In this document: piece after piece, positions 1-64,000 of the stretch
Numbering within the stretch: position 1 is the first letter of the stretch
How the letters are laid out: every line of letters starts with the position of its first letter
Source of the DNA: Bacteroidales bacterium
GTDB taxonomy: Bacteria > Bacteroidota > Bacteroidia > Bacteroidales > Tenuifilaceae
Assembly (NCBI GenBank): GCA_020636835.1
Contig: JACJXC010000007.1
Coordinates: forward strand, 281,229 to 345,228
DNA: 64,000 bases
Reading direction: 5' to 3'
Made by a program: the position numbers and the translations under genes
Notes under the pieces: model-generated
What the model was told of the DNA's origin: nothing
Database searches by the model: none
The model's input: the letters and a program-made list of their open reading frames with translations, nothing else

Positions 1-73
1 TTTTTTTGTAAAAAAGAGTGTTATGTTTGTATTTATTAATTACTTTGAACACTAAACAACTAACCAATTTAAT

Positions 74-1780
74 ATGAAAATGAAAGGTTTGAAACTCGGG
101 ATCATCGCTCTAGCCGCTTTAGTAATAGCAGCTTGCGGTGGCATTGAAAAGATGAAAGAGCTGCCCGCCGGCTTTACCGTAAAGTTAACCCCCAACCCCA
201 TGGAGGTTCACGGTAATAAGGTAAAAGCAACCATCGAAGGCACAATTCCGCCAAAGTATTTCAACAAAAAAGCTACTGTTGAAATCACTCCTGTTATTGT
301 TTATAAAGGTGGTGAACTAGCCCTACCTGTAAAAGTTCTTCAAGGTGAAGATGTACAAGCCAACAACCAGGTGATTAACTACGAAGCAGGCGGAACCTGG
401 AAACACGACATTGAGTTTGACTACAAGGACGAAATGTTCAACTGCGAACTAGAATGCCGTTTGGCCATTTCGTACAAGGACAAAAAAGTTAACGTTGAAG
501 CCCCTCAAAAAGTTGGTATCGGAACTCTTGCAACCTACAAATTGGTTGACATCGATCCAAAACCAGTTATGATGGCTCACAAATTTGTTCGCGTTAACTC
601 AGAGCAAAAAGAAGCTCAAATTAACTTCGTAATTCAGAAATCGGATATTCGCAAATCTGAATTAACCAAGGAAGAGCTAAAAGTGCTAAACGATTTCCTA
701 GTTGAAGCCACCAAAACTGAAGGTAAAGCTGTTAAAGAAATTAAGGTTTCGGCTTACGCTTCGCCCGATGGCCCTGAAAAACTAAACGAAAAACTTTCGC
801 AAGATCGTGGTAAGAATACCGATAAATACCTTGCCGATGTTTTCAAAAAGGCCAAAGTTGAAAACACAACCGCCGCTACTGTTGAAACTACCACCGAGGA
901 CTGGGATGGTTTCCAAAAATCTGTTCAAGCTTCGGATATCGAGGACAAGGAGTTAATTATCCGCGTTCTTTCCATGTACTCCGATCCTGAGGTTCGCGAA
1001 AAAGAAATCAAGAACATATCGAAAGTTTACAAAGTATTAGCAGAAAAAATCCTTCCCGAACTTCGTAGAGCAAAAATGATTGCAACTGTAGAAGTTATGG
1101 GTTACTCTGACGATACCCTTAAATACATGGTAAACAACAATGCTTACGACACCTTAAATGTAGAAGAAATGCTTTACGCTGCTACATTAATTGATGATGT
1201 AAACAAGAAGATTGAGGTTTACATGAAAGCTGGCGATAAATACAACTGCGCACGTGGTTATAACAACGCAGCTTGCTTAAGCATTAAGAACAACGACCTA
1301 GCTGCTGCTAAAGCTGCCCTAGATAAAGTACCAGCTGACCAGAAGATTCCTGCCGTTATAAACAACCGTGGTTGCGTTGCTTTAATGGAAGGCAACATGG
1401 ACGAAGCAGAAAAACTATTCACCGAAGCTGCTGATGCAGGCACCGAGGCTAAGTACAACCTAGGTATTATTGCTATTATCAAGAATCAGTACCCTGCAGC
1501 TGCAGAATACCTCGCTGGTTCCGATACATTCAACCAAGGTTTAGCACTTCTTCTTAACGCTAAGGTTGATGCTGCTAAAAACACCTTCGCTAAGGTTGAA
1601 ACTGCCAAAGGATACTATGGTCGCGCAATTGTAGGCGCACGCTTACAAGAAGAGGCTACAGTTCTTGACAATCTTCGTACTGCCATTGGTAAAGATGCTA
1701 GCCTAAAAGATCGTGCTAAAGAAGATGTTGAATTCCGCAACTACTTCCAAAACGAGGCTTTCAAAGCTATCTTCCAATAA
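74..1780 (+). CDS. Putative lipoprotein. N-terminal lipobox signal (…IAACGG), a central segment loosely OmpA-C-like, and C-terminal TPR-like repeats.
   Basis: Long ORF with a signal peptide plus Cys lipobox. Followed by a clear intrinsic terminator. No firm family assignment. Confidence 0.6.
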   Translation: MKMKGLKLGIIALAALVIAACGGIEKMKELPAGFTVKLTPNPMEVHGNKVKATIEGTIPPKYFNKKATVEITPVIVYKGGELALPVKVLQGEDVQANNQVINYEAGGTWKHDIEFDYKDEMFNCELECRLAISYKDKKVNVEAPQKVGIGTLATYKLVDIDPKPVMMAHKFVRVNSEQKEAQINFVIQKSDIRKSELTKEELKVLNDFLVEATKTEGKAVKEIKVSAYASPDGPEKLNEKLSQDRGKNTDKYLADVFKKAKVENTTAATVETTTEDWDGFQKSVQASDIEDKELIIRVLSMYSDPEVREKEIKNISKVYKVLAEKILPELRRAKMIATVEVMGYSDDTLKYMVNNNAYDTLNVEEMLYAATLIDDVNKKIEVYMKAGDKYNCARGYNNAACLSIKNNDLAAAKAALDKVPADQKIPAVINNRGCVALMEGNMDEAEKLFTEAADAGTEAKYNLGIIAIIKNQYPAAAEYLAGSDTFNQGLALLLNAKVDAAKNTFAKVETAKGYYGRAIVGARLQEEATVLDNLRTAIGKDASLKDRAKEDVEFRNYFQNEAFKAIFQ

Positions 1781-1800
1781 CAAAGGATATGAATTAATAA

Positions 1801-1832
1801 AAAAAAGACCGGACAATGTCCGGTCTTTTTTT
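1801..1832. terminator. Bidirectional rho-independent terminator. A-tract, then agaccgga / tccggtct stem, then T-tract.
   Basis: Perfect 8-bp GC-rich hairpin with a 5-nt loop. It is flanked by A6 upstream and T6 downstream and sits between convergent genes. Confidence 0.85.
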
Positions 1833-1849
1833 ATTGGGTAATGATAAAT

Positions 1850-2389
1850 TTACCTCTGCAATTTCGAAAAGAAGTCCCAAAGCACAATACCTGCCGAAAC
1901 CGATATATTAAAGGAATGCTTGGTGCCGAACTGAGGAATCTCTATGCACTCATCGGATAAATCAACTACAGCCTGATCGACCCCCCTAAGCTCATTTCCA
2001 AAAACCAATGCATACTTTTCTCCATCCTGTGGCTGATACGATATCAGGTTAAGACTGTACTCGGCCTGCTCAACCGAAATCACCCTGTAACCCAAGTCTT
2101 TTAGGGCAGCAATAGCCTTTGGGGTTTCGTCGAAATACTCCCACACCACAGAGCTCTCTGCGCCAAGCGCTGTACGGTGAATCTCCTTATCGGGAGGTGT
2201 CCCTGTAATACCACAAAGCAACACCTTTTCGACCAGTAACGCATCGGAAGTGCGAAACACCGACCCCACATTGTTTAAACTCCTAATATTATCGAGCACT
2301 ACAATAATAGGCAACTTATCAACTTTCCGGTACTCCTCAACGGTTTTGCGGTTCAATTCGCTATTGGCCAACTTTCTTTTCTGAATCAT
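1850..2389 (-). CDS. SpoU/TrmH-family RNA 2'-O-methyltransferase
   Basis: Motifs LVFGNELRGV and …IEIPQFGTKHSFNISVSAGIVLW are typical of the SPOUT MTase C-terminus. Confidence 0.8.
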   Translation of the reverse strand: MIQKRKLANSELNRKTVEEYRKVDKLPIIVVLDNIRSLNNVGSVFRTSDALLVEKVLLCGITGTPPDKEIHRTALGAESSVVWEYFDETPKAIAALKDLGYRVISVEQAEYSLNLISYQPQDGEKYALVFGNELRGVDQAVVDLSDECIEIPQFGTKHSFNISVSAGIVLWDFFSKLQR

Positions 2390-2471
2390 ATCGATTTGTT
2401 TGCGTGCAAAATTAACATTTTAAAAATGAAACATCCATACCTTCTAACGACGACACTCAGGAGCACGATTT

Positions 2472-2699
2472 TCAGCATGTATGTTCCATCTGACCATTAA
2501 AAAGCAAAAAATAAACAAATGTTTCGAGCCTATAGGTTGACTCTAAATTTTTGTGAAACCGGTCGAAACTCTTCTCGAACGACACGTAGAGTGTAAGCGT
2601 GATAACCCCCAGAAAAGCAACCGTTAAGCTAAGTAGCGTTAGCAGGGTTGATGTTTTGTACCGGAGTACGGTCTTGAAAAAACGTTTTAATTGAAGCAT
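2472..2699 (-). CDS. Possible small membrane protein. One predicted TM helix, immediately downstream of the FtsX permease genes.
   Basis: ORF-track entry only. The hydrophobic stretch LLTLLSLTVAFLGVITLTLYV is the sole support. No homology recognised, so it may be spurious. Confidence 0.25.
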   Translation of the reverse strand: MLQLKRFFKTVLRYKTSTLLTLLSLTVAFLGVITLTLYVSFEKSFDRFHKNLESTYRLETFVYFLLFNGQMEHTC

Positions 2700-2725
2700 C
2701 TCCTAAAAAATTAAATATTACTAAT

Positions 2726-5134
2726 TTACTCGTACCGCAAGCTCTCCACCGGGTTTCGGTTGGCAATTCGGATGTAATTAACGGCAGCAACAATGGCAAT
2801 GGCAAGTAGTATAACCAAACTACATAGAACAAATAACCACCAGTGCAGCGTTATTTTGCTGGCAAAATTCTGCATCCACTGCACGGCAAAGAACCAAGCG
2901 GCCATCAGCCCAATAATAACAGCAGGGATGGCAATATATTCCAAATCGAGGATGAACATCCGAAGAATATCGCGCATTTCGGCACCATTAATTTGCCGGA
3001 TAGCCAATTCCTTTCGCCTACGGGTTGCCTCGCTGGTTGTGTAGCCCAACAAGCCAATGGCTGTTACCAATAGAATAACGAAATTACCGGCCATCATGGC
3101 ATTCCGGAATCCCCTTTCGGGTCTATAACACTGCTGCTGCTCATCGGCCAAACTACTCACCGAAGCATCCATGAATGGAAGATGCGCGTTAAAAACAGAG
3201 GTAATCCGATCCATAGCACCCGCTCCTACTCCAGGGCGCGCCTTCGCAAGCACATACACCGTAAAGGATGGATACTTAACCTTAAGCTGCTCAAAGCGAC
3301 TATGGGGCAAATAGAAGAAAACAGAGGGTCGGGAATCGGCATTGGTCATCGATCCAACAATAAAATCGGGAAATACGCCCACAATTGGATTAGCGCCACG
3401 GCTATTGTGCTCGGTTATCTCAATTTGCTTTCCTACCACACCATCGGCCCAAAGGTTATTCATCTTAAGCATCTCGGCACACTTGCGACTAATCAGCAAA
3501 TCGTATGGCGAAGATTTTTCGTTCGAGAAATTCGCCCCCTCAACCACTGGAATATTCAGAATGTCAAGGTAATTCTCGTCGATATAGTAAAAATCGGCCA
3601 CATTGAACATCTCCCGCTCCCGATCCTCCGAAAGCACATTATTGCCCGAAGCTCCCTCCATGGGCAAACAGCACCCCAAGCCTACCCTTTCGATCTCGGG
3701 CAGTGATCGTATTTCGTTTAATATCGTAGATATTTTGGTACCATCAACCCCGCTGGTCGATGCAACATATACGCCCTCGGTACTGTAGCCATGATCGGCT
3801 CGCATCATCCTGTTATACTGAAGCACAACTACCACCAACATGGTAATGATGAACGATGCCCCAATAAACTGCATAAAAAGGAGTGCCAACTTCCACTTGT
3901 TGCCTTTTTGACGGTAGGTTCGGAACGCATTTGCCACGGGAATCCGGGAGAAGAAGCGCCCTGGCAAATAGCTAACCAGTAGTACCATCAGCACCATGAT
4001 ACCAAGCAAAGGCCACACCACTTGAGGATTTAATGCCGACGAAAGCCTATGCCCAACCTGCGCCTCGGCAAAAGGCTTTAACGCAAGGATAATAAGGAAA
4101 GCAGCCACCAGCGAAATGAAAAATACCAGAACGGTTTCAGAAAAAATCATACCCTGCAAATTTCTTACCTGAGCTCCGCAGCATTTATGTATAGCCGATG
4201 TTTTTGCTCTATTTACCAGCGCACTAAGCGTTAAAAGAATATAGTTCATCATCGATACAAACAGCACGGCAAAAGCAATAAAACTGAGGATAAGGATCAT
4301 ATCCTTTGCCGCATCCGAATAAAGGCTGGTTATAGGCTCAAAACTGTACTTCAGCACCATTCCGTTGTTGGCCTCCTCCAGCTTAACAATATCCTGATAC
4401 TTCTCCTGCATTTTACGAACGGCAGGGGCTATTTGCTCCGGGGTGTAACCCTTGGCCAGCCGAACACACGCATAGTATCTATCGTTACCCAGCCAATTTT
4501 CGGTTCCATCCCAAAGAAACTCACTAGTAGATACCATGGAGATAAGAATATCGTACTTATAGTTGGTGTTTTCGGGTAAAACCTCGAAAATTCCGGAAAT
4601 AGTTAACTTCTTATTGGGATACTCCTTCAGCTCGATAATTTTTCCGATTACATCGCCCCCCATTTCAACGGCAATTTTGCTCGATACCATACACTGCATG
4701 GGCGATTTAAGAATCGTAAACGGATCGCCACTAATAACAGGGCGAGGAAGAACCCTGAACAGGTTCTCGTCGGCCAGGGAGAAATCGGCCTTGTAATCCT
4801 TCCGATCTTCGGTGTAAAACACCGAAGAACCAATTCCGTTAAGGCGAGTAGCCTCCTCAACGCCTGGCACCTCGGCCTTCAAACCCGGCGCAATGGCACC
4901 GCTAACCCTAGCGTAACTCTCCAGCTTATCCGACGATTTATCCATCTTAAAGTTCTCGTGAACCACGAAAATCCTGTCCGAATCGGGATAAAAACCATCG
5001 AAACTGTAATAGTAAAACACCTCCGATAGTAATAGGATGCTAAACGCCAATCCGGCTGCTAGCGATAAAATTCGGGTAAAAGAATACTCCCCTTTCCGGA
5101 ATAGTCTGCGAAACGCTATTTTTATTGAACCCAT
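2726..5134 (-). CDS. ABC efflux transporter permease, FtsX/MacB-like
   Basis: About 800 aa. N-terminal TM, large periplasmic domain, and C-terminal 4-TM FtsX domain. Lies in an operon with an ABC ATPase, HlyD and TolC genes. Confidence 0.85.
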   Translation of the reverse strand: MGSIKIAFRRLFRKGEYSFTRILSLAAGLAFSILLLSEVFYYYSFDGFYPDSDRIFVVHENFKMDKSSDKLESYARVSGAIAPGLKAEVPGVEEATRLNGIGSSVFYTEDRKDYKADFSLADENLFRVLPRPVISGDPFTILKSPMQCMVSSKIAVEMGGDVIGKIIELKEYPNKKLTISGIFEVLPENTNYKYDILISMVSTSEFLWDGTENWLGNDRYYACVRLAKGYTPEQIAPAVRKMQEKYQDIVKLEEANNGMVLKYSFEPITSLYSDAAKDMILILSFIAFAVLFVSMMNYILLTLSALVNRAKTSAIHKCCGAQVRNLQGMIFSETVLVFFISLVAAFLIILALKPFAEAQVGHRLSSALNPQVVWPLLGIMVLMVLLVSYLPGRFFSRIPVANAFRTYRQKGNKWKLALLFMQFIGASFIITMLVVVVLQYNRMMRADHGYSTEGVYVASTSGVDGTKISTILNEIRSLPEIERVGLGCCLPMEGASGNNVLSEDREREMFNVADFYYIDENYLDILNIPVVEGANFSNEKSSPYDLLISRKCAEMLKMNNLWADGVVGKQIEITEHNSRGANPIVGVFPDFIVGSMTNADSRPSVFFYLPHSRFEQLKVKYPSFTVYVLAKARPGVGAGAMDRITSVFNAHLPFMDASVSSLADEQQQCYRPERGFRNAMMAGNFVILLVTAIGLLGYTTSEATRRRKELAIRQINGAEMRDILRMFILDLEYIAIPAVIIGLMAAWFFAVQWMQNFASKITLHWWLFVLCSLVILLAIAIVAAVNYIRIANRNPVESLRYE

Positions 5135-5181
5135 AATTATTTTGTATTAGTTATTTTTAAGTTTTAAGAACCATTACACAC

Positions 5182-7608
5182 TTACTCGTACCGCAACGCC
5201 TCCACCGGGTTGCGAGAAGCTGCCCGCCAGCTCTGCCAGCTAACCGTAAGCAGGGCAATGAGCAACGCCAGTAAACCCGCAAGCGCAAAAATCCACCAGC
5301 TGAGCGTGGTTTTGTAGGCGAAGTTCTGCAACCACTTTGTCATGGCGTAGTAGGCAATGGGTGTGGCAATAACAAAGGCAACCCCAACCCACTTTACAAA
5401 CGACCTGTTAAGCATAAACATAATCTCGGAGATGTTTGCCCCATTAATTTTTCGGATACCAATCTCCTTAACCCTTTGCTGCATGCTAAACGATGCCATG
5501 GCGTATATCCCCAGCAGCGATATAACAATAGAGATTAGTGCAAACAACGAAACCACACGGGTTTGTGCATACTCGCTAGCATACACCTTTTGGTAGGTAT
5601 TGGTGAGGTAGTCGTACTCCAACGGAAATGAGGGATTAACCCGTTGCCAAGCAGCGCTTACATCGGCTATGGCCTGTTTGCGGTTCTGCGAGTCGATTCG
5701 GACTAGGAATGTGGAGCTAAACATCTTGCGAGGGGCTATAACCAATGGCCTTTCCGCCATATACAGATTGGTGTAATGAAAATCGGGAACAACACCCACA
5801 ATGGTTCCCGGAGGAAACATCTGGGATAGATGAAACTTTAACTGAAATTTCCGACCAATGGCATCCTCAGGATTTGTAATACCCATCATTGCCAATGCGC
5901 TGCGGTTCAGAATATACTGTTCGCTGTAACTACCCACAGTTTCTGTCAACTCCTTGGTTCGGGAATTGTTGGTTGCGCCCATGTTCTGTAGCATACTTAA
6001 CTCTATGGCTGCGGCCTCCCATTGCTGCGAGGGAACGTAGCCCAGTTTTACCGATCCGGCCAATGGTTCAATACCCAGAAAGGGAAAGAAATCGGAATCG
6101 GTGGTTAAAATATTAATCGACTTTTCGGTGCTATTGTCGAACCCCTCCATCTCAAACTGGAAATGATCGAGAATATCGCCGCCAGGCTCCTCCATTGCCG
6201 ACGTAACACCAATTACCGTAGGGCTTTTCACCAACTCTACTTTAAGCGTTTCGTAACGCTGCACAACCTCCTGCTGATTATTTGGAATTACTAATATATC
6301 GGCGTTTGCGGCCTGCGGATGCTGATAGTTTAAGAAATTCATTTGCCTGTTCAGAACAATAGTTCCAACAACTGTAATAATGGCCAGTACAAACTGAACC
6401 ACTAACGGGAAAGTGTATAGCCGAGCATTTGAGCCGATTAATTGCGTGTTACTAACCATTTTTAGGCCAAAAACCGGAATTACAGCAACCAGTAAGACTG
6501 TTAGAATAAAAGATACAGAAAGTAGCGCAATGCTGAACCAATTACCAAACCCGAGCATGGTGAGTCCCAGAGTTTCTGACAAATTCAGGGCAACAAGAAT
6601 TCCAGCCATTACCGAAATCAACGCAATTGCAGCGGCCTCCGTTGCAAACTCAGCGGCTACAGCCCATCGTGATGCACCATTTATCAATTTAACCTTAACC
6701 GTTTTTATGCCAGCAACAAACTGAACCCTGGTTAGGTTAAGGTGGTTCATTAAAGCAATAAAGATGATAATTAAACCACCGCTCAGCAGCAGTATTATGG
6801 AACGAACATTCCCATTTGGCTCAATCTCGCGCGTTTTATGACTAAACAGATGTATATCGGTTAACTTTTGCAGATGAAGCGTGGCAATAGTTGTATTGGG
6901 CTCCTTATCCTCCTCCCACTTTTGCTGAATGGTGCTGCGGAGATGACCCACATCGGTTGCTGGCTTCATCAAATAATAAGTGTAAGCCCATGTTGTGCGA
7001 TCGGGCAATGCGGTGAACGAGGTAAGTATCTCGGCATGAAAGTGAGAGTTTACGGGAAAATCGTCCATAACGCCCTCAATGGTATAGGTGTTGGCATTGG
7101 GATCCTGCTGATGCGAAATGGCTATTTCCTTACCAACCACATCAATCGATCCAAAGTACTTCAGAGCAATGCCCTTTGATATAAATGCCCTGCCAGGCTG
7201 AATAAAAGCCTTTTGTGGATTGCCAGCCAGCACCCTAAAATCGAATAGGCTGAAAAACGAACTATCGGTCGAAAAAGCTTGATTGGAGTAAAAAAACTTA
7301 TCGCCAATCTTAACGATTGCCTTTTTGAACGGAACCAAGCGAACCATGTTTTCAACTGCGGGATACTCGGCCATTAACTCCTTAGTCCAGGTACCAGCCA
7401 CACGCGCAGGATGCATCGATGTTTCGCCATTATTGCTTTCGAGCGTTACCCTATAAATCCTATCGGACTTAGCATGGAATTTATCGTAACTTAGCTCCTG
7501 CCTGGCGAATAAAAAAACCAGAATGGCACACGCAAACGATGCACTCAAACCAATAACGCTGATAATGTGCCATTGGTAGTTTCGCTTGAGATTCCTTAGA
7601 ATTTTCAT
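5182..7608 (-). CDS. ABC efflux transporter permease, FtsX/MacB-like (second paralogue)
   Basis: Same architecture as the neighbouring permease. The C-terminus …NPVEALRYE is shared with the upstream paralogue. Confidence 0.85.
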   Translation of the reverse strand: MKILRNLKRNYQWHIISVIGLSASFACAILVFLFARQELSYDKFHAKSDRIYRVTLESNNGETSMHPARVAGTWTKELMAEYPAVENMVRLVPFKKAIVKIGDKFFYSNQAFSTDSSFFSLFDFRVLAGNPQKAFIQPGRAFISKGIALKYFGSIDVVGKEIAISHQQDPNANTYTIEGVMDDFPVNSHFHAEILTSFTALPDRTTWAYTYYLMKPATDVGHLRSTIQQKWEEDKEPNTTIATLHLQKLTDIHLFSHKTREIEPNGNVRSIILLLSGGLIIIFIALMNHLNLTRVQFVAGIKTVKVKLINGASRWAVAAEFATEAAAIALISVMAGILVALNLSETLGLTMLGFGNWFSIALLSVSFILTVLLVAVIPVFGLKMVSNTQLIGSNARLYTFPLVVQFVLAIITVVGTIVLNRQMNFLNYQHPQAANADILVIPNNQQEVVQRYETLKVELVKSPTVIGVTSAMEEPGGDILDHFQFEMEGFDNSTEKSINILTTDSDFFPFLGIEPLAGSVKLGYVPSQQWEAAAIELSMLQNMGATNNSRTKELTETVGSYSEQYILNRSALAMMGITNPEDAIGRKFQLKFHLSQMFPPGTIVGVVPDFHYTNLYMAERPLVIAPRKMFSSTFLVRIDSQNRKQAIADVSAAWQRVNPSFPLEYDYLTNTYQKVYASEYAQTRVVSLFALISIVISLLGIYAMASFSMQQRVKEIGIRKINGANISEIMFMLNRSFVKWVGVAFVIATPIAYYAMTKWLQNFAYKTTLSWWIFALAGLLALLIALLTVSWQSWRAASRNPVEALRYE

Positions 7609-7712
7609 CCGTACAAAATTTCTAGTGCATTAATAATTAACACGTTACTTCTCCAACCATAATCTTATTGCCGAGCGGATTAAACACACCTAAACCGCAA
7701 CCGTATTGGCTA

Positions 7713-8411
7713 TTAAAAAACCAACTCTCCAACCTGCCTCTTTACCTCCTCGGTAATAACCTGACCATCGAATAGGTTGATTACCCTATGCGCAAAACCG
7801 GCATCGTGCAAGGAGTGTGTAACCATTACAATTGTGGTTCCCTCGCGGTTGAGCTCGGTGAGCAGGTTCATTACCTCTAAACCATTCTTAGAGTCGAGAT
7901 TACCGGTGGGCTCATCGGCAAGAATCAGCTTTGGGTTGGCAACCACGGCACGCGCAATGGCCACACGCTGCTGCTGGCCGCCCGATAGTTGCTGCGGAAA
8001 GTGCTTACGGCGATGGCTGATCTGCATACGTTCAAGCACCTTCTCCACCATTTCGCGGCGGGTACGCGAGTTCATTTTAAGGTAAACCAATGGCAACTCC
8101 ACATTCTCGTAAACATTGAGCTCGTCAATCAGGTTGAAGCTCTGAAATACGAAGCCAATGTTGCCCTTGCGAAGCGCTGTGCGGTTACGCTCCTTCAGGT
8201 TGCCAACCTCCATCCCATCGAAGAAGTAACTTCCACCCGAAGGATTATCGAGCAGGCCAACAATATTAAGCAGGGTTGACTTTCCACAACCCGAAGGTCC
8301 CATAATGGCCACAAACTCGCCTTTTTGTACATGTAAATTCACCTGATTCAACGCGCTGGTTTCAATTTCCTCGGTGCGGAATACTTTTGATAAGTTAACT
8401 GTTTTAATCAT
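7713..8411 (-). CDS. ABC transporter ATP-binding protein (MacB/LolD-type)
   Basis: Walker A GPSGCGKST, signature LSGGQQQRVAIARA, and Walker B ILADEPT. Confidence 0.95.
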   Translation of the reverse strand: MIKTVNLSKVFRTEEIETSALNQVNLHVQKGEFVAIMGPSGCGKSTLLNIVGLLDNPSGGSYFFDGMEVGNLKERNRTALRKGNIGFVFQSFNLIDELNVYENVELPLVYLKMNSRTRREMVEKVLERMQISHRRKHFPQQLSGGQQQRVAIARAVVANPKLILADEPTGNLDSKNGLEVMNLLTELNREGTTIVMVTHSLHDAGFAHRVINLFDGQVITEEVKRQVGELVF

Positions 8412-8439
8412 AATTGTATGTTTTAGATATTAAAGATTA

Positions 8440-9696
8440 CTATTTCAACACAATCCTCTCGCTATCGCCAAAGGTATCGTAGCTGCTTATTATCACCTTC
8501 TCGTTGGGCTGGAGTCCTTCTATAACCTCATAGAACATGGGGTTCTGCTTGCCAATCTTAATTTTTCGCTTCACAGCCTCAGTTCCATCGGCATTGAGCA
8601 CAAAAATCCACTGGCCTCCAGTACTCTGGAAGAATGGTCCACGGGGCACCATTATGGCCTTGGTGGACTCGCCCAGTTCCAACTTTATGTGATAGGTTTG
8701 ACCGGTACGCACGTTATCGGGCATTGCGCCATCGAAAACCAAATCGACCCGGAACTGACCGCTACGAACCTCGGGGTAAACCTTTCGCACCACCATTTTA
8801 TAGTTCTTGTCGTTACGATCCAAAGCCCCAACCAAATCGCGCTTCACCCGATCGATGTAGTGCTCATCGATATTGGCATTTACCTTGAAGTTGGTTAGCA
8901 CGTTGATTTGTCCAATCCGTTGACCCTGCGAGATGGATTGCCCCACCTCGGCATCGAGCATACCCAGCTGACCATCAACCGTTGCCTTTACATTCAGATT
9001 GTCGATACGCTCATGAACCAATTTTAACATCTCGCGCATCTGGTTAAGGTCGCGCTGAAGGGTGTTCATGGATGTAGCACGCATCAGCGAGTCGTTCTTC
9101 GCCTTTACCCGGTTTATCTCGAGCAACTTCTGCTCGTACTCAAAATCCTCCTTCGATTGCAGGAAATCCTCCTTGGCAATCAAACCCTCGTTGTAAAGCG
9201 ATTGGTTCTGCTCAAAACTTCGCTTTTTACGGGTTAAGCGGTACTCGCTGTCCAAAATATTGCGTTTAGATTGAATTAGCTCGGTTTCGAAGCTAATTTG
9301 GGTATTCCGCAGGTAGTTCTCCTTCTCGGCCAACGCCGCCTCGCTATTCAGAATGGTTTGGTATAGCTGGCGATTCTCGAGACGGAGTATCACATCGCCC
9401 TTCTTAACCATTGTGCCCTCCTCAATAAGGCGCTCATCTACTCGCCCACCCTCCTCGGCATCGAGGTAAATTGTGGCAATGGGCTCAACCTGTCCAATAA
9501 CAGTGATGTAATCGTTAAAAAAACCCTCCGTAACAGTTCCAACGGTCAACCTATCGGCTTGCGTCCGAAACGACGATGTGTTATCGCCAAATATCAACTT
9601 TGCCAAAAAGACAATAAAAATCAAAACGCCAACGCCCCAGTAAATATGTTTCCGTTTAATCCCCTTCTTCGGCTCAATAACTCTATCCATGCTCAT
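8440..9696 (-). CDS. HlyD-family efflux periplasmic adaptor subunit
   Basis: N-terminal TM, long coiled-coil region, and beta-barrel C-terminus. Position in operon fits. Confidence 0.85.
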   Translation of the reverse strand: MSMDRVIEPKKGIKRKHIYWGVGVLIFIVFLAKLIFGDNTSSFRTQADRLTVGTVTEGFFNDYITVIGQVEPIATIYLDAEEGGRVDERLIEEGTMVKKGDVILRLENRQLYQTILNSEAALAEKENYLRNTQISFETELIQSKRNILDSEYRLTRKKRSFEQNQSLYNEGLIAKEDFLQSKEDFEYEQKLLEINRVKAKNDSLMRATSMNTLQRDLNQMREMLKLVHERIDNLNVKATVDGQLGMLDAEVGQSISQGQRIGQINVLTNFKVNANIDEHYIDRVKRDLVGALDRNDKNYKMVVRKVYPEVRSGQFRVDLVFDGAMPDNVRTGQTYHIKLELGESTKAIMVPRGPFFQSTGGQWIFVLNADGTEAVKRKIKIGKQNPMFYEVIEGLQPNEKVIISSYDTFGDSERIVLK

Positions 9697-9732
9697 ATAT
9701 ATCAGTATTTTGTGTTTATATTTTAGTGTTTA

Positions 9733-11064
9733 TTAGTTCTCCCAGAATCGTACTCCGCGGTAAAAATCGATGGTGTAGCGTTTCACCTCGAGAGTAAGCC
9801 TTGCCCTAAGCGCCTGCCCCTGAACGGTGCTTAAACGGCTCTTGGCGGTGTAAAAATCGACCACGCTAATCATACCCTTATCGTATTTCTTTTGGGCAGC
9901 ATCAAAGGCGAGCCTGTCGGCAGCCAGCTGCACCTTGGCCTGCCTGTACTCCTTTTCGGCGGCAATGTACTTGTTCACGTTATCGGTGATTTCGAGCTGC
10001 AGATCCTGCTTGGCCTTTTCGAGCAAGTTTTTACTTTGCTCCGATTGCAATTTGGCCTGCTTTACACCAAACCGTGCCGAATTCCTTACAAAAAGAGGCA
10101 CCGAAAGCGACAAGCCCACATACTGGCTCTGGTTATTCCTGAACTGCTCACCAAAAGCGTAAGTTTTACCATCGGCATCCTTGCTGGTTTCGTAGTAGCC
10201 AGTGCTGTACGAGGCTTGCAATTTTAACGATGGATAGTAAGCACCCCGGCTCACACCAATGTTTTTACGGCTTGCCATATACTCATTCTCGTAGTAGTTG
10301 ATTGTGGGCGAAATTTGGGAGTAATCGTGGAACAAGGAATCGCCATCAACTGTATTATCTACTACAATTAAGGAATCACTAGGAATCTCAACATCCAACG
10401 GCGTACTAACGGAGATATTCATAAGTTGCATCAGGGTAATCCTTGCCGATGCCAGCTGGTTCTGGGTTTGAATGTAGTAGAGTTCGTCCTTCTCCATGTT
10501 GGCCTTTACCTCCAGCAAATCCGATTCGGATTTAAGCCCAGTGGTAACCAACACCTCTGTTTTTCGCAGGTTTAACCTCGACAAATCTCGCTGTTCCAGG
10601 GCAATTGTAACCAACTCGTCGAAATAAGCCACATCAAAGTAGGCATTCATCACGGAGAAAGCAATTTCGTCCTCAATTTTACGCTGATTGTGCTCCGCCG
10701 AGATTGCAAGGTATCTCTGGTATGCCAGCTTATTGAGCTGCGAAAAGCCATTGAATAACTCCAACGATGCATTAACGTAGTACGAACTCTCCAAGAATGA
10801 GGTTTTAATAACGCCATTATCGGTGGGATCGACTGAACGGCCAAAGTTCATTCCCGCATTGGAACCAGCATATACACTGGGCAGGTAATTCCACTTCGAC
10901 TGTTTAAAAGAAATATTGGCCACCTCGCTCTGAATTGACGCATTGCGAAGCGTAAGGTTATTGCGAATGCTAAGCTGAATACAGCTATCGAGCGACCACC
11001 GCTCTTGGGCAAAACCACCCAAATGAGTAAAACAGATTAAAACAAGAAGATACTTTCGGCACAT
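9733..11064 (-). CDS. TolC-family outer membrane efflux protein
   Basis: Signal peptide, about 440 aa, with the two-repeat TolC helical/beta pattern. First gene of the efflux operon. Confidence 0.85.
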   Translation of the reverse strand: MCRKYLLVLICFTHLGGFAQERWSLDSCIQLSIRNNLTLRNASIQSEVANISFKQSKWNYLPSVYAGSNAGMNFGRSVDPTDNGVIKTSFLESSYYVNASLELFNGFSQLNKLAYQRYLAISAEHNQRKIEDEIAFSVMNAYFDVAYFDELVTIALEQRDLSRLNLRKTEVLVTTGLKSESDLLEVKANMEKDELYYIQTQNQLASARITLMQLMNISVSTPLDVEIPSDSLIVVDNTVDGDSLFHDYSQISPTINYYENEYMASRKNIGVSRGAYYPSLKLQASYSTGYYETSKDADGKTYAFGEQFRNNQSQYVGLSLSVPLFVRNSARFGVKQAKLQSEQSKNLLEKAKQDLQLEITDNVNKYIAAEKEYRQAKVQLAADRLAFDAAQKKYDKGMISVVDFYTAKSRLSTVQGQALRARLTLEVKRYTIDFYRGVRFWEN

Positions 11065-11092
11065 AATTATTCAACAGTTTAAACAGGCAATG

Positions 11093-11108
11093 CGCCATTC
11101 CCGTGCCA
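11093..11108 (-). promoter_or_regulatory. Candidate sigma-54 (RpoN) promoter, TGGCACG-N4-TGGCG, driving the TolC-HlyD-ABC operon
   Basis: The minus-strand sequence tggcacgggaatggcg matches the -24 GG and -12 GC elements at correct spacing. It lies about 30 nt upstream of the TolC start codon and next to a sigma-54 activator gene. Confidence 0.55.
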
Positions 11109-11156
11109 AAATCATATAGTTCAAAATATCAACAACTTATATTATTAATGTTTTTA

Positions 11157-11200
11157 TCGATGTAAAATAATTGTACATTCCGATGTAAATTATTTTTACA
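11157..11200. promoter_or_regulatory. Candidate enhancer/UAS. Direct repeat CGATGTAAA(A)TAATT x2 containing the inverted half-sites AAAATAATT / AATTATTTT.
   Basis: Repeat structure is visible in the divergent intergenic region, about 50-100 bp upstream of the sigma-54-like promoter. Confidence 0.4.
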
Positions 11201-11233
11201 CCCACTTGAATTCAATAAATTGATAATCTACTT

Positions 11234-12613
11234 TTGACAAAAAAAGTAATGGCAAAAGGGAGCATCCTAATTATTGACGATAATAAGAGCATACTAAGCG
11301 CACTGGAAATTCTGTTAATGCCAGAATTTAAGTCGGTTAATACCATTTCGAACCCCGAACTGATACCCACCGAACTGCGGAAAAACGACTACAACCTAAT
11401 ACTCCTCGACATGAACTTTAAGGCAGGAGTAAACAACGGCAACGAGGGCATATACTGGCTTAGCAGAATTAAGGAAATTGACGCACAAATATCGGTGGTG
11501 ATGATTACTGCATACGGCGACATTGAACTTGCCGTAAAAGCCCTAAAAACAGGGGCAACCGATTTTATCCTAAAACCCTGGGATAACGATAAGCTAATTG
11601 CCACAATAAAGACAGCCATAGAGCTGAACCTTTCGAAAAAAGAGGTAAACAGCCTAAAAGAACACAATCAGGAGTTAAAGAATGAGATAAACCGCGACTC
11701 AAAGTACATTATAGGCTCGTCGGCCAAGCTGATGCAGGTGATGAACATGGTGCGCAAGGTGGCCAAAACCGACGCAAACATCCTTATAACCGGCGAAAAC
11801 GGGACTGGCAAGGAGCTGATTGCCCGCGAAATCCATAGGCTATCGACCCGAGCCAACGAGGTTATGGTAAGTGTTGATATGGGCGCCATTAGCGAAACCC
11901 TCTTCGAGAGCGAACTATTTGGCCACGTAAAAGGCGCTTTTACCGATGCGCGCGAAAATAGACCCGGGAAATTTGAAACGGCCAACCACGGTAGCCTGTT
12001 CCTCGACGAAATAGGAAACCTATCGTACCACCTGCAGGCCAAACTGCTTGCCGTAATACAGAACCGACAGGTTTGCCGGATTGGCTCCAACCAACCAGTT
12101 CCGGTTGATATTCGGCTAATTTGCGCAACAAATAAGAACCTGGAGGCAATGGTTCACGAAGGGCTTTTCCGCGAGGATCTGCTTTACCGAATAAATACAA
12201 TCCAAATAGAGATTCCTCCGCTTCGCGAGCGCGGCGATGACATCCTGGTGCTGGCCGATTTTTTCCTTAAAAAATACTCATCAAAGTACAACAAGCCCAG
12301 CCTACGGCTAAATCAGCAAGCCAACGAAAAACTACTGGGTTACCCTTGGCCTGGAAATATAAGGGAGCTGCAGCACACCATCGAAAAAGCAGTAATCCTA
12401 AGCGAGGGCTCGGTACTTAAAGCCGACTCGTTCTTTATGAAGCCCATTAGCAACCACAAATCCGCAAAAGCCCCACAAACGCTTGAAGATATGGAGCGGC
12501 AGATGATTAATCAGGCTATCGAAAACAGCCAGGGAAACCTTAGTGCTGCAGCCGAACAGCTTGGTGTAACCCGCCAAACACTGTACAATAAAATCAAAAA
12601 AATGGGGCTATGA
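11234..12613 (+). CDS. Sigma-54-dependent Fis-family response regulator (NtrC-like)
   Basis: Receiver domain (…LDMNF…), AAA+ with Walker A GENGTGKE, GAFTDA (a GAFTGA variant), and C-terminal Fis-type HTH. Confidence 0.9.
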   Translation: MTKKVMAKGSILIIDDNKSILSALEILLMPEFKSVNTISNPELIPTELRKNDYNLILLDMNFKAGVNNGNEGIYWLSRIKEIDAQISVVMITAYGDIELAVKALKTGATDFILKPWDNDKLIATIKTAIELNLSKKEVNSLKEHNQELKNEINRDSKYIIGSSAKLMQVMNMVRKVAKTDANILITGENGTGKELIAREIHRLSTRANEVMVSVDMGAISETLFESELFGHVKGAFTDARENRPGKFETANHGSLFLDEIGNLSYHLQAKLLAVIQNRQVCRIGSNQPVPVDIRLICATNKNLEAMVHEGLFREDLLYRINTIQIEIPPLRERGDDILVLADFFLKKYSSKYNKPSLRLNQQANEKLLGYPWPGNIRELQHTIEKAVILSEGSVLKADSFFMKPISNHKSAKAPQTLEDMERQMINQAIENSQGNLSAAAEQLGVTRQTLYNKIKKMGL

Positions 12614-13944
12614 TTAGCAAAAACCTATACCTGAATTTGATAGCCCGCGTTGTAATTGTTGCTATAACGGCAACGGGCTTTGGCTTTACGCTCGCACAAA
12701 GCAACACATACACACTCCCCTTTGTATTGCTAGTCGCGCTGATTGTGGCGGCCATAAACCTTATTTGGTATATCAACTCAACCAACCGTAAGCTTAACCT
12801 ATTCTTTGAAGCGATAAAAAACAACGACTCAGCATTAATATTTCAGGCCGACTCGAGCAATAAAACCCTAAAAAACTTATCCTCTAGACTGAACCAGGTA
12901 AACAGGCAAATTCAGCAACTTAAAATAGACAATCAGCAAAAGGAGCAATATTTCCGAACGCTACTCGAGAATGTGGCCACCGGAATAATCACCTTCAACT
13001 CAAAAGGATTTGTGCTACACGCCAACTCCGCGGCAAAACGAATGCTTCAGCTCGAAGTGCTCACCCATATAAAGCAAATGGAGAAGGTCGATTCCAAACT
13101 ATTCCAAACCGTGCAGCACATAAAGCCTAACGAACGCAAGCTGGTATCGCTCCCCTGCGAACGCGGGGTTACAGAGCTGTCCTTGAATGCAACGCCATTC
13201 AAAACCACTACCGAAGAGATGATTCTTTTATCGATACAGGACATCAAGAATGAGCTGGATGCCAAGGAGTTGGATTCGTGGCTAAAACTAATCCGAGTTC
13301 TGATGCACGAAATTATGAACACAATAGCCCCAATAACCTCACTATCCGAGAGCTTATCGAAACACGTTGCCCAGGAAAGAGTAGCAAGCGCCAACACAAA
13401 ATCAACAGAAATTGTGAGCAAAGGGCTTGAAGTTATTCGGACGCAAAGTGTAGGCTTGATGCAATTTGTAGAGTTGTACCGCAAACTTACCCGATTGCCC
13501 AAACCCGATAAAAAATATCTAAATGCTGCCAATTTGCTAAACCAAATAAAGTTGCTATTCGAGTCGGATTGCAAGAATGGAGCCCGCATTGAGGTTACGG
13601 CAGCACCCGAAACCCTGGAGGTTTATGCCGATGAAGGCTTAATATCGCAGGTTTTAATCAACCTGGTAAAAAACGCAATTCAGGCCAACGAGGGTAATCC
13701 CAAGGCAAAGATTTCTGTAATCGCAAAAAGTAAAGATAATAGGGTAGAGATTGATGTTGTTGATAATGGCCCCGGCATTCCAAAGGAGATCATCGATGAG
13801 ATATTTGTACCCTTCTTCACTACACACGAAAACGGGTCGGGTATCGGGCTAAGCATATCGAGGCAGATTGTACGCCTGCACGGAGGAACGCTAAAAGTAA
13901 AATCGATACCTAACTCCGAAACGGCATTCAGTTTCAGTATATAA
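12610..13944 (+). CDS. Sensor histidine kinase, cognate to the NtrC-like regulator
   Basis: Two TMs, H-box LMHEIMNTIAPI, and ATPase motifs (DNGPGIP, GSGIGLSI). Its start overlaps the upstream stop (ATGA). Confidence 0.9.
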   Translation: MISKNLYLNLIARVVIVAITATGFGFTLAQSNTYTLPFVLLVALIVAAINLIWYINSTNRKLNLFFEAIKNNDSALIFQADSSNKTLKNLSSRLNQVNRQIQQLKIDNQQKEQYFRTLLENVATGIITFNSKGFVLHANSAAKRMLQLEVLTHIKQMEKVDSKLFQTVQHIKPNERKLVSLPCERGVTELSLNATPFKTTTEEMILLSIQDIKNELDAKELDSWLKLIRVLMHEIMNTIAPITSLSESLSKHVAQERVASANTKSTEIVSKGLEVIRTQSVGLMQFVELYRKLTRLPKPDKKYLNAANLLNQIKLLFESDCKNGARIEVTAAPETLEVYADEGLISQVLINLVKNAIQANEGNPKAKISVIAKSKDNRVEIDVVDNGPGIPKEIIDEIFVPFFTTHENGSGIGLSISRQIVRLHGGTLKVKSIPNSETAFSFSI

Positions 13945-14042
13945 AAAGCCTCCCCCGAACAAAATGTCTATGCAATAATATTCATACCCAAGAACCAAGT
14001 AAACGAAAAAAGGTAGCCATCAGGCTACCTTTATATTATTTG

Positions 14043-14972
14043 CTACCACACATTAACGTCGTAATCGGGGACTTTGCGAACATTTTTGGCCACATCCTGC
14101 CCCTTCTCGTTTTTAGTAATAATAAACTCCACCATGTCGCCTTCCATCAACTCATCGAATTCGCCCTCAAGCACATCGATATAGTGGAAAAAGAGGTTGT
14201 TGGGCGGATACTGAATAAAACCGTATCCACTATTCACTTTAAGGATTCGGGACTGCTTAACCTCGTCGTCCGATGGCTCCTCGGCAGGAGCCTCCTGACG
14301 CTGCTGAGCAAAATCCTGCACTGTAAAAAGATTGACAGTGGACCTATCGTTATTTTTCAAACCAGAATTAATCAACTCGTGCATGGCAATGGGGTATGTA
14401 ACCTCGCGGAGCAACTCCTGCGAAGTACGGGTGGTAACATCGCGCCCCTGATCGTCGGTATAATCAAAATCCCACGACAATACCATAACCTTAGTCCCCA
14501 ACGAATTAACCTTACGAATAAGCGGAACATAATCGCCATCGGAGGTAATTAGTACCAACACATTGAACCGTTTATAGAAGGTTTGCTCAAAGGCCTCCAG
14601 AGCTAACCACACATCAATCCCCTTATCCTCGCGTCGTCCACCCCTTGGGCGAATAGGCAGATAATGCGTTACAACACCCTCCGACATCAAAATATCGTCA
14701 AATACCCTATCGTTATAAAGTTGATTACCGCGCTGGCTAGCTTCCTGCGCACTGATTCGCCCCCTAAAAAAATGGGCTTCAATCACCTGGCAATGCTCCG
14801 GACTGGTATCCTCCTCGCTTGCCACCAAATTCCTAATAAACTCGTGTAACCCCGCAATATTTAAGCGCTTCTTCCTAGGGTGAAAATAGTTATAATAGTT
14901 GCTTACATGTAAAAAATAGTTACCATCGTAAAAAACTCCAACACGTATCAACTCTTTCTTGCTGTTCTTCAT
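14043..14972 (-). CDS. NYN (LabA-like PIN nuclease) domain protein with a C-terminal cold-shock/S1-like domain
   Basis: NYN core …VLVLITSDGDYVPLI…, and a C-terminal GYGFI…FFHY…V segment resembling a cold-shock domain. Confidence 0.7.
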   Translation of the reverse strand: MKNSKKELIRVGVFYDGNYFLHVSNYYNYFHPRKKRLNIAGLHEFIRNLVASEEDTSPEHCQVIEAHFFRGRISAQEASQRGNQLYNDRVFDDILMSEGVVTHYLPIRPRGGRREDKGIDVWLALEAFEQTFYKRFNVLVLITSDGDYVPLIRKVNSLGTKVMVLSWDFDYTDDQGRDVTTRTSQELLREVTYPIAMHELINSGLKNNDRSTVNLFTVQDFAQQRQEAPAEEPSDDEVKQSRILKVNSGYGFIQYPPNNLFFHYIDVLEGEFDELMEGDMVEFIITKNEKGQDVAKNVRKVPDYDVNVW

Positions 14973-15465
14973 AGTATTACTAAATTTTTAATATAATCCA
15001 TGCCTTACAATTATGCTACTAAACCCAAACCGTTTTAATAAATTGGGAGATATTTATACCAACACCACTAAACCCCGCCGTAAAAATATAAAGTAACCTC
15101 AACCTTTAACCAGCAATTCTGCATAAGGTTACGCCGATGTAGTATTTTTTTACAAACACCCTCATTCTGTCGATTAACAACCATTTTTTTGCGACGTATG
15201 AAAAATTGCGTATTCATTTATAAAAGGGAAAGGGAATAACCCAATGGACTGCTCATAAAATGAACCCAATAAGGTTCCTTTAAACAGATTTTACAAAAGA
15301 ATCACAATCTCGATAACCATTGCAGGAAGTGTGGGCAAAGATAAAAATTATTAAGCCCCATCAATAGATTTCGTGAAAATAAAATGAGCCTAAGAAAAGG
15401 GATTTTCCCATACCAAAACGCAATCACGACTATTTTAAAGTGAATTTAAAGATATGAGAACAGGA

Positions 15466-16389
15466 CTAAAGAATTGATGGCGATACGGGATACTGCCCAC
15501 GGGGAGACTCTTCAATCGCCCTATCAATCTGATCCAAAATAGACTCCTTGTCTTTAGGAAATGTGCCACCCAAAATCAGGTTATTGGATACATGATTGCT
15601 ACGGTAAATCACATTATTCAACTCAGCCAAACCTAGGAACAACCTTAACTCCTCAAATAGTTCAACCACAGTTAAAGGGTAGTATTCGCCCTGGAAACGG
15701 CTCCGAAAATGGCTCTCACCGTAAGGCATACTCAACGTTAGTGTGGATAAGAACTTGGGATTAATGCGATTGATGACCCTTGCAGAGTTTACGGCATGCT
15801 GATGGCTGAATTGCTTACCGCCCAGCCCATTAATTATCATTATAGAAGTATCGATCCCGGCATCGTGCGCCTTACGAATACCATCGATAGAGGACTGCGA
15901 TGTTTCGCCCTTATTAATTAAAGACAACAGCTCATCATCACCGGTTTCGATGCCAATGTATAGGAGTTTTAGCCCATTCTCCCGGAGGGTTCGCAACTCA
16001 TCGTCAGTTTTACTAAGAATATGCCTAGGCATCGAATACGCCGAAACCCGCTGAACACGTCCAAAGCACCGATTAATATTCTGGAGTATTGGGAGTAGAT
16101 TACCGGCCGATAATACAAAAGCATCGCCATCGGCCAAAAAAACTTTTCGAGCATCGGGGAACGCCCTCGATAGCGCCTCAATCTCCGCGATAAGGTCCCC
16201 GATAGGACGAACCTTAAACCGCTTCGACGCGTACATCTCGCAAAAAGCGCATTGATTCCACGAGCAACCTAAAGTTGCCTGAATAATAGCCGAATAGGCC
16301 TCGGCAGGTGGCCGAAACAATGGTTCATCGTAACTAAACATACTCCTATTTAAGCGGCAAATATAGCCTTTCCGAAGGAAAAAATACAC
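15466..16389 (-). CDS. Radical SAM-like protein with noncanonical CX4CX2C cluster. The likely start is an internal Met near 16341.
   Basis: GCSWNQCAFCEMY Cys triad close to the N-terminus, with glycine-rich/GGE-like downstream motifs. Family not recognised. Confidence 0.6.
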   Translation of the reverse strand: MYFFLRKGYICRLNRSMFSYDEPLFRPPAEAYSAIIQATLGCSWNQCAFCEMYASKRFKVRPIGDLIAEIEALSRAFPDARKVFLADGDAFVLSAGNLLPILQNINRCFGRVQRVSAYSMPRHILSKTDDELRTLRENGLKLLYIGIETGDDELLSLINKGETSQSSIDGIRKAHDAGIDTSIMIINGLGGKQFSHQHAVNSARVINRINPKFLSTLTLSMPYGESHFRSRFQGEYYPLTVVELFEELRLFLGLAELNNVIYRSNHVSNNLILGGTFPKDKESILDQIDRAIEESPRGQYPVSPSIL

Positions 16390-16425
16390 ACAGGATAAAC
16401 CCCGGTGAGCAGTATGTGCAAAAGC

Positions 16426-16929
16426 TTACCGCCCCAAAGTGTCCACCGACTCCTGTCTAAATATCAATTTTTCGTCCATTATCTGGTCGTAGGCATCGGC
16501 ATTGAGAATTGTTATTATGCGGAGTAATGAATCGAGAAAGAATAGGTTTTCGTTCTCAACGGTTTCGCCAGCTACCGATTGGGTGGTGTACTTATGCAGA
16601 ATGGTGTACCCCAAAAACTCCCCTTTATTCATTTTAAGCAGATTTTCTAAACTGTCGATGCTTGTAGGATTAGGCTGAGGTTTCGATTTTTCTGCCTCAA
16701 TCAAATTGTTTAACTGGAATGTCCGGTTACTCTGCTGGTATCGGGAAGTGAGTTCCCCAAAAGCGACTGGATTATAGCCCGGATAATCGATGGGCTTTGA
16801 GGCCAGCCATGCCCGGATATTTTCTTGCGCTTTATCGGAAGGCGACTGCTCGCCTGTTTTATTACTTTTACAGGAAATAACTGCAACTAAAAGCATTAAA
16901 GCCAATGGGATGTAGTGCTTGCTTTTCAT
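16426..16929 (-). CDS. Hypothetical lipoprotein
   Basis: Internal Met MKSKHYIPLALMLLVAVISC gives a signal peptide plus lipobox. The upstream part of the 200-aa ORF is probably not translated. Confidence 0.55.
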   Translation of the reverse strand: MKSKHYIPLALMLLVAVISCKSNKTGEQSPSDKAQENIRAWLASKPIDYPGYNPVAFGELTSRYQQSNRTFQLNNLIEAEKSKPQPNPTSIDSLENLLKMNKGEFLGYTILHKYTTQSVAGETVENENLFFLDSLLRIITILNADAYDQIMDEKLIFRQESVDTLGR

Positions 16930-17032
16930 GATAATTGCTGTTTTTAATTTAGCTAAAGTTACAAGAAAAAAAGCAATTATGCTACGCCATAATATCAAAA
17001 AAGGGGGCAAAAGCCCCCTCTTCAACAATGCT

Positions 17033-18403
17033 CTACTTGCTCAACTCGGCAAAATATTTATAGAATAATGGAATAACCTTGATACCATTAAAGAATTGCT
17101 CCAACGGATAGTTCTCGTTAGGGGAGTGAATAGCATCGGCCTCCAAACCAAACCCTAACAAAATAGACTTAGTACCCAAAATTTGCTCAAAGGTACTAAC
17201 AATTGGAATACTGCCACCGCTACGGAATGGAACTGGCTTTTTGCCATAAACATCTTCCATTGCCTTGCTGGCAGCCATGTAACCCGGGGTATTGGTTGGC
17301 GCCACATAACCCTGCCCGCCATGATGAGGAGTAACTTTAACCTTCACGTACTTGGGCGCTATAGACTCAAAGTGTTTCTGGAATAGCTCGGCAATTTTAT
17401 GGTGATCCTGATTGGGCACCAACCGCATGGAAATTTTAGCATTCGCCTTCGAGGGAAGCACTGTCTTTGCCCCTTCGCCAATATAACCGCTCCACATTCC
17501 GTTCACATCAAGGGTTGGACGAATGCCGGTGCGCTCAATGGTAGCATACCCCTTTTCGCCTAAAACCTCTTCGATGTCAAGTGCTTTCTTATAGTTGTCG
17601 AGGTTAAACGGAGCACGTGCCATATCGGCACGTTCCTCGGCACTAACCTCAATCACATCGTCGTAAAATCCGGGAATGGTAATACGGTTGTTCTCATCGT
17701 GAAGCGATGCAATCATCTTAGCCAGAATGTTGGCAGGATTTGCCACCGCCCCACCAAATAGGCCGGAGTGCAAGTCGTGATTAGGCCCTGTAACCTCAAC
17801 CTCAACATAGGCCAAACCGCGCAATCCTGTGGTGATGGATGGCACATCGCGACCAATCATAGAGGTATCGGAAATAAGGATAATATCGGCCTTCAGCATC
17901 TCCTTGTTATCGGCGCAAAACTTACCCAAGCTGGTTGAACCAATTTCCTCCTCACCCTCAATCATAAACTTAACGTTACAGGGCAGAGTGTTGGTTTTCA
18001 TCATTAGTTCAAAAGCCTTGGCATGCATAAAGCCCTGGCCTTTATCGTCGTCGGCGCCACGGCACCAAATTTTGCCATCGCGAATCTCGGGCTCAAAGGG
18101 ATTCGATTTCCACAAATCGACCGGATCGACTGGCATCACATCGTAATGTGCATACACTAGAACGGTGGGGAGCTTGGGGTCGATCATTTTCTCGCCATAA
18201 ACAACGGGGTTGCCCAGGGTTGGCATTACTTCAGCCTTATCGGCACCAGCCTTAAGAATGGTATCGCGCCAGTACTCTGCGGCCTTAACCATATCGCCCT
18301 TATGATCGGAAAGTGAACTAATGGAGGGAATCCGGAGCAACCCGAATAGCTCCTCGAGGAAACGATCCTTGTTGGCCTCGATGTAACTGTTAATATGTTC
18401 CAT
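17033..18403 (-). CDS. M20-family metallopeptidase (dipeptidase / ArgE-DapE-like)
   Basis: M20 metal-binding motifs (HYDVMP, GADDDKGQ, EGEEEIGS). Likely start MEHINSYIE…. Confidence 0.85.
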   Translation of the reverse strand: MEHINSYIEANKDRFLEELFGLLRIPSISSLSDHKGDMVKAAEYWRDTILKAGADKAEVMPTLGNPVVYGEKMIDPKLPTVLVYAHYDVMPVDPVDLWKSNPFEPEIRDGKIWCRGADDDKGQGFMHAKAFELMMKTNTLPCNVKFMIEGEEEIGSTSLGKFCADNKEMLKADIILISDTSMIGRDVPSITTGLRGLAYVEVEVTGPNHDLHSGLFGGAVANPANILAKMIASLHDENNRITIPGFYDDVIEVSAEERADMARAPFNLDNYKKALDIEEVLGEKGYATIERTGIRPTLDVNGMWSGYIGEGAKTVLPSKANAKISMRLVPNQDHHKIAELFQKHFESIAPKYVKVKVTPHHGGQGYVAPTNTPGYMAASKAMEDVYGKKPVPFRSGGSIPIVSTFEQILGTKSILLGFGLEADAIHSPNENYPLEQFFNGIKVIPLFYKYFAELSK

Positions 18404-18422
18404 GATAATTGTATTTTGATTA

Positions 18423-19010
18423 TTATTTTGAAATTTGTGAATGTAACAATTTTTCGGCCTCCTCCAGCTGTTGATAAAACTCCTGACCGAATGCACGGAT
18501 TATCGCATCTTTCAGGAAGCGGAAAACAGGGAGATTAATGGACTCACCGAGCTGGCGGGCAGGAGCACAAACATCCCACACATCGTAGTTTAACGCAGTA
18601 AATGTGGGATACTCCTTAACCCGAATTGGGTACAGGTGGCAGGAGATGGGTTTCCGGAAATCGACCTTTTTATCGAGCCAGGCCTTTTCGATTGCACAAA
18701 TGGCCACCCCGTTCTCAAAAACAACAAATGCACACTCCTTCCCATCGATTAAGGGGGTAACCAGGTCGTTATCCTCGTCAACCACAGCCACACCCTGCTG
18801 CTTAACGGCTTCAATTCCCGATGCCGACATGTATGGCAGCACAATCGGAAGTATATCGGCCATGATAGCCGCTTCGGCCTCGGTTACTGGAGCTCCTGAA
18901 GTTCCATGAACACAGCACAGCCCCTTACACTGGGCAATATCGCAGCAGAATCGCTTCTCAAGAATATCGCTGCTTACAATCTTATCGTCTATCTGAATCA
19001 TCATGCTCAA
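18423..19010 (-). CDS. Cys-rich conserved hypothetical protein (DUF3109-like)
   Basis: CCDIAQCKGLCCVHG cluster near the N-terminus. Intact 195-aa ORF. Confidence 0.5.
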   Translation of the reverse strand: MSMMIQIDDKIVSSDILEKRFCCDIAQCKGLCCVHGTSGAPVTEAEAAIMADILPIVLPYMSASGIEAVKQQGVAVVDEDNDLVTPLIDGKECAFVVFENGVAICAIEKAWLDKKVDFRKPISCHLYPIRVKEYPTFTALNYDVWDVCAPARQLGESINLPVFRFLKDAIIRAFGQEFYQQLEEAEKLLHSQISK

Positions 19011-19016
19011 TCCATC

Positions 19017-20540
19017 TTAATGGCACAGGGGTTTCCCTGTCATCTCGGCGGGAATCGATAAGCCCATTACCGAAAGGATCGTTGGCGCAACATCGGCCAG
19101 GATGCCCTTTTCGACAGATTTGTAAACATCGGACACCACAATTATTGGAACTGGGTTAAGGGAGTGAGCTGTATTGGGCGACCCATCGGGATTAAGGGCA
19201 TAATCGGCATTACCATGATCGGCAATGATAACAACGGTGTACCCGTTAGCCTTTGCAGCCTCAACCACCTCGCTAACACACTGATCGACTGTTTGCACCG
19301 CCTTTTGTATGGCACCATACACCCCAGTATGGCCAACCATATCGCCGTTGGCAAAGTTGAGGCAGATAAAGTCATGTGCCTTCTTATTGAGTTCACCCAC
19401 AATGGCATCCTTTACAAGGGGTGCGCTCATTTCGGGTTGTAGATCGTAGGTAGCCACCTTGGGCGAGGGTATAAGAATCCGGCTCTCGCCAGGGAACTCC
19501 TGCTCGCGTCCACCCGAGAAAAAGAATGTAACATGCGCATACTTCTCGGTTTCGGCAATGCGGAGTTGCTTTAGCCCGCTGCTAGCAACAACCTCGCCGA
19601 TCGTATTAATAAGGTTATCCTTCTCGTAAATCACATTAACATTGCGGAAAGAATCGTCGTAACGGGTCATGGTTACATAATGCAATGGCAAGGTTTTCAT
19701 CCCAAACTCGGGCATATCCTTCTGGGTAAGGGCAATACTAATTTCGCGCAACCGATCGGTACGGAAGTTAAAGCAGATCACCACGTCTCCCTCCTTAATA
19801 GAACCAACGGGATTTCCATTGGCATCAACCCGAACTACGGGCTTGATAAACTCGTCGGTAACGCCTTCGCGGTACGACTCCTCGATGGATTGCACAATAT
19901 TGGTAGATGGTATCCCTTTGCCGTGTACCAGCAAATCGTACCCCTCCCTAACGCGCTCCCAACGCTTATCGCGATCCATGGTGTAGTAGCGGCCAATCAA
20001 CGAGGCAATAATCCCATTACTATGCTTCAGGTGATCCTCCAGGTTACGGACAAAACCCAAACCGCTCTGTGGGTCGGTATCGCGCCCATCGGTAAGGGCA
20101 TGAATGTAAACCTTCGACAATCCGTAGTCCTTGGTAATATCGCAAAGGCTATAAAGATGCTTATCGAGCGAGTGAACTCCGCCATCGGAGATTAGCCCCA
20201 GAAAGTGAACAGCCACATTTTTTTCCTTGGCATAATTAAGGGCTTGAACCAAAACGGGCATTTTAGCCAGCTGATTCTCCTTTATATCCTTATTGATGCG
20301 GACTAAATCCTGATACACAACACGCCCAGCCCCAATATTAAGATGCCCCACCTCGGAATTCCCCATCTGCCCATCGGGCAAACCAACACTCTCGCCACAG
20401 GCAATCAGCTGCGAGTTTGGGTATCTCTGCATTAATCCATCGATATATGGTGTGGCAGTGCTATAAATAACGTCGGATTTATCGTGGCTTCCAATTCCCC
20501 AACCATCTAAAATCATCAAAAGTGCTTTACTCTTTGTCAT
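19017..20540 (-). CDS. gpmI: 2,3-bisphosphoglycerate-independent phosphoglycerate mutase
   Basis: N-terminus LMILDGWG, and about 507 aa of iPGM-specific sequence throughout. Confidence 0.95.
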
Positions 20541-20813
20541 ACAAAAATGGTATTAGTTCCTCATTCTACGCTTACCAAACACCCGCGAGGAGGTATGGTT
20601 CGCTTCGTACCTGACAAAGTTACTCAATTTTTCAGGAAAAATGAGCAACAAGCTGGGCAAACAATCAATTGATATTAAGCAATCATTACTAATAATAACT
20701 TTACTTTGGCGTACATTTTGATTAAACATTTATGGTATTTTTGCGTAATAATTAGTGTCGATAACGGATTTACGCCATTTAACAATACGGGATTATCCCT
20801 TGCAGTAATATAG

Positions 20814-21407
20814 ATGAAACGACTTATTATAATACTAATGGCGGTGTTTATAGCGACAAGCATTGACGCCCAAGACCTTAGCAAAGCGACCTCCACCCTG
20901 CTATACCCCACCATCATTGTTGATGGCGATACCATACCCTATATTCGTATAAAAGAAGTGGTTAAACGCGGCCGACGCCGATTCCGCAGTAAACGGGAGA
21001 TGCAACAGTACTACAAGATGATCCGCAACCTAAAAAAAACGTACCCTTACGCCCAGGTAGCCAAGACCAGGCTTTTTGAGATGAACGAACATATTAAAAC
21101 GCTGCACACTAAACGCGAAGTGGACGCATACATCAAACAATCGGAAAAAGCCATGCGAGCCGAGTTTGAGAAGAAACTTGTTAAGCTAACCATATCGCAA
21201 GGGCGGATGCTGATTAAACTTATCGACAGGGAAACGGGGCAAACCTCGTACCAACTGGTAAGGGAACTTAAAGGTGGATTCTCAGCCGGATTCTGGCAGG
21301 GTGTTGCCCGGCTATTTGGATCGAATCTTAAAACAAAATTCGATCCCCAAGGCGAGGATAAGGTGCTAAACGAGCTGATAATTCTTTACGAACAGGGCTT
21401 ACTATAG
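20814..21407 (+). CDS. Secreted hypothetical protein (DUF4294-like)
   Basis: Signal peptide MKRLIIILMAVFIATSIDA. Conserved Bacteroidetes family of unknown function. Confidence 0.6.
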   Translation: MKRLIIILMAVFIATSIDAQDLSKATSTLLYPTIIVDGDTIPYIRIKEVVKRGRRRFRSKREMQQYYKMIRNLKKTYPYAQVAKTRLFEMNEHIKTLHTKREVDAYIKQSEKAMRAEFEKKLVKLTISQGRMLIKLIDRETGQTSYQLVRELKGGFSAGFWQGVARLFGSNLKTKFDPQGEDKVLNELIILYEQGLL

Positions 21408-21423
21408 CTATACTGCAATTGGT

Positions 21424-22083
21424 TTACCGAATCCACTTCAACATCTCAGAGATAATTGCTTTTGCTCCATCGGCAATGTCAACAATGGAAGCATCAAGCA
21501 TGTAGCATGGCGTGGAGAAAACCATGTTGCGCTCATCCACCACCACCTGACCACTCCCAGTAAGTTGGTGCTTAGCCCCAAGAGTTTCGGTAGCCTTGGC
21601 TGTAGCGGCATCCTTTCCAAAGGTAATAGTTACATTGCCAAGCACTTTAGCCATCAGCACAGGCGATATACAAAGCGCGCCAATAGGTTTGTGCATGCCG
21701 TGCATGTCCTTGATTGCCTTAGCCACCTCGGTATTTACAGTGCAATTCGCATTCTGAAGAGCCCAGCTGGATAAGTTTTTTGCCACCCCAAACCCTCCGG
21801 GAAACACCAATGCATCGAACAACTCGGCGTTAAATTCCGACAGCGGTTTTATATGGCCACGCGAAATGCGAGCCGACTCCACCAGCACATTGCGCGATTG
21901 CGCGATAGGCTTCCCCGTGGTATGATCAATAACATCGTGCTGTTCAATATTTGGCGCAAAGGTTTGATAAGAGCAACCGTTCAGCGCAATGGCGTAAAGG
22001 GTCATCACAGCCTCGTGAATCTCGGAACCATCGTAAACTCCGCATCCCGAAAGGACTACGGCAAATTTCTTTTGATTGTTCAT
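21424..22083 (-). CDS. elbB: Isoprenoid biosynthesis glyoxalase ElbB (DJ-1/PfpI superfamily)
   Basis: N-terminus FAVVLSGCGVYDGSEIHEAV is near-identical in pattern to E. coli ElbB. Confidence 0.85.
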   Translation of the reverse strand: MNNQKKFAVVLSGCGVYDGSEIHEAVMTLYAIALNGCSYQTFAPNIEQHDVIDHTTGKPIAQSRNVLVESARISRGHIKPLSEFNAELFDALVFPGGFGVAKNLSSWALQNANCTVNTEVAKAIKDMHGMHKPIGALCISPVLMAKVLGNVTITFGKDAATAKATETLGAKHQLTGSGQVVVDERNMVFSTPCYMLDASIVDIADGAKAIISEMLKWIR

Positions 22084-22143
22084 GATTTATGCATAAATTC
22101 GACACTAATATACAAAATTCAACCAACAATCCAATAAAACTAG

Positions 22144-22728
22144 ATGAATTCCATCAGAACCTTCGCCGCAATAGAGGTAAAACCCGAAAAACAAATGGTA
22201 CTGCTATGGGATAGGCTCAAGGCAATACTCCCAAGGGAAAGCGCAACATGGGTAAACCCGGGCACAACCCATATAACCTTACTATTCCTAGGCGAAACAC
22301 CTATCAACCAAATAGGTCGCATAGGCAACATTTTGAGGGAGATGCTAACCAGCTTTCCTGCATTTAACCTAACCATAAAAGGGATCGGCACCTTTGGCAC
22401 CCCTAATCCCAAAGTTATATGGCTGGGAGCCGATTACAGCAAGGAGTTGATGGAGCTAAAGCGGTTAGTGGATGAAGCACTAAACCCCATGGGCTACAGC
22501 GATAGGGATAAACCCTACACCCCACACCTCACCCTTGGGCGTATAAAACGACTGAACAATCCTAATTTACTGATAAATGAGCTGGAGGCAAACCGCAATA
22601 CAATAGTACAAACGGCTGCCATTGGCAAATTAACCCTCTACGAAAGCACACTAACCCCCCGAGGGGCAATTTATACGCCAATAGAGATAGTAACCCTACA
22701 CCCCACGCCCCCGCACCACGGTTATTAA
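22144..22728 (+). CDS. thpR: RNA 2',3'-cyclic phosphodiesterase (2H/LigT family)
   Basis: Two H-x-T-x motifs (THITLLF and PHLTLGR). Confidence 0.8.
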   Translation: MNSIRTFAAIEVKPEKQMVLLWDRLKAILPRESATWVNPGTTHITLLFLGETPINQIGRIGNILREMLTSFPAFNLTIKGIGTFGTPNPKVIWLGADYSKELMELKRLVDEALNPMGYSDRDKPYTPHLTLGRIKRLNNPNLLINELEANRNTIVQTAAIGKLTLYESTLTPRGAIYTPIEIVTLHPTPPHHGY

Positions 22729-24111
22729 CGTATAGATTATAATCTTAAAATCGACAAACAACGACATATTCTCGATATAGAGTAGGTCGTACTTGAGGCG
22801 TACCACCATTTGGGTAACGTTCTCGGCGTAACCGTACTTAACCTGTCCCCACGATGTTATGCCGGGTTTCACCTTCTGTAGATGCACGTAATGGGGTGCA
22901 ATCTTAATAATCTGGTCGATAAAGAACTGCCGCTCGGGGCGCGGGCCAACCAGCGACATCTCGCCCTTGATAACATTGATAAAATTGGGTAACTCATCGA
23001 GACGGGTTTTACGCATAAACCGTCCCACCGGGGTAACGCGCGCATCGGTTTTGCTCGATAGAGCTGGGCCATTCGCCTCGGCATCGGTGTACATGCTACG
23101 AAACTTGAGCAGCGTAAACGGCTTCCCGAACTGCCCCACACGCTCTTGCCTATAAAATACTGATCCCCGGGATGTTATTTTAATCACTATGGCCAACACA
23201 ACCATCAAAGGTAGCAACAGGCACATGGCCAGCACTCCAACGGAGTAGTCCATTGTGCGTTTAAGGTTCAGTTGCCATGGGGGCATCAGTTCAAAGGAGA
23301 TATTGAGCAATGGGGCGTTAAAAATGCCAGTCATCTTAACCCGACCCGCAAGATAATCGTACATACTGGGTATTGCCTTAATCAACACATTTAGGGAAAG
23401 CAGCTCGTTTATAATCTGGGTAAGCATTTCGGAGCTCTCCCCGTCAATTGCGAGTAGCACCTCCTCTACCCGCTGCTGCCTTACAACACTGGCAATTCCC
23501 TCCAACTTGCCCAGGCATGGCAGTTTACCGCTCATCAAATCCCGATTATCGGCACCGGCAATAATATACCCTACCAACAAATACCCCTGTGATTTTGGCT
23601 CGGATTTCAACTCACTATAAAGGTTGAGTGCCATTTCGCCGTTGCCCACTATAATAGAGGGGAACCCAATTTTACGCGAATGGATCCGATGGATTGTTCG
23701 CATGGTAAGCAGCAACCGGGGGATATAGGTTAACGCAAAAACTAATACGTAAAGGCTCAGGAGAATCCTGTAGTAACTACGGTACGACACGATATAATCG
23801 TCCAACAACATGGCAAAAAAGATGAGCAGGCTACCCAGCAATGTATAGCCAATGGAAGCGCTCAACTCCTTAAGCCTCGACTTACGGTAAACATTATGGT
23901 AAAACCCGGCCAATCCGAATAGCGCAACCCAGAATACCGGGAATATTATAATTCCCAGCAAGAATTTAGTATCGAGACTAAAAGGAATATCGCCCCCGAA
24001 TAGCTGCGACTCAATAAACTTTTTTCTGTATAGGTTAAATACTACCCACGCCGCAGCACTTCCCAAAAAATCAAAAAGGATATACCTAAAAACCTGTATT
24101 TGCTTACTCAC
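22696..24111 (-). CDS. Polyprenyl-phosphate sugar-1-phosphate transferase (WbaP-type initiating exopolysaccharide/CPS transferase)
   Basis: Multi-TM N-terminus, and a bacterial sugar transferase C-terminus with SLVGPRPE. Confidence 0.85.
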   Translation of the reverse strand: MSKQIQVFRYILFDFLGSAAAWVVFNLYRKKFIESQLFGGDIPFSLDTKFLLGIIIFPVFWVALFGLAGFYHNVYRKSRLKELSASIGYTLLGSLLIFFAMLLDDYIVSYRSYYRILLSLYVLVFALTYIPRLLLTMRTIHRIHSRKIGFPSIIVGNGEMALNLYSELKSEPKSQGYLLVGYIIAGADNRDLMSGKLPCLGKLEGIASVVRQQRVEEVLLAIDGESSEMLTQIINELLSLNVLIKAIPSMYDYLAGRVKMTGIFNAPLLNISFELMPPWQLNLKRTMDYSVGVLAMCLLLPLMVVLAIVIKITSRGSVFYRQERVGQFGKPFTLLKFRSMYTDAEANGPALSSKTDARVTPVGRFMRKTRLDELPNFINVIKGEMSLVGPRPERQFFIDQIIKIAPHYVHLQKVKPGITSWGQVKYGYAENVTQMVVRLKYDLLYIENMSLFVDFKIIIYTLITVVRGRGV

Positions 24112-24177
24112 AACCCCTAAATTTTAAACTTGGCAATTTAGCCATTTTTAGGGATATTTAAGCTTACTAATACGTTT

Positions 24178-24987
24178 TTAGTGCTTAATTTTCGACAATA
24201 CCGCGTCGATAACATTCGAAACGCGCACAGCTAATTCAATATTTTCGGGAACAATGCCCCTGGATGGAATTTTTTTTAGGAACAATTCAATAGGGAACCC
24301 TTCACGCAACGCTCCACCCCCTTCGGTACTGGGAATCAGGAACGACTGGTTACCCTCACCCTCAGTAATGCTTACCGCCAGTTGCTCCGGAGCACTCAGC
24401 GTTTGGAACGAATAGGTTGCAACTGAATTATCCGTAAAATCGATTAAAACCAACAGATTACTCGGAACCGAGACGTTTACAGGAATACTGTACGCCCTAA
24501 CTTTTCGAATATTCAACCGCGATAGTTTAAGCGCGGTAGCAATGTCGGACACAAGCAATGCCATAAAGGAATCCCAACTGCCTATTTTTTGATTCACGGT
24601 TCGCTCAATGCGCGCAATAAAAGGTGTGCTGAGTGGTAGCACCATACTCCCGAGACACGCCCCCAGCGTGTTAAAGTTAACCGCAAGCCCCATCTCCAAT
24701 GCCAATTGCTGCAGTTGGCAAAGATTGGCATGGCTTAAACCCTCGGGGCTATTCAGAATGGGCGTAACACCCCTTCGAATGGCTTTAGCCGCCACATCAA
24801 ACTTAAAATCGGGGAGCACATCAATAAACGCTATATCGGATTGAGCAATGAGCAGATCCAATGCCTGAGAATTATGGTTCAAAGATTGAACCCACTGCCC
24901 CACACAGGAACAGCCAGAACCCCCAAAAGCCTTGTTAACAACCTCATCGGGAATCGTACTATCAACAAATAAACCAACTCGCGGCAT
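24178..24987 (-). CDS. Hypothetical protein
   Basis: Intact 269-aa ORF upstream of the sugar transferase. No family recognised. Confidence 0.5.
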   Translation of the reverse strand: MPRVGLFVDSTIPDEVVNKAFGGSGCSCVGQWVQSLNHNSQALDLLIAQSDIAFIDVLPDFKFDVAAKAIRRGVTPILNSPEGLSHANLCQLQQLALEMGLAVNFNTLGACLGSMVLPLSTPFIARIERTVNQKIGSWDSFMALLVSDIATALKLSRLNIRKVRAYSIPVNVSVPSNLLVLIDFTDNSVATYSFQTLSAPEQLAVSITEGEGNQSFLIPSTEGGGALREGFPIELFLKKIPSRGIVPENIELAVRVSNVIDAVLSKIKH

Positions 24988-25137
24988 AATACATTATTTT
25001 GCTTGGCAACAAACATACTCTATTTTCGAGTTACAGCACTGGTAGCGCTTCGGGTTTTTATCAACCTTTTAATAACACCCGCCGGGCACTTACTTCAAAA
25101 AATGGTTCTATCTTTGTGAGCATATCGAACAAAACAA

Positions 25138-25787
25138 TGCTGCAACAGGATACATTTCAACACAAAGGACTTAGAAAAAGACTGGTTGACGAAATTCGGG
25201 ATAAAGGGATTACGAATACGGATGTGCTCAACGCAATCCTCAAAATACCCCGGCACTACTTCATGGAAAGCGGGTTTCTGAAATTCGCCTATAGCGATCA
25301 GGCATTTCCCATTGGCGCAGGGCAAACCATCTCGCAACCCTATACCGTAGCGTTTCAAACCCAACTCCTGGACATAAAGCACATGGACAAAGTTCTGGAA
25401 GTGGGCACAGGATCGGGATACCAAACGGCAATTCTACTCGAGATGAAGGCCAGGGTTTACACCATCGAGCGCCAACGCGAGCTATACCTCAACGCCAAAG
25501 CGCTGCTCGAGGAAATGGGCTATCATCCCCATTTTTTTTATGGCGATGGCTACAAGGGTGTCCCCGGATACTCCCCTTACAACAAAATTCTTGTAACTGC
25601 AGGCGCAACAGAAATTCCCGAGGCGCTGGTAGAGCAATTGGCCGTTGGCGGCCGAATGGTAATTCCGGTTGGCGACGAAGGGGTTCAGGCCATGACCCTA
25701 ATTGAGAAAATTAGCGCTACCGAGATTAAAACATCAACACACGGCAACTTTATGTTTGTTCCGCTGCTGAAAGGAACAAGTAAGTAA
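25138..25787 (+). CDS. pcm: Protein-L-isoaspartate O-methyltransferase
   Basis: SAM motif VLEVGTGSGYQTA plus other PCMT motifs. The ORF extends upstream to 24999, but MLQQDTF at 25138 is the likely start. Confidence 0.85.
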
Positions 25788-26069
25788 TTTGGGGGGTGGG
25801 TAATTAAGTAGAATTTAGTAGGATGAGCTTGTTTCCTAGCAAACAAGCCACACATCTAACTTAGCGGAATTTATGAAATACCCGTGTAAGTGTGTTTACA
25901 TAACCGAGTGTTTTATGCGAGCTCACCGAAGGTAAATACTGAAGAACAACCGAATGCTTCTTACGAACTCGGCAGAGCCAAGATATGGGCGTTCCATCCG
26001 CTCAATAACGACTGTTAAAATCAAAAAATGTAAAGCATTAATAATTAGTTAACTAAATATTTTATACGG

Positions 26070-26708
26070 ATGAAAATTAAACAGTTTGTTTTTAATCCAT
26101 TTCAGGAGAATACATATTTGCTTTACGACGAAACCGGCGAGGCCATCATTGTTGATGCGGGTTGTCATACGTCATCGGAGACTGCCGAGGTGAAACAATT
26201 CGCCGAGGAGAACAACCTCACCGTGAAGTTTCTGGTGAACACGCATTGCCATATCGACCATGTGCTGGGAGTTAATGCCCTGCGCAGCGCATTCGGAGTT
26301 GAAAGCTATGCACACCGCGAGGAGCTCCCCATGCTCCAAACCGTCCCTTCGCAAGCCCAAATGTTTGGTTTCGATATTGACACTGTTCCCCAAATCGACA
26401 AAACATTGGAGGATGGCGATACCATTAAGTTTGGAAACACAACCCTACAAGTGATACACACCCCGGGGCATACTCCCGGCGGTATTTGCCTATACTCAAC
26501 AAGCAATAACATAGTATTAACGGGCGACACGCTTTTTCAGGGATCTATTGGCCGCACCGATTTGGGAGGAGGCAGCTTCGATTCCATAATCAATAGCATA
26601 ACAACCCGACTATTAACGCTACCCGACGAGGTTATTGCGCTACCCGGGCACGGCCCAGCCACAACCATCGGGAAGGAGCGGGTTTTTAACCCCTACCTAA
26701 AGGATTAA
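26070..26708 (+). CDS. MBL-fold metallo-hydrolase (glyoxalase II-like)
   Basis: HCHIDH motif and downstream His/Asp ligands. Confidence 0.85.
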   Translation: MKIKQFVFNPFQENTYLLYDETGEAIIVDAGCHTSSETAEVKQFAEENNLTVKFLVNTHCHIDHVLGVNALRSAFGVESYAHREELPMLQTVPSQAQMFGFDIDTVPQIDKTLEDGDTIKFGNTTLQVIHTPGHTPGGICLYSTSNNIVLTGDTLFQGSIGRTDLGGGSFDSIINSITTRLLTLPDEVIALPGHGPATTIGKERVFNPYLKD

Positions 26709-26821
26709 AACAGTTGCTCAAAAACATTAATAATAATTGCAATACACACTTTCATATCGAAACCAAATTGATACTTTTGTTAATATTTTTTTATTAATAA
26801 CCACAATAACATTATCATATT

Positions 26822-29692
26822 ATGATGTACACCGATAAGTTCATTGCTCGCCATAATGGTCCACGCGATCATGAAATCGAAGAAATGTTGAAGGTAGTGG
26901 GGGTTGCCTCTATCGATGAGTTGATAGACCAAACTGTACCAAAAAACATTAGGCTTAAAAAGCCACTAAACCTGCCAGCCCCACTAACCGAGTACGAGTA
27001 TCTCGCTAAAATCAAGGGATTAGCAGCAAAAAATAAACTTTTCAAAACATACATCGGCATGGGCTACTACGGAACAGTTACCCCCTCGGTAATTCTCCGT
27101 AATGTTTTTGAAAACCCAAGCTGGTACACCTCCTACACTCCATACCAGGCCGAGATTAGCCAGGGACGCTTGGAAGCATTACTAAACTTCCAAACCGCAG
27201 TGATCGACCTTACCGGAATGCAAATAGCCAACGCATCGTTACTCGACGAGGCTACCGCTGGCGCCGAGGCCATGATTATGATGTACAACCTCCGCAGCCG
27301 CGATGCGGTTAAAGCGGGTAAAAACGTACTTTTTGTTGATAAGGACATCTTCACACAAACCCTCGACGTAATCCTCACCCGCTCAACCCCTCTTGGAATT
27401 GAGGTTGTAACCGGTTGCTATAGCGATTACACCTTCACAGGCCGCGAGTTTGGTGCAATTATTCAGTACCCATCGGCAAAAGGCACCGTTCGCGATTACG
27501 CTGGATTTGTAGCAAAGTCGCACGAGGCCGGAGTACTTGTTGCAGCAGCAGCCGACATTATGAGCTTAGCCCTTTTAACACCTCCCGCCGAGTGGGGCGC
27601 CGATATTGCGTTCGGTTCAACACAGCGCTTTGGTGTTCCCATGGGTTTTGGTGGCCCACATGCTGGGTATTTCGCCTGCAAGGATGAGTACAAGCGTAGC
27701 ATGCCTGGCCGTATTATCGGGGTTTCAATAGACCGCAACGGGAACCAAGCGCTCCGCATGGCGCTTCAAACCCGCGAGCAGCACATCAAACGCGAGCGCG
27801 CAACCTCCAACATCTGCACAGCCCAAGCACTGCTTGCCACAATGGCCGGAATGTACGCCGTTTACCACGGACAGGAAGGGATCAAGCGCATCGCATCGTA
27901 CATTCACAGCTCAGCCGTTCTAGTTGCCAATGAAGTTGGAAAGTTAGGCTACACCCAGAATGTAAAATGCTATTTCGACACACTGGAGTTTTCGCTACCC
28001 GCCAATGTTAAGGTTGATGCTTTGCGTAAGCTAGCCCTGGAATCGGAAATCAACCTGAACTACAAGGATAATGGAACTATCGGTATCAGCATAGATGAAA
28101 CTACTGGCATTACCGATATCAACAAGCTAATTGCCGTATTCGCAAAGGCTGCTGGCAAAAACGCTGTGGAAATTAAATCGATTGACGAAGCCTGCATCGT
28201 TCCCGCCAATTTAAAACGTACCAGCGCATACCTAACCGAAAAGGTATTCAACAGTTTCCACTCCGAAACCGAGATGATGCGCTACATCAAGAAGCTAGAG
28301 CGCAGGGATATTGCCCTAAACCACAGCATGATTTCGTTGGGCAGCTGCACCATGAAGCTAAACCCTGCATCCACCATGCTCCCACTGAGCTGGGCAGAGC
28401 TGGGCAATGTTCACCCATTTGTTCCTGCTGAGCAAGTTCAGGGATATATGGAAATGATAAAGGAGTTGGAAGCCCAACTGGCCGAAATTACCGGATTCCA
28501 TGCAGTATCGCTACAGCCAAACTCAGGCGCAGCAGGTGAATATGCAGGCCTCATGGTAATTCGCGAATACCATATAAACCGCGGAAACACCCATCGCAAC
28601 GTGGTGCTAATCCCCGCATCGGCACACGGTACAAACCCTGCAAGTGCCGCAATGGCAGGTATGCAGGTTGTAGTAGTAGCCTGCGACGAGAAAGGGAACA
28701 TCAATGTTGACGACCTAAAAGCGAAGGCCGAGCAGTACAAGGATACCCTTTCGGCATTCATGGTTACCTACCCCTCAACCCACGGAGTATTCGAGAGCAA
28801 AATCCGCGAGATGATGGATATTATCCACAACAATGGCGGTTTGGTTTACATGGACGGAGCCAACATGAACGCCCAGGTTGGATTAACCAGCCCCGGCGAA
28901 ATTGGCGCTGATGTTTGCCACTTAAACCTACACAAAACATTCGCAATTCCTCACGGTGGTGGTGGCCCTGGTGTTGGCCCTATTGGTGTTGCTAAGCATT
29001 TAGCCCCATTCCTCCCCAGCCATCCTGTAGTAAAAACCGGCGGCGAAAAAGCCATCAAGGCAGTTGCTGCTGCACCCTGGGGCAGTATTAGCGTGGCAAC
29101 CATATCGTACGGGTATATTCTGATGCTCGGAGGCGAAGGTTTAGCCAACGTAACCAAAATGGCCATCCTGAACGCCAACTACATGGCCGCAAAAATTAAG
29201 AATCATTACAAAATCCTTTACACCGGGGAAACTGGCCGTGTAGCGCACGAGATGATTCTGGATTGCCACCACTTTAAACAAACCTACGGTGTTGACACTG
29301 GCGATGTGGCCCGCCGCTTAATGGACTACGGATTCCACGCCCCCACCGTATCGTTCCCAGTTCACGAAAGCTTAATGGTGGAACCCACCGAGAGCGAATC
29401 GATGCAAGAGCTGGATCGCTTTGTGGATGCAATGATATCGATACTTGGTGAGTTGGAAGACATTAAGGCTGGTAAGGCCGATAAAGCCGACAACGTGATA
29501 GCCAACGCCCCGCACACCGCAACCGAGGTAAGCGCCGACGAGTGGAAACACGCCTACACCCGCCAGAAAGCAGCCTACCCGCTGCCCTGGATTGCCGCCA
29601 ACAAGTTCTGGCCATACGTAACCAAGATTGACTCGGGCTACGGCGATAGGAACCTGGTTTGCACCTGCGCCCCAATTGAGGACTACGCATAG
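26822..29692 (+). CDS. gcvP: Glycine dehydrogenase (decarboxylating), single-chain P protein
   Basis: 956 aa. GcvP N- and C-domains. PLP-Lys region …HLNLHKTFAIPHGGGGPG. Confidence 0.95.
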   Translation: MMYTDKFIARHNGPRDHEIEEMLKVVGVASIDELIDQTVPKNIRLKKPLNLPAPLTEYEYLAKIKGLAAKNKLFKTYIGMGYYGTVTPSVILRNVFENPSWYTSYTPYQAEISQGRLEALLNFQTAVIDLTGMQIANASLLDEATAGAEAMIMMYNLRSRDAVKAGKNVLFVDKDIFTQTLDVILTRSTPLGIEVVTGCYSDYTFTGREFGAIIQYPSAKGTVRDYAGFVAKSHEAGVLVAAAADIMSLALLTPPAEWGADIAFGSTQRFGVPMGFGGPHAGYFACKDEYKRSMPGRIIGVSIDRNGNQALRMALQTREQHIKRERATSNICTAQALLATMAGMYAVYHGQEGIKRIASYIHSSAVLVANEVGKLGYTQNVKCYFDTLEFSLPANVKVDALRKLALESEINLNYKDNGTIGISIDETTGITDINKLIAVFAKAAGKNAVEIKSIDEACIVPANLKRTSAYLTEKVFNSFHSETEMMRYIKKLERRDIALNHSMISLGSCTMKLNPASTMLPLSWAELGNVHPFVPAEQVQGYMEMIKELEAQLAEITGFHAVSLQPNSGAAGEYAGLMVIREYHINRGNTHRNVVLIPASAHGTNPASAAMAGMQVVVVACDEKGNINVDDLKAKAEQYKDTLSAFMVTYPSTHGVFESKIREMMDIIHNNGGLVYMDGANMNAQVGLTSPGEIGADVCHLNLHKTFAIPHGGGGPGVGPIGVAKHLAPFLPSHPVVKTGGEKAIKAVAAAPWGSISVATISYGYILMLGGEGLANVTKMAILNANYMAAKIKNHYKILYTGETGRVAHEMILDCHHFKQTYGVDTGDVARRLMDYGFHAPTVSFPVHESLMVEPTESESMQELDRFVDAMISILGELEDIKAGKADKADNVIANAPHTATEVSADEWKHAYTRQKAAYPLPWIAANKFWPYVTKIDSGYGDRNLVCTCAPIEDYA

Positions 29693-29710
29693 GGTAATGC
29701 CGATATATTG

Positions 29711-29741
29711 AAAAGGGTGGAAAATTTATTCCACCCTTTTC
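29711..29741 (+). terminator. Rho-independent terminator after gcvP
   Basis: gggtggaa / ttccaccc 8-bp stem followed by TTTTCT. Confidence 0.8.
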
Positions 29742-30184
29742 TATTAACACGATAATCGAAAAAGATATTAAAATAACCTATAGGCTAAGCGAGTCTCAAA
29801 CAATTGTTTACATTAATAGAGTTTTTGATACTCGTCAGCATCCATCAAAAAATAAATAGTACCCTTGCTCGCGTACAACTCATTGTCGAGTACGCCATTA
29901 ATAAAGACAGGCTATTCGCCGCTACCGCACGAACAAACCACGGGGTACTCAGCCTAGTGAAAAGAATTAGAGATTAGAATAGCCTCACGACAGGAGTCGC
30001 GCGGCAGCGAAGGGGTTAGTACTACCAAGTTGAGCAACCGCACAACATTTTTTTTACGAACAAGGCATGCCCGATTCGCTAATCGTAAAATTACCCGTAC
30101 GCATTTTTGTGCCCTGTTATTAAACACCTAGGCATTTACAGATAGAACAGTTACCTTTGCAATTAAATATATAAAATTGTTTTT

Positions 30185-31447
30185 ATGGATAGAATATCGG
30201 TAAATATTCAATCGGAGGTAGGAGAACTGGAAGGGGTAATACTACACACCCCCGGAGCCGAAGTGGAGAATATGACCCCAGAAAACGCTCAGCGCGCGTT
30301 ATACAGCGACATCCTAAATTTGGATGTGGCCCGCAAGGAGTACGCTCAGCTTAGCGGAGTGCTATCGAAAGTTACACGCACATACGAAGTTGCAGACCTG
30401 CTGGAGATGGTTCTTAACAACGAGCGCGCCAAGGAGGAGTTGATTTTCGAGATCTGCAAACACGAATCGGCCCTTGCGCTAACCGACGATCTGCTAGATT
30501 GTAAACCCAAGGATTTGGCCCGCCTGCTGATGGTTGGCGTTCCACTGGTTAAAAATAATCTCACCAACTTTTTAAGCCACGAACGGTTCTCGCTAAAACC
30601 GTTGTATAATTTCTACTTTACTCGCGACGCATCAATTGCCATTGGCGAGGATGTGCTGATCTCCAAAATGGCGAATGCGGTTCGCGATCGTGAAAGCATC
30701 ATCATGGAGGCAATATTCTCGAAATCGGGCGCATTTAACACGCAAACCATCAACCCCGCCTCGTTCAACCTGGCCGAAAATACAACCATCGAGGGGGGCG
30801 ATGTGCTGGTTGCCCGCGAGGATATTCTGCTAATCGGGAATGGAGTTAGGACCAACACCCACGCCATCGACTTTATAATTAGCCGATTACTTGCCCGAAA
30901 CACCAAGCAGCGCCAGTACATCCTGGTTCAGGAACTCCCCAGCAAGCCCGAATCGTTTATTCACCTCGATATGGTTTTTACCCTGCTCGATGTGGATAAA
31001 TGTATGGTTTACGATCCAATTATCCTTCAGCCAAACCGCTACCAAACCGTTCAGATAACCATCGAGAAGGGAAAGGTGCTAGAGATAAAAACGGTTGACA
31101 ACCTCCTGGTTGCCCTTAAAAAGTTGGGAATGGATTTACAACCGATTTTCTGCGGAGGCATTAAAGACCGATGGATTCAGGATCGGGAGCAATGGCACAG
31201 CGGAGCCAACTTTGTGGCCATCGGCCCTGGCCGCGTGATTGGATACGCCCGCAACATTAACACCATGAACGAGATGAATCGTAATGGTTTCGAGATTATT
31301 CGGGCGAAGGATGTTGTAGCGGATAAGGTGAACCTAAACGACTACTCCAAATACGTTGTGGCCATCGATGGAAGCGAATTACCACGCGGCGGAGGTGGAG
31401 CTCGCTGCATGACAATGCCCGTTAGGCGCAAACCCATTAAATGGTAA
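30185..31447 (+). CDS. arcA: Arginine deiminase
   Basis: N-terminus …SEVGELEGVILHTPG.E… and the C-terminal catalytic GGGGARCMTMPV motif of the amidinotransferase superfamily. Confidence 0.8.
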   Translation: MDRISVNIQSEVGELEGVILHTPGAEVENMTPENAQRALYSDILNLDVARKEYAQLSGVLSKVTRTYEVADLLEMVLNNERAKEELIFEICKHESALALTDDLLDCKPKDLARLLMVGVPLVKNNLTNFLSHERFSLKPLYNFYFTRDASIAIGEDVLISKMANAVRDRESIIMEAIFSKSGAFNTQTINPASFNLAENTTIEGGDVLVAREDILLIGNGVRTNTHAIDFIISRLLARNTKQRQYILVQELPSKPESFIHLDMVFTLLDVDKCMVYDPIILQPNRYQTVQITIEKGKVLEIKTVDNLLVALKKLGMDLQPIFCGGIKDRWIQDREQWHSGANFVAIGPGRVIGYARNINTMNEMNRNGFEIIRAKDVVADKVNLNDYSKYVVAIDGSELPRGGGGARCMTMPVRRKPIKW

Positions 31448-31488
31448 AACTTACGGTTACCAAGTTACAAAACTCAGCATTACCCTAT

Positions 31489-31516
31489 GCCCCTCACTCC
31501 AGGGGCGTTTTTTTTA
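31489..31516 (+). terminator. Rho-independent terminator after arcA
   Basis: gcccct / aggggc stem followed by T9. Confidence 0.8.
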
Positions 31517-31519
31517 AAA

Positions 31520-31547
31520 ACGAAGCCCTGCGTTGCTGCAGGGCTTT
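31520..31547 (-). terminator. Terminator for the minus-strand membrane protein gene
   Basis: gccctgc / gcagggc 7-bp stem followed (on the minus strand) by TTCGTTTTT. Confidence 0.6.
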
Positions 31548-31641
31548 AAAGTTGATATAGATCAATAACACAAGTTGGGTGAACACCCGGCGATTTACCA
31601 AAAAATTGCTACAAATACGGTTCGAAATAACAACAGTACAA

Positions 31642-32076
31642 TTAAAACATCGAACCGGCGGTAACAACCACAAATACGATAAAAAGTAAGTATAACGCCA
31701 AAAACACGATGGTGAATATTCCCATATAACGGTAGTGTTTCTTTAGATAGTTTAGCGCCTCGGTCATTTGCCCACTATCCCTGTCGGCCAACGCTATTTT
31801 AGACAGATCCGAAAATTTAAACAGATAGTAAATGGGAAAAAAGTACACAACAATAAACCCCAGCATAACAATAAAGAATACGGCATTATAACCAAATCCG
31901 CCCATTCCGGTAGAAAATACAGCCAAAGCGCCAAACATCATAAGGGCAATAAAAACAAACCCCAGAATAGATAAGAACATGGTCCATTTCCGGGTTACTG
32001 CAATATGCTCGAGCCCCTCCGAGCCAATCTCAATCGAATTTTTAGTAGTTACAGTCTCTTGTTGGTTTTCCATCAC
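31642..32076 (-). CDS. Small integral membrane protein (hypothetical)
   Basis: Three predicted TM helices. No family recognised. Confidence 0.55.
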   Translation of the reverse strand: MMENQQETVTTKNSIEIGSEGLEHIAVTRKWTMFLSILGFVFIALMMFGALAVFSTGMGGFGYNAVFFIVMLGFIVVYFFPIYYLFKFSDLSKIALADRDSGQMTEALNYLKKHYRYMGIFTIVFLALYLLFIVFVVVTAGSMF

Positions 32077-32286
32077 AATAATTGATTAAGGGTTAATAAA
32101 TAAGATGTAAAATGTAAAAATAGTAAAAGAATTCACACCAACAACATCAACTACACAGCACAGCAAACACTCACAGCCGTATGTTGGCATCCCACATTAT
32201 TCATAAATTGAATACAAATGTAACCAGGTAAAAATATAGCCCAATAGGCAATGTGCACTATTGGGCTACAACAGAATCCCTTGTAT

Positions 32287-34164
32287 CTATTTAACGTGGT
32301 AACTATTATTTTCGGTAAAGGCATCGGGAATATCCCTATCACCCAGCACAACGCTCCGAATCGGTTTGGCAAAACTTTGTTTAAGGCTCCATTCCCTGGA
32401 ATTTTTCCACACCAGAGCCGAATGATAGATTTGCTCGGTACTACCATCAACAAAGGTAATAAGCAGCTTAATGGGAACAGGATACTGGCCCTTCATCCTA
32501 ACATCCAACGACAATTGATTGCCATTTACAACAACATTATCCAAGGCCAAATCGGCGTACCCGGTTTGGTAAAACCAGGAATTCCAATACCAACTCCAAT
32601 CCTGTGCGGTAACGGAGTTCAGCGTAAGGGCTAAGTCGGTGGGTGTTGGGTGCTTACCCTCCCATCGGGCAATAAACTCCTGAAACACTTTCCGGAACAT
32701 CTCCTTCCCAAGCATATCGTGCAAAAAGTAGAATCCAATGGCTGCACGTCCGTAATTCTGCATAAAATAAGAGCTTCCGTTAAGGTGTGTAGTGGGCACT
32801 GATAGCGGGATATCGTTAACAGATCCCATTGTTCGCTGGCTATAGGCATTAATGTAGTAATGGGCATTATCGTTACCGTACTCCTTCTCAATTTCTTTAG
32901 GAATAAAGGTAACCAACCCTTCGTCGATCCATCCGTATAGCACTTCGTTAGTACCCACCATGAAAGGGAAATAACTGTGGCTAACCTCGTGAGAGGTAAC
33001 AAATACCTTAAAATTAAGTTGATCGGCAGGCCCATCGTTACACATCATGGGGAACTCCATACCTCCATCGCCCTCCCAGATAGTGTTATGCGGGTAAGGG
33101 TACGGAACGCCCAGCAAATCGGTAGATAAGCGCTCAATGGTTCGGCGGGCTATGGCAGCCACGCCCTCACCCTCCTTGGAATCAATTTTATATACATGCC
33201 CAGCCATAGCACGACGCTTAGTCTTTGGATCGACCTCAACGCTTGTGGCATCCCAGATATAGTGGTCGCTCACACCAAACGCAAAATCCGACACATTGTT
33301 GGCCTTAAAATGCCATGTATTCTCAGTACTAGCTTTAAGAACTTTTTTAGAATGATAGTCCCCAGGAGTGATAACTCGAACAACATCGTCGGACTTTTTG
33401 GCCAAATCGATTCGCTTATTTATTTCGTCGGTGAAAAGGGCTTGCGAATTCTGCAACTCGCCAGTAGCCCAAGCCACATAGTCTTTTGGTAAAGTAATGC
33501 GAACATCAAAATTGCCATACTCGTTATAAAACTCGTAAAGACCAGTGTAGGGATCGACACTCCAGCCCATAATGTCGTCATAAACAGCAATTTGAGGATA
33601 CCAGTATGCCACAAAGTACGATGTGGAATCGTACCGCCCCATCCTAAGCAGAGTATTATTTGGGAGATTTACCTTCCAGCTCACATCCATTGTAAGACTC
33701 GACTTTGGGTTTAACTTCGAAGGAATCGGGACAATCATATTCGTTTCTACATACCGCAATTTGTCTGCAGGAATATCAAAGCCATTGATGCTAACTTGTT
33801 GCACTTCAACACCTGCAACACCAATATCGGCAGGCTCAACAGGGGTTTGCCGCATAACCTCAGGATTGTAGATATTTTGGTACAATCGTACAACCAAGGC
33901 TTTCAAAGTATCGGGGCTGTTATTACTTAAAACAACAGTTTCGGAGCCGGTTAAAACCCCAGTTCGAGGATCGAAGCTGGCCTTTATGTCGTAATCGGTT
34001 CGGTTCTGAAAATACTTAGGGCCTGGTTTTCCATCCGCGCCCCGTGTACCAAGTGCTATAGCCCTCTGTACATTAGTTGGGATAAACAAGTCCGATTGCT
34101 GTGCGCCCACATAACAAAACTCCAATAGGCAAGCAATTGTGCAGAGTAAATGTTTTGAAGCCAT
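32287..34164 (-). CDS. M1-family zinc metallopeptidase (aminopeptidase N-like), secreted
   Basis: Signal peptide. HEVSH…(18)…E zinc-binding motif (HExxH-x18-E). Confidence 0.85.
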   Translation of the reverse strand: MASKHLLCTIACLLEFCYVGAQQSDLFIPTNVQRAIALGTRGADGKPGPKYFQNRTDYDIKASFDPRTGVLTGSETVVLSNNSPDTLKALVVRLYQNIYNPEVMRQTPVEPADIGVAGVEVQQVSINGFDIPADKLRYVETNMIVPIPSKLNPKSSLTMDVSWKVNLPNNTLLRMGRYDSTSYFVAYWYPQIAVYDDIMGWSVDPYTGLYEFYNEYGNFDVRITLPKDYVAWATGELQNSQALFTDEINKRIDLAKKSDDVVRVITPGDYHSKKVLKASTENTWHFKANNVSDFAFGVSDHYIWDATSVEVDPKTKRRAMAGHVYKIDSKEGEGVAAIARRTIERLSTDLLGVPYPYPHNTIWEGDGGMEFPMMCNDGPADQLNFKVFVTSHEVSHSYFPFMVGTNEVLYGWIDEGLVTFIPKEIEKEYGNDNAHYYINAYSQRTMGSVNDIPLSVPTTHLNGSSYFMQNYGRAAIGFYFLHDMLGKEMFRKVFQEFIARWEGKHPTPTDLALTLNSVTAQDWSWYWNSWFYQTGYADLALDNVVVNGNQLSLDVRMKGQYPVPIKLLITFVDGSTEQIYHSALVWKNSREWSLKQSFAKPIRSVVLGDRDIPDAFTENNSYHVK

Positions 34165-34291
34165 ATCAACTTTGAATTAAGTTATTGGAAAAAGTTAATT
34201 CCTTAAAATAATCAATGTATTAGAGTATGGAATATGCAGAAGGTTTAAGAATGAAATAATACCGATTGTGATATATGGAAAAAATCGTGTA

Positions 34292-35170
34292 CTAAATGAT
34301 TTTTCGGCGACGAAACCATATATAAATCAGCCCCGAGATTAAGAGCATTAAGCCCAGCACGATAAAATAACCGTTCGGCCACCGAAGTTCAGGCATGAAA
34401 TGGAAGTTCATCCCGTAAATGCCTGCAATAAAAGTTAGAGGTAAAAAGAAGGCCGAGAAAACAGTCAGCAATTTCATCACATCGTTGCTACGCTTTGCGG
34501 TAATTGACAGGTAGGTGTTTAGGATTGAATTGACATCCTCAATAACCTCGTCGTAATGGAGCGTGTAGTTAAGCGCTGTCTCCTTTAAATCCTGTAGCAA
34601 CGAGGCTGAATCGGCACTTACCGTTAGCTGGTTAAATACATTTTGAGTTAGTTGCAGGATTTTTTTCGAAATCCTAGCTTTGGATTTCTGGAAATACAGC
34701 GACTCAACCGAAATGGATTTTCCATTCTGAAGGAATATCAGTTTCTCAAACTCATCAATACTATCGCTTTGTGTATGCAAAGGTTTCTCGTAGGTTAAAA
34801 GCATCTCGTTGAAAATATCGAGAACTAACTCTTCGATTGAGGTAAAAGTTTCGGGTCGAGTACTCAGAAAATCGAACTTTGCCCGATGAACGGTAATGAG
34901 TACTCCCTCGTTATAAAAAAAAGCAATTTTATTGGAGAGCTCCCCAACGGTTGTTACCTTGGCTGTGTGATGCGCCGAATATGCTCTTAGAATTATGAAT
35001 GTATAATCGTTTAGTTGCTCTATTTTGGGTAAGTGTCCCTGCTCAAGACTATCCTCAAGTAAATTAAAATCGATGGCAAAGGGTTGAGTAACATCTTTTA
35101 ACTCCTCCTGGGTCGGCTTCTCAAGGTCGATCCACTCAAAGGAGCTATACTTTCTGATTATTTTGCTCAT
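34292..35170 (-). CDS. corA: Magnesium/cobalt transporter CorA
   Basis: YGMNF (GMN) signature before the two C-terminal TM helices. Confidence 0.9.
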   Translation of the reverse strand: MSKIIRKYSSFEWIDLEKPTQEELKDVTQPFAIDFNLLEDSLEQGHLPKIEQLNDYTFIILRAYSAHHTAKVTTVGELSNKIAFFYNEGVLITVHRAKFDFLSTRPETFTSIEELVLDIFNEMLLTYEKPLHTQSDSIDEFEKLIFLQNGKSISVESLYFQKSKARISKKILQLTQNVFNQLTVSADSASLLQDLKETALNYTLHYDEVIEDVNSILNTYLSITAKRSNDVMKLLTVFSAFFLPLTFIAGIYGMNFHFMPELRWPNGYFIVLGLMLLISGLIYIWFRRRKII

Positions 35171-35249
35171 TTTGTGCTATTCACTATAATAGAATAGCAC
35201 AAAATTAAGCTAAAAGTTAGATTTTCAAACAAATAAAGACAATAGCCCT

Positions 35250-37607
35250 CTACAGAATTATTAGCTTACTAACAAAAAACTTACCCTTTGAGATCAATTT
35301 CACAAAATAGAGCCCTTTTGTATATTTCGAAATATCTATAGGCTTTTGGGTATCGAAAGTTGAATTATACACGCACTTGCCATTAATATCGACAATTGAA
35401 ACTATTGCTGAATTAACACCATCGGGCAACGTAATGACAATGGACTCATTGGCAGGATTGGGGTAAATAATCGCAGTATTATTACCATTACCAGGGATGT
35501 AGCTGGCAGTTTGAACGGTATAATTCCACTCGGAATCGCCGGCAATTCCGGCAAAGTAATTTCCGGAATTATCGGCAATAACATTACCCTCAATGTTAAC
35601 ATAGTACGAAGTTCCAGCACTAAATTCGCCTTCGGGATTAATGGTTACTGTATTTCCCTGAAACAACAATCGGTCATCGGAATAAGGAATTGTTTCAAAA
35701 ACAGTGGCATTGGAACTATAAATAGTTACACTCCCTGCGGTGCCCCTTATCACATTGTTGCTAAATGTCATAACTAGGTTATCGGTTGGCAGAACCGTAG
35801 TGGCATCGTCGAAAGGGCTATAGGATTGAACCTTAAGGCCGGATGCACTGGCGTTGGATCCTTCAATTAAAATATTATCGACCCGCCACATTGCAGCACC
35901 GCCCGACGTTGTTCCCGTGGCCTTGTACTTAAACGCAAAGTAAACGGCAGAACCCGAAATACCCGACAAGTTAATGCTCCCCGAAGGGGTAAGATCTACA
36001 GTAGTGGCTACAGTAAAATTCAGTTTAGTCCAAGTTCCTTGTGTCGAGGGATTACTTGTGCCATCGTAATTGGTTGAGTAAAACAACTCCAAGGCTGGGC
36101 CGGCATACTGGGTTGCAGTAGTAAAAGCCATTACTACCGAGGAATAATTGTTCAGATTAAGCGCTGGCGATATTAGCCAATCCTCGTCGGTTGTACCACC
36201 AAAGCCATTCATTTCCTCATAGCCGGAGCCACAAACCCAGGCATCATCGCCTGCAACATCGTATGGAGTCCAAGTAATTGCAGAACAATTCTCAAAATCT
36301 TCAGAATTTAGAACAGTAAAGCCCTCTAGCGTTTTAGCACTGACACTTGGGGTTCCAGATGTTAAGTAGTCGATACTACTACTCGAATTTGAGTAAGGGT
36401 AAATTTTAAAATAGTACGTAGTGTTTGGACTTAAGCCAGGCACAGTGTAGGATTGAACACCCTGAGAAACATTTGCAACACCTATCCCACTGTTAACGGC
36501 AACTCCATCAGTTGGTACTGAAATTGAGGGACTTGTTCCCCATTTAATTAAATAACCCGATGGCAAATTAGCGCCAGCAGCATCAGTCCAAACCAACCTT
36601 ATGCTTTTAGATGTTATATTAGTTGCGCTAAAGCCAGTAACATTGTTTGAGGGCTCAGGGTTAATGGTTGATTGGGCAAGCCAGATTGTGGCATTAGTCA
36701 TAAAAACGCCATCGTCGCCGGTAGCACTACCCGCGTTGTAGGGCTGGTACCAGCCCGGATAGGTATGGGAATTATCGTGGGCAGTTTCATCTTCGGGAAC
36801 GGAGCTGTCGCCAACCGCAACCACCCGACCCTTGCCATACGTTGCGCAAGCCGCCATTACACCGGTTGTTCCGGTGTTTGAATGCCCATCGTAGAAAACC
36901 AACCCAACCGCATTTGGGTTGGCATTGCGATCTATTGTAAAGGTTGCGCCGTTGTAAAAAGCCAAGCCATCCACATCGCCTGCAGGGCCATGCAGAATAG
37001 TGTTCGAAGGCAGATTGGCCACATTGGTTGCAGGATCTTTGCTCACGTTACTATCTGTATCAACAGTAAAACCAAACGGATTGCTATACGAAGCAAAGAA
37101 ATCGTTCCACACCTCGAGGGCATCCCAACCGTCACCATCCCTATCTGCCACTGCATGATCGGAAACTATAAATAAACCACCACCGTTTTGAACAAAATCG
37201 ATCATCGCCTTTTTTTCAGAGGTGGAGAATGGGTTGTTTGGCTCGCATACAACAAAAATGTCGTAGTTCGACAAATCCTGTGAATTTGAAGCATCATTAT
37301 ATGTGATTGAGCCAGTTTTAGGCAAAGTTTCAACGTAATAGCCACGTTTAACCATTTCCACACCCCAACTCGAAAGAGCTCCCTGCCAATAGGTTTCCGC
37401 AGTGGTTTGGGTAATTCCCGATTGCCCAGGGCTAGGAACTGCCTGATTGTCATCGATTATCCAATCGGCATTACTCGCAGTTTCGCCCTTAGTATTATCG
37501 AAAAGGATTTTTTTTTGACCGAATAAGCTGGATAAACACAGTATAAATCCAACAATTAATAAGCACTTCTTCATCTCCAGTAATTTATTTATAGTCCAAT
37601 ACGGCAT
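35250..37607 (-). CDS. Cell-surface protein with FN3/lamin-tail-like domains and a T9SS C-terminal sorting domain
   Basis: Signal peptide. Ser/Thr/Gly/Asn-rich beta-domain composition. C-terminal …KGLYFVKLISKGKFFVSKLIIL is typical of a Por secretion tail. Confidence 0.8.
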   Translation of the reverse strand: MPYWTINKLLEMKKCLLIVGFILCLSSLFGQKKILFDNTKGETASNADWIIDDNQAVPSPGQSGITQTTAETYWQGALSSWGVEMVKRGYYVETLPKTGSITYNDASNSQDLSNYDIFVVCEPNNPFSTSEKKAMIDFVQNGGGLFIVSDHAVADRDGDGWDALEVWNDFFASYSNPFGFTVDTDSNVSKDPATNVANLPSNTILHGPAGDVDGLAFYNGATFTIDRNANPNAVGLVFYDGHSNTGTTGVMAACATYGKGRVVAVGDSSVPEDETAHDNSHTYPGWYQPYNAGSATGDDGVFMTNATIWLAQSTINPEPSNNVTGFSATNITSKSIRLVWTDAAGANLPSGYLIKWGTSPSISVPTDGVAVNSGIGVANVSQGVQSYTVPGLSPNTTYYFKIYPYSNSSSSIDYLTSGTPSVSAKTLEGFTVLNSEDFENCSAITWTPYDVAGDDAWVCGSGYEEMNGFGGTTDEDWLISPALNLNNYSSVVMAFTTATQYAGPALELFYSTNYDGTSNPSTQGTWTKLNFTVATTVDLTPSGSINLSGISGSAVYFAFKYKATGTTSGGAAMWRVDNILIEGSNASASGLKVQSYSPFDDATTVLPTDNLVMTFSNNVIRGTAGSVTIYSSNATVFETIPYSDDRLLFQGNTVTINPEGEFSAGTSYYVNIEGNVIADNSGNYFAGIAGDSEWNYTVQTASYIPGNGNNTAIIYPNPANESIVITLPDGVNSAIVSIVDINGKCVYNSTFDTQKPIDISKYTKGLYFVKLISKGKFFVSKLIIL

Positions 37608-37930
37608 TGGCGTAGTTTACAAAACGACACAAAGGTTCCGGGGATTACAACGAGATGAGAATAAACTATGCGTAACAAAAGAGATAGTAGCAAATCCATA
37701 GCAACAAGCCCAACTGCGAATTCCTAACCTGATGAATTTGCTGCAAAAATAATGGATATATTCTAAAACGATAAATTCGCCTTATAATCAATAAATAATC
37801 CTTTAAATAAAAAATACAGATGCGATTATTCTAAAATGAAGCCCTAACAACTAATTTTCAGACCATTTGTTCCACAAAGTGAGTTCAACCCCTTTTACAG
37901 GGGAAATAGTCTGTGCAAATACGAACCATT

Positions 37931-38530
37931 CTACCGCGCCATCTCCTTTATTTCATCAAATCCATCCATCACGTTCTTAATCATCAGTAGGCGTTGGTTT
38001 ATGTTTATCAGACGGGTTCGCAAATTCATGATCTTAAGGATGAGCAGCTCTTCGTTGGTTAGCGTGGAGTATTTCCGCATTACCTCAATTTTGGTAACCA
38101 CAAATGATATGGCCTGAAGAATATTCTCGTACACAAAGCTACTCTTTGCCTTAACCTCATCGCCCTTATCGGATGTTCTTATGAGTTCCTGCCCGCGATT
38201 ATTGATTTTACCGCGCTTCCGGAGCTTCTCGTAAAGTTCAATGTTCTTATTCTCGTCCGATTTGTAGAAAACACTCTCCAGAATATCGGTTTGCAGGAGT
38301 TTTAGTATGGTTTTAATTTGTGCGTCGTTAACCTTGGTATTGGTAAACTTATCGAAGTTGACAGTTTTCAGCACCTCCAGGTTATTCACAATCTCAATGT
38401 AAAGCAGCCGCAGGTAAACGGTTGTATCCTGCTTAATACGCTGGTATTTTTCAATTTTATCGATCACGGTTTCGATAAAATCGCCTGATTTTGCGGCAAT
38501 ACTTACACCAGATTCAATGGATTCGAGCAT
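37931..38530 (-). CDS. Hypothetical all-alpha protein, Lys/Ile-rich with no His or Cys. Low-GC gene.
   Basis: Intact 199-aa ORF in an AT-rich island. No recognisable family. Confidence 0.45.
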   Translation of the reverse strand: MLESIESGVSIAAKSGDFIETVIDKIEKYQRIKQDTTVYLRLLYIEIVNNLEVLKTVNFDKFTNTKVNDAQIKTILKLLQTDILESVFYKSDENKNIELYEKLRKRGKINNRGQELIRTSDKGDEVKAKSSFVYENILQAISFVVTKIEVMRKYSTLTNEELLILKIMNLRTRLININQRLLMIKNVMDGFDEIKEMAR

Positions 38531-38638
38531 AGGTAGAGAATTTACAGATAAAGCTAATCAAAAATACTGAACTTTCGGTAAAGTTACCGAATAATTGGCT
38601 CGATAATGAATGCATAACAGTTGGAATCGAGATCCACA

Positions 38639-41600
38639 TCAAGCGGGGCAGTGCTTTTTAATCAGATTAACTAAAACTTCGTAGCTGATGGGTTTGGGAA
38701 TGTAATCGTTACAGCCCGCCCGAATGGCCTTCTCCCTATCGCCCGTCAATGCGTGAGCGGTTTGAGCAATAATTACAACATTGCGATTAAACTTGCGGAT
38801 ATTTTCAGTTGCCTCCAATCCGTTCATTACAGGCATTTTAACATCCATCAAAACAAGGTCGATATCGGGGTTTTTACCAATAATATCAATAGCGCTCTGC
38901 CCATTATTGGCCTGCAAAATCGCAAAATTTAAATGCGTTAGCATAAGCGTTAATAGCGTACTCGATGCGGGATCGTCCTCAACTATAAGAACCTTAAGCT
39001 TGGGGAAATTATGCTGCGATGTTTTTGCATCAACGGCAGACTTTGCTGTGCTTGCCAACGGCTGTTTAATAACCGGAATGGTAAAGTAAAAAGATGAGCC
39101 CTGTTGCTCCTCACTCTCAACCCAGATACGCCCCCCAAGCATCTGCACAAAAGCCTTGGTAATAGATAAACCCAGCCCAGCTCCCTGATACGCATTTTTA
39201 TCGCTAATATCGGCCTGCACAAAGCGCTCGAATATGGCCTCCTGTCTATCTTTAGGTATTCCTATGCCCGTATCTTTCACCATAAACTCAACGCAATCAT
39301 CGCTCAATTCACATTTAACAATAACTACACCTTTTTCGGTGAACTTAATGGCATTCTTAATAAGATTGGTGAGGATAGCATATAACTTCTCGCCATCGGT
39401 ACTGATGGACAAACCCTCGACACCGGCTCCTTTTTTTAGGAATAACGCCAATCCTTTGAGCTCGGCCTCGGGCTTAAAGAAGTCGTATAGGTATTTAAGT
39501 TGTTCATCGATGCTGGTTGGCGCAATTTTGAGCTTCATTTGACCCGATTCGATCTTCGAGATATCAATAATATCGTTGATAATACCAAGCAGCCGGAATC
39601 CGCTTTTCTCAATAATATCGATATATTCCTTCTGCTCCCGGGATGTATCCCTGGCCTGCTTCAACAAACTGGTGAAACCCAGAATCCCATTCATTGGGGT
39701 TCGAATCTCGTGGCTCATATTGGCAAGGAATGCCGATTTAAGCCGATCGCTCTCCTCTGCTTTCTCCTTGGCTTTAATTAGTTCCTGCTCAAACTCCTTA
39801 ATTGGAGTAATATCGCGCACATTAATAACCACCGCGTTGATAAGAGGGTTGTCGAGGAAGTTCTGCCCAACAGCCTCAAACCAAATGTATTCCTTTGTTT
39901 TATGCTTATGACGGTACTGAACCCTAATTGTTTCGTCCTTTTTAATTAATACCTCGTTCCATGCTTTTAATACAACATCCAAATCATCGGGATAAATTAC
40001 ATTCTGAATTGGGCCAAGCAGCTCATTAAGGCTAAAGCCTGTTGCTCGAACAGCAGCCTCGCTAACATAAAACTGTTCTGCTTTATCGTTAACCAGGAGG
40101 AATGTGTCGTTGGAATTCTTGAGCATCAGCCTAAACTTCTCTTCACTTTTCTCAACCATTCCCTTGGCTTTATGGAGTTCCTCGTTGGTTTGAAGCAGTT
40201 CCTCGTTGAGCGCCATGTACTCCTCATTTTGCTCTTTTAAGATTAGTTCGTTTTGCTTCCGTTCGGTAATATCCTGAATAATGCCAACGCCCCCAACCTG
40301 TTTTTGGTTTGCGTAAATAGGGGCAAAAACAATTTGAACAGGGGTAACTTTGTTTGCTGTTGTTGAACGGTAGTAGTCTTCGTAATGGCCAACACCGCCT
40401 ACTATAGCCACTTTAAGAGCCTCCACAACTTTATTGTCGGGCAGTTTAAGCATATCGAGCCCCACCAGCACCTGTTTCGACGATCCAATAATACGCACAA
40501 ACTCCTCGTTGCACGCAATAATTCGGCCGTTATTATCGAAATGAAGAATTCCAAGGGGGGCATTTTCAAAGATCAGGCGGTACTTGGCCTCACTTTCCTC
40601 TGCTAACTCCTTAGCCCGAATAAGTTCAAATTCGGTTTGCTTACGTAGTGTGATATCCCTGTTTACGAACAGAATACCAATGGGATTATTGTTAGCATCG
40701 TGTAGTACATTGGCGTTGGACTCGCAATAAAACTGCGCTCCATTCTTCCGAAGCATAACGTATTCCGCAGCCCCAGTCAAATGCCCCTTTAACATTTCGG
40801 CGATTAAATTCGATGCTTTTTCCCGGTACGAATATTCCACGAACTCCAGAACATTTCGACCAATAATTTCATCGGACGAATCGTAACCCCAAAGCGCAAC
40901 AATTTGATTGGTTACAAACTGCACCGTACCATCGAGCGCCGATATGGCAATTCCATCGGGCGAGGTTTCGATGATTGTTTTTAGCTTGCGCTCGTTCTCA
41001 ATCAGCGTTCGTTCGGCATTTTTAAGTTCGGTAATATCGATAAGCGATGCAATGCTTTTTTTTGATCCGGGGATTATACCTACGCTATTTACCATAAAGC
41101 GAATTTCCCCGTTTCTGCGGATATACCTAAAATAGTACTTATGTGGAGCCCCATCCGGATCAACCCTTCGGGTTTTATGGTACTGCCGCATCCGTTCAAG
41201 ATCTTCGGGAACCACAAACTGAGTCCAGCTCATTTTCCCCTCCATTTCCTCGGGTGTGTAGCCCGAGAGCGAAACCCACTCGGAGTTAGTGAGCAGAATA
41301 GTTGTATCCTCATCAATAATTATCGATGCGGTTCCTGTGTTCTCAAAAATAGCCCTATATTGCTGTTCCGATTCTTTAATGGCGTTTTCGGCAATTTTTC
41401 GCTCGCTAATATCGCGCATAAACGATTGGTAGGTTCCATTGGGCATCTTGCGCGATGTCATCTCAACAATCACTGTCGATCCATCTTTCCGTAATGTCTC
41501 GCGTTCGGCAGTAACTACTTCGCCTTTATCGAGCAAATCGTACCTTAATGGTTTTTTGTTTAACTCCGATGACGAGAAAAGTTGTCGCATATTCATGGCG

Positions 41601-42232
41601 TTCAGCTCATCCATGGAATACCCACTAAATGCTAATGCACGGTTGTTAGCTAAAATAAAGTTTCCCTTTGCATCGCCCTGAAAAAAAGCATCGGGAGCCA
41701 ACTCCAGTAGTAATCGGTAGTTCTCCTCGCTTTCCTGTAGCGCCGTTTCGGTTTTTTTTCGCTCAGATATGTTTTGGTGCATAAGCACATAGCGTTCAGG
41801 TTTACCCTGTGCATCGAACAACGGGAATGCAACCATTCTAATCCATACGATAGCATCGGGAGCATTTGCCTCTACTTTATGGGCATTGTAGTGTAAATCG
41901 GAAAATCGAACCGATTCGCCTTTCCTTAGTTTGTCGAACAGATAGCTGTAATTTAACTCCTTAACCTGCGCATCGTCAAAAACTGAGTAATCCTTAGGCG
42001 GTACTGCGCCAAATAGGGTAATGAACGAATTATTTACTAGTTGTGTATAGCCATTCTTATCGACTATCTGAATGGATATAGGGTTATACTCAATAATATC
42101 CTTTATTTGCTTTATGTTGATATCTCGTACCTCGATTGTTTCCTGATGCAGTGCTTTTAGTGCATCGTAATCCTGTTGCAATCTTTTTAACTCATCAAGT
42201 AGTTGTTCTTTCGATTTGTCTTTCATATTCAT
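38639..42232 (-). CDS. Hybrid sensor histidine kinase/response regulator with multiple PAS domains
   Basis: Repeated PAS/PAC blocks, HisKA (ANMSHEIRTPMNG), HATPase (GAGLGLSI), and a C-terminal receiver (VLIVEDD…D). Confidence 0.9.
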   Translation of the reverse strand: MNMKDKSKEQLLDELKRLQQDYDALKALHQETIEVRDINIKQIKDIIEYNPISIQIVDKNGYTQLVNNSFITLFGAVPPKDYSVFDDAQVKELNYSYLFDKLRKGESVRFSDLHYNAHKVEANAPDAIVWIRMVAFPLFDAQGKPERYVLMHQNISERKKTETALQESEENYRLLLELAPDAFFQGDAKGNFILANNRALAFSGYSMDELNAMNMRQLFSSSELNKKPLRYDLLDKGEVVTAERETLRKDGSTVIVEMTSRKMPNGTYQSFMRDISERKIAENAIKESEQQYRAIFENTGTASIIIDEDTTILLTNSEWVSLSGYTPEEMEGKMSWTQFVVPEDLERMRQYHKTRRVDPDGAPHKYYFRYIRRNGEIRFMVNSVGIIPGSKKSIASLIDITELKNAERTLIENERKLKTIIETSPDGIAISALDGTVQFVTNQIVALWGYDSSDEIIGRNVLEFVEYSYREKASNLIAEMLKGHLTGAAEYVMLRKNGAQFYCESNANVLHDANNNPIGILFVNRDITLRKQTEFELIRAKELAEESEAKYRLIFENAPLGILHFDNNGRIIACNEEFVRIIGSSKQVLVGLDMLKLPDNKVVEALKVAIVGGVGHYEDYYRSTTANKVTPVQIVFAPIYANQKQVGGVGIIQDITERKQNELILKEQNEEYMALNEELLQTNEELHKAKGMVEKSEEKFRLMLKNSNDTFLLVNDKAEQFYVSEAAVRATGFSLNELLGPIQNVIYPDDLDVVLKAWNEVLIKKDETIRVQYRHKHKTKEYIWFEAVGQNFLDNPLINAVVINVRDITPIKEFEQELIKAKEKAEESDRLKSAFLANMSHEIRTPMNGILGFTSLLKQARDTSREQKEYIDIIEKSGFRLLGIINDIIDISKIESGQMKLKIAPTSIDEQLKYLYDFFKPEAELKGLALFLKKGAGVEGLSISTDGEKLYAILTNLIKNAIKFTEKGVVIVKCELSDDCVEFMVKDTGIGIPKDRQEAIFERFVQADISDKNAYQGAGLGLSITKAFVQMLGGRIWVESEEQQGSSFYFTIPVIKQPLASTAKSAVDAKTSQHNFPKLKVLIVEDDPASSTLLTLMLTHLNFAILQANNGQSAIDIIGKNPDIDLVLMDVKMPVMNGLEATENIRKFNRNVVIIAQTAHALTGDREKAIRAGCNDYIPKPISYEVLVNLIKKHCPA

Positions 42233-42407
42233 ACGGTCAAAACTTTTTTGAGAGATTCATAATCAAGGCATTAGTGCAGATTAATAAAAAGCCTGAATCA
42301 ACTATGAAACTTACAATTTATTTATTTTTCTCGACATACCGAGTTAATTTTTGCAATTTATGTTTGACCAAAAAGAATTAACTTTGCACCTCAAATTATC
42401 AAATAAG

Positions 42408-43937
42408 ATGAGTAACCGTAGAGTTAGAGTTCGTTTTGCCCCTAGTCCAACAGGGCCATTGCATATTGGCGGAGTTAGAACCGCACTTTTCAACTACTTT
42501 TTTGCCCGCAAGCATGCCGGCGATTTTATCCTCAGGATTGAGGATACCGACTCGCAGCGGTTTGTTCCTGGTGCCGAGGATTATATCAATGAGAGTTTAC
42601 GCTGGTGCGGTATTAAAATTGATGAAGGCGTTCGCGAGGGAGGCCCACATGCACCATACCGCCAAAGCGAGCGGAAACCAATTTATAAGCAGTATGCCGA
42701 TAAACTGGTGGAGAGTGGCAACGCGTACATTGCGTTCGATGCTCCCGATGTTTTGGATAAACTCCGTACCGATGCTGAGGCAAAAGGCGAAGTGTTTACC
42801 TACAACTACTCGGTTCGAGAAAAAATGGAAACCTCCCTGGTACTTTCGGCAAGCGAGGTTAAGCAACGTATTGAACGTGGCGACCAGTGGGTTGTACGTT
42901 TCAAAATGCCCGAAAACGAAGAGGTTGTAATGCAGGATTTAATTCGCGGCGAAGTTCGTGTAAACACATCAACACTCGACGATAAGGTGCTTTTTAAGAG
43001 CAGCGATATGCTCCCCACATACCATTTGGCGAACGTTACCGACGATTACCTGATGGAAATTTCGCACGTAATTCGTGGCGAGGAGTGGTTGCCTTCGTTA
43101 CCATTGCACGTGTTGCTTTACCGTGCCTTCGACTGGGAGGATAAAATGCCTGAGTTTGCACATCTTCCTTTGTTGCTTAAACCAACAGGAAACGGGAAAC
43201 TCAGCAAGCGCGATGGCGATAAAATGGGATTCCCCGTGTTTCCTCTGCTCTGGAAATCGGGCGAGGGTGAAATATCGAGGGGTTACCGCGAGGATGGATA
43301 TTTCCCCGAAGCTTTTGTCAACCTGCTTGCGCTTTTAGGCTGGAACCCCGGCACAGAGCAGGAATTGTTCTCGATGGATGAACTCATCAACCTGTTCAGC
43401 ATCGACCGTGTAAACAAATCGGGAGCACGGTTCGACCCTGAAAAAGCAAAATGGTTCAACCATCAGTACCTAATCCGCAAGAGCGAAACAGAGCTGGCCG
43501 AATTGTTCCAACCAATTCTTGAACAGTACAATTTCGATGTTCCTTTCGAGAAATTGGTTCGCATTGTTAGCCTGGTTAAGGAACGCCTAAACTTTGTTCA
43601 CGAAATTTGGGAGCAAACCAACTTCTTCTTTGAGCGTCCATTGCAATACGACCAGCAAGCCGTGGCAAAGTTCTGGAAAGAGGATACTGCTGAAATTATG
43701 AACGAAGTAGCCGAGGTAATAACTGGCATTGCGAAGTGGGATGTTGAAACCATTGAGCACTCAATTAAGGAGTTCATAAACGCAAAAGGTTACGGAATGG
43801 GTAAGGTAATGAACGCTGTAAGGCTTAGCCTTGTTGGCGCATCAAAAGGTCCAGGTGTTGCCGATATTTGCGAGGTGCTAGGAAAAGAGGAAACCATTCA
43901 GCGCTTTAAGCAGGCAGTTGCTATACTTGGGAAGTAA
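42408..43937 (+). CDS. gltX: Glutamate--tRNA ligase
   Basis: HIGH region [19 protein letters not shown]-like LSKR. Start [10 protein letters not shown] is an internal Met of the longer ORF. Confidence 0.95.
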
Positions 43938-43969
43938 GCGATATAAGCATTTGCTGGTGATATTACAAA

Positions 43970-44299
43970 ATGTTATATCTTTGTGATAATGATTGCAATA
44001 TGACAGAAACAACACAGACATTGAATTACTTAGGGGTTAACAAGGATAGGTTTCAGAAAGAATACCATTTGAAACGTATTGGAATATTTGGCTCATTTGC
44101 CAGAGGCGAACAAACCGAAAAAAGTGATATTGATATTCTGGTTGAATTTGAAGATGGTACCGACAATCTATTCGATTTAAAGCAAATGCTTAGAACCGAA
44201 ATTCAATCAATTTTCAGAGTGCCGGTTGATATCTGTCGAGAAAAATACATCAAGCCCTTTTTTAAAGACCAAATATTACGAGAAGTAAAATATGCATAA
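43970..44299 (+). CDS. Nucleotidyltransferase (Pol-beta superfamily, MntA-like)
   Basis: GIFGSFARGE…DIDILVEF motif. Low-GC gene. No HEPN/HepT partner ORF nearby. Confidence 0.75.
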   Translation: MLYLCDNDCNMTETTQTLNYLGVNKDRFQKEYHLKRIGIFGSFARGEQTEKSDIDILVEFEDGTDNLFDLKQMLRTEIQSIFRVPVDICREKYIKPFFKDQILREVKYA

Positions 44300-44342
44300 T
44301 ATTTCTCATAGAGACGTTGCCTGCCTATTAAGTATTCTCGAT

Positions 44343-44475
44343 TCAATGTCGTTTAGTTAAGCATATTTGTCATGTTGAGCGAAGCGAAACATCTTAAAAC
44401 ACTAAATAAATAGAGATCCTTCGCTTTGCTCAGGATGACAAATGGAGTGTTTGTTTTGTTAACTTAACGACATTG
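44343..44475. repeat. Nested palindromic MITE/REP-like element. Outer IR tcaatgtcgtttagttaa / ttaacttaacgacattga flanks two inverted copies of a TTGTCATnnTGAGCgAAGCGAAnnATC unit.
   Basis: Inverted repeats read directly in the sequence. The unit recurs at 45627-45656. Confidence 0.75.
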
Positions 44476-44530
44476 ATTCGCTAAACATTTTTAAACTTTT
44501 ACTGTTGATTTATTCATTACATTTGTAACG

Positions 44531-44617
44531 ATGAAAAGAATTCAAAACATAGTTTATTGCACCTGTTGTTGTCAAGGAAATACTTGGCCGCAAGGGGTAT
44601 TGCTATGTTTAGGATAA
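44531..44617 (+). CDS. Candidate Cys-codon-rich leader peptide (MKRIQNIVYCTCCCQGNTWPQGVLLCLG), 28 aa
   Basis: ATG…TAA ORF with 5 of 28 Cys codons and a C-T-C-C-C run. It lies between a TAcaTTTG -7-like promoter motif (44518-44525) and an intrinsic terminator, 20 nt upstream of cysE. Confidence 0.45.
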   Translation: MKRIQNIVYCTCCCQGNTWPQGVLLCLG

Positions 44618-44652
44618 ATCTATTGAATAGATACTAATACAATCAAACATAA

Positions 44653-44684
44653 CCCTTCCGGCCTCCGGAGGGGTTTTTTATTTT
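44653..44684 (+). terminator. Intrinsic terminator/attenuator hairpin cccttccgg…ccggagggg + T6AT4 immediately upstream of cysE
   Basis: GC-rich 8-9 bp stem plus T-tract. Its 5' arm (44653-44663) can alternatively pair with 44586-44597 (ggccgcaagggg), 10 bp with 1 mismatch. Confidence 0.7.
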
Positions 44685-44706
44685 ATCAATTTTAAATACA
44701 TGCGTT

Positions 44707-45480
44707 ATGAATTTTTTAAGATTTAGGAAAAAATACAACATAAAGGTTGACGTTGAGGAATTCACCCAACTTGTGCTAATGCATCTCTTCCCAGAGATGC
44801 TTAACCGACGAACGTTTAACGTTAATTCAAGCGAAGTTTACCGAGAACTTAACAAACTGCTTAAAAAACAGATTGGCGATAACTCAAAGGCAGATTTACT
44901 TGCAAAAGAATTTACTACAGAGCTACCATTGCTGCATAAAGCACTTATTGCCGATGCTAACTTTATCGCCAAAAACGATCCTGCTGCAAGTGGAATTGAC
45001 GAGGTGATTGTAACATATCCAGGATTTTCGGCAATTGGCACTTATCGATTGGCACACTATTTAGCCAATAAAGGTGTACCTTTAATCCCAAGAATTATGA
45101 CTGAGTGGGCACATTCCAAAACCGGTATCGATATTCACCCAAAAGCAACCATTGGAAAGGAGTTTTTCATAGACCACGGAACGGGCATCGTAATTGGCGA
45201 AACAGCCATAATTGGTAACAGGGTAAAAATCTACCAAGGCGTTACTATTGGCGCGCTAAGCGTAGGCAAGGAATTGGCTCAAACTAAACGCCATCCCACT
45301 ATTGAGGATGATGTAGTAATCTATGCCGGAAGTACAATTCTTGGTGGATATACAGTAATTGGGCGTAATAGCATTATTGGCGGCAACGTATGGCTCACAA
45401 AGAGCGTTGAACCAAACTCGTTGGTTTACCACGAAAGCAAAGTAATTGTTAGAGAACGTGAAACTGTAAACAAAGTATAA
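44707..45480 (+). CDS. cysE: Serine O-acetyltransferase
   Basis: Hexapeptide signature DIHPKATIGKEFFIDHGTGIVIGETAIIG…IYQGVTIG. Confidence 0.9.
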   Translation: MNFLRFRKKYNIKVDVEEFTQLVLMHLFPEMLNRRTFNVNSSEVYRELNKLLKKQIGDNSKADLLAKEFTTELPLLHKALIADANFIAKNDPAASGIDEVIVTYPGFSAIGTYRLAHYLANKGVPLIPRIMTEWAHSKTGIDIHPKATIGKEFFIDHGTGIVIGETAIIGNRVKIYQGVTIGALSVGKELAQTKRHPTIEDDVVIYAGSTILGGYTVIGRNSIIGGNVWLTKSVEPNSLVYHESKVIVRERETVNKV

Positions 45481-45589
45481 TATTTTGATAAAAAGATGGT
45501 TGCCTTCGGCGAGCTCTCCGCTAGTGGCGAATGGGTTTCGAGCGGTAGCGAGAAATCTAATATTGATAAATATGAATGATTAACGAGCG

Positions 45590-45660
45590 AGATGCTTCGA
45601 CAAGTTCAGCATGACAAGTAACAATGTGTTTTGTCATCCCGAGCGAAGCCGAGGGATCTA
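45590..45660. repeat. Two adjacent short repeats: an inverted copy of GTCATGCTGAACTTGTnnnAGCATCTC, and TTTGTCATCCCGAGCGAAGCCGAGGGATC
   Basis: The first matches 62073-62105 in the opposite orientation. The second matches the arms of the 44343-44475 element. Confidence 0.7.
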
Positions 45661-45672
45661 AAAACAAAAAAT

Positions 45673-46581
45673 ATGAAAGCACAAAGTTTACTGGAGACTG
45701 TTGGTAGAACACCACATATCCGACTCAACAAAATATTCCCTAACAACGAGGTTTGGATTAAGGATGAACGCAGAAATCCGTCGGGAAGCATTAAGGATAG
45801 AGCCGCTTTGGCAATGATAGAGGATGCTGAACAAAGCGGAATCTTAAAAAGCGGAAGTGTGATTGTGGAGCCCACATCGGGTAACACGGGTATTGGCTTG
45901 GCCATGATAGCGGCCATTAAGAATTACAGGCTGATTTTAACAATGCCCGAGTCGATGTCCATTGAGCGCCGACGATTGCTTAGCGCTTACGGCGCAGAAC
46001 TAGTTCTTACACCAAAAGCCGAAGGTATGAAGGGTGCGATTGCCAAGGCCGAGGAAATTGTTAATGCTACACCAAATGCTTGGATGCCGATGCAGTTCGC
46101 AAACCAATCGAACCCCAACACCCACTACGTAAACACGGCCAACGAAATTACAGCCGACTTCCCCAACGGAATTGACTACCTGGTTGTCGGTGTCGGAACA
46201 GGAGGCCATATCTCAGGAATAGGGAGTAAACTAAAAGAAGTTTTCCCTAATATAAAAATTATAGCAGTGGAACCATTGGATTCCCCAATGATATCGGAAG
46301 GAAAGGCTGGCCCACATCCAATACAAGGGATTGGTGCTGGGTTTATTCCACAAAACCTGAACAGGGATATTATTGATGAAGTGATTAAGGTTGAAGGTGC
46401 TGATGCCTTCGAAATGGTTAGGGAACTTGCAAAAACCGAAGGATTCCTTGCAGGAATATCAACCGGAGCAAACCTAGTAGCAGTAACCGAACTATTGGCA
46501 AGAATCGGCTCGGGGAAAAGAATCGTAACAGTTGCCTACGATTCGGCAGAACGGTACCTAAGTGTGGATGGGTTGTTTTAG
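45673..46581 (+). CDS. cysK: Cysteine synthase (O-acetylserine sulfhydrylase)
   Basis: PLP-Lys region SIKDRAA, and TSGNTGIGLA glycine loop. Start MKAQSLLETVGRTPHIRLN. Confidence 0.9.
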   Translation: MKAQSLLETVGRTPHIRLNKIFPNNEVWIKDERRNPSGSIKDRAALAMIEDAEQSGILKSGSVIVEPTSGNTGIGLAMIAAIKNYRLILTMPESMSIERRRLLSAYGAELVLTPKAEGMKGAIAKAEEIVNATPNAWMPMQFANQSNPNTHYVNTANEITADFPNGIDYLVVGVGTGGHISGIGSKLKEVFPNIKIIAVEPLDSPMISEGKAGPHPIQGIGAGFIPQNLNRDIIDEVIKVEGADAFEMVRELAKTEGFLAGISTGANLVAVTELLARIGSGKRIVTVAYDSAERYLSVDGLF

Positions 46582-46600
46582 TCCCTCATTAAAAACAGAA

Positions 46601-46624
46601 AAGCCTCCGATTTCTCAGAGGCTT
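46601..46624. terminator. Hairpin aagcctc / gaggctt, likely a terminator for the minus-strand tRNA transcript and possibly for cysK
   Basis: 7-bp stem. On the minus strand it is followed by TTCTGTTTTTA. Confidence 0.5.
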
Positions 46625-46628
46625 TCCG

Positions 46629-46713
46629 TACCCGGGGCGGGACTTGAACCCGCACGGCCGCTATGGCCACAGGATTTTAAGTCCTGCGTGTCTACCAGTT
46701 CCACCACCCGGGC
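46629..46713 (-). tRNA. tRNA-Leu (anticodon TAA), type II with long variable arm
   Basis: Reverse complement GCCCGGGTGGTGGAACTGGTAGACACGCAGGACTTAAAATCCTG…GCGGGTTCAAGTCCCGC…. Shows anticodon loop CTTAAAA and T-loop GGTTCAAGT. Confidence 0.85.
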
Positions 46714-46786
46714 AAACTTTTTTGTTACTTTACTTTCTTAAACTTTAAAAGTTCAAAGCACCCACTTTGAACTTTTAAAGAACTTG

Positions 46787-46859
46787 AGCGGAAGACGAGA
46801 CTCGAACTCGCGACCCTAACCTTGGCAAGGTTATGCTCTACCAACTGAGCTACTTCCGC
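46787..46859 (-). tRNA. tRNA-Gly (anticodon GCC)
   Basis: Reverse complement GCGGAAGTAGCTCAGTTGGTAGAGCATAACCTTGCCAAGGTTAGGGTCGCGAGTTCGAGTCTCGTCTTCCGCT is near-identical to the canonical tRNA-Gly(GCC). Confidence 0.9.
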
Positions 46860-46988
46860 GTTTTGTTTTGGTGATGCAAAAATATACCATTTCTGAATAT
46901 CTGCAAATAAAATCTTCAAATTTTTTTCTAAAATTATTTGCATTGCTCCAAAATTCCTGAAAAAGAACACCTAACAATTCCAAAAAAA

Positions 46989-48083
46989 TTATAGCCACTC
47001 TAAAAGTTCCCTTGCTATAACCTCCGAGGCCTTACCTTCTCCATACAAATCAATGCCAAAATCCGATTCTTTTGAGACCATTGCTTTATATGAGCCGTAG
47101 AGTTTCTCGGAGGAGGAGCCACAAAGAGCGTTGAATCCATTCTCAACCAACTCCACCCACTCTGTTTGCTCGCGCATGGTTACGCAATGTTTCTTAAAGA
47201 AAAATGCCTCTTTTTGCACACCCCCGCTATCGGTAACCACCAAGGAGCAGTTATTGAGCAGCGATATCATATCGAAATACCCTACGGGATCGATAATCAT
47301 AAATTCCGGGGATAGTTTATGACTGGCGAGTATTTTCCTGGTCCGAGGATGTAGTGGAACAACCACTGAAATTTCCTTATTGATTCGGTTAAGCCCATCG
47401 ATAATACCCTTTAGATTATCGATATTATCGGTGTTTTCCTGACGGTGAATGGTTGCCAAAACAAACCGCTCGGGAATTGAATGCTCGGCTATTACTGTGG
47501 ATATTCTACGCGCCTTTTCGATATAGAAGTACGCCGCATCTTGCATTACATCGCCATTTTTAACAATTTTGGATTGGAAGTTATCAAAACCTTCGGATTT
47601 AAGATTTCTGATGGCCGCATCGGTTGGGCAGAACAACAAATCGGAAATCCTATCGGTTAGGATCCGGTTTATCTCCTCGGGCATATCCATGTTGAATGAT
47701 CGTAATCCGGCCTCGACATGCACCACACGGATGTGCAACTTCTTTGCCACCAAGGCTCCGGCTAACGTGGAGTTTGTGTCGCCGTAAACCATTACAGCGG
47801 ATGGCTTCTCATCAACCATAATCTTCTCCAATGCCTCCATCATTCGGCCAGTCATTGCTCCATGACCTAAACTATTGATCTCAAGATTATAGGTTGGTTT
47901 GGGAATCTCCATTTCGCGGAAAAACACATCGGACATGTTATCGTCGAAATGCTGACCGGTGTGGACAATCAACTCGGAAATTCCGTGCTTGCTAAGCTGA
48001 CGGCTCACCGCCGCCGCTTTAATGAATTGAGGACGTGCCCCAACAACTGTAAGTATTTTAGCCATAAAATTATACTTGCTCAA
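46989..48083 (-). CDS. wecB: UDP-N-acetylglucosamine 2-epimerase (non-hydrolysing)
   Basis: N-terminus KILTVVGARPQFIKAA, with conserved epimerase motifs throughout. Confidence 0.9.
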   Translation of the reverse strand: MSKYNFMAKILTVVGARPQFIKAAAVSRQLSKHGISELIVHTGQHFDDNMSDVFFREMEIPKPTYNLEINSLGHGAMTGRMMEALEKIMVDEKPSAVMVYGDTNSTLAGALVAKKLHIRVVHVEAGLRSFNMDMPEEINRILTDRISDLLFCPTDAAIRNLKSEGFDNFQSKIVKNGDVMQDAAYFYIEKARRISTVIAEHSIPERFVLATIHRQENTDNIDNLKGIIDGLNRINKEISVVVPLHPRTRKILASHKLSPEFMIIDPVGYFDMISLLNNCSLVVTDSGGVQKEAFFFKKHCVTMREQTEWVELVENGFNALCGSSSEKLYGSYKAMVSKESDFGIDLYGEGKASEVIARELLEWL

Positions 48084-49404
48084 TTATTTCTATAATCTTG
48101 CCTGTAAGACTCCTGCGCGAATACTCCTCAATATTTCCAATTTTGGGATAAAGGTTATTCGATTTATAGGAGTTATAATAATTAGCGATAATCTGCTTCG
48201 CCTTTTTCAAATCGCCATAATCAACCATCTCGCCAACGCCCGTTTTGGTTAAAATATCGCATAAATTACCATTGCTTGGGCCAACACCAAAAATAACTCT
48301 GCCCGACCCAAGGTACTCAAAGAATTTGCCTGTAAGTATGCCCGAAGCGTTAGGTGTATTATTCACAACTAGAAGTAAAACCTGCGATTGTTTTTGCAAT
48401 GTAATAGCTTCGTCGTGTTTTAAAAACTCAATATGCTCAAAAAAATGATCTAAGTTCAACTCCTTTAGAGATTCTCTAACTGAAAAATCGACCTGTCCAA
48501 CCAGCCTTATTAACAAATCATCCTTTAGCGAGGGGATTTCTGTAATCAACTCCGACAGGGCTTTCCATAGAATATCCGGATTGCGGGGAGCATTCAATGT
48601 ACCAACATGGGCAATGCTAAATTTGCTATCCAAATTTACATTACCAGCGGAAACCTCATCCTCATCGTAACCATTGGTTATAACATCGATTCGCTTGGGA
48701 TTCAACGGCAGATATTCCTGTTTCATTTGCTCGGACACAACAAGAATTGCATCTGCTGAACCTATCACCTTTTTCTCCAACCGATGATGAATTCTGTCGG
48801 CAATAAAGGTAAGTTTTAGCTCCTTATAAAAATCGATATTTGTCCAAGGATCCCTAAAATCGGCAATCCACTTAATGTTTAACCTTTTCTTTAACTTCAG
48901 ACCTATAAGATGCATTGAATGCGGGGGACCTGTTGTAATTATCGCCTCAATGTTATTCTGTTTAATGTAATCCTCAAGCCTCCTTACCGATGGACGAACC
49001 CAAAAAATTCTTGGATCGGGAATTAGTAAATTCCCCCTTAACCACACCATAAAGCCATGCAGAAATCCCTTTTTCTTGCCCTGAGAGACAAAGCTAACCC
49101 CAATACGCTGATTCCTTTTGCCAGTAATAAACTTATAGATATTGTAAGGTTCCCAAATCCGGGTTTTAACAACCTCCAAACCAACGGGAATATCCTTTAG
49201 TAAAGATTCGTCTTCCGCTGGTGCCTCTGGATTTTCGGGCGTATAAATTATGGGCTCCCAACCATAAGCACGGAAATACTTAACAAATTTCAACCACCGA
49301 AAAACACCTGCACCACCGGAGGGTGGCCAGTAGTATGTAATAATTAAAGCCTTTTTACTGGATAATTGCATCAATAAAAATTTAATCGGGTCAAAGATAA
49401 TCAC
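48070..49404 (-). CDS. Glycosyltransferase (GT4/group 1-like)
   Basis: About 444 aa with Rossmann-like GT-B halves. Overlaps the wecB start, so likely operonic. Confidence 0.6.
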   Translation of the reverse strand: MIIFDPIKFLLMQLSSKKALIITYYWPPSGGAGVFRWLKFVKYFRAYGWEPIIYTPENPEAPAEDESLLKDIPVGLEVVKTRIWEPYNIYKFITGKRNQRIGVSFVSQGKKKGFLHGFMVWLRGNLLIPDPRIFWVRPSVRRLEDYIKQNNIEAIITTGPPHSMHLIGLKLKKRLNIKWIADFRDPWTNIDFYKELKLTFIADRIHHRLEKKVIGSADAILVVSEQMKQEYLPLNPKRIDVITNGYDEDEVSAGNVNLDSKFSIAHVGTLNAPRNPDILWKALSELITEIPSLKDDLLIRLVGQVDFSVRESLKELNLDHFFEHIEFLKHDEAITLQKQSQVLLLVVNNTPNASGILTGKFFEYLGSGRVIFGVGPSNGNLCDILTKTGVGEMVDYGDLKKAKQIIANYYNSYKSNNLYPKIGNIEEYSRRSLTGKIIEIIEQV

Positions 49405-49466
49405 TTTAACCCGATATGCGATTTAAGCAATAATAAATCGGTGATGCAGGTGCTTTTCGTGCAACT

Positions 49467-51008
49467 TTAGAGCGAAATATTACCGTGCTTACGCGGAGGA
49501 TTCTGCAAACTCTTGCTACGGGTCATCTCCAATGCTTGAATTATTTTATACCGGGTTTGACGAGGATATATAACCTCATCAACATAGCCAAGTTCTGCAG
49601 CCCTGTAGGGATTCGCAAATTTCTCTCGATACTCATCTATCAACCCCTGACGGCTTTCATCGTCATTAATTTTACTTCGATAAAGAATATTCACGGCGCC
49701 CTCAGGCCCCATCACTGCAATTTCGGCCATAGGATAAGCAAAGTTTACATCGGCACCAACCTGCTTGCTCGACATCACACAGTAAGCTCCTCCATACGCC
49801 TTGCGGGTAATTAAAGCAATTTTTGGAACGGTTGCCTCCGAGTACGCGTAAAGCAACTTTGCGCCATGCTTAATAATTCCATTGGATTCCTGATTGATAC
49901 CGGGTAAAAATCCGGGGACATCAACAAAGGTTACGATTGGAATATTAAAGGCATCGCAAAAGCGGATAAAACGGGCACCTTTAACCGACGCATCGATGTC
50001 CAAAACACCTGCAAGGTGTGCCGGTTGGTTTGCAACTATTCCAACGGAGTGTCCTGCCATACGGGCAAATCCAACAACAATATTTTTGGCAAATAACGGC
50101 TGAACTTCCAAAAAGTTTTTATCATCAACAACGGATAAAATCAAATCCTTAATATCGTAAGGCTTGTTAGGATCGGCAGGGACAAGCGTTTGCAACGCTT
50201 CATCTTCCCGCAAAGGGTCGTCGGTTGTCGGAACTACCGGCGGTTCCTCCATGTTATTCACGGGAAGAAAACTCATCAACTCGCGAATAAGCATTAAGGC
50301 CTGTTCCTCGCTATCGGCAAAAAAATGAGCCACTCCACTTTTAGAGTTGTGCGTAATTGCACCTCCCAACTCGTCCTTGGACACCTCCTCGTGGGTTACA
50401 GCCTTAATAACATCGGGCCCGGTAACAAACATGTAACTGGTATCCTTTACCATCACAATAAAATCGGTGAGCGCAGGAGAGTAAACTGCTCCACCGGCAC
50501 AAGGACCCATAATACAGGTAATTTGAGGTATCACCCCCGAACTTCGAACATTGTTATGAAAAATTTCGGCATAACCGGCCAAACTTTGCACCCCTTCCTG
50601 AATACGAGCCCCACCAGAATCGTTCAGACCAATAATGGGCGCACCCATTTTATTCGCCAGCTGTTGAAGTTTTATAATCTTGTTGGCATTAGCCCGACTA
50701 AGCGTACCGCCAAAAACGGTAAAATCGTAGGCGTAAACATAAACCAACCTTCCATCTATCTTGCCATAACCGGCAACAACACCATCGCCGGCAATATGCT
50801 TATCGCCCATACCAAAGTCGGCATTACGATGGGTTACAAACTTATCGAGTTCGTTAAACGTTCCGGGATCTAAGAGTTCTACAATCCGCTCACGGGCTAT
50901 TTTTTTGCCGCTTTCATGCTGTTTGGCAATCCTGCTAGCCCCTCCAGCCTCATCGGCTTGCTTATTTCGTCGCGCTAACTCCTGATATAGTTCATCTAAA
51001 TTTTTCAT
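49467..51008 (-). CDS. Acyl-CoA carboxylase carboxyltransferase subunit (propionyl-CoA carboxylase beta / methylmalonyl-CoA carboxyltransferase family)
   Basis: N-terminus …[11 protein letters not shown]…[11 protein letters not shown](I)ARERIELLDPG is characteristic of the PccB/12S family. Likely start MKNLDEL. Confidence 0.9.
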
Positions 51009-51110
51009 TGGATTAGTTTTAAAATCGAAAAAGCACACTCGCGCAAAACCTATACTTTTAAAAACGTATTGACGATTGCTTTTTGTCGACGTTCAGGAAT
51101 GATTGCATGG

Positions 51111-51638
51111 CTAACTAAACAAAAGGTTATACTCCACCTCTACAAGGGGTTGATTGGCATTAATATTATCGCCTTCGGCTACGTAAATTTTCTTGACAAC
51201 TCCATCAACAGGGCTCTTGTACTCGCTCTCCATCTTCATAGCCGAAATTACAATTACCGTTGACCCCTGCTGAACCGCATCGCCTTCCGACACCGGAATT
51301 TTGACAACACGCCCCGGCATTGGTGTAGATATGACCTTTTCCACGGCATAGCCATCCGAAGATTTGCGACTTTGCTGGTAACGGCTTTGCGCATCGATGA
51401 TTTCCACCTCACGCGAGTTGTAATATGTATTTACATAATAACTTTTAGGCCCATCGCCAGGAATAATCTCAATGTTAAATGACTTTCCGTTATGAAGAAT
51501 GGAATATACCCCATTTTCAACCTGAGCGATATCCACCTCATAACGCTTACCATCAACCTCAAAAATGGCAAAGTCTCCTTCCCTCTTTATCAACTTCACA
51601 TCGGCAACCCTATCGCCAATTTTCACATCTAAAGCCAT
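51111..51638 (-). CDS. Biotin carboxyl carrier protein (biotin/lipoyl attachment domain)
   Basis: AMKM biotinylation motif (VISAMKMESE) in the C-terminal domain. Confidence 0.85.
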   Translation of the reverse strand: MALDVKIGDRVADVKLIKREGDFAIFEVDGKRYEVDIAQVENGVYSILHNGKSFNIEIIPGDGPKSYYVNTYYNSREVEIIDAQSRYQQSRKSSDGYAVEKVISTPMPGRVVKIPVSEGDAVQQGSTVIVISAMKMESEYKSPVDGVVKKIYVAEGDNINANQPLVEVEYNLLFS

Positions 51639-51640
51639 GA

Positions 51641-53181
51641 TTATATATGTTGAAGATTTTTCTTTATTCCGTAGGTTTTCCAGTTCATCGAACCCTGAGT
51701 AACCGTAAAATCGCTCATTGCAACCTTCTCCATTTTGGATATGAAATCGTAATAGGCTGCAATTATTGCCATATCCTCGAACACGGGATTTTCGGTTCGC
51801 TTTGCGCTCATCAACTCATCAAAATGATCGGGAATAAAATGCGTATTGTAATTTCCCTTTCGAAAATCCGGATGCTCCATTATCCGTTTCTGAAAACGAA
51901 TTGATGTTTTTACCCCCGTAATGTTATATTCAAAAAGAGCTCTGCGCATTCTGTCGATTGCCTCTTCGCGCGTCCTTCCCCACGAAATTAACTTGCTAAT
52001 CATGGGGTCGTAATGAATAGGTATTTCGTATCCCTCGTAAGCATAGCCATCGGTACGAATGCCCAAACCATTGGGTTCGCTAATATGACGAATTAACCCC
52101 GGCGACGGCATAAAGTTGTTGAAGGCATCCTCGGCCAATATTCGACACTCAACGGCATGTCCGTGCTGCGAAATTTCATCCTGACGAAACGAAATTGGCA
52201 ACCCCGATGCAATTCGAATTTGCTCTTTAACCAAATCGATACCCGTAACACGCTCGGTAATCGGATGCTCCACCTGCAATCGCGTATTCATCTCCAAAAA
52301 GTAGAAATTACGATTCCCATCAACCAAAAACTCGATGGTGCCGGCTCCGGTATAACTTACAGCCTTAGCAGCTGCCACCGCTGCCTGCCCCATAGTTTCG
52401 CGAAGTTCAGGAGTAAGAAATGGTGAAGGTGTTTCCTCTACAACCTTTTGATGGCGACGCTGAATGGAACATTCGCGTTCGAACAGATGCACCGTATTTC
52501 CAAGTTTGTCGGCTAAAATTTGAAACTCGATATGGTGTGGTGCTTCCACATACTTTTCGATGTAAACGGTATCGTCGCCAAAGGCTGACATGGCTTCAGA
52601 TTGAGCCATTTTTACAGCAGAAATCAACTCTTCGGGTTTCCGCACCAAACGCATTCCCTTTCCGCCACCACCGGCGGAAGCTTTTACCATGACAGGCAAT
52701 CCTATTTCGGCCACTATACGCTAACCGTATCGAAATCGGAAATCTTTTGTTGCGTCCCCGGAACCACCGGAACACCTGCTGCAATCATTGTTTGACGAGC
52801 AGTAATTTTATCGCCCATGTGGTCGATAGCATCCGGATTAGGCCCAATAAAAATAATTCCCGATTGAGCGCACTTTCGAGCAAAATCGGCATTTTCCGAA
52901 AGGAAACCATAACCCGGATGAATGGCATCGGCGCCAGACTTTAAGGCAACCTCAATAATCTTGTCGGCATTCAGATAACTTTCGCGCGAAGGCGAAGGTC
53001 CAATGTGATACGCCTCGTCGGCATAGCGAACATGCATTGCACGACGGTCGGAATCGGAATAAACAGCCACGGAAGGAATATCCATTTCGCGACACGACCT
53101 AGCAACCCGGACGGCAATTTCGCCCCGGTTAGCAATCAGAATTTTTTTAATCATTTTGTCCCAAATAAGAATCCGGGTCAA
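51641..53181 (-). pseudogene. accC: Biotin carboxylase (accC-like) interrupted by a frameshift near 52714. N-terminal 155 aa and C-terminal 357 aa lie in different frames.
   Basis: ORF 52714..53181 encodes the BC N-domain (…NRGEIAVR…), ending …DFDTVSV*. ORF 51641..52714 continues (I)VAEIGLPVMVKASAGGGGKGMR… from a GTG in the -1 frame. A 1-nt indel between 52712 and 52725 would restore the frame. Confidence 0.7.
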
Positions 53182-53442
53182 AAGTAATTAATTTTTCATG
53201 CTATAAAACATATGTTTAGATTTTTATGTTTTACAGCAACCATCACAACGGCAAATGATCCTAACTGCAAACGTTGTAAATTTGAGGGTTTATGAAAAAA
53301 ATATTTTAATCGACTAAACCCAAATCAATCAACAGTAAAAACAATTACAACACGACATAGCCAAAGAGTTGCGCAATAATCGAAGCTTAAGAAAAATAAA
53401 CTATACAATTTAACTAAAAAACAATGATCATTATAAACACCA

Positions 53443-54735
53443 TTAATAGTTCACCATATTCTCGGCCATTGTGTCTTTATTAGGGTTGAAATAGCCAAAG
53501 TAAACATGCGGGAACTCTTCTTTAATCCGTTTCATTACCTGTTGCACTCCTAGGCAATTTTCGCCATACCCAGCATACTCGATCCTACTGAAAAGCCAAT
53601 CGGGATCGATGTTGAAATTTCGCCACTGAATCATATTCAAACGGGTACTCCCAATTAGAGCCCTAAGGGCATCTAACTCCTGAGGTGTGTCCGTTAATCC
53701 GGGCATTACAAAGTAGTTAATCGAGGCCCATTTCCCATGTTTCCTAGCAATTTTCAGAGACTCCATTGAGTCGGCCTGAGTAAAATCAACAGGACGGATA
53801 TACAGGTTATACCATTTTTCCTGAGCAGAATTCATGCTAACCCGAATGCTATCCAAACCCGCATCGAATAATTTATCCACGGCATCGGGCTTACTCCCAT
53901 TCGTATTGAGGTTTATAATTCCCTTGTCGGTTTTTGCGCGAATGGCTTTAATGGAATCGCGCAGCAACTCCCACTGCATTAAAGGCTCTCCCTCGCAGCC
54001 CTGTCCAAAACTAATAATGGCATTGGGTGCATTCTCCAAATGGGGAACGGTAAACTGAACAATCTCATCAACAGTAGGAACAATAGTAAGTCGATGTTGG
54101 GTTTCGGGCACAGGCGACTCCTTGCTATCCTGCTTCGAAATACAGCCCACACAACGGGCATTACAGGTGGGCGATGTTGGAACAGGAGCCTCCCAGCGAT
54201 CCATAGCAAAGTTGCGAGCCGCTGGACAATAGTAAACAAAAGCGCAATTCTCGATAATATGCCGAACCAAACGGTTATCCGGAAATTTTTTGAGAATCTC
54301 TTTTCCCCTTTTAATAATCACTTTCTGGTTAAAATGCTCACAATCCTGACGGGTGTCGGAATCGATGCGAACAGCGGGGACATAAAACTTTCCCTTATAC
54401 CACCCCACTGCAGTGTACGCATATAGCGGAAGCACAGGGGCATCGGGAGAATTCTGCCATGCAGCAATAGACAGCTGAGTATTGGCAGGGGCTATAAAAG
54501 CCGCACTGGCAAAGCCATCGGGGGAAGCTACCAAATCGCCATTCCTATTATACCCGAGTGTATGACGCCCGGGCAGTTCAAAAAGATCACTGCCTTCCGG
54601 CAGGGGAATCATCTCGTCCAAGTATAGTGGGTAAAAATTCTGACCCGACCGGCCAGCCGCAAAGAGCTGCGTATCCTCAAAAATATTGCCTTGCCCATCG
54701 CTGTATACGGCGTAGGGCTGAATTCGTTTTTGCAT
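53443..54735 (-). CDS. Radical SAM protein with about 180-aa N-terminal domain of unknown function
   Basis: CNARCVGC (CX3CX2C) cluster. Glycine-rich FGQGCEGEPL motif. Confidence 0.7.
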   Translation of the reverse strand: MQKRIQPYAVYSDGQGNIFEDTQLFAAGRSGQNFYPLYLDEMIPLPEGSDLFELPGRHTLGYNRNGDLVASPDGFASAAFIAPANTQLSIAAWQNSPDAPVLPLYAYTAVGWYKGKFYVPAVRIDSDTRQDCEHFNQKVIIKRGKEILKKFPDNRLVRHIIENCAFVYYCPAARNFAMDRWEAPVPTSPTCNARCVGCISKQDSKESPVPETQHRLTIVPTVDEIVQFTVPHLENAPNAIISFGQGCEGEPLMQWELLRDSIKAIRAKTDKGIINLNTNGSKPDAVDKLFDAGLDSIRVSMNSAQEKWYNLYIRPVDFTQADSMESLKIARKHGKWASINYFVMPGLTDTPQELDALRALIGSTRLNMIQWRNFNIDPDWLFSRIEYAGYGENCLGVQQVMKRIKEEFPHVYFGYFNPNKDTMAENMVNY

Positions 54736-54779
54736 TTTACAAAGGGGTTAATACCGGGTAAAGGTAATAATTAGGCGGG

Positions 54780-57700
54780 TTAATGAAAAATGATACTGCT
54801 ATTTATCCACTTATCGATGGCCTGGAATAAATCGTTCGGTTTAATTGGTTTAGTAAGGTAATCGTTACAACCCGCAGCCAGAGACTCTTCTCTATCCTCG
54901 GATAGCGCAAATGCAGTTTGGGCCAGTATTACCACACCCGTGTTGAACTGCCTAATTCTTCGGGTTGCCTCCAATCCACTAATATCAGGCATCCGAATAT
55001 CCATGAGGATTAAATCGATGTCGGAATTGTCGTGCACCAATTGAACAGCCAACTCCCCGCTATCGGCAAAAAACATCTCCTCAGCCAACGGCTCCAGTAA
55101 ACTCTGAAGGTAAAGTGTGGACAATTTATCGTCCTCCACAATCATAATCTTCAAGTGGTTGTGCTTCACAACAACCTCAACCTCTTTTTCAGATTCGGGT
55201 TCAAGTTTTTTCTTCTTAGGCGGTTTATTCAATGGCAGCGTAAAGTAAAATGTTGTACCAACATTCTCCTCCGAATCGAAATTAATTTTTCCACCCAGCA
55301 ATTCAACATACGACTTAGTAATGGCAAGACCCAGTCCTGCACCTTCGTAGGGTCGGGTAAGCGAAATATCGCCCTGTACAAAACGCTCAAAAATGCGACT
55401 CTGCATTTTTGGAGCAATACCCATACCTGTATCCGACACATAAAACTCCACAGAATCCTGTCCCATAGAGAATCCGTAATCGATAGTACCCTTAGAGGTG
55501 AACTTTATGGCATTTTTGATTAGGTTGGTTACAATGGAAATAAACTTCTGCTTATCGGTAAGCAACAATAAATCGGGCAACTCCTCCCCTCCTTGCAGCA
55601 ATAAACAAATCCCCTTTAGCTCCGCCTCGCGCTTAAAGAAATAGTATTGCGACATAAGCTCGGCCGATATGTTAACCTGCGATACAGATGCAGTTAGCTG
55701 TCCTGCCTCAATTTTCGAAATATCTATCAGATTGTTAATCAGATCGAGTAAACGCTGTCCACTCTGCTTAATAATCTCAACATACGTTTCGCGTTCCTCT
55801 TCGGTCAGTGCGGGCTTTTTAAGTAGTTCGGCAAATCCAATGATACCGTTCATGGGCGTACGAATTTCATGACTCATATTGGCCAGGAAGGCAGACTTAA
55901 GCCGATCGTTCTCCTCGGCCTTTTCGCGCGCCATAATCAACTCCTTATTAATTGCCCGTATTCGATCGTTACTCTCGGTAAGTTCCTCGTTTATTGCCTG
56001 GTACTCCTCATTTTGCTCCTTCAACCGCATATCGCGCTCATAAATAGCCAGTTCATTTTTCTTACGCTCAGTAATATCCTCGCAAACAGCAACCGTTCGA
56101 ATGGGAATCCCAGCAGCATCCCTAACAAATGCAGCATTCAGCCTAACCCAGATGGTACTACCATCCTTACGGATATAGCGTTTCTCGCTATTATAGGTAG
56201 ATGTTTTACCCTCCAATGCGGCCTTAAACAGCTCCATATCCCACTCCCTATCGTCGGGATGGGTTAAATCGACAAACGAAAGTTGAAGCAGATCTGCCAT
56301 GGAGTAACCCGTAATTTTGCAGTACGTTTCGTTGCATCGGAGCAGCATCCCATCGTTAGGGTTTGCCTGCACGATGCCCACCGATGCCACCTCAAAGAAT
56401 TTTCGCAACTGTTCGTCGCTCTCGCGGCGTGCTTCCGAGGTCTTTTTAAGCTCCGTGATGTCCTCCTGAATTGCGATAAAATATTTAATCTCCCCCTTAT
56501 CGTTTTTAATTGGCGATATAAGAGTGGACTCCCAGTAAATTTTCCCCGTCTTACTTTTATTCTGAATTACACCCTTCCAATCGTTCCCGTTCTGAATGGT
56601 AGTCCACAGATTATTAAAGAACTCCTCGTCGTGATACCCCGAATTGAGGATTCTGGGGTTTCTACCAATAACCTCTTTGAACGGGTACCCCGAAACCTCA
56701 ACAAACCGTGGATTAACATACTCAATACATCCCTTGGTGTCGGTTATAATAACAACAACCGGACTCTGCTCGATACCCTTCTTTAGTTTTTGAAGAGTTT
56801 CCTCAATTTGCCTTTTGCGGGTGATGTCGGAGAAGATTGTGGCAAACTGCCCTTTTTGAGGGCTAAAGGCCCAAACATCGTAGTACCGCCCCAACTCCGA
56901 CGAGTAGTTCTCGTACCGAATGGGCTCGCCGGTTAACGCAACCTTACCATAAATATCGATCCAGTACTGCTCAGTATCGGGCATGAGCTCACGAATGGAG
57001 TTCCCAATGGCAATATTGGCCTTTAAGCCTGTTAGCAGTTCAAAAGCGTCGTTCACATCAAGGAAACGGTAATCGACTGGAATTCCGGTATCGTCGAGAA
57101 TTATCTCATGAAGCGCAAAACCCTGCGTCATGTTATTGAAAAGCATCCGGTACTTCTCCTCACTATGCCTCAATGTCGCCTCGTTTTGTTTTTGCTCAGT
57201 AATATTCTGTGTTACACCAAAAATGTAATCAGGTTTTCCATCGGTAGAAAATAGGTGGCCAAAAGAATGGAGCCAAAGTGTTTCGCCCGAAGGAGTAATC
57301 ACCCGAAACGTATTATCGTACGGAGCATTCCCCTCGATGGCACGTACAGAGCACTCAATAAAATGACGCCTATCGTCGGGATGAACTGTGGTAATAAGCT
57401 TACGCACCGATTCCTTACACGAATCGAGAGAGAATCCCAATAACTCGCGTTCGCCTCCGTACCAACACAACTTCCTTGTATTTATATGATAATACCAATA
57501 GCCCATTTTAGCCACTCGGAGTGCCAAATTGAGGCGAGCCTCGCTCTCCTTAAGGCTCTGGCTCATAACCATCCGCTCGGTAATATCGATATGGGTTCCA
57601 ACCATGCGGATGGATAACCCAGCTTTGTTTCGCGAAACGCTTCGCCCCCGCGATAGTATCCACTTCCACGTTCCATCCTTAGCCCTTAGCCTGAACTCGG

Positions 57701-59369
57701 TTTCGAACCGATCGGATTCCCCCTTAATACAGCGCTTAATAGTTCCGATAGCCGAATCCCGATCGTCGGGATGGAGTAATTCCATCCACGATCGGCTCGA
57801 CCCCGACAAACTATCGGCCGAATAGCCTAGCATTGCGTAGTAGGCCGGACTGAAATAAGCGTTATCGGTTTTCACATTCCAATCCCACAACCCGTCGTTG
57901 GTAGACTCCATGATTAGCTGGAACCGCTCGTCGCTTTCCTTGATCCTCCGAGCCGACTCAATCTCCATGGATCTATCGCGGAGCACCAAAACAACGCCCT
58001 GAATCTCATCCCTATCATTGAAAATAGGGGCAGCAGTAGTTGAAATGGGAATCTCGAGGCCATAGCGGTTGATTAGCAGAATTTGATCCGACAGCCCTAC
58101 CACGTTACGGCTTTTTAATGCGGCAAGAACAGGGTTATCCTCTGCAACCTTGGTAACCCGGTGTACAATCCGAAAAACAGCGGCTATCGATTTGCCAAAA
58201 GCATCACTCTCCCTATATCCAGACACCCTAACCGCCTCGAAGTTCATATTGGTAACAATACCATTGGTATCGGTTATAATAACCCCATCGCCAATGCTAT
58301 AAAATATGGTTTGGAATTCCTTGTAGTAATTGGACAGCTTGCGCTCGCGGGCTATTACCCGTAAGAACTCGCTGCGTTTAATAAAGAAATTATACGTAAT
58401 TAAAGCGATAGTAACAAGAGCCATGAAAAGCAATGGCAAAAGAATGATGGCAATCACATTAGTTGCCATGAGTTCTCGAATGCCACGGCTATCTATCACC
58501 TTAACAAACTTCCACGAAGTAGCCGGTATATGCATAGCAAATAAATACTGCGTATGCCCCTCGGAATTTTTTGCTTTAGTAAATTTCCCAGGATGATAAA
58601 TGGCATCAACTATATAATCATTAATAACAGCAGAATTTGAAGCCCCTCCACACCACGCTGAATTCAAAAACACGACTGACTCTCCATCATACCGAACTAC
58701 GTAGTTGAGTGTATTCTCAATCGGCTTAGGCCATTCCTCAACAATTGGATAAAGGGACTGATAAGCATTTACTCTATAAAGAATTATAGCCAATACCGAA
58801 TCGGATTTGTCCATGAGGGGTGAGATGTAATCGATATGCATTGTTTTATGGGTAGCACATTCATAAAAATCAGTAAAAAAAACCTGTTTGTCGTGAACGG
58901 CATTTTTAATTAGCATTTTAGTGGTGGCCCCGAGACGATGCAAAGTATCGCCGGTAGAGATTAGGACATTTCCTGCACAATCAGTAATTAAAATTGAGGT
59001 GTATATTCTATTTATATTTATAAGATTAAGCCTTTTAACAATATCGACTTTCAACCCCTCCCGCTCCCGATCTAATAGCCAACTGCTCACAGCCCCAGCA
59101 AAGAACGGGCTTTGCGAAAACATTTGTGCATCGGCCAACCGTGCCTGATGCCACTCGGTGAACTGCCGCACTTTTATGGAAACAATATCCTCAACGTTGT
59201 GCTGAAGCTTTTGCAATGCCAAATCTTTTTGGGCATTATAAAACGACAATGCACCAAAAACACTAAACGCTGCAAGACAAATCCAAACCACAAGCAATTG
59301 GTACCTGAGGGAGAATGATGTTCTCTTTTTTGAAGAAAATCGTTTCATTTCAATTCTAGTATAACACAA
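54780..59369 (-). CDS. Giant hybrid sensor histidine kinase/response regulator. Two TMs with a periplasmic sensor domain, at least 6 PAS domains, HisKA, HATPase and a receiver.
   Basis: TM1 near the N-terminus, TM2 IAIILLPLLFMALVTIAL, and multiple PAS/PAC blocks. ANMSHEIRTPMNG H-box, GAGLGLAI G2 box, and C-terminal IMIVEDD receiver. Confidence 0.9.
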   Translation of the reverse strand: MCYTRIEMKRFSSKKRTSFSLRYQLLVVWICLAAFSVFGALSFYNAQKDLALQKLQHNVEDIVSIKVRQFTEWHQARLADAQMFSQSPFFAGAVSSWLLDREREGLKVDIVKRLNLININRIYTSILITDCAGNVLISTGDTLHRLGATTKMLIKNAVHDKQVFFTDFYECATHKTMHIDYISPLMDKSDSVLAIILYRVNAYQSLYPIVEEWPKPIENTLNYVVRYDGESVVFLNSAWCGGASNSAVINDYIVDAIYHPGKFTKAKNSEGHTQYLFAMHIPATSWKFVKVIDSRGIRELMATNVIAIILLPLLFMALVTIALITYNFFIKRSEFLRVIARERKLSNYYKEFQTIFYSIGDGVIITDTNGIVTNMNFEAVRVSGYRESDAFGKSIAAVFRIVHRVTKVAEDNPVLAALKSRNVVGLSDQILLINRYGLEIPISTTAAPIFNDRDEIQGVVLVLRDRSMEIESARRIKESDERFQLIMESTNDGLWDWNVKTDNAYFSPAYYAMLGYSADSLSGSSRSWMELLHPDDRDSAIGTIKRCIKGESDRFETEFRLRAKDGTWKWILSRGRSVSRNKAGLSIRMVGTHIDITERMVMSQSLKESEARLNLALRVAKMGYWYYHINTRKLCWYGGERELLGFSLDSCKESVRKLITTVHPDDRRHFIECSVRAIEGNAPYDNTFRVITPSGETLWLHSFGHLFSTDGKPDYIFGVTQNITEQKQNEATLRHSEEKYRMLFNNMTQGFALHEIILDDTGIPVDYRFLDVNDAFELLTGLKANIAIGNSIRELMPDTEQYWIDIYGKVALTGEPIRYENYSSELGRYYDVWAFSPQKGQFATIFSDITRKRQIEETLQKLKKGIEQSPVVVIITDTKGCIEYVNPRFVEVSGYPFKEVIGRNPRILNSGYHDEEFFNNLWTTIQNGNDWKGVIQNKSKTGKIYWESTLISPIKNDKGEIKYFIAIQEDITELKKTSEARRESDEQLRKFFEVASVGIVQANPNDGMLLRCNETYCKITGYSMADLLQLSFVDLTHPDDREWDMELFKAALEGKTSTYNSEKRYIRKDGSTIWVRLNAAFVRDAAGIPIRTVAVCEDITERKKNELAIYERDMRLKEQNEEYQAINEELTESNDRIRAINKELIMAREKAEENDRLKSAFLANMSHEIRTPMNGIIGFAELLKKPALTEEERETYVEIIKQSGQRLLDLINNLIDISKIEAGQLTASVSQVNISAELMSQYYFFKREAELKGICLLLQGGEELPDLLLLTDKQKFISIVTNLIKNAIKFTSKGTIDYGFSMGQDSVEFYVSDTGMGIAPKMQSRIFERFVQGDISLTRPYEGAGLGLAITKSYVELLGGKINFDSEENVGTTFYFTLPLNKPPKKKKLEPESEKEVEVVVKHNHLKIMIVEDDKLSTLYLQSLLEPLAEEMFFADSGELAVQLVHDNSDIDLILMDIRMPDISGLEATRRIRQFNTGVVILAQTAFALSEDREESLAAGCNDYLTKPIKPNDLFQAIDKWINSSIIFH

Positions 59370-59418
59370 TTCTCATTTTATTCATACTGAAAACTAGCGC
59401 ACACCGGGCACACACACA

Positions 59419-59784
59419 TTATAACGTGGAAAGAGCATTGAGCTGAAGTTTGAGCGTGGAAAAATTGAACGGTTTGGCAATAACCATACATGCCCCAAAC
59501 TCCTTGGCCATTAGCAGCAAATCCGATGCGCAAAAATAGCCACCGCCCGAAATAGCGATAATTTTAGTGGTAGGATGGGTAGCCTTAACGTACTGAATAA
59601 CCTCGAGCCCATCCATCTCGGGCATAATAATGTCGGTAATCAGAACATCGAACGGATTCAGATTCTCAATGTTCAATGCGTCGGTTGGACTATTAGTAAC
59701 AGTAACCTCGTGCCCCTCCTCCTCTATCATCTCTTTCAACGATAGCGAATAATCAACGTCGTCGTCAAGTATTAATACTCGCAT
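59419..59784 (-). CDS. Single-domain response regulator (CheY-like receiver)
   Basis: MRVLILDDD…D…ITDIIMPEMDG…K: receiver acidic pocket and conserved Lys. Confidence 0.85.
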   Translation of the reverse strand: MRVLILDDDVDYSLSLKEMIEEEGHEVTVTNSPTDALNIENLNPFDVLITDIIMPEMDGLEVIQYVKATHPTTKIIAISGGGYFCASDLLLMAKEFGACMVIAKPFNFSTLKLQLNALSTL

Positions 59785-59967
59785 GCTGTTCGTATTTATA
59801 AAGTTGAAAGCATCCCATAAATAACATCAGTCAGGTTTAGGAAAAAATTCAAGCCGAAGTAACCCCATGCGGCAGAACTCACGGCTTAACCTGTAAGACT
59901 GCATAATTGAGCCTCACCTTTGTAAGGCAACAAATAGGGAAATGGCAAAAAGCCACTTCCCCCATCA

Positions 59968-60354
59968 TCATTCAACTCCTTCCCTCACCCATTTAATAGC
60001 CTTTGCAATAGGATCCTGCGATGCTGAAGCATCGATATACCTTTCGGTATTAAGAATCCCCGACATGGAGGCAATTGCTTTGAACTGGCCGCAAAGCTCT
60101 GAGTTACTAAGAATAACAGCCGACCGAAGCATCCCCTTATCGCGGTACAACTTTTGTCCACTTTTCATTATTGCAGAAGCCTCGGGTTCCAAGGGTTTCA
60201 GGTTCTTCATATCAATTATCACTCCAAAGGAGTTAGCCGACTCATTGGCCAACTTCAACTTCGACTCATCGTACCACTGTTTCATTTCCTGAGCATTCAC
60301 TACTCCGGAAAAAATTATCACATAACCCGATGTTTTTTTTTCGATCCTGTACAT
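59968..60354 (-). CDS. STAS-like (anti-sigma antagonist fold) hypothetical protein
   Basis: 128-aa alpha/beta pattern resembling the SpoIIAA/STAS fold. Weak assignment. Confidence 0.4.
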   Translation of the reverse strand: MYRIEKKTSGYVIIFSGVVNAQEMKQWYDESKLKLANESANSFGVIIDMKNLKPLEPEASAIMKSGQKLYRDKGMLRSAVILSNSELCGQFKAIASMSGILNTERYIDASASQDPIAKAIKWVREGVE

Positions 60355-60371
60355 GGCGCAACGAATTTTAG

Positions 60372-61437
60372 GTTAATATGCGAATTAAGGGTTAAAGAAT
60401 TAGGAAGATATAAGCTGCCGCTAACCTTCCAAACACGTAGACCATCAGTCCCTTAGTGGACCGCACCCTGGATGCTCTTTGAATATCTGTTTTTTCTATC
60501 AGCCAGTTGAATAACGATTCTATGGGTTGCCTGACTTTTGATACCGCTGTGGAGAACAGCTCGTTTGCGGCTTTGTCCCTCATCCTTGTCTGTTCATCCT
60601 GCCCTTTAACCGCCTTTACCGGGGTTAGCATCAGTGCGTTCTTTCCCGCTCTGTTTTGTGCAAAGTACTCATTGTCATGGTATATCTTATCCCCATAAAA
60701 CGTTCTATTTTCAATATCCCCCCAGGCCTGCTTAAAAAGGTTCAGGTCGTTTTCCGAAGCAGGGGTGAGCTGAAACTGCTCAGGGAAGGGCAAGCGGTTT
60801 GGGCGTTGAAAGGCAAGCGCATGCAGCTTAAGGCCATAGTAATAAATGCCTTTGGTGGAGCAGTAACCCTTGTCAGTAATCTCTTTGGCCACTTTACCTT
60901 CACGTTTCCCTGAGCAGGTGATAATGGGCATAGAGTCCAGTAAGCTGGTATCGCACAGACAGTCCATGGGCGTATACCTTTCAATTGTTTGGGCGGCAAG
61001 CAGCTTGAAAGCTTCACCCAACCGGTTGATCCTCATGTTGAAGGCCTCGTATGAGGGCAGTAGGGGGAACCACGATCGGAGATGGTCGCTGGCAAATTCA
61101 TGGATTTGTTTAACTTTAAAGCGTTGTTCAACGTGCATAGAATACAGATAAATTGTCATTACCTCCTCGTCGGTAAATGCCGGCGTGGAATTATTGCTGA
61201 ACCGTTGGCAAGAGTATTTTAACTCTTGCCTGTACATGTCGCTAATATACAGATATATAGCGATCAATTTGAGCTCTTTTACCTTAGGAATCATGCTGGA
61301 AGGCGTAGTGTGGTTACTTGCCTTAAAGTACTGATTTCTAAGGTTTTGTACAAATATTTTAATCACAAATTACTGACATTCAGTAATTTAATTGTTAATA
61401 ACTTTATGATTTTTCAACTCTTAATTCGCATAAAATA
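60372..61437 (-). mobile_element. IS982-family insertion sequence (~1.07 kb) with imperfect terminal inverted repeats
   Basis: Left end …ttaatatgcgaattaagggttaaagaatt, and right-end reverse complement …tattttatgcgaattaagagttgaaaaatc (about 20/24 match). Single transposase ORF fills the element. Confidence 0.8.
60392..61366 (-). CDS. IS982-family DDE transposase
   Basis: 324-aa ORF with IS982-like features (…YYYGLKLH…, N-terminal hydrophobic LKLIAIYLYISD). Confidence 0.8.
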   Translation of the reverse strand: MIKIFVQNLRNQYFKASNHTTPSSMIPKVKELKLIAIYLYISDMYRQELKYSCQRFSNNSTPAFTDEEVMTIYLYSMHVEQRFKVKQIHEFASDHLRSWFPLLPSYEAFNMRINRLGEAFKLLAAQTIERYTPMDCLCDTSLLDSMPIITCSGKREGKVAKEITDKGYCSTKGIYYYGLKLHALAFQRPNRLPFPEQFQLTPASENDLNLFKQAWGDIENRTFYGDKIYHDNEYFAQNRAGKNALMLTPVKAVKGQDEQTRMRDKAANELFSTAVSKVRQPIESLFNWLIEKTDIQRASRVRSTKGLMVYVFGRLAAAYIFLIL

Positions 61438-61467
61438 CTTATCTTCACAAAAACAATACAACTAAAC

Positions 61468-62061
61468 ATGGAGATACTCAACTTCAACTTATGGTGGGAG
61501 GGTTTATCCACCCTATCGAAAGTTTACTGGATGATTGCAATACCCGCCTCCGCAATCTTCCTAATTCAAATTGTGATGACGTTTGTGGGCGCCGACTCCG
61601 ATGGACATTTAGATGCCACGGGCGATGCCGATGCAAGCATTGATGGCGATGCAGGAATTGGATTTCAACTCATCAGCCTAAAAAATCTCATTGGGTTCTT
61701 CACCATTTTTGGATGGAGCGGAATTGCCTGTATCGACTCAGGACTATCAACCCCAATAACCATAGTAATCTCGTTCTTTAGCGGATTGCTGATGATGGTT
61801 ATAATGGCAACCATCTTTTACTTCATGGGAAAACTGGTTGAGTCGGGGAATGTAGTAATGGCCTCGGCAGTTGGAAAAACCGGAACGGTTTATCTTGTTA
61901 TTCCGGCCAACCGCAGAGCAGCTGGGAAAATTCAATTTCAGCATCAAGGGTTCAGAACTATCGATGCAATGACCGATGAAGCCGAGGATATACCTACTGG
62001 TGCTGTAATACAGGTTACCGCTATAATTAATGATGATTTGGTGCTAGTAAAGAAAGTGTAG
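61468..62061 (+). CDS. NfeD/YqiJ-like membrane protein (OB-fold C-terminus)
   Basis: Three or four TM helices plus a C-terminal beta-rich domain. Directly upstream of a flotillin gene. Confidence 0.7.
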   Translation: MEILNFNLWWEGLSTLSKVYWMIAIPASAIFLIQIVMTFVGADSDGHLDATGDADASIDGDAGIGFQLISLKNLIGFFTIFGWSGIACIDSGLSTPITIVISFFSGLLMMVIMATIFYFMGKLVESGNVVMASAVGKTGTVYLVIPANRRAAGKIQFQHQGFRTIDAMTDEAEDIPTGAVIQVTAIINDDLVLVKKV

Positions 62062-62067
62062 ATAATA

Positions 62068-62105
62068 AAGTCATGCTGAACTTGTTTCAGCATCTCAAGC
62101 ATTTC
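62068..62105 (+). repeat. Palindromic repeat GTCATGCTGAACTTGTTTCAGCATCTC (hairpin tgctgaa/ttcagca). Possible terminator/REP-like element.
   Basis: About 27/33 identical to an inverted copy at 45596-45628. Confidence 0.6.
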
Positions 62106-62142
62106 TCAATTATTTCTATAAAAAATCCTAAAATATCTAAAT

Positions 62143-63552
62143 ATGAGTCAATTTGTTGTTTTTGCAATTGTAATTGGGATAGTATTCGTGTTTATCCTAA
62201 TTATTTCGCTATTCAAGCGTTACAAGCGATGCCCTTCGGACAGGGTGCTTGTTGTTTACGGTAAAGTTGGTAAGGGAAAAACCGCCGAGGCCCGCTCCGC
62301 AAAGTGTATTCACGGAGGTGCTGCATTTATTTGGCCGGTAATTCAAGATTATTCTTTTCTGAATCTTACACCACTGTCCATTGAAATTAACCTAACCAAC
62401 GCGCTTAGCCAGCAGAATATCCGTGTTGATGTGCCATCACGTTTTACCGTGGGTATATCCACAGAGCCAGGCGTAATGGATAATGCCGCTGAACGTCTGT
62501 TAGGTTTAAGTCAGGATGATATTAGCAACCTTGCAAAGGATATCATTTTTGGTCAACTCCGTTTGGTTGTGGCCACCATGGATATTGAGGAAATCAACAG
62601 CAACCGCGATAAATTCCTTGCTGCTGTTTCGTCGAACGTAGAAGCCGAATTGAAAAAAATCGGTTTAAAACTAATCAACGTAAACGTAACCGACATTAAC
62701 GATGAGTCGGGCTACATTGTCGCCTTGGGTAAAGAAGCCGCTGCTAAGGCTATTAACGATGCCAAAAAGAGCGTTGCTGAGAAGAACCGCGACGGTTCCA
62801 TTGGCGAGGCAAACGCGCTCCGCGACCAACGCGTTCAGGTTTCATCGGCCGACGCTACTGCCGTTGAAGGGGAAAACACCGCAAAGGTTACAATAGCCAA
62901 TTCAAATGCAACCCGTAGGGAAAGAGAAGCCGAAGCCGAAAGAAAAGCTATTGCTGCAGAGAAAGTGAATCAAGCAAAAGCATTGGAAGAAGCCTACGCC
63001 GCTGAGCGCGAGGCTGAGTTAGCCCGTGCAGAACGTCAGGAGGCTACCCAAAAAGCCGATATTGTGGTTCCAGCACAAATCAATAAGGAGAAAATTGAGA
63101 TTGATGCAGAGGCAATGGCAGAGCAAATTCGACGTCATGCGCGAGGAGAGGCCGATGCTATCTACATGAAGATGCAGGCCGAAGCAAAAGGTATTTACGA
63201 AATCCTAAGTAAACAGGCCGAAGGTTTCGAGAAACTAAGCAAAGCAACCGGAAACTCACAGGATGCAGTAATGATGATGATTGCCGATAAACTTCCTGAA
63301 TTAGTTAAAACTCAGGTTGAAGCCATTAAGAACCTTAAGATTGACAAGATTACCGTTTGGGATAATATGAGTTCTGGTAAAGATGGAAAATCGCCAACCT
63401 CGGCTAACTTCCTATCGGGAATGCTGGGTTCTATCCCTCCATTCGAGGAACTATTCAAAATGGCTGGTATGGAATTGCCAAACTACCTAAAGGGGAAGAG
63501 CATTGAGCAAAGCCAAAAGGATGGAGTTACTGATGCCGAAGAGGTGAAATAG
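62143..63552 (+). CDS. Flotillin / SPFH (band 7) family protein, YqiK-like
   Basis: N-terminal TM, SPFH domain, and long Ala/Glu-rich coiled-coil (…EREAEAERKAIAAEK…). Confidence 0.85.
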   Translation: MSQFVVFAIVIGIVFVFILIISLFKRYKRCPSDRVLVVYGKVGKGKTAEARSAKCIHGGAAFIWPVIQDYSFLNLTPLSIEINLTNALSQQNIRVDVPSRFTVGISTEPGVMDNAAERLLGLSQDDISNLAKDIIFGQLRLVVATMDIEEINSNRDKFLAAVSSNVEAELKKIGLKLINVNVTDINDESGYIVALGKEAAAKAINDAKKSVAEKNRDGSIGEANALRDQRVQVSSADATAVEGENTAKVTIANSNATRREREAEAERKAIAAEKVNQAKALEEAYAAEREAELARAERQEATQKADIVVPAQINKEKIEIDAEAMAEQIRRHARGEADAIYMKMQAEAKGIYEILSKQAEGFEKLSKATGNSQDAVMMMIADKLPELVKTQVEAIKNLKIDKITVWDNMSSGKDGKSPTSANFLSGMLGSIPPFEELFKMAGMELPNYLKGKSIEQSQKDGVTDAEEVK

Positions 63553-63571
63553 TATAACAAATACAAAAAGC

Positions 63572-63604
63572 AAAGGGTGTCCGTATCGGCACCCTTTCTT
63601 TTTA
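63572..63604. terminator. Bidirectional rho-independent terminator (aagggtg…caccctt + T-tract)
   Basis: 7-bp stem with a 10-nt loop, flanked by A-rich sequence upstream and TCTTTTT downstream, between convergent genes. Confidence 0.8.
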
Positions 63605-63607
63605 CAG

Positions 63608-64000
63608 TTAACCGCAGCAACCACAACCACAGGTATGCTCACCCTTAATCTGGCTTTTGTAAAACGAGTAAAACCCATCCATTATCTCATCGCGAACTTT
63701 ACGGAACTCTGCAATTATTACCTCATCGGTTCCAATTGCCTCCGCTGGGTCGTCGTAGCCTAAGTGCCAGCGCTGCTTTACTTTTCCTGTAAAAACGGGG
63801 CAGTTCTCGTTAGCTCCGCCACAAACTGTAATTACATACTCCCACTCCTCCATAATATATTGGTCAACTCGCTTTGGGGTATGCAGGCTAATATCAATAC
63901 CAACTTCGCTCATAACCTTAATGGCGTTTGGGTTAACCCTTTCGGCAGGTTCAGTACCTGCGGAATAAACCTGAAGGCTAGAATCAAACGATTGTAAAAA
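63608..64000 (-). CDS. arsC: Arsenate reductase (LMW-PTP/thioredoxin-coupled ArsC family), 5'-partial at window edge, with unusual C-terminal CGCGCCG tail
   Basis: The upstream in-frame translation continues …LQVYSAGTEPAERVNPNAIKVMSEVGIDIS…, an ArsC/LMW-PTP motif. The ORF runs off the window. Confidence 0.7.
   Translation of the reverse strand, partial: FLQSFDSSLQVYSAGTEPAERVNPNAIKVMSEVGIDISLHTPKRVDQYIMEEWEYVITVCGGANENCPVFTGKVKQRWHLGYDDPAEAIGTDEVIIAEFRKVRDEIMDGFYSFYKSQIKGEHTCGCGCCG

Follow-up and report, generated by a model that had tools for sequence, protein, structure and literature searches.

A probable sigma-54 enhancer-promoter cassette between a two-component system and a divergent MacB/FtsX-type efflux operon in a Bacteroidales bacterium

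The enteric archetype of enhancer-dependent control is NtrB-NtrC acting at glnAp2, where a kinase and a REC-AAA+-HTH_8 regulator are combined with tandem 17-bp dyads ~100 bp upstream of a -24/-12 promoter; NtrC sites have a 6-5-6 geometry starting TG...CA. In ZraS-ZraR/zraP (E. coli, Salmonella), which has an envelope-related function, the two-component operon and its target, a gene for a periplasmic chaperone, are transcribed divergently with the activator sites between them, and the regulator operon has a sigma-54 promoter of its own. BceRS-BceAB (Bacillus) and MacRS-MacABCsm (Stenotrophomonas) are two-component systems located beside the FtsX-type ABC transporters that they putatively control, with OmpR-type regulators acting at sigma-70 promoters. 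BceS-type intramembrane sensors span the membrane with two helices and have hardly any external loop. MacAB-TolC combines an outer membrane protein of the OEP type, an HlyD-type adaptor, an ABC ATPase and a permease with MacB periplasmic core and FtsX domains.

Sigma-54 regulation has received little attention in Bacteroidota, where for most activators neither a target nor a binding site is known. Reporter mutagenesis in Flavobacterium psychrophilum has shown that typical -24/-12 sigma-54 promoters are functional in these bacteria (PMC9723704), and predicted sigma-54 targets in Bacteroidia show a statistical enrichment of COG0577 FtsX permeases, termed first evidence by the authors (PLoS One 2025, PMC12316311). 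That enrichment is at the COG level, and the survey does not specify an activator, an enhancer motif, a fixed cassette or a locus. It was the only work bearing on a sigma-54/FtsX efflux system found in the literature searched, with neither an experimental study nor a defined enhancer recovered; the main text of Francke et al. 2011 mentions neither Bacteroidetes nor efflux.

The window analysed here is a stretch of 64,000 nucleotides (64 kb) from a Bacteroidales bacterium, in which an efflux operon and a divergent two-component pair are separated by an intergenic region of 182 bp. An initial annotation of this region proposed a sigma-54-type promoter and a palindromic upstream site, through which the adjacent NtrC-like system would directly activate the efflux genes. 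The main features are as follows.

2726..11064, minus strand: target operon, five genes (ORF list and Pfam)
2726-5134, minus strand: ~800-aa duplicated permease 2 (Pfam MacB_PCD + FtsX)
5182-7608, minus strand: ~800-aa duplicated permease 1 (Pfam MacB_PCD + FtsX)
7713-8411, minus strand: ABC ATPase, a separate polypeptide (Pfam ABC_tran)
8440-9696, minus strand: HlyD-type adaptor (Pfam HlyD_3/HlyD_D23)
9733-11064, minus strand: TolC-like outer membrane protein (OEP family), 443 aa, ATG at 11064 (Pfam OEP)
11108..11093, minus strand: sigma-54-type core promoter TGGCACGGGAATGGCG, GG-N10-GC (sequence read)
11109..11160, minus strand: A+T-rich spacer from enhancer to promoter, mostly unconserved
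11161..11177: proximal putative enhancer palindrome, 17 bp, TGTAAAATAATTGTACA on the plus strand and TGTACAATTATTTTACA on the minus strand (sequence read)
11184..11200: distal putative enhancer palindrome, 17 bp, TGTAAATTATTTTTACA on the plus strand and TGTAAAAATAATTTACA on the minus strand (sequence read)
11206..11236, plus strand: predicted sigma-A-type promoter of the regulator operon, -33 TTG at 11206-11208 and -7 box TACTTTTG at 11229-11236
11249..12613, plus strand: NtrC-family response regulator/sigma-54 activator, ATG at 11249 (Pfam and translation)
12610..13944, plus strand: PAS histidine kinase, candidate cognate of the regulator (Pfam PAS + HATPase_c, 3.8e-25)

We consider it likely that the 182-bp region is an enhancer-dependent sigma-54 control cassette for the efflux operon, run by the adjacent regulator. 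The flanks of the locus carry unrelated genes of housekeeping types (a SpoU methylase and a NYN + cold-shock-domain protein), so the seven genes appear to form a self-contained island. Pfam searches found no other regulator gene inside it, and neither a second activator nor a second cassette was found within the 64-kb window, which also lacks an ORF with an RpoN box. The tripartite pump set is complete by Pfam (OEP, HlyD_3/HlyD_D23, ABC_tran, MacB_PCD + FtsX). In NCBIfam the pump proteins are closest to darobactin-export/ADOP-type systems, with all ADOP/DarB-, DarC- and DarD-like matches below cut-offs. NCBIfam scores place them far from orthology to E. coli MacA/MacB (MacB model: 25.7 bits for the permease and 216.7 bits for the ATPase, cut-off 966; MacA: 33.9, cut-off 342). 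The locus thus resembles MacAB-TolC in its components, but differs from it in having a separate ATPase and two ~800-aa duplicated, ADOP/DarB-like permeases.

The divergent genes had been described as a sigma-54 activator with a GAFTDA loop and its kinase, and both Pfam and the translations agree. The regulator contains all three bEBP domains (Response_reg, 6.1e-20; Sigma54_activat, 6.8e-68, with AAA_lid_14; HTH_8, 4.4e-15), a Walker A motif GENGTGKE and a candidate sigma-54 contact loop, GAFTDA. Among 80 orthologues this loop is GAFTDA in 72, GSFTDA in seven and GAYTDA in one, the D being invariant. The protein falls in no named NCBIfam equivalog (PrsR, 403.5 vs cut-off 502.6; AtoC, 384.5 vs 714; ZraR, 338 vs 760); with 345 bits against the NtrC equivalog cut-off of 559 it is not an NtrC orthologue, and judged by these scores it represents an unnamed bEBP subfamily. 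The solved structures nearest to it are those of Aquifex NtrC4/NtrC1 and ZraR (1ojl, 2.7e-79), and FleQ and VpsR are also among its solved relatives. The start of the kinase gene overlaps the stop codon of the regulator gene. Topology read from the kinase sequence consists of two N-terminal hydrophobic helices separated by a loop of ~5 residues, followed by PAS and then the kinase core, an arrangement similar to that of BceS-type sensors. The absence of an external domain suggests that the kinase perceives its signal within the membrane, via PAS in the cytoplasm, or by way of the transporter.

The two-component operon is predicted to have its own housekeeping-type promoter. The Bacteroidetes sigma-A consensus (-33 TTG/-7 TAnnTTTG) comes from the Bacteroides and Flavobacterium promoter literature, and the intergenic region contains a single TAnnTTTG, TACTTTTG on the plus strand. 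TTG precedes this box by 20 nt, and 12 nt separate its end from the ATG at 11249, leaving a very short leader. TAnnTTT[GA] is present on the regulator side in 56 of 68 relatives, 46 with TTG exactly 20 nt upstream. The -33 element is 6 nt from the distal palindrome, so autoregulation is possible and occupancy of this site could influence the regulator promoter.

In its kinase, REC-AAA+-HTH_8 regulator and tandem 17-bp dyads ~100 bp upstream of a -24/-12 element the locus resembles NtrBC/glnAp2, and the palindromes here have the same 6-5-6 geometry and TG...CA ends. It differs in having an efflux target rather than one in nitrogen assimilation, sites 23 bp apart rather than ~32 bp, a GAFTDA loop and a membrane-anchored kinase. 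It shares with ZraSR the divergent target, the putative activator sites in the shared intergenic region, a probable envelope-related function and a regulator for which ZraR is among the closest solved relatives; in contrast, the regulator operon promoter is sigma-A-type here, the score is below the ZraR equivalog cut-off and the target genes encode a tripartite ABC efflux pump. Like BceRS and MacRS, the two-component system lies beside an FtsX-type transporter that it putatively controls, but here through an AAA+ activator at a sigma-54 promoter. The locus also matches the prediction of FtsX-family permeases after predicted sigma-54 promoters in the same bacterial class (PMC12316311), beyond which a two-component system, palindromes, their spacing and TolC/HlyD/ATPase partners are defined here.

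The core promoter has its -24 GG at 11107-11106 and its -13/-12 GC at 11095-11094, 10 nt apart; reading of the minus strand at 11108..11093 bears out the GG/GC doublets with canonical spacing that were described initially. The GC doublet lies 30 nt ahead of the tolC-like ATG, as had been estimated. The minus-strand context is GATTT TGGCACGGGAATGGCG CATTGCC, with AATAATT directly before the ATG. Applying the standard -12 convention, transcription is predicted to start at ~11082, giving a leader of ~18 nt. Compared to TGGCAC-N5-TTGCW, TGGCACGGGAATGGCG has two mismatches among 11 specified positions (G in place of T at -14 and of W at -11), and its -12 element is TGGC (TGGCG), not TTGC. When up to two mismatches are allowed this consensus has 23 matches in the window vs 32 expected from shuffles, i.e. 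a consensus match alone is at chance level, and it is therefore the comparative evidence that decides on the promoter. The orthologue-derived pattern TGGCAY-N5-TNGY gives a single match in 64 kb, the window promoter itself (1.8 expected anywhere in the window), and the site, as TGGCACG-N4-TGGCG, fits the local family consensus. An alternative register, with the second TGGCAC of TGGCAT-N5-TGGCAC as the -24 element, was rejected: the GC 11 nt downstream is unconserved in relatives. An Rfam scan of 10900-11400 (E≤1) returned zero RNA families, so no riboswitch or leader RNA accounts for conservation here. A scan with an E. coli-type sigma-70 model gave four weak matches and a terminator scan of the region found none, both scans being uninformative for a Bacteroidetes genome.

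Upstream, a direct repeat with a period of 23 nt is present on the plus strand at 11158-11177 (CGATGTAAAATAATTGTACA) and 11181-11200 (CGATGTAAATTATTTTTACA), and each copy contains a 17-bp palindrome; the upstream repeat reported in the initial annotation thus exists. The proximal palindrome is centred at ~-87 from the predicted start, its first base 69 nt from the T of TGGCA. The distal one is centred at ~-110; its distance is 23 bp to the proximal palindrome and 92 nt to TGGCA. It is a perfect match to TGTMAA-N5-TTKACA, the only perfect one in the window. With up to one mismatch this pattern has five matches in the window vs 0.92 expected (0/100 shuffles reach five); the proximal palindrome is one of the four 1-mismatch matches and adjoins the perfect distal match. 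Both dyads fall in the range of 80-150 bp upstream expected of bEBP enhancers. Within the spacer a box, TGATATTTTG-N4-ATA (~11131-11115; 8-23 nt upstream of TGGCA), is moderately conserved (0.3-0.9 bits) and similar to the IHF-type pattern WATCAR-N4-TTR in many relatives, suggesting that it may aid DNA bending. At -8/-7 from TGGCA, T is found in 63 and A in 48 of 69 cassettes.

A search with the regulator protein yielded 80 loci from Prolixibacteraceae and other Marinilabiliales (66–88% identity), and 65 non-redundant regions were anchored on TGGCA without gaps for information content. TGGCA (1.6–2.6 bits) and a G exactly 13 nt after its T (-13 G; 2.4 bits) are near-invariant, palindrome half-sites reach 0.8–1.4 bits and the spacer from -55 to -30 is at ~0 bits; in a MAFFT alignment of eight diverse loci the same promoter columns are invariant. 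The -12 base varies over 69 cassettes (C in 44, T in 21, A in four), and -14 is G in 53 of them, giving a local consensus of TGGCAY-N5-TGGCA rather than TTGCA. In this Marinilabiliales clade the conserved downstream promoter base is thus -13 G rather than -12 C. One relative (L060) carries canonical TGGCATTGCGTTTGCA.

Conservation of the repeat upstream of orthologous operons, which had been named as a check on the proposal, was found: in most of the 80 loci the palindromes (consensus in relatives TGTaAA-N5-TTtACA) begin at distances of 69 and 92 nt (±2) upstream of TGGCA. These distances are kept with the regulator gene at 180 bp as well as at 800 bp. In enlarged intergenic regions (400–800 bp) the three elements remain together, beside either the regulator gene or tolC, and some cassettes lie 300–600 bp from the regulator gene with spacing retained. 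Such strict spacing is what face-of-helix constraints on a short loop predict. TGGCAY-N7-G located 66–96 nt after a strict palindrome gave 75 co-occurrences in the 1.38 Mb scanned, vs ~0.9 expected, in 65/80 loci. About 60 of the 80 relatives keep a divergent TolC-HlyD-ABC operon beside the regulator, with other loci beginning with HlyD or ATPase. In nine loci seemingly without efflux genes, the gene after the cassette encodes a ~790-aa FtsX-type permease. The cassette is always oriented toward the efflux genes, and the first gene in the orthologous loci encodes TolC, HlyD, ABC ATPase or FtsX permease. Two loci (L051, L058) have two complete cassettes each.

A DNA-only pattern of the whole cassette, validated on the orthologous loci, was then run on metagenome contigs, identifying at least 123 further cassettes on at least 120 contigs. 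Among the 123 matches listed, 107 have a readable downstream ORF and 100 of these precede a MacB/FtsX permease, TolC or HlyD. In the same set of listed matches the first ORF encodes an FtsX/MacB-type permease in 69 cases, a TolC-like protein in 29, an HlyD-like protein in two, a small secreted protein in three and another product in four (two resembling FtsX N-termini), with no ORF called in 16 (contig end or none found). On this sequence evidence, the cassette specifically marks this family of efflux genes. In 81 of the 110 evaluable cassettes among the matches listed, the regulator gene is divergent and within 900 nt; for the other 29, also among the matches listed, there is enough upstream sequence and no regulator gene was found nearby. 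Genome loci and metagenome together provide at least ~190 independent cassettes of like sequence and spacing.

These comparisons support the initial idea of a self-consistent efflux regulatory module in which the adjacent two-component system would activate the operon. In the proposed mechanism, the membrane-anchored PAS kinase, with almost no external loop, would perceive a signal, probably envelope-related or linked to a pump substrate, and phosphorylate the adjacent NtrC-type regulator. Regulator dimers would occupy both TGTMAA-N5-TTKACA palindromes, forming an active AAA+ ring; we infer this binding from co-localisation and geometry only. The short A+T-rich spacer would bend, possibly with an IHF/HU-like protein at the conserved box, and the resulting loop would allow the GAFTDA loops to touch sigma-54 RNA polymerase held closed on TGGCAC-N5-TGGC. 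ATP hydrolysis would then open the promoter, with the five-gene operon transcribed from ~11082.

Other readings differ in which part of this arrangement they dispute. The most plausible of them, although improbable, accepts a real sigma-54 promoter and assigns the palindromes to another protein, or activation of the promoter to another enhancer-binding protein, with the neighbouring regulator working chiefly at other sites. It would fit the 29 metagenome cassettes (among the matches listed) without a regulator gene in reach and the usual presence of several sigma-54 activators in a Bacteroidota genome (three in F. psychrophilum; PMC9723704). However, the cassette adjoins the divergent regulator orthogroup in 65 of the 80 genome loci as well as in the 81 evaluable metagenome cassettes (among the matches listed) given above, and the seven-gene island encodes no other regulator. 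Tandem sites 80–110 bp upstream are a classic enhancer layout, and a 17-bp dyad of 6-5-6 geometry is typical of NtrC/ZraR-type sites, both of which argue for the neighbouring regulator. A chance origin of the motifs in A+T-rich intergenic DNA, with no function, would agree with the lack of enrichment of consensus matches noted above (23 vs 32), but not with sequence and spacing conserved over at least ~190 independent cassettes in which the spacer is free to vary; it is extremely unlikely, and the comparative data refute it for practical purposes.

Two further readings, both very unlikely, dispense with sigma-54. In one, the operon is read by a sigma-A or ECF-type polymerase and TTTGGCA...G serves as an operator or belongs to such a promoter, e.g. 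with TTTG as the -33 element. The Bacteroidetes -33 consensus TTTG does sit inside the conserved TTTGGCA, TAnnTTTG overlaps TTTGGCA in five relatives (of nine among 68 with TAnnTTTG on the efflux strand) and the -12 C is poorly conserved; against this, there is no TAnnTTTG -7 box at the right downstream distance, either in the window, where the efflux strand lacks this box, or consistently in relatives. TTTG was rejected as a -33 element since no -7 box follows it. A sigma-A promoter also fails to explain why conservation is highest at GGCA and at a G exactly 11 nt after it, and an intact sigma-54 activator is encoded alongside. In the other, a bEBP-like regulator has been uncoupled from sigma-54 by the G-to-D change in GAFTGA and represses or activates a sigma-70-type promoter. 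FleQ, VpsR and Rhodobacter NtrC can act at sigma-70-type promoters, and the first two are among the solved relatives of a regulator whose loop is indeed GAFTDA instead of GAFTGA. The F (or conservative Y) and T of the loop are nevertheless kept in 80/80 orthologues, and a conserved -24/-12-type element lies at a fixed distance from the palindromes. GAFTDA is moreover among the variants expected to keep activation, and DVU2106, a GAFTDA regulator, has assigned targets (Kazakov et al., PMC4641369).

Sigma-54-dependent activation by the adjacent regulator is thus retained as the preferred reading, and the cassette is a real but fairly ordinary regulatory switch. What appears to be new here is a concrete assignment of activator, site, promoter and target, plus a probable multi-permease regulon, for a kind of system that is already known. 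The locus joins an activator subfamily, a likely 17-bp site, a strictly spaced enhancer-promoter cassette and a set of MacB/FtsX-type efflux targets, turning the statistical hint of 2025, that FtsX is enriched among the sigma-54 targets predicted in Bacteroidia, into a concrete, testable regulon. It is useful for annotation and for choice of an experimental system, and leaves current understanding unchallenged.

In relatives the cassette also precedes stand-alone FtsX permeases and a small secreted protein, and the regulator probably governs not just one transcription unit but a small efflux regulon. A multi-gene regulon is likewise suggested by the 29 cassettes (among the matches listed) with no regulator gene nearby. 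Of 27 such regulator-less cassettes examined in detail among the matches listed, 21 precede stand-alone FtsX permeases with 22–41% identity to the window permease. Regulator-less cassettes fit a regulon, while sequence leaves the activator acting there unproven. A more far-reaching version, which we offer tentatively and consider rather unlikely, is a sigma-54 regulon of Marinilabiliales in which one intramembrane-sensing two-component system switches on a common TolC/HlyD/ATPase core, a varying complement of scattered ~800-aa FtsX permease paralogues with a rigid cassette each and, in some species, a small secreted protein. If true, the system would be modular, swapping permeases for detoxification or export, and might sense transport via the pump as in Bce-type systems, but through an AAA+ activator and sigma-54. 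No Pfam family was found for the small, putatively co-regulated secreted proteins; the one in this regulon carries E-x-W-M repeats.

Among cassettes consisting of two 17-bp palindromes at a fixed distance from a TGGCA-type sigma-54 promoter, before efflux genes, some stand apart from any regulator. A regulator gene is not found near 29 of the cassettes among the matches listed, all in metagenome loci from a DNA-only scan (L082–L198; e.g. L085, L090, L106, L128 and L193). In 21 of the 27 regulator-less cassettes examined in detail, the downstream gene is a stand-alone permease of the FtsX/MacB type (~800 aa), and in some cases such genes form tandem arrays in which each has a cassette of its own. 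Such an arrangement points to paralogous permeases controlled as one regulon.

Several relatives carry a further sigma-54-type promoter, accompanied by one or two copies of the same palindromes, ahead of a gene that it is predicted to drive. The gene encodes a small protein (79–187 aa) that has a signal peptide and repeats of the motif E-x-W-M-[IVMT]-[ND], and that often carries FW[GN]F at its C-terminus. No Pfam family was found for these proteins of relatives, and the gene is absent from the window.

Extra sigma-54-type promoters with small-protein genes
L002, ~6700–7236, minus strand
L004, ~7650–8103, minus strand
L013, ~7650–8104, minus strand
L030, ~4860–5422, minus strand
L051, 3450–3861, minus strand
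L056, 3290–3778, minus strand
L058, 3600–3862, minus strand
Metagenome loci L086, L165 and L175

Across 69 cassettes, the G preceding the −12 base is invariant and −14 is usually G, versus T in the canonical sigma-54 promoter; in relatives, the GC doublet can have T (21/69) or A (4/69) in place of its C at −12. A moderately conserved box lies 8–23 nt upstream of TGGCA (the −24 element), at the same position in relatives, and in many loci matches the IHF-type pattern WATCAR-N4-TTR.

~11115–11131 of the window, minus strand: box, consensus about CTGATWWTYAG-N4-TTA
11206–11249 of the window, plus strand: Bacteroidetes-type promoter of the divergent regulator-kinase operon, TTG-N20-TACTTTTG

The TACTTTTG box ends 12 nt before the regulator ATG in the window, and the regulator-kinase mRNA is therefore predicted to have little or no leader; most relatives keep this promoter layout, with 8–10 nt between box and ATG. 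The kinase begins (12610–12790, plus strand) with two hydrophobic helices joined by a linker of only about five residues (..LAQSNTYTLP..) and followed by the PAS domain; judged from its sequence, this N-terminus is an intramembrane-sensor layout without a periplasmic domain.

~14005–14030 of the window: G+C-rich hairpin then T-run, AGGTAGCCTGATGGCTACCTTTTTT as read on the minus strand
47734–47749, minus strand: sigma-54 consensus match with one mismatch, TGGCAAAGAAGTTGCA

The AGGTAGCCTGATGGCTACCTTTTTT hairpin, between the convergent kinase gene and a gene encoding NYN and cold-shock domains (14043–14972, minus strand), is probably a terminator, possibly a bidirectional one. TGGCAAAGAAGTTGCA comes closer to the canonical sigma-54 consensus than any other site in the window, but it falls within an ORF (46989–48083, minus strand), so the resemblance is probably due to chance.

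Follow-up and report, generated by a model that had tools for sequence, protein, structure and literature searches.

A cysteine-codon leader upstream of cysE in Bacteroidales: a predicted ribosome-mediated transcription attenuator

The 64-kb window analysed here (the whole stretch of 64,000 nucleotides) contains, in succession, cysE and cysK, whose products both pass NCBIfam equivalog cutoffs (Table 1); the genes downstream of the leader described below thus make the amino acid that it is proposed to sense. The cysE ORF starts with ATG and specifies a hexapeptide-repeat acyltransferase, homologues of which carry the source name serine O-acetyltransferase. It is the first gene after an intrinsic terminator and would be the first gene regulated by the proposed attenuator. 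The mechanically called cysK ORF opens at TTG 45631, but the likely true start is the ATG at 45673, which gives a protein of 302 aa (homologues have 301-303 aa). Further upstream there is a long palindromic repeat; Rfam 'microRNA' matches at 44322-44498 reflect this repeat and nothing else.

Between mntA and cysE lies the short ORF to which a sequence-only reading of this DNA had drawn attention for its five Cys codons, four of them within five consecutive codons. The ORF is present as that reading had it, with the fifth Cys codon at 44606-44608. Cys makes up 18% of the residues of the leader peptide, as against 0.7% in the long ORFs of the window. The run of three TGY codons in the leader is the sole intergenic one in the 64 kb; each of the other eight, considered as a possible additional Cys leader, is contained in a long ORF, read in a different frame or from the opposite strand, and was set aside.

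Table 1. Features of the cysE-cysK locus, in positions of the window
Feature	Coordinates	Strand	Basis or remark
gltX	42351-43937	+ (same strand as cysE)	upstream of leader
MntA-like small nucleotidyltransferase gene (mntA)	43970-44299	+ (same strand as cysE)	between gltX and leader
Bacteroidota sigma-A -7 box TACATTTG	44518-44525	+	only TAnnTTTG box on + strand in 44300-44720
Leader ORF, 28 codons + stop, MKRIQNIVYCTCCCQGNTWPQGVLLCLG	44531-44617	+	translation; homologous ORFs in relatives
Cys-codon run TGC ACC TGT TGT TGT (codons 10-14), proposed ribosome stall site	44558-44572	+	TGTTGTTGT core nearly invariant
Region 1, 5' strand of 1:2 (anti-antiterminator) helix, overlaps Cys codons	44561-44576	+	MFE folds; RNAalifold consensus
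Region 2, partner of region 1 or region 3; antiterminator strand GGCCGCAAGGGG = 44586-44597	44583-44598	+	folds, alignment
Region 3, terminator 5' arm AACCCTTCCGG + two loop bases that also pair in antiterminator	44651-44663	+	
Region 4, terminator 3' arm CCGGAGGGGTT	44665-44675	+	terminator scan; alignment pairing
Intrinsic-terminator T-tract TTTTTTATTTT	44674-44684	+	terminator scan
cysE, EpsC-type serine O-acetyltransferase	44707-45480	+	NCBIfam NF041874 equivalog, 157.9 bits vs cutoff 150
cysK, cysteine synthase A	45673-46581	+	NCBIfam TIGR01139 equivalog, 413.5 bits vs cutoff 351

The strong terminator that had been placed just before cysE is borne out by a consensus scan: its stem (44651-44675) has 11 pairs, 7 of them G-C, with a 3-nt loop and the tail TTTTATTTTA, and its stability is approximately -18 kcal/mol (ViennaRNA). 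From the end of the T-tract to the cysE ATG there are 22 nt, A/U-rich and unpaired in the fold. A motif scan finds no TAnnTTTG box in this gap, where the earlier reading had seen no room for an independent cysE promoter. The 5' arm of the terminator has a second partner inside the leader ORF, again as had been noticed: the antiterminator consists of 5+5 bp around one C.C mismatch (44586-44590 with 44659-44663 and 44592-44596 with 44653-44657), a duplex of -19.5 kcal/mol; when the intervening segment was shuffled 300 times, none of the shuffled versions equalled it. Since both helices use the terminator 5' arm, they are mutually exclusive. What had been overlooked is a third helix, formed between the Cys codons and the antiterminator strand. 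The minimum free energy (MFE) structure of the free leader consists of this Cys-codon hairpin (1:2) and the terminator (3:4), so that the pair of alternative folds originally described expands to a full set of four regions. Folding of 44526-44690 as a whole gives -54.1 kcal/mol (z = -5.9 relative to dinucleotide shuffles).

The sigma-A box of Bacteroidota, TAnnTTTG, spans -12 to -5 relative to the transcription start site (TSS) (PMC9723704). The motif of this type that had been pointed out ahead of the leader is confirmed and is the sole one of its strand in the region scanned (Table 1). An exact or one-mismatch box stands 4-6 nt before the leader ATG at 13 loci, the window included; at five other loci the spacing from box to ATG is 19-22 nt. 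Because the box lies 4-6 nt before the ATG and covers -12 to -5 of the TSS, an essentially leaderless mRNA is predicted, starting at the AUG or 1-2 nt before it; in the window the predicted TSS is ~44530, 1 nt before the leader AUG. Leaderless transcripts constitute only 3.7-5.5% of mRNAs in Bacteroidota, and efficient leaderless translation of the leader ORF is for that reason an assumption. Bacteroidota in any case make little use of Shine-Dalgarno sequences, the absence of which is stated in the same study (PMC9723704). A sigma-70 promoter scan gave counts equal to those of shuffled sequence and is uninformative for this phylum.

The conservation of these elements was examined in 160 loci with genes for CysE relatives, drawn from the genomic and metagenomic matches listed, and in 12 further loci added by protein search and contig look-ups. 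The closer relatives came from the latter; the metagenome CysE matches listed are distant, at most 61% identical. The CysE protein of the window is 91% identical to that of a Tenuifilaceae MAG and 82% identical to that of Tenuifilaceae strain CYCD (L161), and by these nearest relatives the window belongs to Tenuifilaceae (Bacteroidales). The same layout precedes cysE in ~25 other loci, among them Tenuifilaceae, other Bacteroidales and Flavobacterium: an ATG-started ORF of ~27-30 codons with a run of Cys codons, a stretch able to pair with the terminator 5' arm, and the terminator itself. The ORF and its Cys run are kept upstream of cysE where CysE identity ranges from 91% down to ~50%, as one would have wanted from the proposal that the small ORF be looked for in related cysE upstream regions. 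A small ORF that begins with ATG, has three or more Cys in 5 codons and lies at most 400 nt before cysE is seen on the sense strand at 21 of 147 loci and on the antisense strand at 0 of 147; for other two-codon amino acids the count is 0-8 loci. With a looser specification (a CC dipeptide) the figures are 37/160 sense and 9/160 antisense. Of 30 Cys-leader loci scanned, 28 have a terminator, a convincing one in ~20.

Twelve loci make up a tight family (the window, L001, L161, L162, L163, L002, L164, L003, L005, L007, L016 and L014), with homologous, ATG-started leader ORFs of 27-30 codons. Divergent versions are found at L165, L167/L081, L170 (Williamwhitmania taraxaci), L171 and L004 (Perlabentimonas gracilis), and further ones in Flavobacterium (L067, L068) and on several metagenome contigs. 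A covariance model of the 12 tight-family sequences also finds L167, L004, L081, L085, L165, L067, L170 and L134; these matches beyond the seeds have E values from 6.5e-9 to 5e-3 and every one lies immediately upstream of cysE. Four close CysE relatives (L166, L168, L169 and L172) lack the leader, and the distribution is therefore patchy. In the window and at L161, L163 and L170, gltX lies upstream of the leader, with a small nucleotidyltransferase/antitoxin gene separating the two in the window and in L162; at L164, L165 and L167 the upstream gene is one for a transporter, peptidase or glycosyltransferase, in some cases on the opposite strand. By this comparison the element travels with cysE, independently of the upstream gene. 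A downstream cysK was tried as a discriminating association and dropped: cysE-cysK pairs are common both with and without a leader.

The structure alignment comprises the 12 sequences of the tight family (mean identity 68%). The majority of its invariant columns belong to the ATG, the Cys run, region 2 (CCGCA..GG), region 3 (CCC.T.CGG), region 4 and the T-tract. The TGTTGTTGT core of the Cys run has a single substitution (in L163), and all gaps through the end of region 2 are multiples of 3 nt. RNAalifold, unguided, recovers the 1:2 helix and the 3:4 terminator. Pairing is 89.8% for the 1:2 helix, where 3 pairs have changed on both sides, and 93.9% for the 3:4 helix, where 2 have; taken together, 91.6% of cells are paired and there are 5 double-sided changes, the pairing in controls with slid strands being 44-61%. 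Neither the observed pairing nor the covariation score of the two helices is reached by any of 500 shuffles. The 2:3 antiterminator is 91.7% paired across the 12 sequences, as compared with 25-58% in slid controls, but its covariation is weak, with a score that 36 of 500 shuffles reach (not significant), because 6 of its 10 pairs never vary. The alignment consists essentially of two clades, so that there are few independent events. The outer pairs of 2:3 change from G-C in the clade of the window to A-U/U-A in the clade of L003. The case for 2:3 rests instead on this change, on the slid controls, on the shuffles of the intervening segment, on the fixed codons of region 2 and on a comparison between lineages.

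That comparison turns on lineages with unrelated terminators, each with a matching segment that follows the Cys run at a distance of 10-25 nt (for example GACUCUUCAA for Flavobacterium, AAUGCUCCUCAAA for L148, AGCUCAUCC for L013). The lineages with different terminators and matching region 2 are L067/L068, L148, L013, L134 and L167, and the lineage-specific match usually beats nearly all of 300 shuffles. When 15 terminators were each compared with 15 region 2 segments (a 15 x 15 matrix), a terminator's own region 2 ranked 1-4 for 14 of the 15. The compensatory changes that had been proposed as a check are present in the terminator and also in the 1:2 helix; the antiterminator, for which the shuffle test gives a weak signal, co-varies between lineages whose terminators differ in sequence. 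Within the tight family, region 2 always reads CCG...GGG, although CCG accounts for 13% of Pro and GGG for 19% of Gly codons; a synonymous CAA/CAG change keeps an A-U or G-U pair, and in L002/L164 a Gly-to-Arg change leaves the pairing intact. By this record, region 2 appears to be under selection at the level of RNA, with conservation that tracks pairing rather than amino acids.

We think it highly probable that the cysE leader works as a ribosome-mediated transcription attenuator, with charged tRNA-Cys as its signal and the cysE-cysK pair as its target. The comparative data support, at the same high level of confidence, the original suggestion of an architecture like that of trpL and hisL, keyed to Cys codons. 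The data show that the elements are there in the sequence and are conserved, and that the pairings alternate and co-vary; from this we infer the TSS, the translation of the ORF, the stalling of ribosomes, the kinetics and the response to cysteine in the following scheme. Transcription from the TACATTTG box at ~44530 would generate a near-leaderless mRNA whose 5' AUG opens the 28-codon ORF. Codons 10-14 (UGC ACC UGU UGU UGU) would lie in region 1, which can pair with region 2 (GGCCGCAAGGGG); the alternative partner of region 2 would be region 3 (CCCUUCCGG plus loop bases), the 5' arm of the 3:4 terminator. With Cys-tRNA plentiful, the ribosome would clear the Cys run, the 1:2 hairpin and 3:4 would form, and transcription would terminate at ~44680-44685, yielding a short transcript of ~150 nt. 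An untranslated leader would likewise form its local 1:2 and 3:4 helices and terminate at the same place. With Cys-tRNA scarce, a ribosome stalled on the Cys run would mask region 1, leaving region 2 to capture region 3 as it emerges; once 2:3 has formed, no terminator could follow, and polymerase would read through into cysE and cysK.

How far does folding bear this out? In the model used, a ribosome footprint was placed on the Cys run and the transcript was cut before the 3' arm of the terminator. The MFE structure of the truncated transcript with stalled ribosome contains the 2:3 helix in 8 of the 8 loci first tested, and 21 of 22 loci have 7.1-12.1 expected pairs on the terminator 5' arm in the stalled model. 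For the window, the expected pairs of the terminator 5' arm with upstream RNA number 0.2 with no ribosome, 8.5 with the stalled ribosome and 2.2 with a ribosome at the stop codon. Several loci (for example L163, L003, L167 and L170) keep 2:3 as the favoured pairing of the truncated transcript even when the ribosome is moved to the stop codon or left out. The equilibrium fold with a ribosome at the stop codon, clean in the window and inconsistent in relatives, was accordingly not retained as support for the replete state. Since equilibrium folds fail to separate the states in several relatives, the outcome under replete conditions would depend on co-transcriptional kinetics. Region 2 precedes the leader stop codon by 18 nt, because of which the replete state is probably reached by 1:2 re-forming behind the ribosome. 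Equilibrium folding of the full-length leader favours the terminator even when a ribosome is stalled on it, which means that the switch has to be a kinetic one, like that of trp; classical attenuators show the same preference at equilibrium.

What doubt there is about the attenuator attaches to the level at which it acts (transcription or another) and to the expression side of the scheme. It is here that the best-surviving alternative finds its place: the Cys run would still be a stalling sensor, but the output would be initiation of cysE translation, mRNA stability or Rho-dependent termination, with the hairpin structural or stabilising. Mycobacterial polycysteine sORFs do act translationally, no convincing terminator/antiterminator is seen in the Melioribacter loci (L008, L019, L027, L043) or in L074 and L087, and the incomplete discrimination of regulatory states by equilibrium folding, just described for several relatives, leaves latitude for such an output. 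We nevertheless regard it as unlikely: in the window and ~20 relatives a canonical G+C-rich hairpin is directly followed by a T-tract, region 2 is matched to the terminator 5' arm across lineages, as a terminator/antiterminator switch requires, and there is no Shine-Dalgarno sequence to sequester in a phylum that seldom uses one (PMC9723704).

Equipped as it is with a promoter box and a terminator, the element would also suit a different purpose, that of producing a functional Cys-rich micropeptide (concerned, for example, with metals or redox) or an ~150-nt sRNA acting in trans, with cysE expressed by constitutive read-through; attenuator-derived RNAs and leader peptides can act in trans, as rnTrpL and peTrpL do in Sinorhizobium. 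That reading we consider very improbable. The leader peptides are unrelated between lineages except for the Cys run, and six of them, compared with Pfam-A and NCBIfam, matched no family; the fixed CCG and GGG codons and the tolerated Gly-to-Arg change, with pairing kept, are not what a selected peptide sequence would lead one to expect. A role in trans would, moreover, add to attenuation and not replace it. As to a chance ORF beside a terminator that serves the upstream gltX and mntA, with cysE transcribed from an unrecognised promoter of its own, the same-strand orientation of these genes and the fact that TGY triplet runs are not rare (9 in the window) speak for it, but the comparative data effectively refute it, leaving it a minute probability: ORF, Cys run, promoter box and terminator are kept despite different or divergent upstream genes, the excess of sense over antisense loci (21 to 0) is not that of chance, and the 22 nt from T-tract to cysE ATG hold no -7 box.

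If the cysE leader is the transcription attenuator that we take it to be, its nearest mechanistic counterparts are the enterobacterial leaders trpL, hisL, pheL, thrL, leuL and ilvL. With these it shares a short ORF whose end-product codons are located inside region 1, four regions that give rise to 1:2, 2:3 and 3:4 helices, and a terminator just before the first gene. [quoted passage not shown] To our knowledge, Cys has no classical attenuator in Proteobacteria, where the cys genes are under CysB. The replete state is also arrived at differently: in trp the ribosome then covers region 2, whereas in the cysE leader 1:2 is proposed to re-form behind the ribosome. In Bacillus, the cysE-cysS T-box senses the charging of tRNA-Cys and controls cysE by a terminator/antiterminator switch, but it does so without an ORF, by direct binding of the uncharged tRNA. 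No T-box match was returned by an Rfam 15 scan of 43900-45000 (E<=10), which yielded sub-threshold matches exclusively, among them Phe_leader (21 bits vs a gathering threshold of 55, covering the terminator part only) and trpB (23 vs 59).

Attenuation-type cis leaders before amino-acid biosynthesis operons have precedents in Bacteroidota: the Bacteroid-trp RNA motif RF01692 (Weinberg et al. 2010, PMC2864571) and a predicted Ile-rich leader peptide of Flavobacterium psychrophilum ilvE (PMC9723704). These respond to Trp or branched-chain amino acids, however, and the cysE leader is keyed to Cys; neither RF01692 nor any other Rfam 15 family reaches threshold in the cysE leader region, and the supplements of the F. 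psychrophilum study contain no Cys leader (PMC9723704). Cys-run leader peptides as such have been predicted before cys operons of Actinobacteria, without terminators (Seliverstov et al. 2005, PMC1262725), and the Cys sORFs of Mycobacterium smegmatis are experimentally established as leaderless, cysteine-responsive translational attenuators (Canestrari et al. 2020, bioRxiv 10.1101/834739). Like them, the cysE leader has consecutive Cys codons, precedes a cysteine-metabolism operon and has ribosome stalling as its proposed sensor of Cys-tRNA; a leaderless transcript, as predicted for the cysE leader, would be a further likeness. Unlike them, it belongs to another phylum and has no sequence relationship to theirs. 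The mycobacterial element unmasks a Shine-Dalgarno site and has no conserved terminator hairpin, in contrast to the conserved terminator and matched antiterminator of the cysE leader, in which sequestration of a ribosome-binding site without a terminator, the mycobacterial type, is not what is found. In Deinococcus deserti, cysS is preceded by a leaderless mini-ORF with two Cys codons for which transcription attenuation has been proposed (PMC4007540). It resembles the cysE leader in being a mini-ORF with Cys codons (leaderless by prediction in our case) and in the transcription attenuation proposed, and differs in having only two Cys codons, in lying in another phylum and in controlling the gene for a tRNA synthetase and not biosynthesis genes.

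A Cys leader with a terminator upstream of cysE in Bacteroidota was not found described in a literature search outside of which much subscription literature lay. The remark of the sequence-only reading that it was not aware of a described Cys leader-peptide attenuator in the phylum stands to that extent; Cys-run leaders themselves are known, in Actinobacteria and Deinococcus. On the sequence evidence, the novelty appears to lie in which amino acid is sensed, in the phylum and in a start predicted to be leaderless, while the mechanism is that of the textbooks. We lean, if only slightly, toward a broader view: that Cys-leader attenuators, widespread, uncatalogued and often leaderless, are the main cysE-cysK switch in many Bacteroidota, that they represent the first classical terminator/antiterminator attenuator keyed to cysteine, and that related leaders of a different build, with Cys runs or Met+Cys runs, would occur in Flavobacteriales and Ignavibacteriota, implying repeated independent invention.

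Control of cysteine and sulfur assimilation is poorly understood in Bacteroidota, which include major gut and environmental lineages, and the cysE leader offers a concrete cis mechanism for it. Classical attenuation would be extended to an amino acid for which the examples, in Actinobacteria, have been translational or terminator-less, and a regulatory ORF would here make use of leaderless translation, which is rare in this phylum. The covariance model, together with the signature of -7 box, ATG, Cys run and a region 2 that matches the terminator, could serve to annotate such leaders across genomes, and the same approach could reveal other operons under similar control; the gain is one of breadth and annotation, not of new principle. 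For the cell, the leader very likely provides a means of switching on its cysteine-synthesis genes when cysteine runs short.

The Cys leaders place the -7 box, the Bacteroidota sigma-A promoter motif TAnnTTTG, at one of two distances from the ATG of the leader ORF. In the window and the loci that share its leader layout the spacing is 4-6 nt, a geometry that predicts a leaderless transcript; at L167, L081, L004, L148 and L035, all loci encoding CysE relatives, it is 19-22 nt, for which a short 5' UTR is predicted.

Upstream of the leader promoter, and separating it from the MntA-like gene, lies a palindrome that may insulate that promoter against gltX/mntA transcription. Sub-threshold Rfam matches to plant microRNA precursor families at this place are spurious products of this long palindromic element. 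Assignment of the neighboring gene to the MntA family is sub-threshold in NCBIfam (50.2 bits vs a cutoff of 60), with Pfam in support. No HepT toxin partner adjoins it in the window, and the palindrome sits at the expected HepT site; at the equivalent place in L162, a related locus, MntA-like and HepT genes are both present.

A second copy of the repeat core lies in the cysE-cysK intergenic spacer, lengthening it to 192 nt (relatives range from overlapping genes to spacers of ~100 nt). The mechanically called cysK ORF opens within this repeat element, at TTG 45631; starting instead at the in-frame ATG 45673 yields a protein of 302 aa, in agreement with homologues of 301-303 aa. Since the terminator scan predicts no + strand terminator in the window's spacer, co-transcription of cysE and cysK is likely, but not certain.

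Features surrounding the leader in the window, and ORFs with long Cys runs at two compared loci
Feature	Location	Details
MntA-family (type VII toxin-antitoxin) nucleotidyltransferase antitoxin-like gene	window 43970-44299	NCBIfam sub-threshold; Pfam NTP_transf_2
Long imperfect palindrome, REP/MITE-like	window 44339-44480	nested inverted repeats 44339-44360/44459-44480 and 44365-44394/44414-44443
Second copy of repeat core	window 45590-45660	core GTCATCCCGAGCGAAGCCGAGGGATC at 45633-45658; GTCATnnnGAGCGAAGC... common to both copies
Cys-run ORF, L074 (Proteiniphilum)	152-193	upstream of cysE; peptide MNRKRMHTCCCCC
Cys-run ORF, L087	1012-1176	upstream of cysE; peptide ...SCCCCCCTPCC

Cys-run ORFs also precede cysE in other arrangements. 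Those of L074 and L087 end in five or six successive Cys codons, and the terminator scan found no convincing terminator after either. A different layout is that of L008, L019, L027 and L043 (Melioribacter and relatives, Ignavibacteriota): their ORFs carry the Cys codons at the extreme end, and neither a canonical terminator nor a canonical antiterminator was detected in these four leaders. L019 and L027 have a short hairpin (GCUGA...UCAGC) that overlaps the stop codon. Such leaders may work by simpler occlusion, or at the level of translation.

In the leader ORFs of L035 (Capnocytophaga), L095 and L146 a run of Met codons accompanies two Cys codons (MMMCC or MMMTMCC), and a terminator lies between each ORF and cysE. 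These Met-plus-Cys leaders might respond to both sulfur amino acids; another reading is that the ATG run just offers alternative starts.
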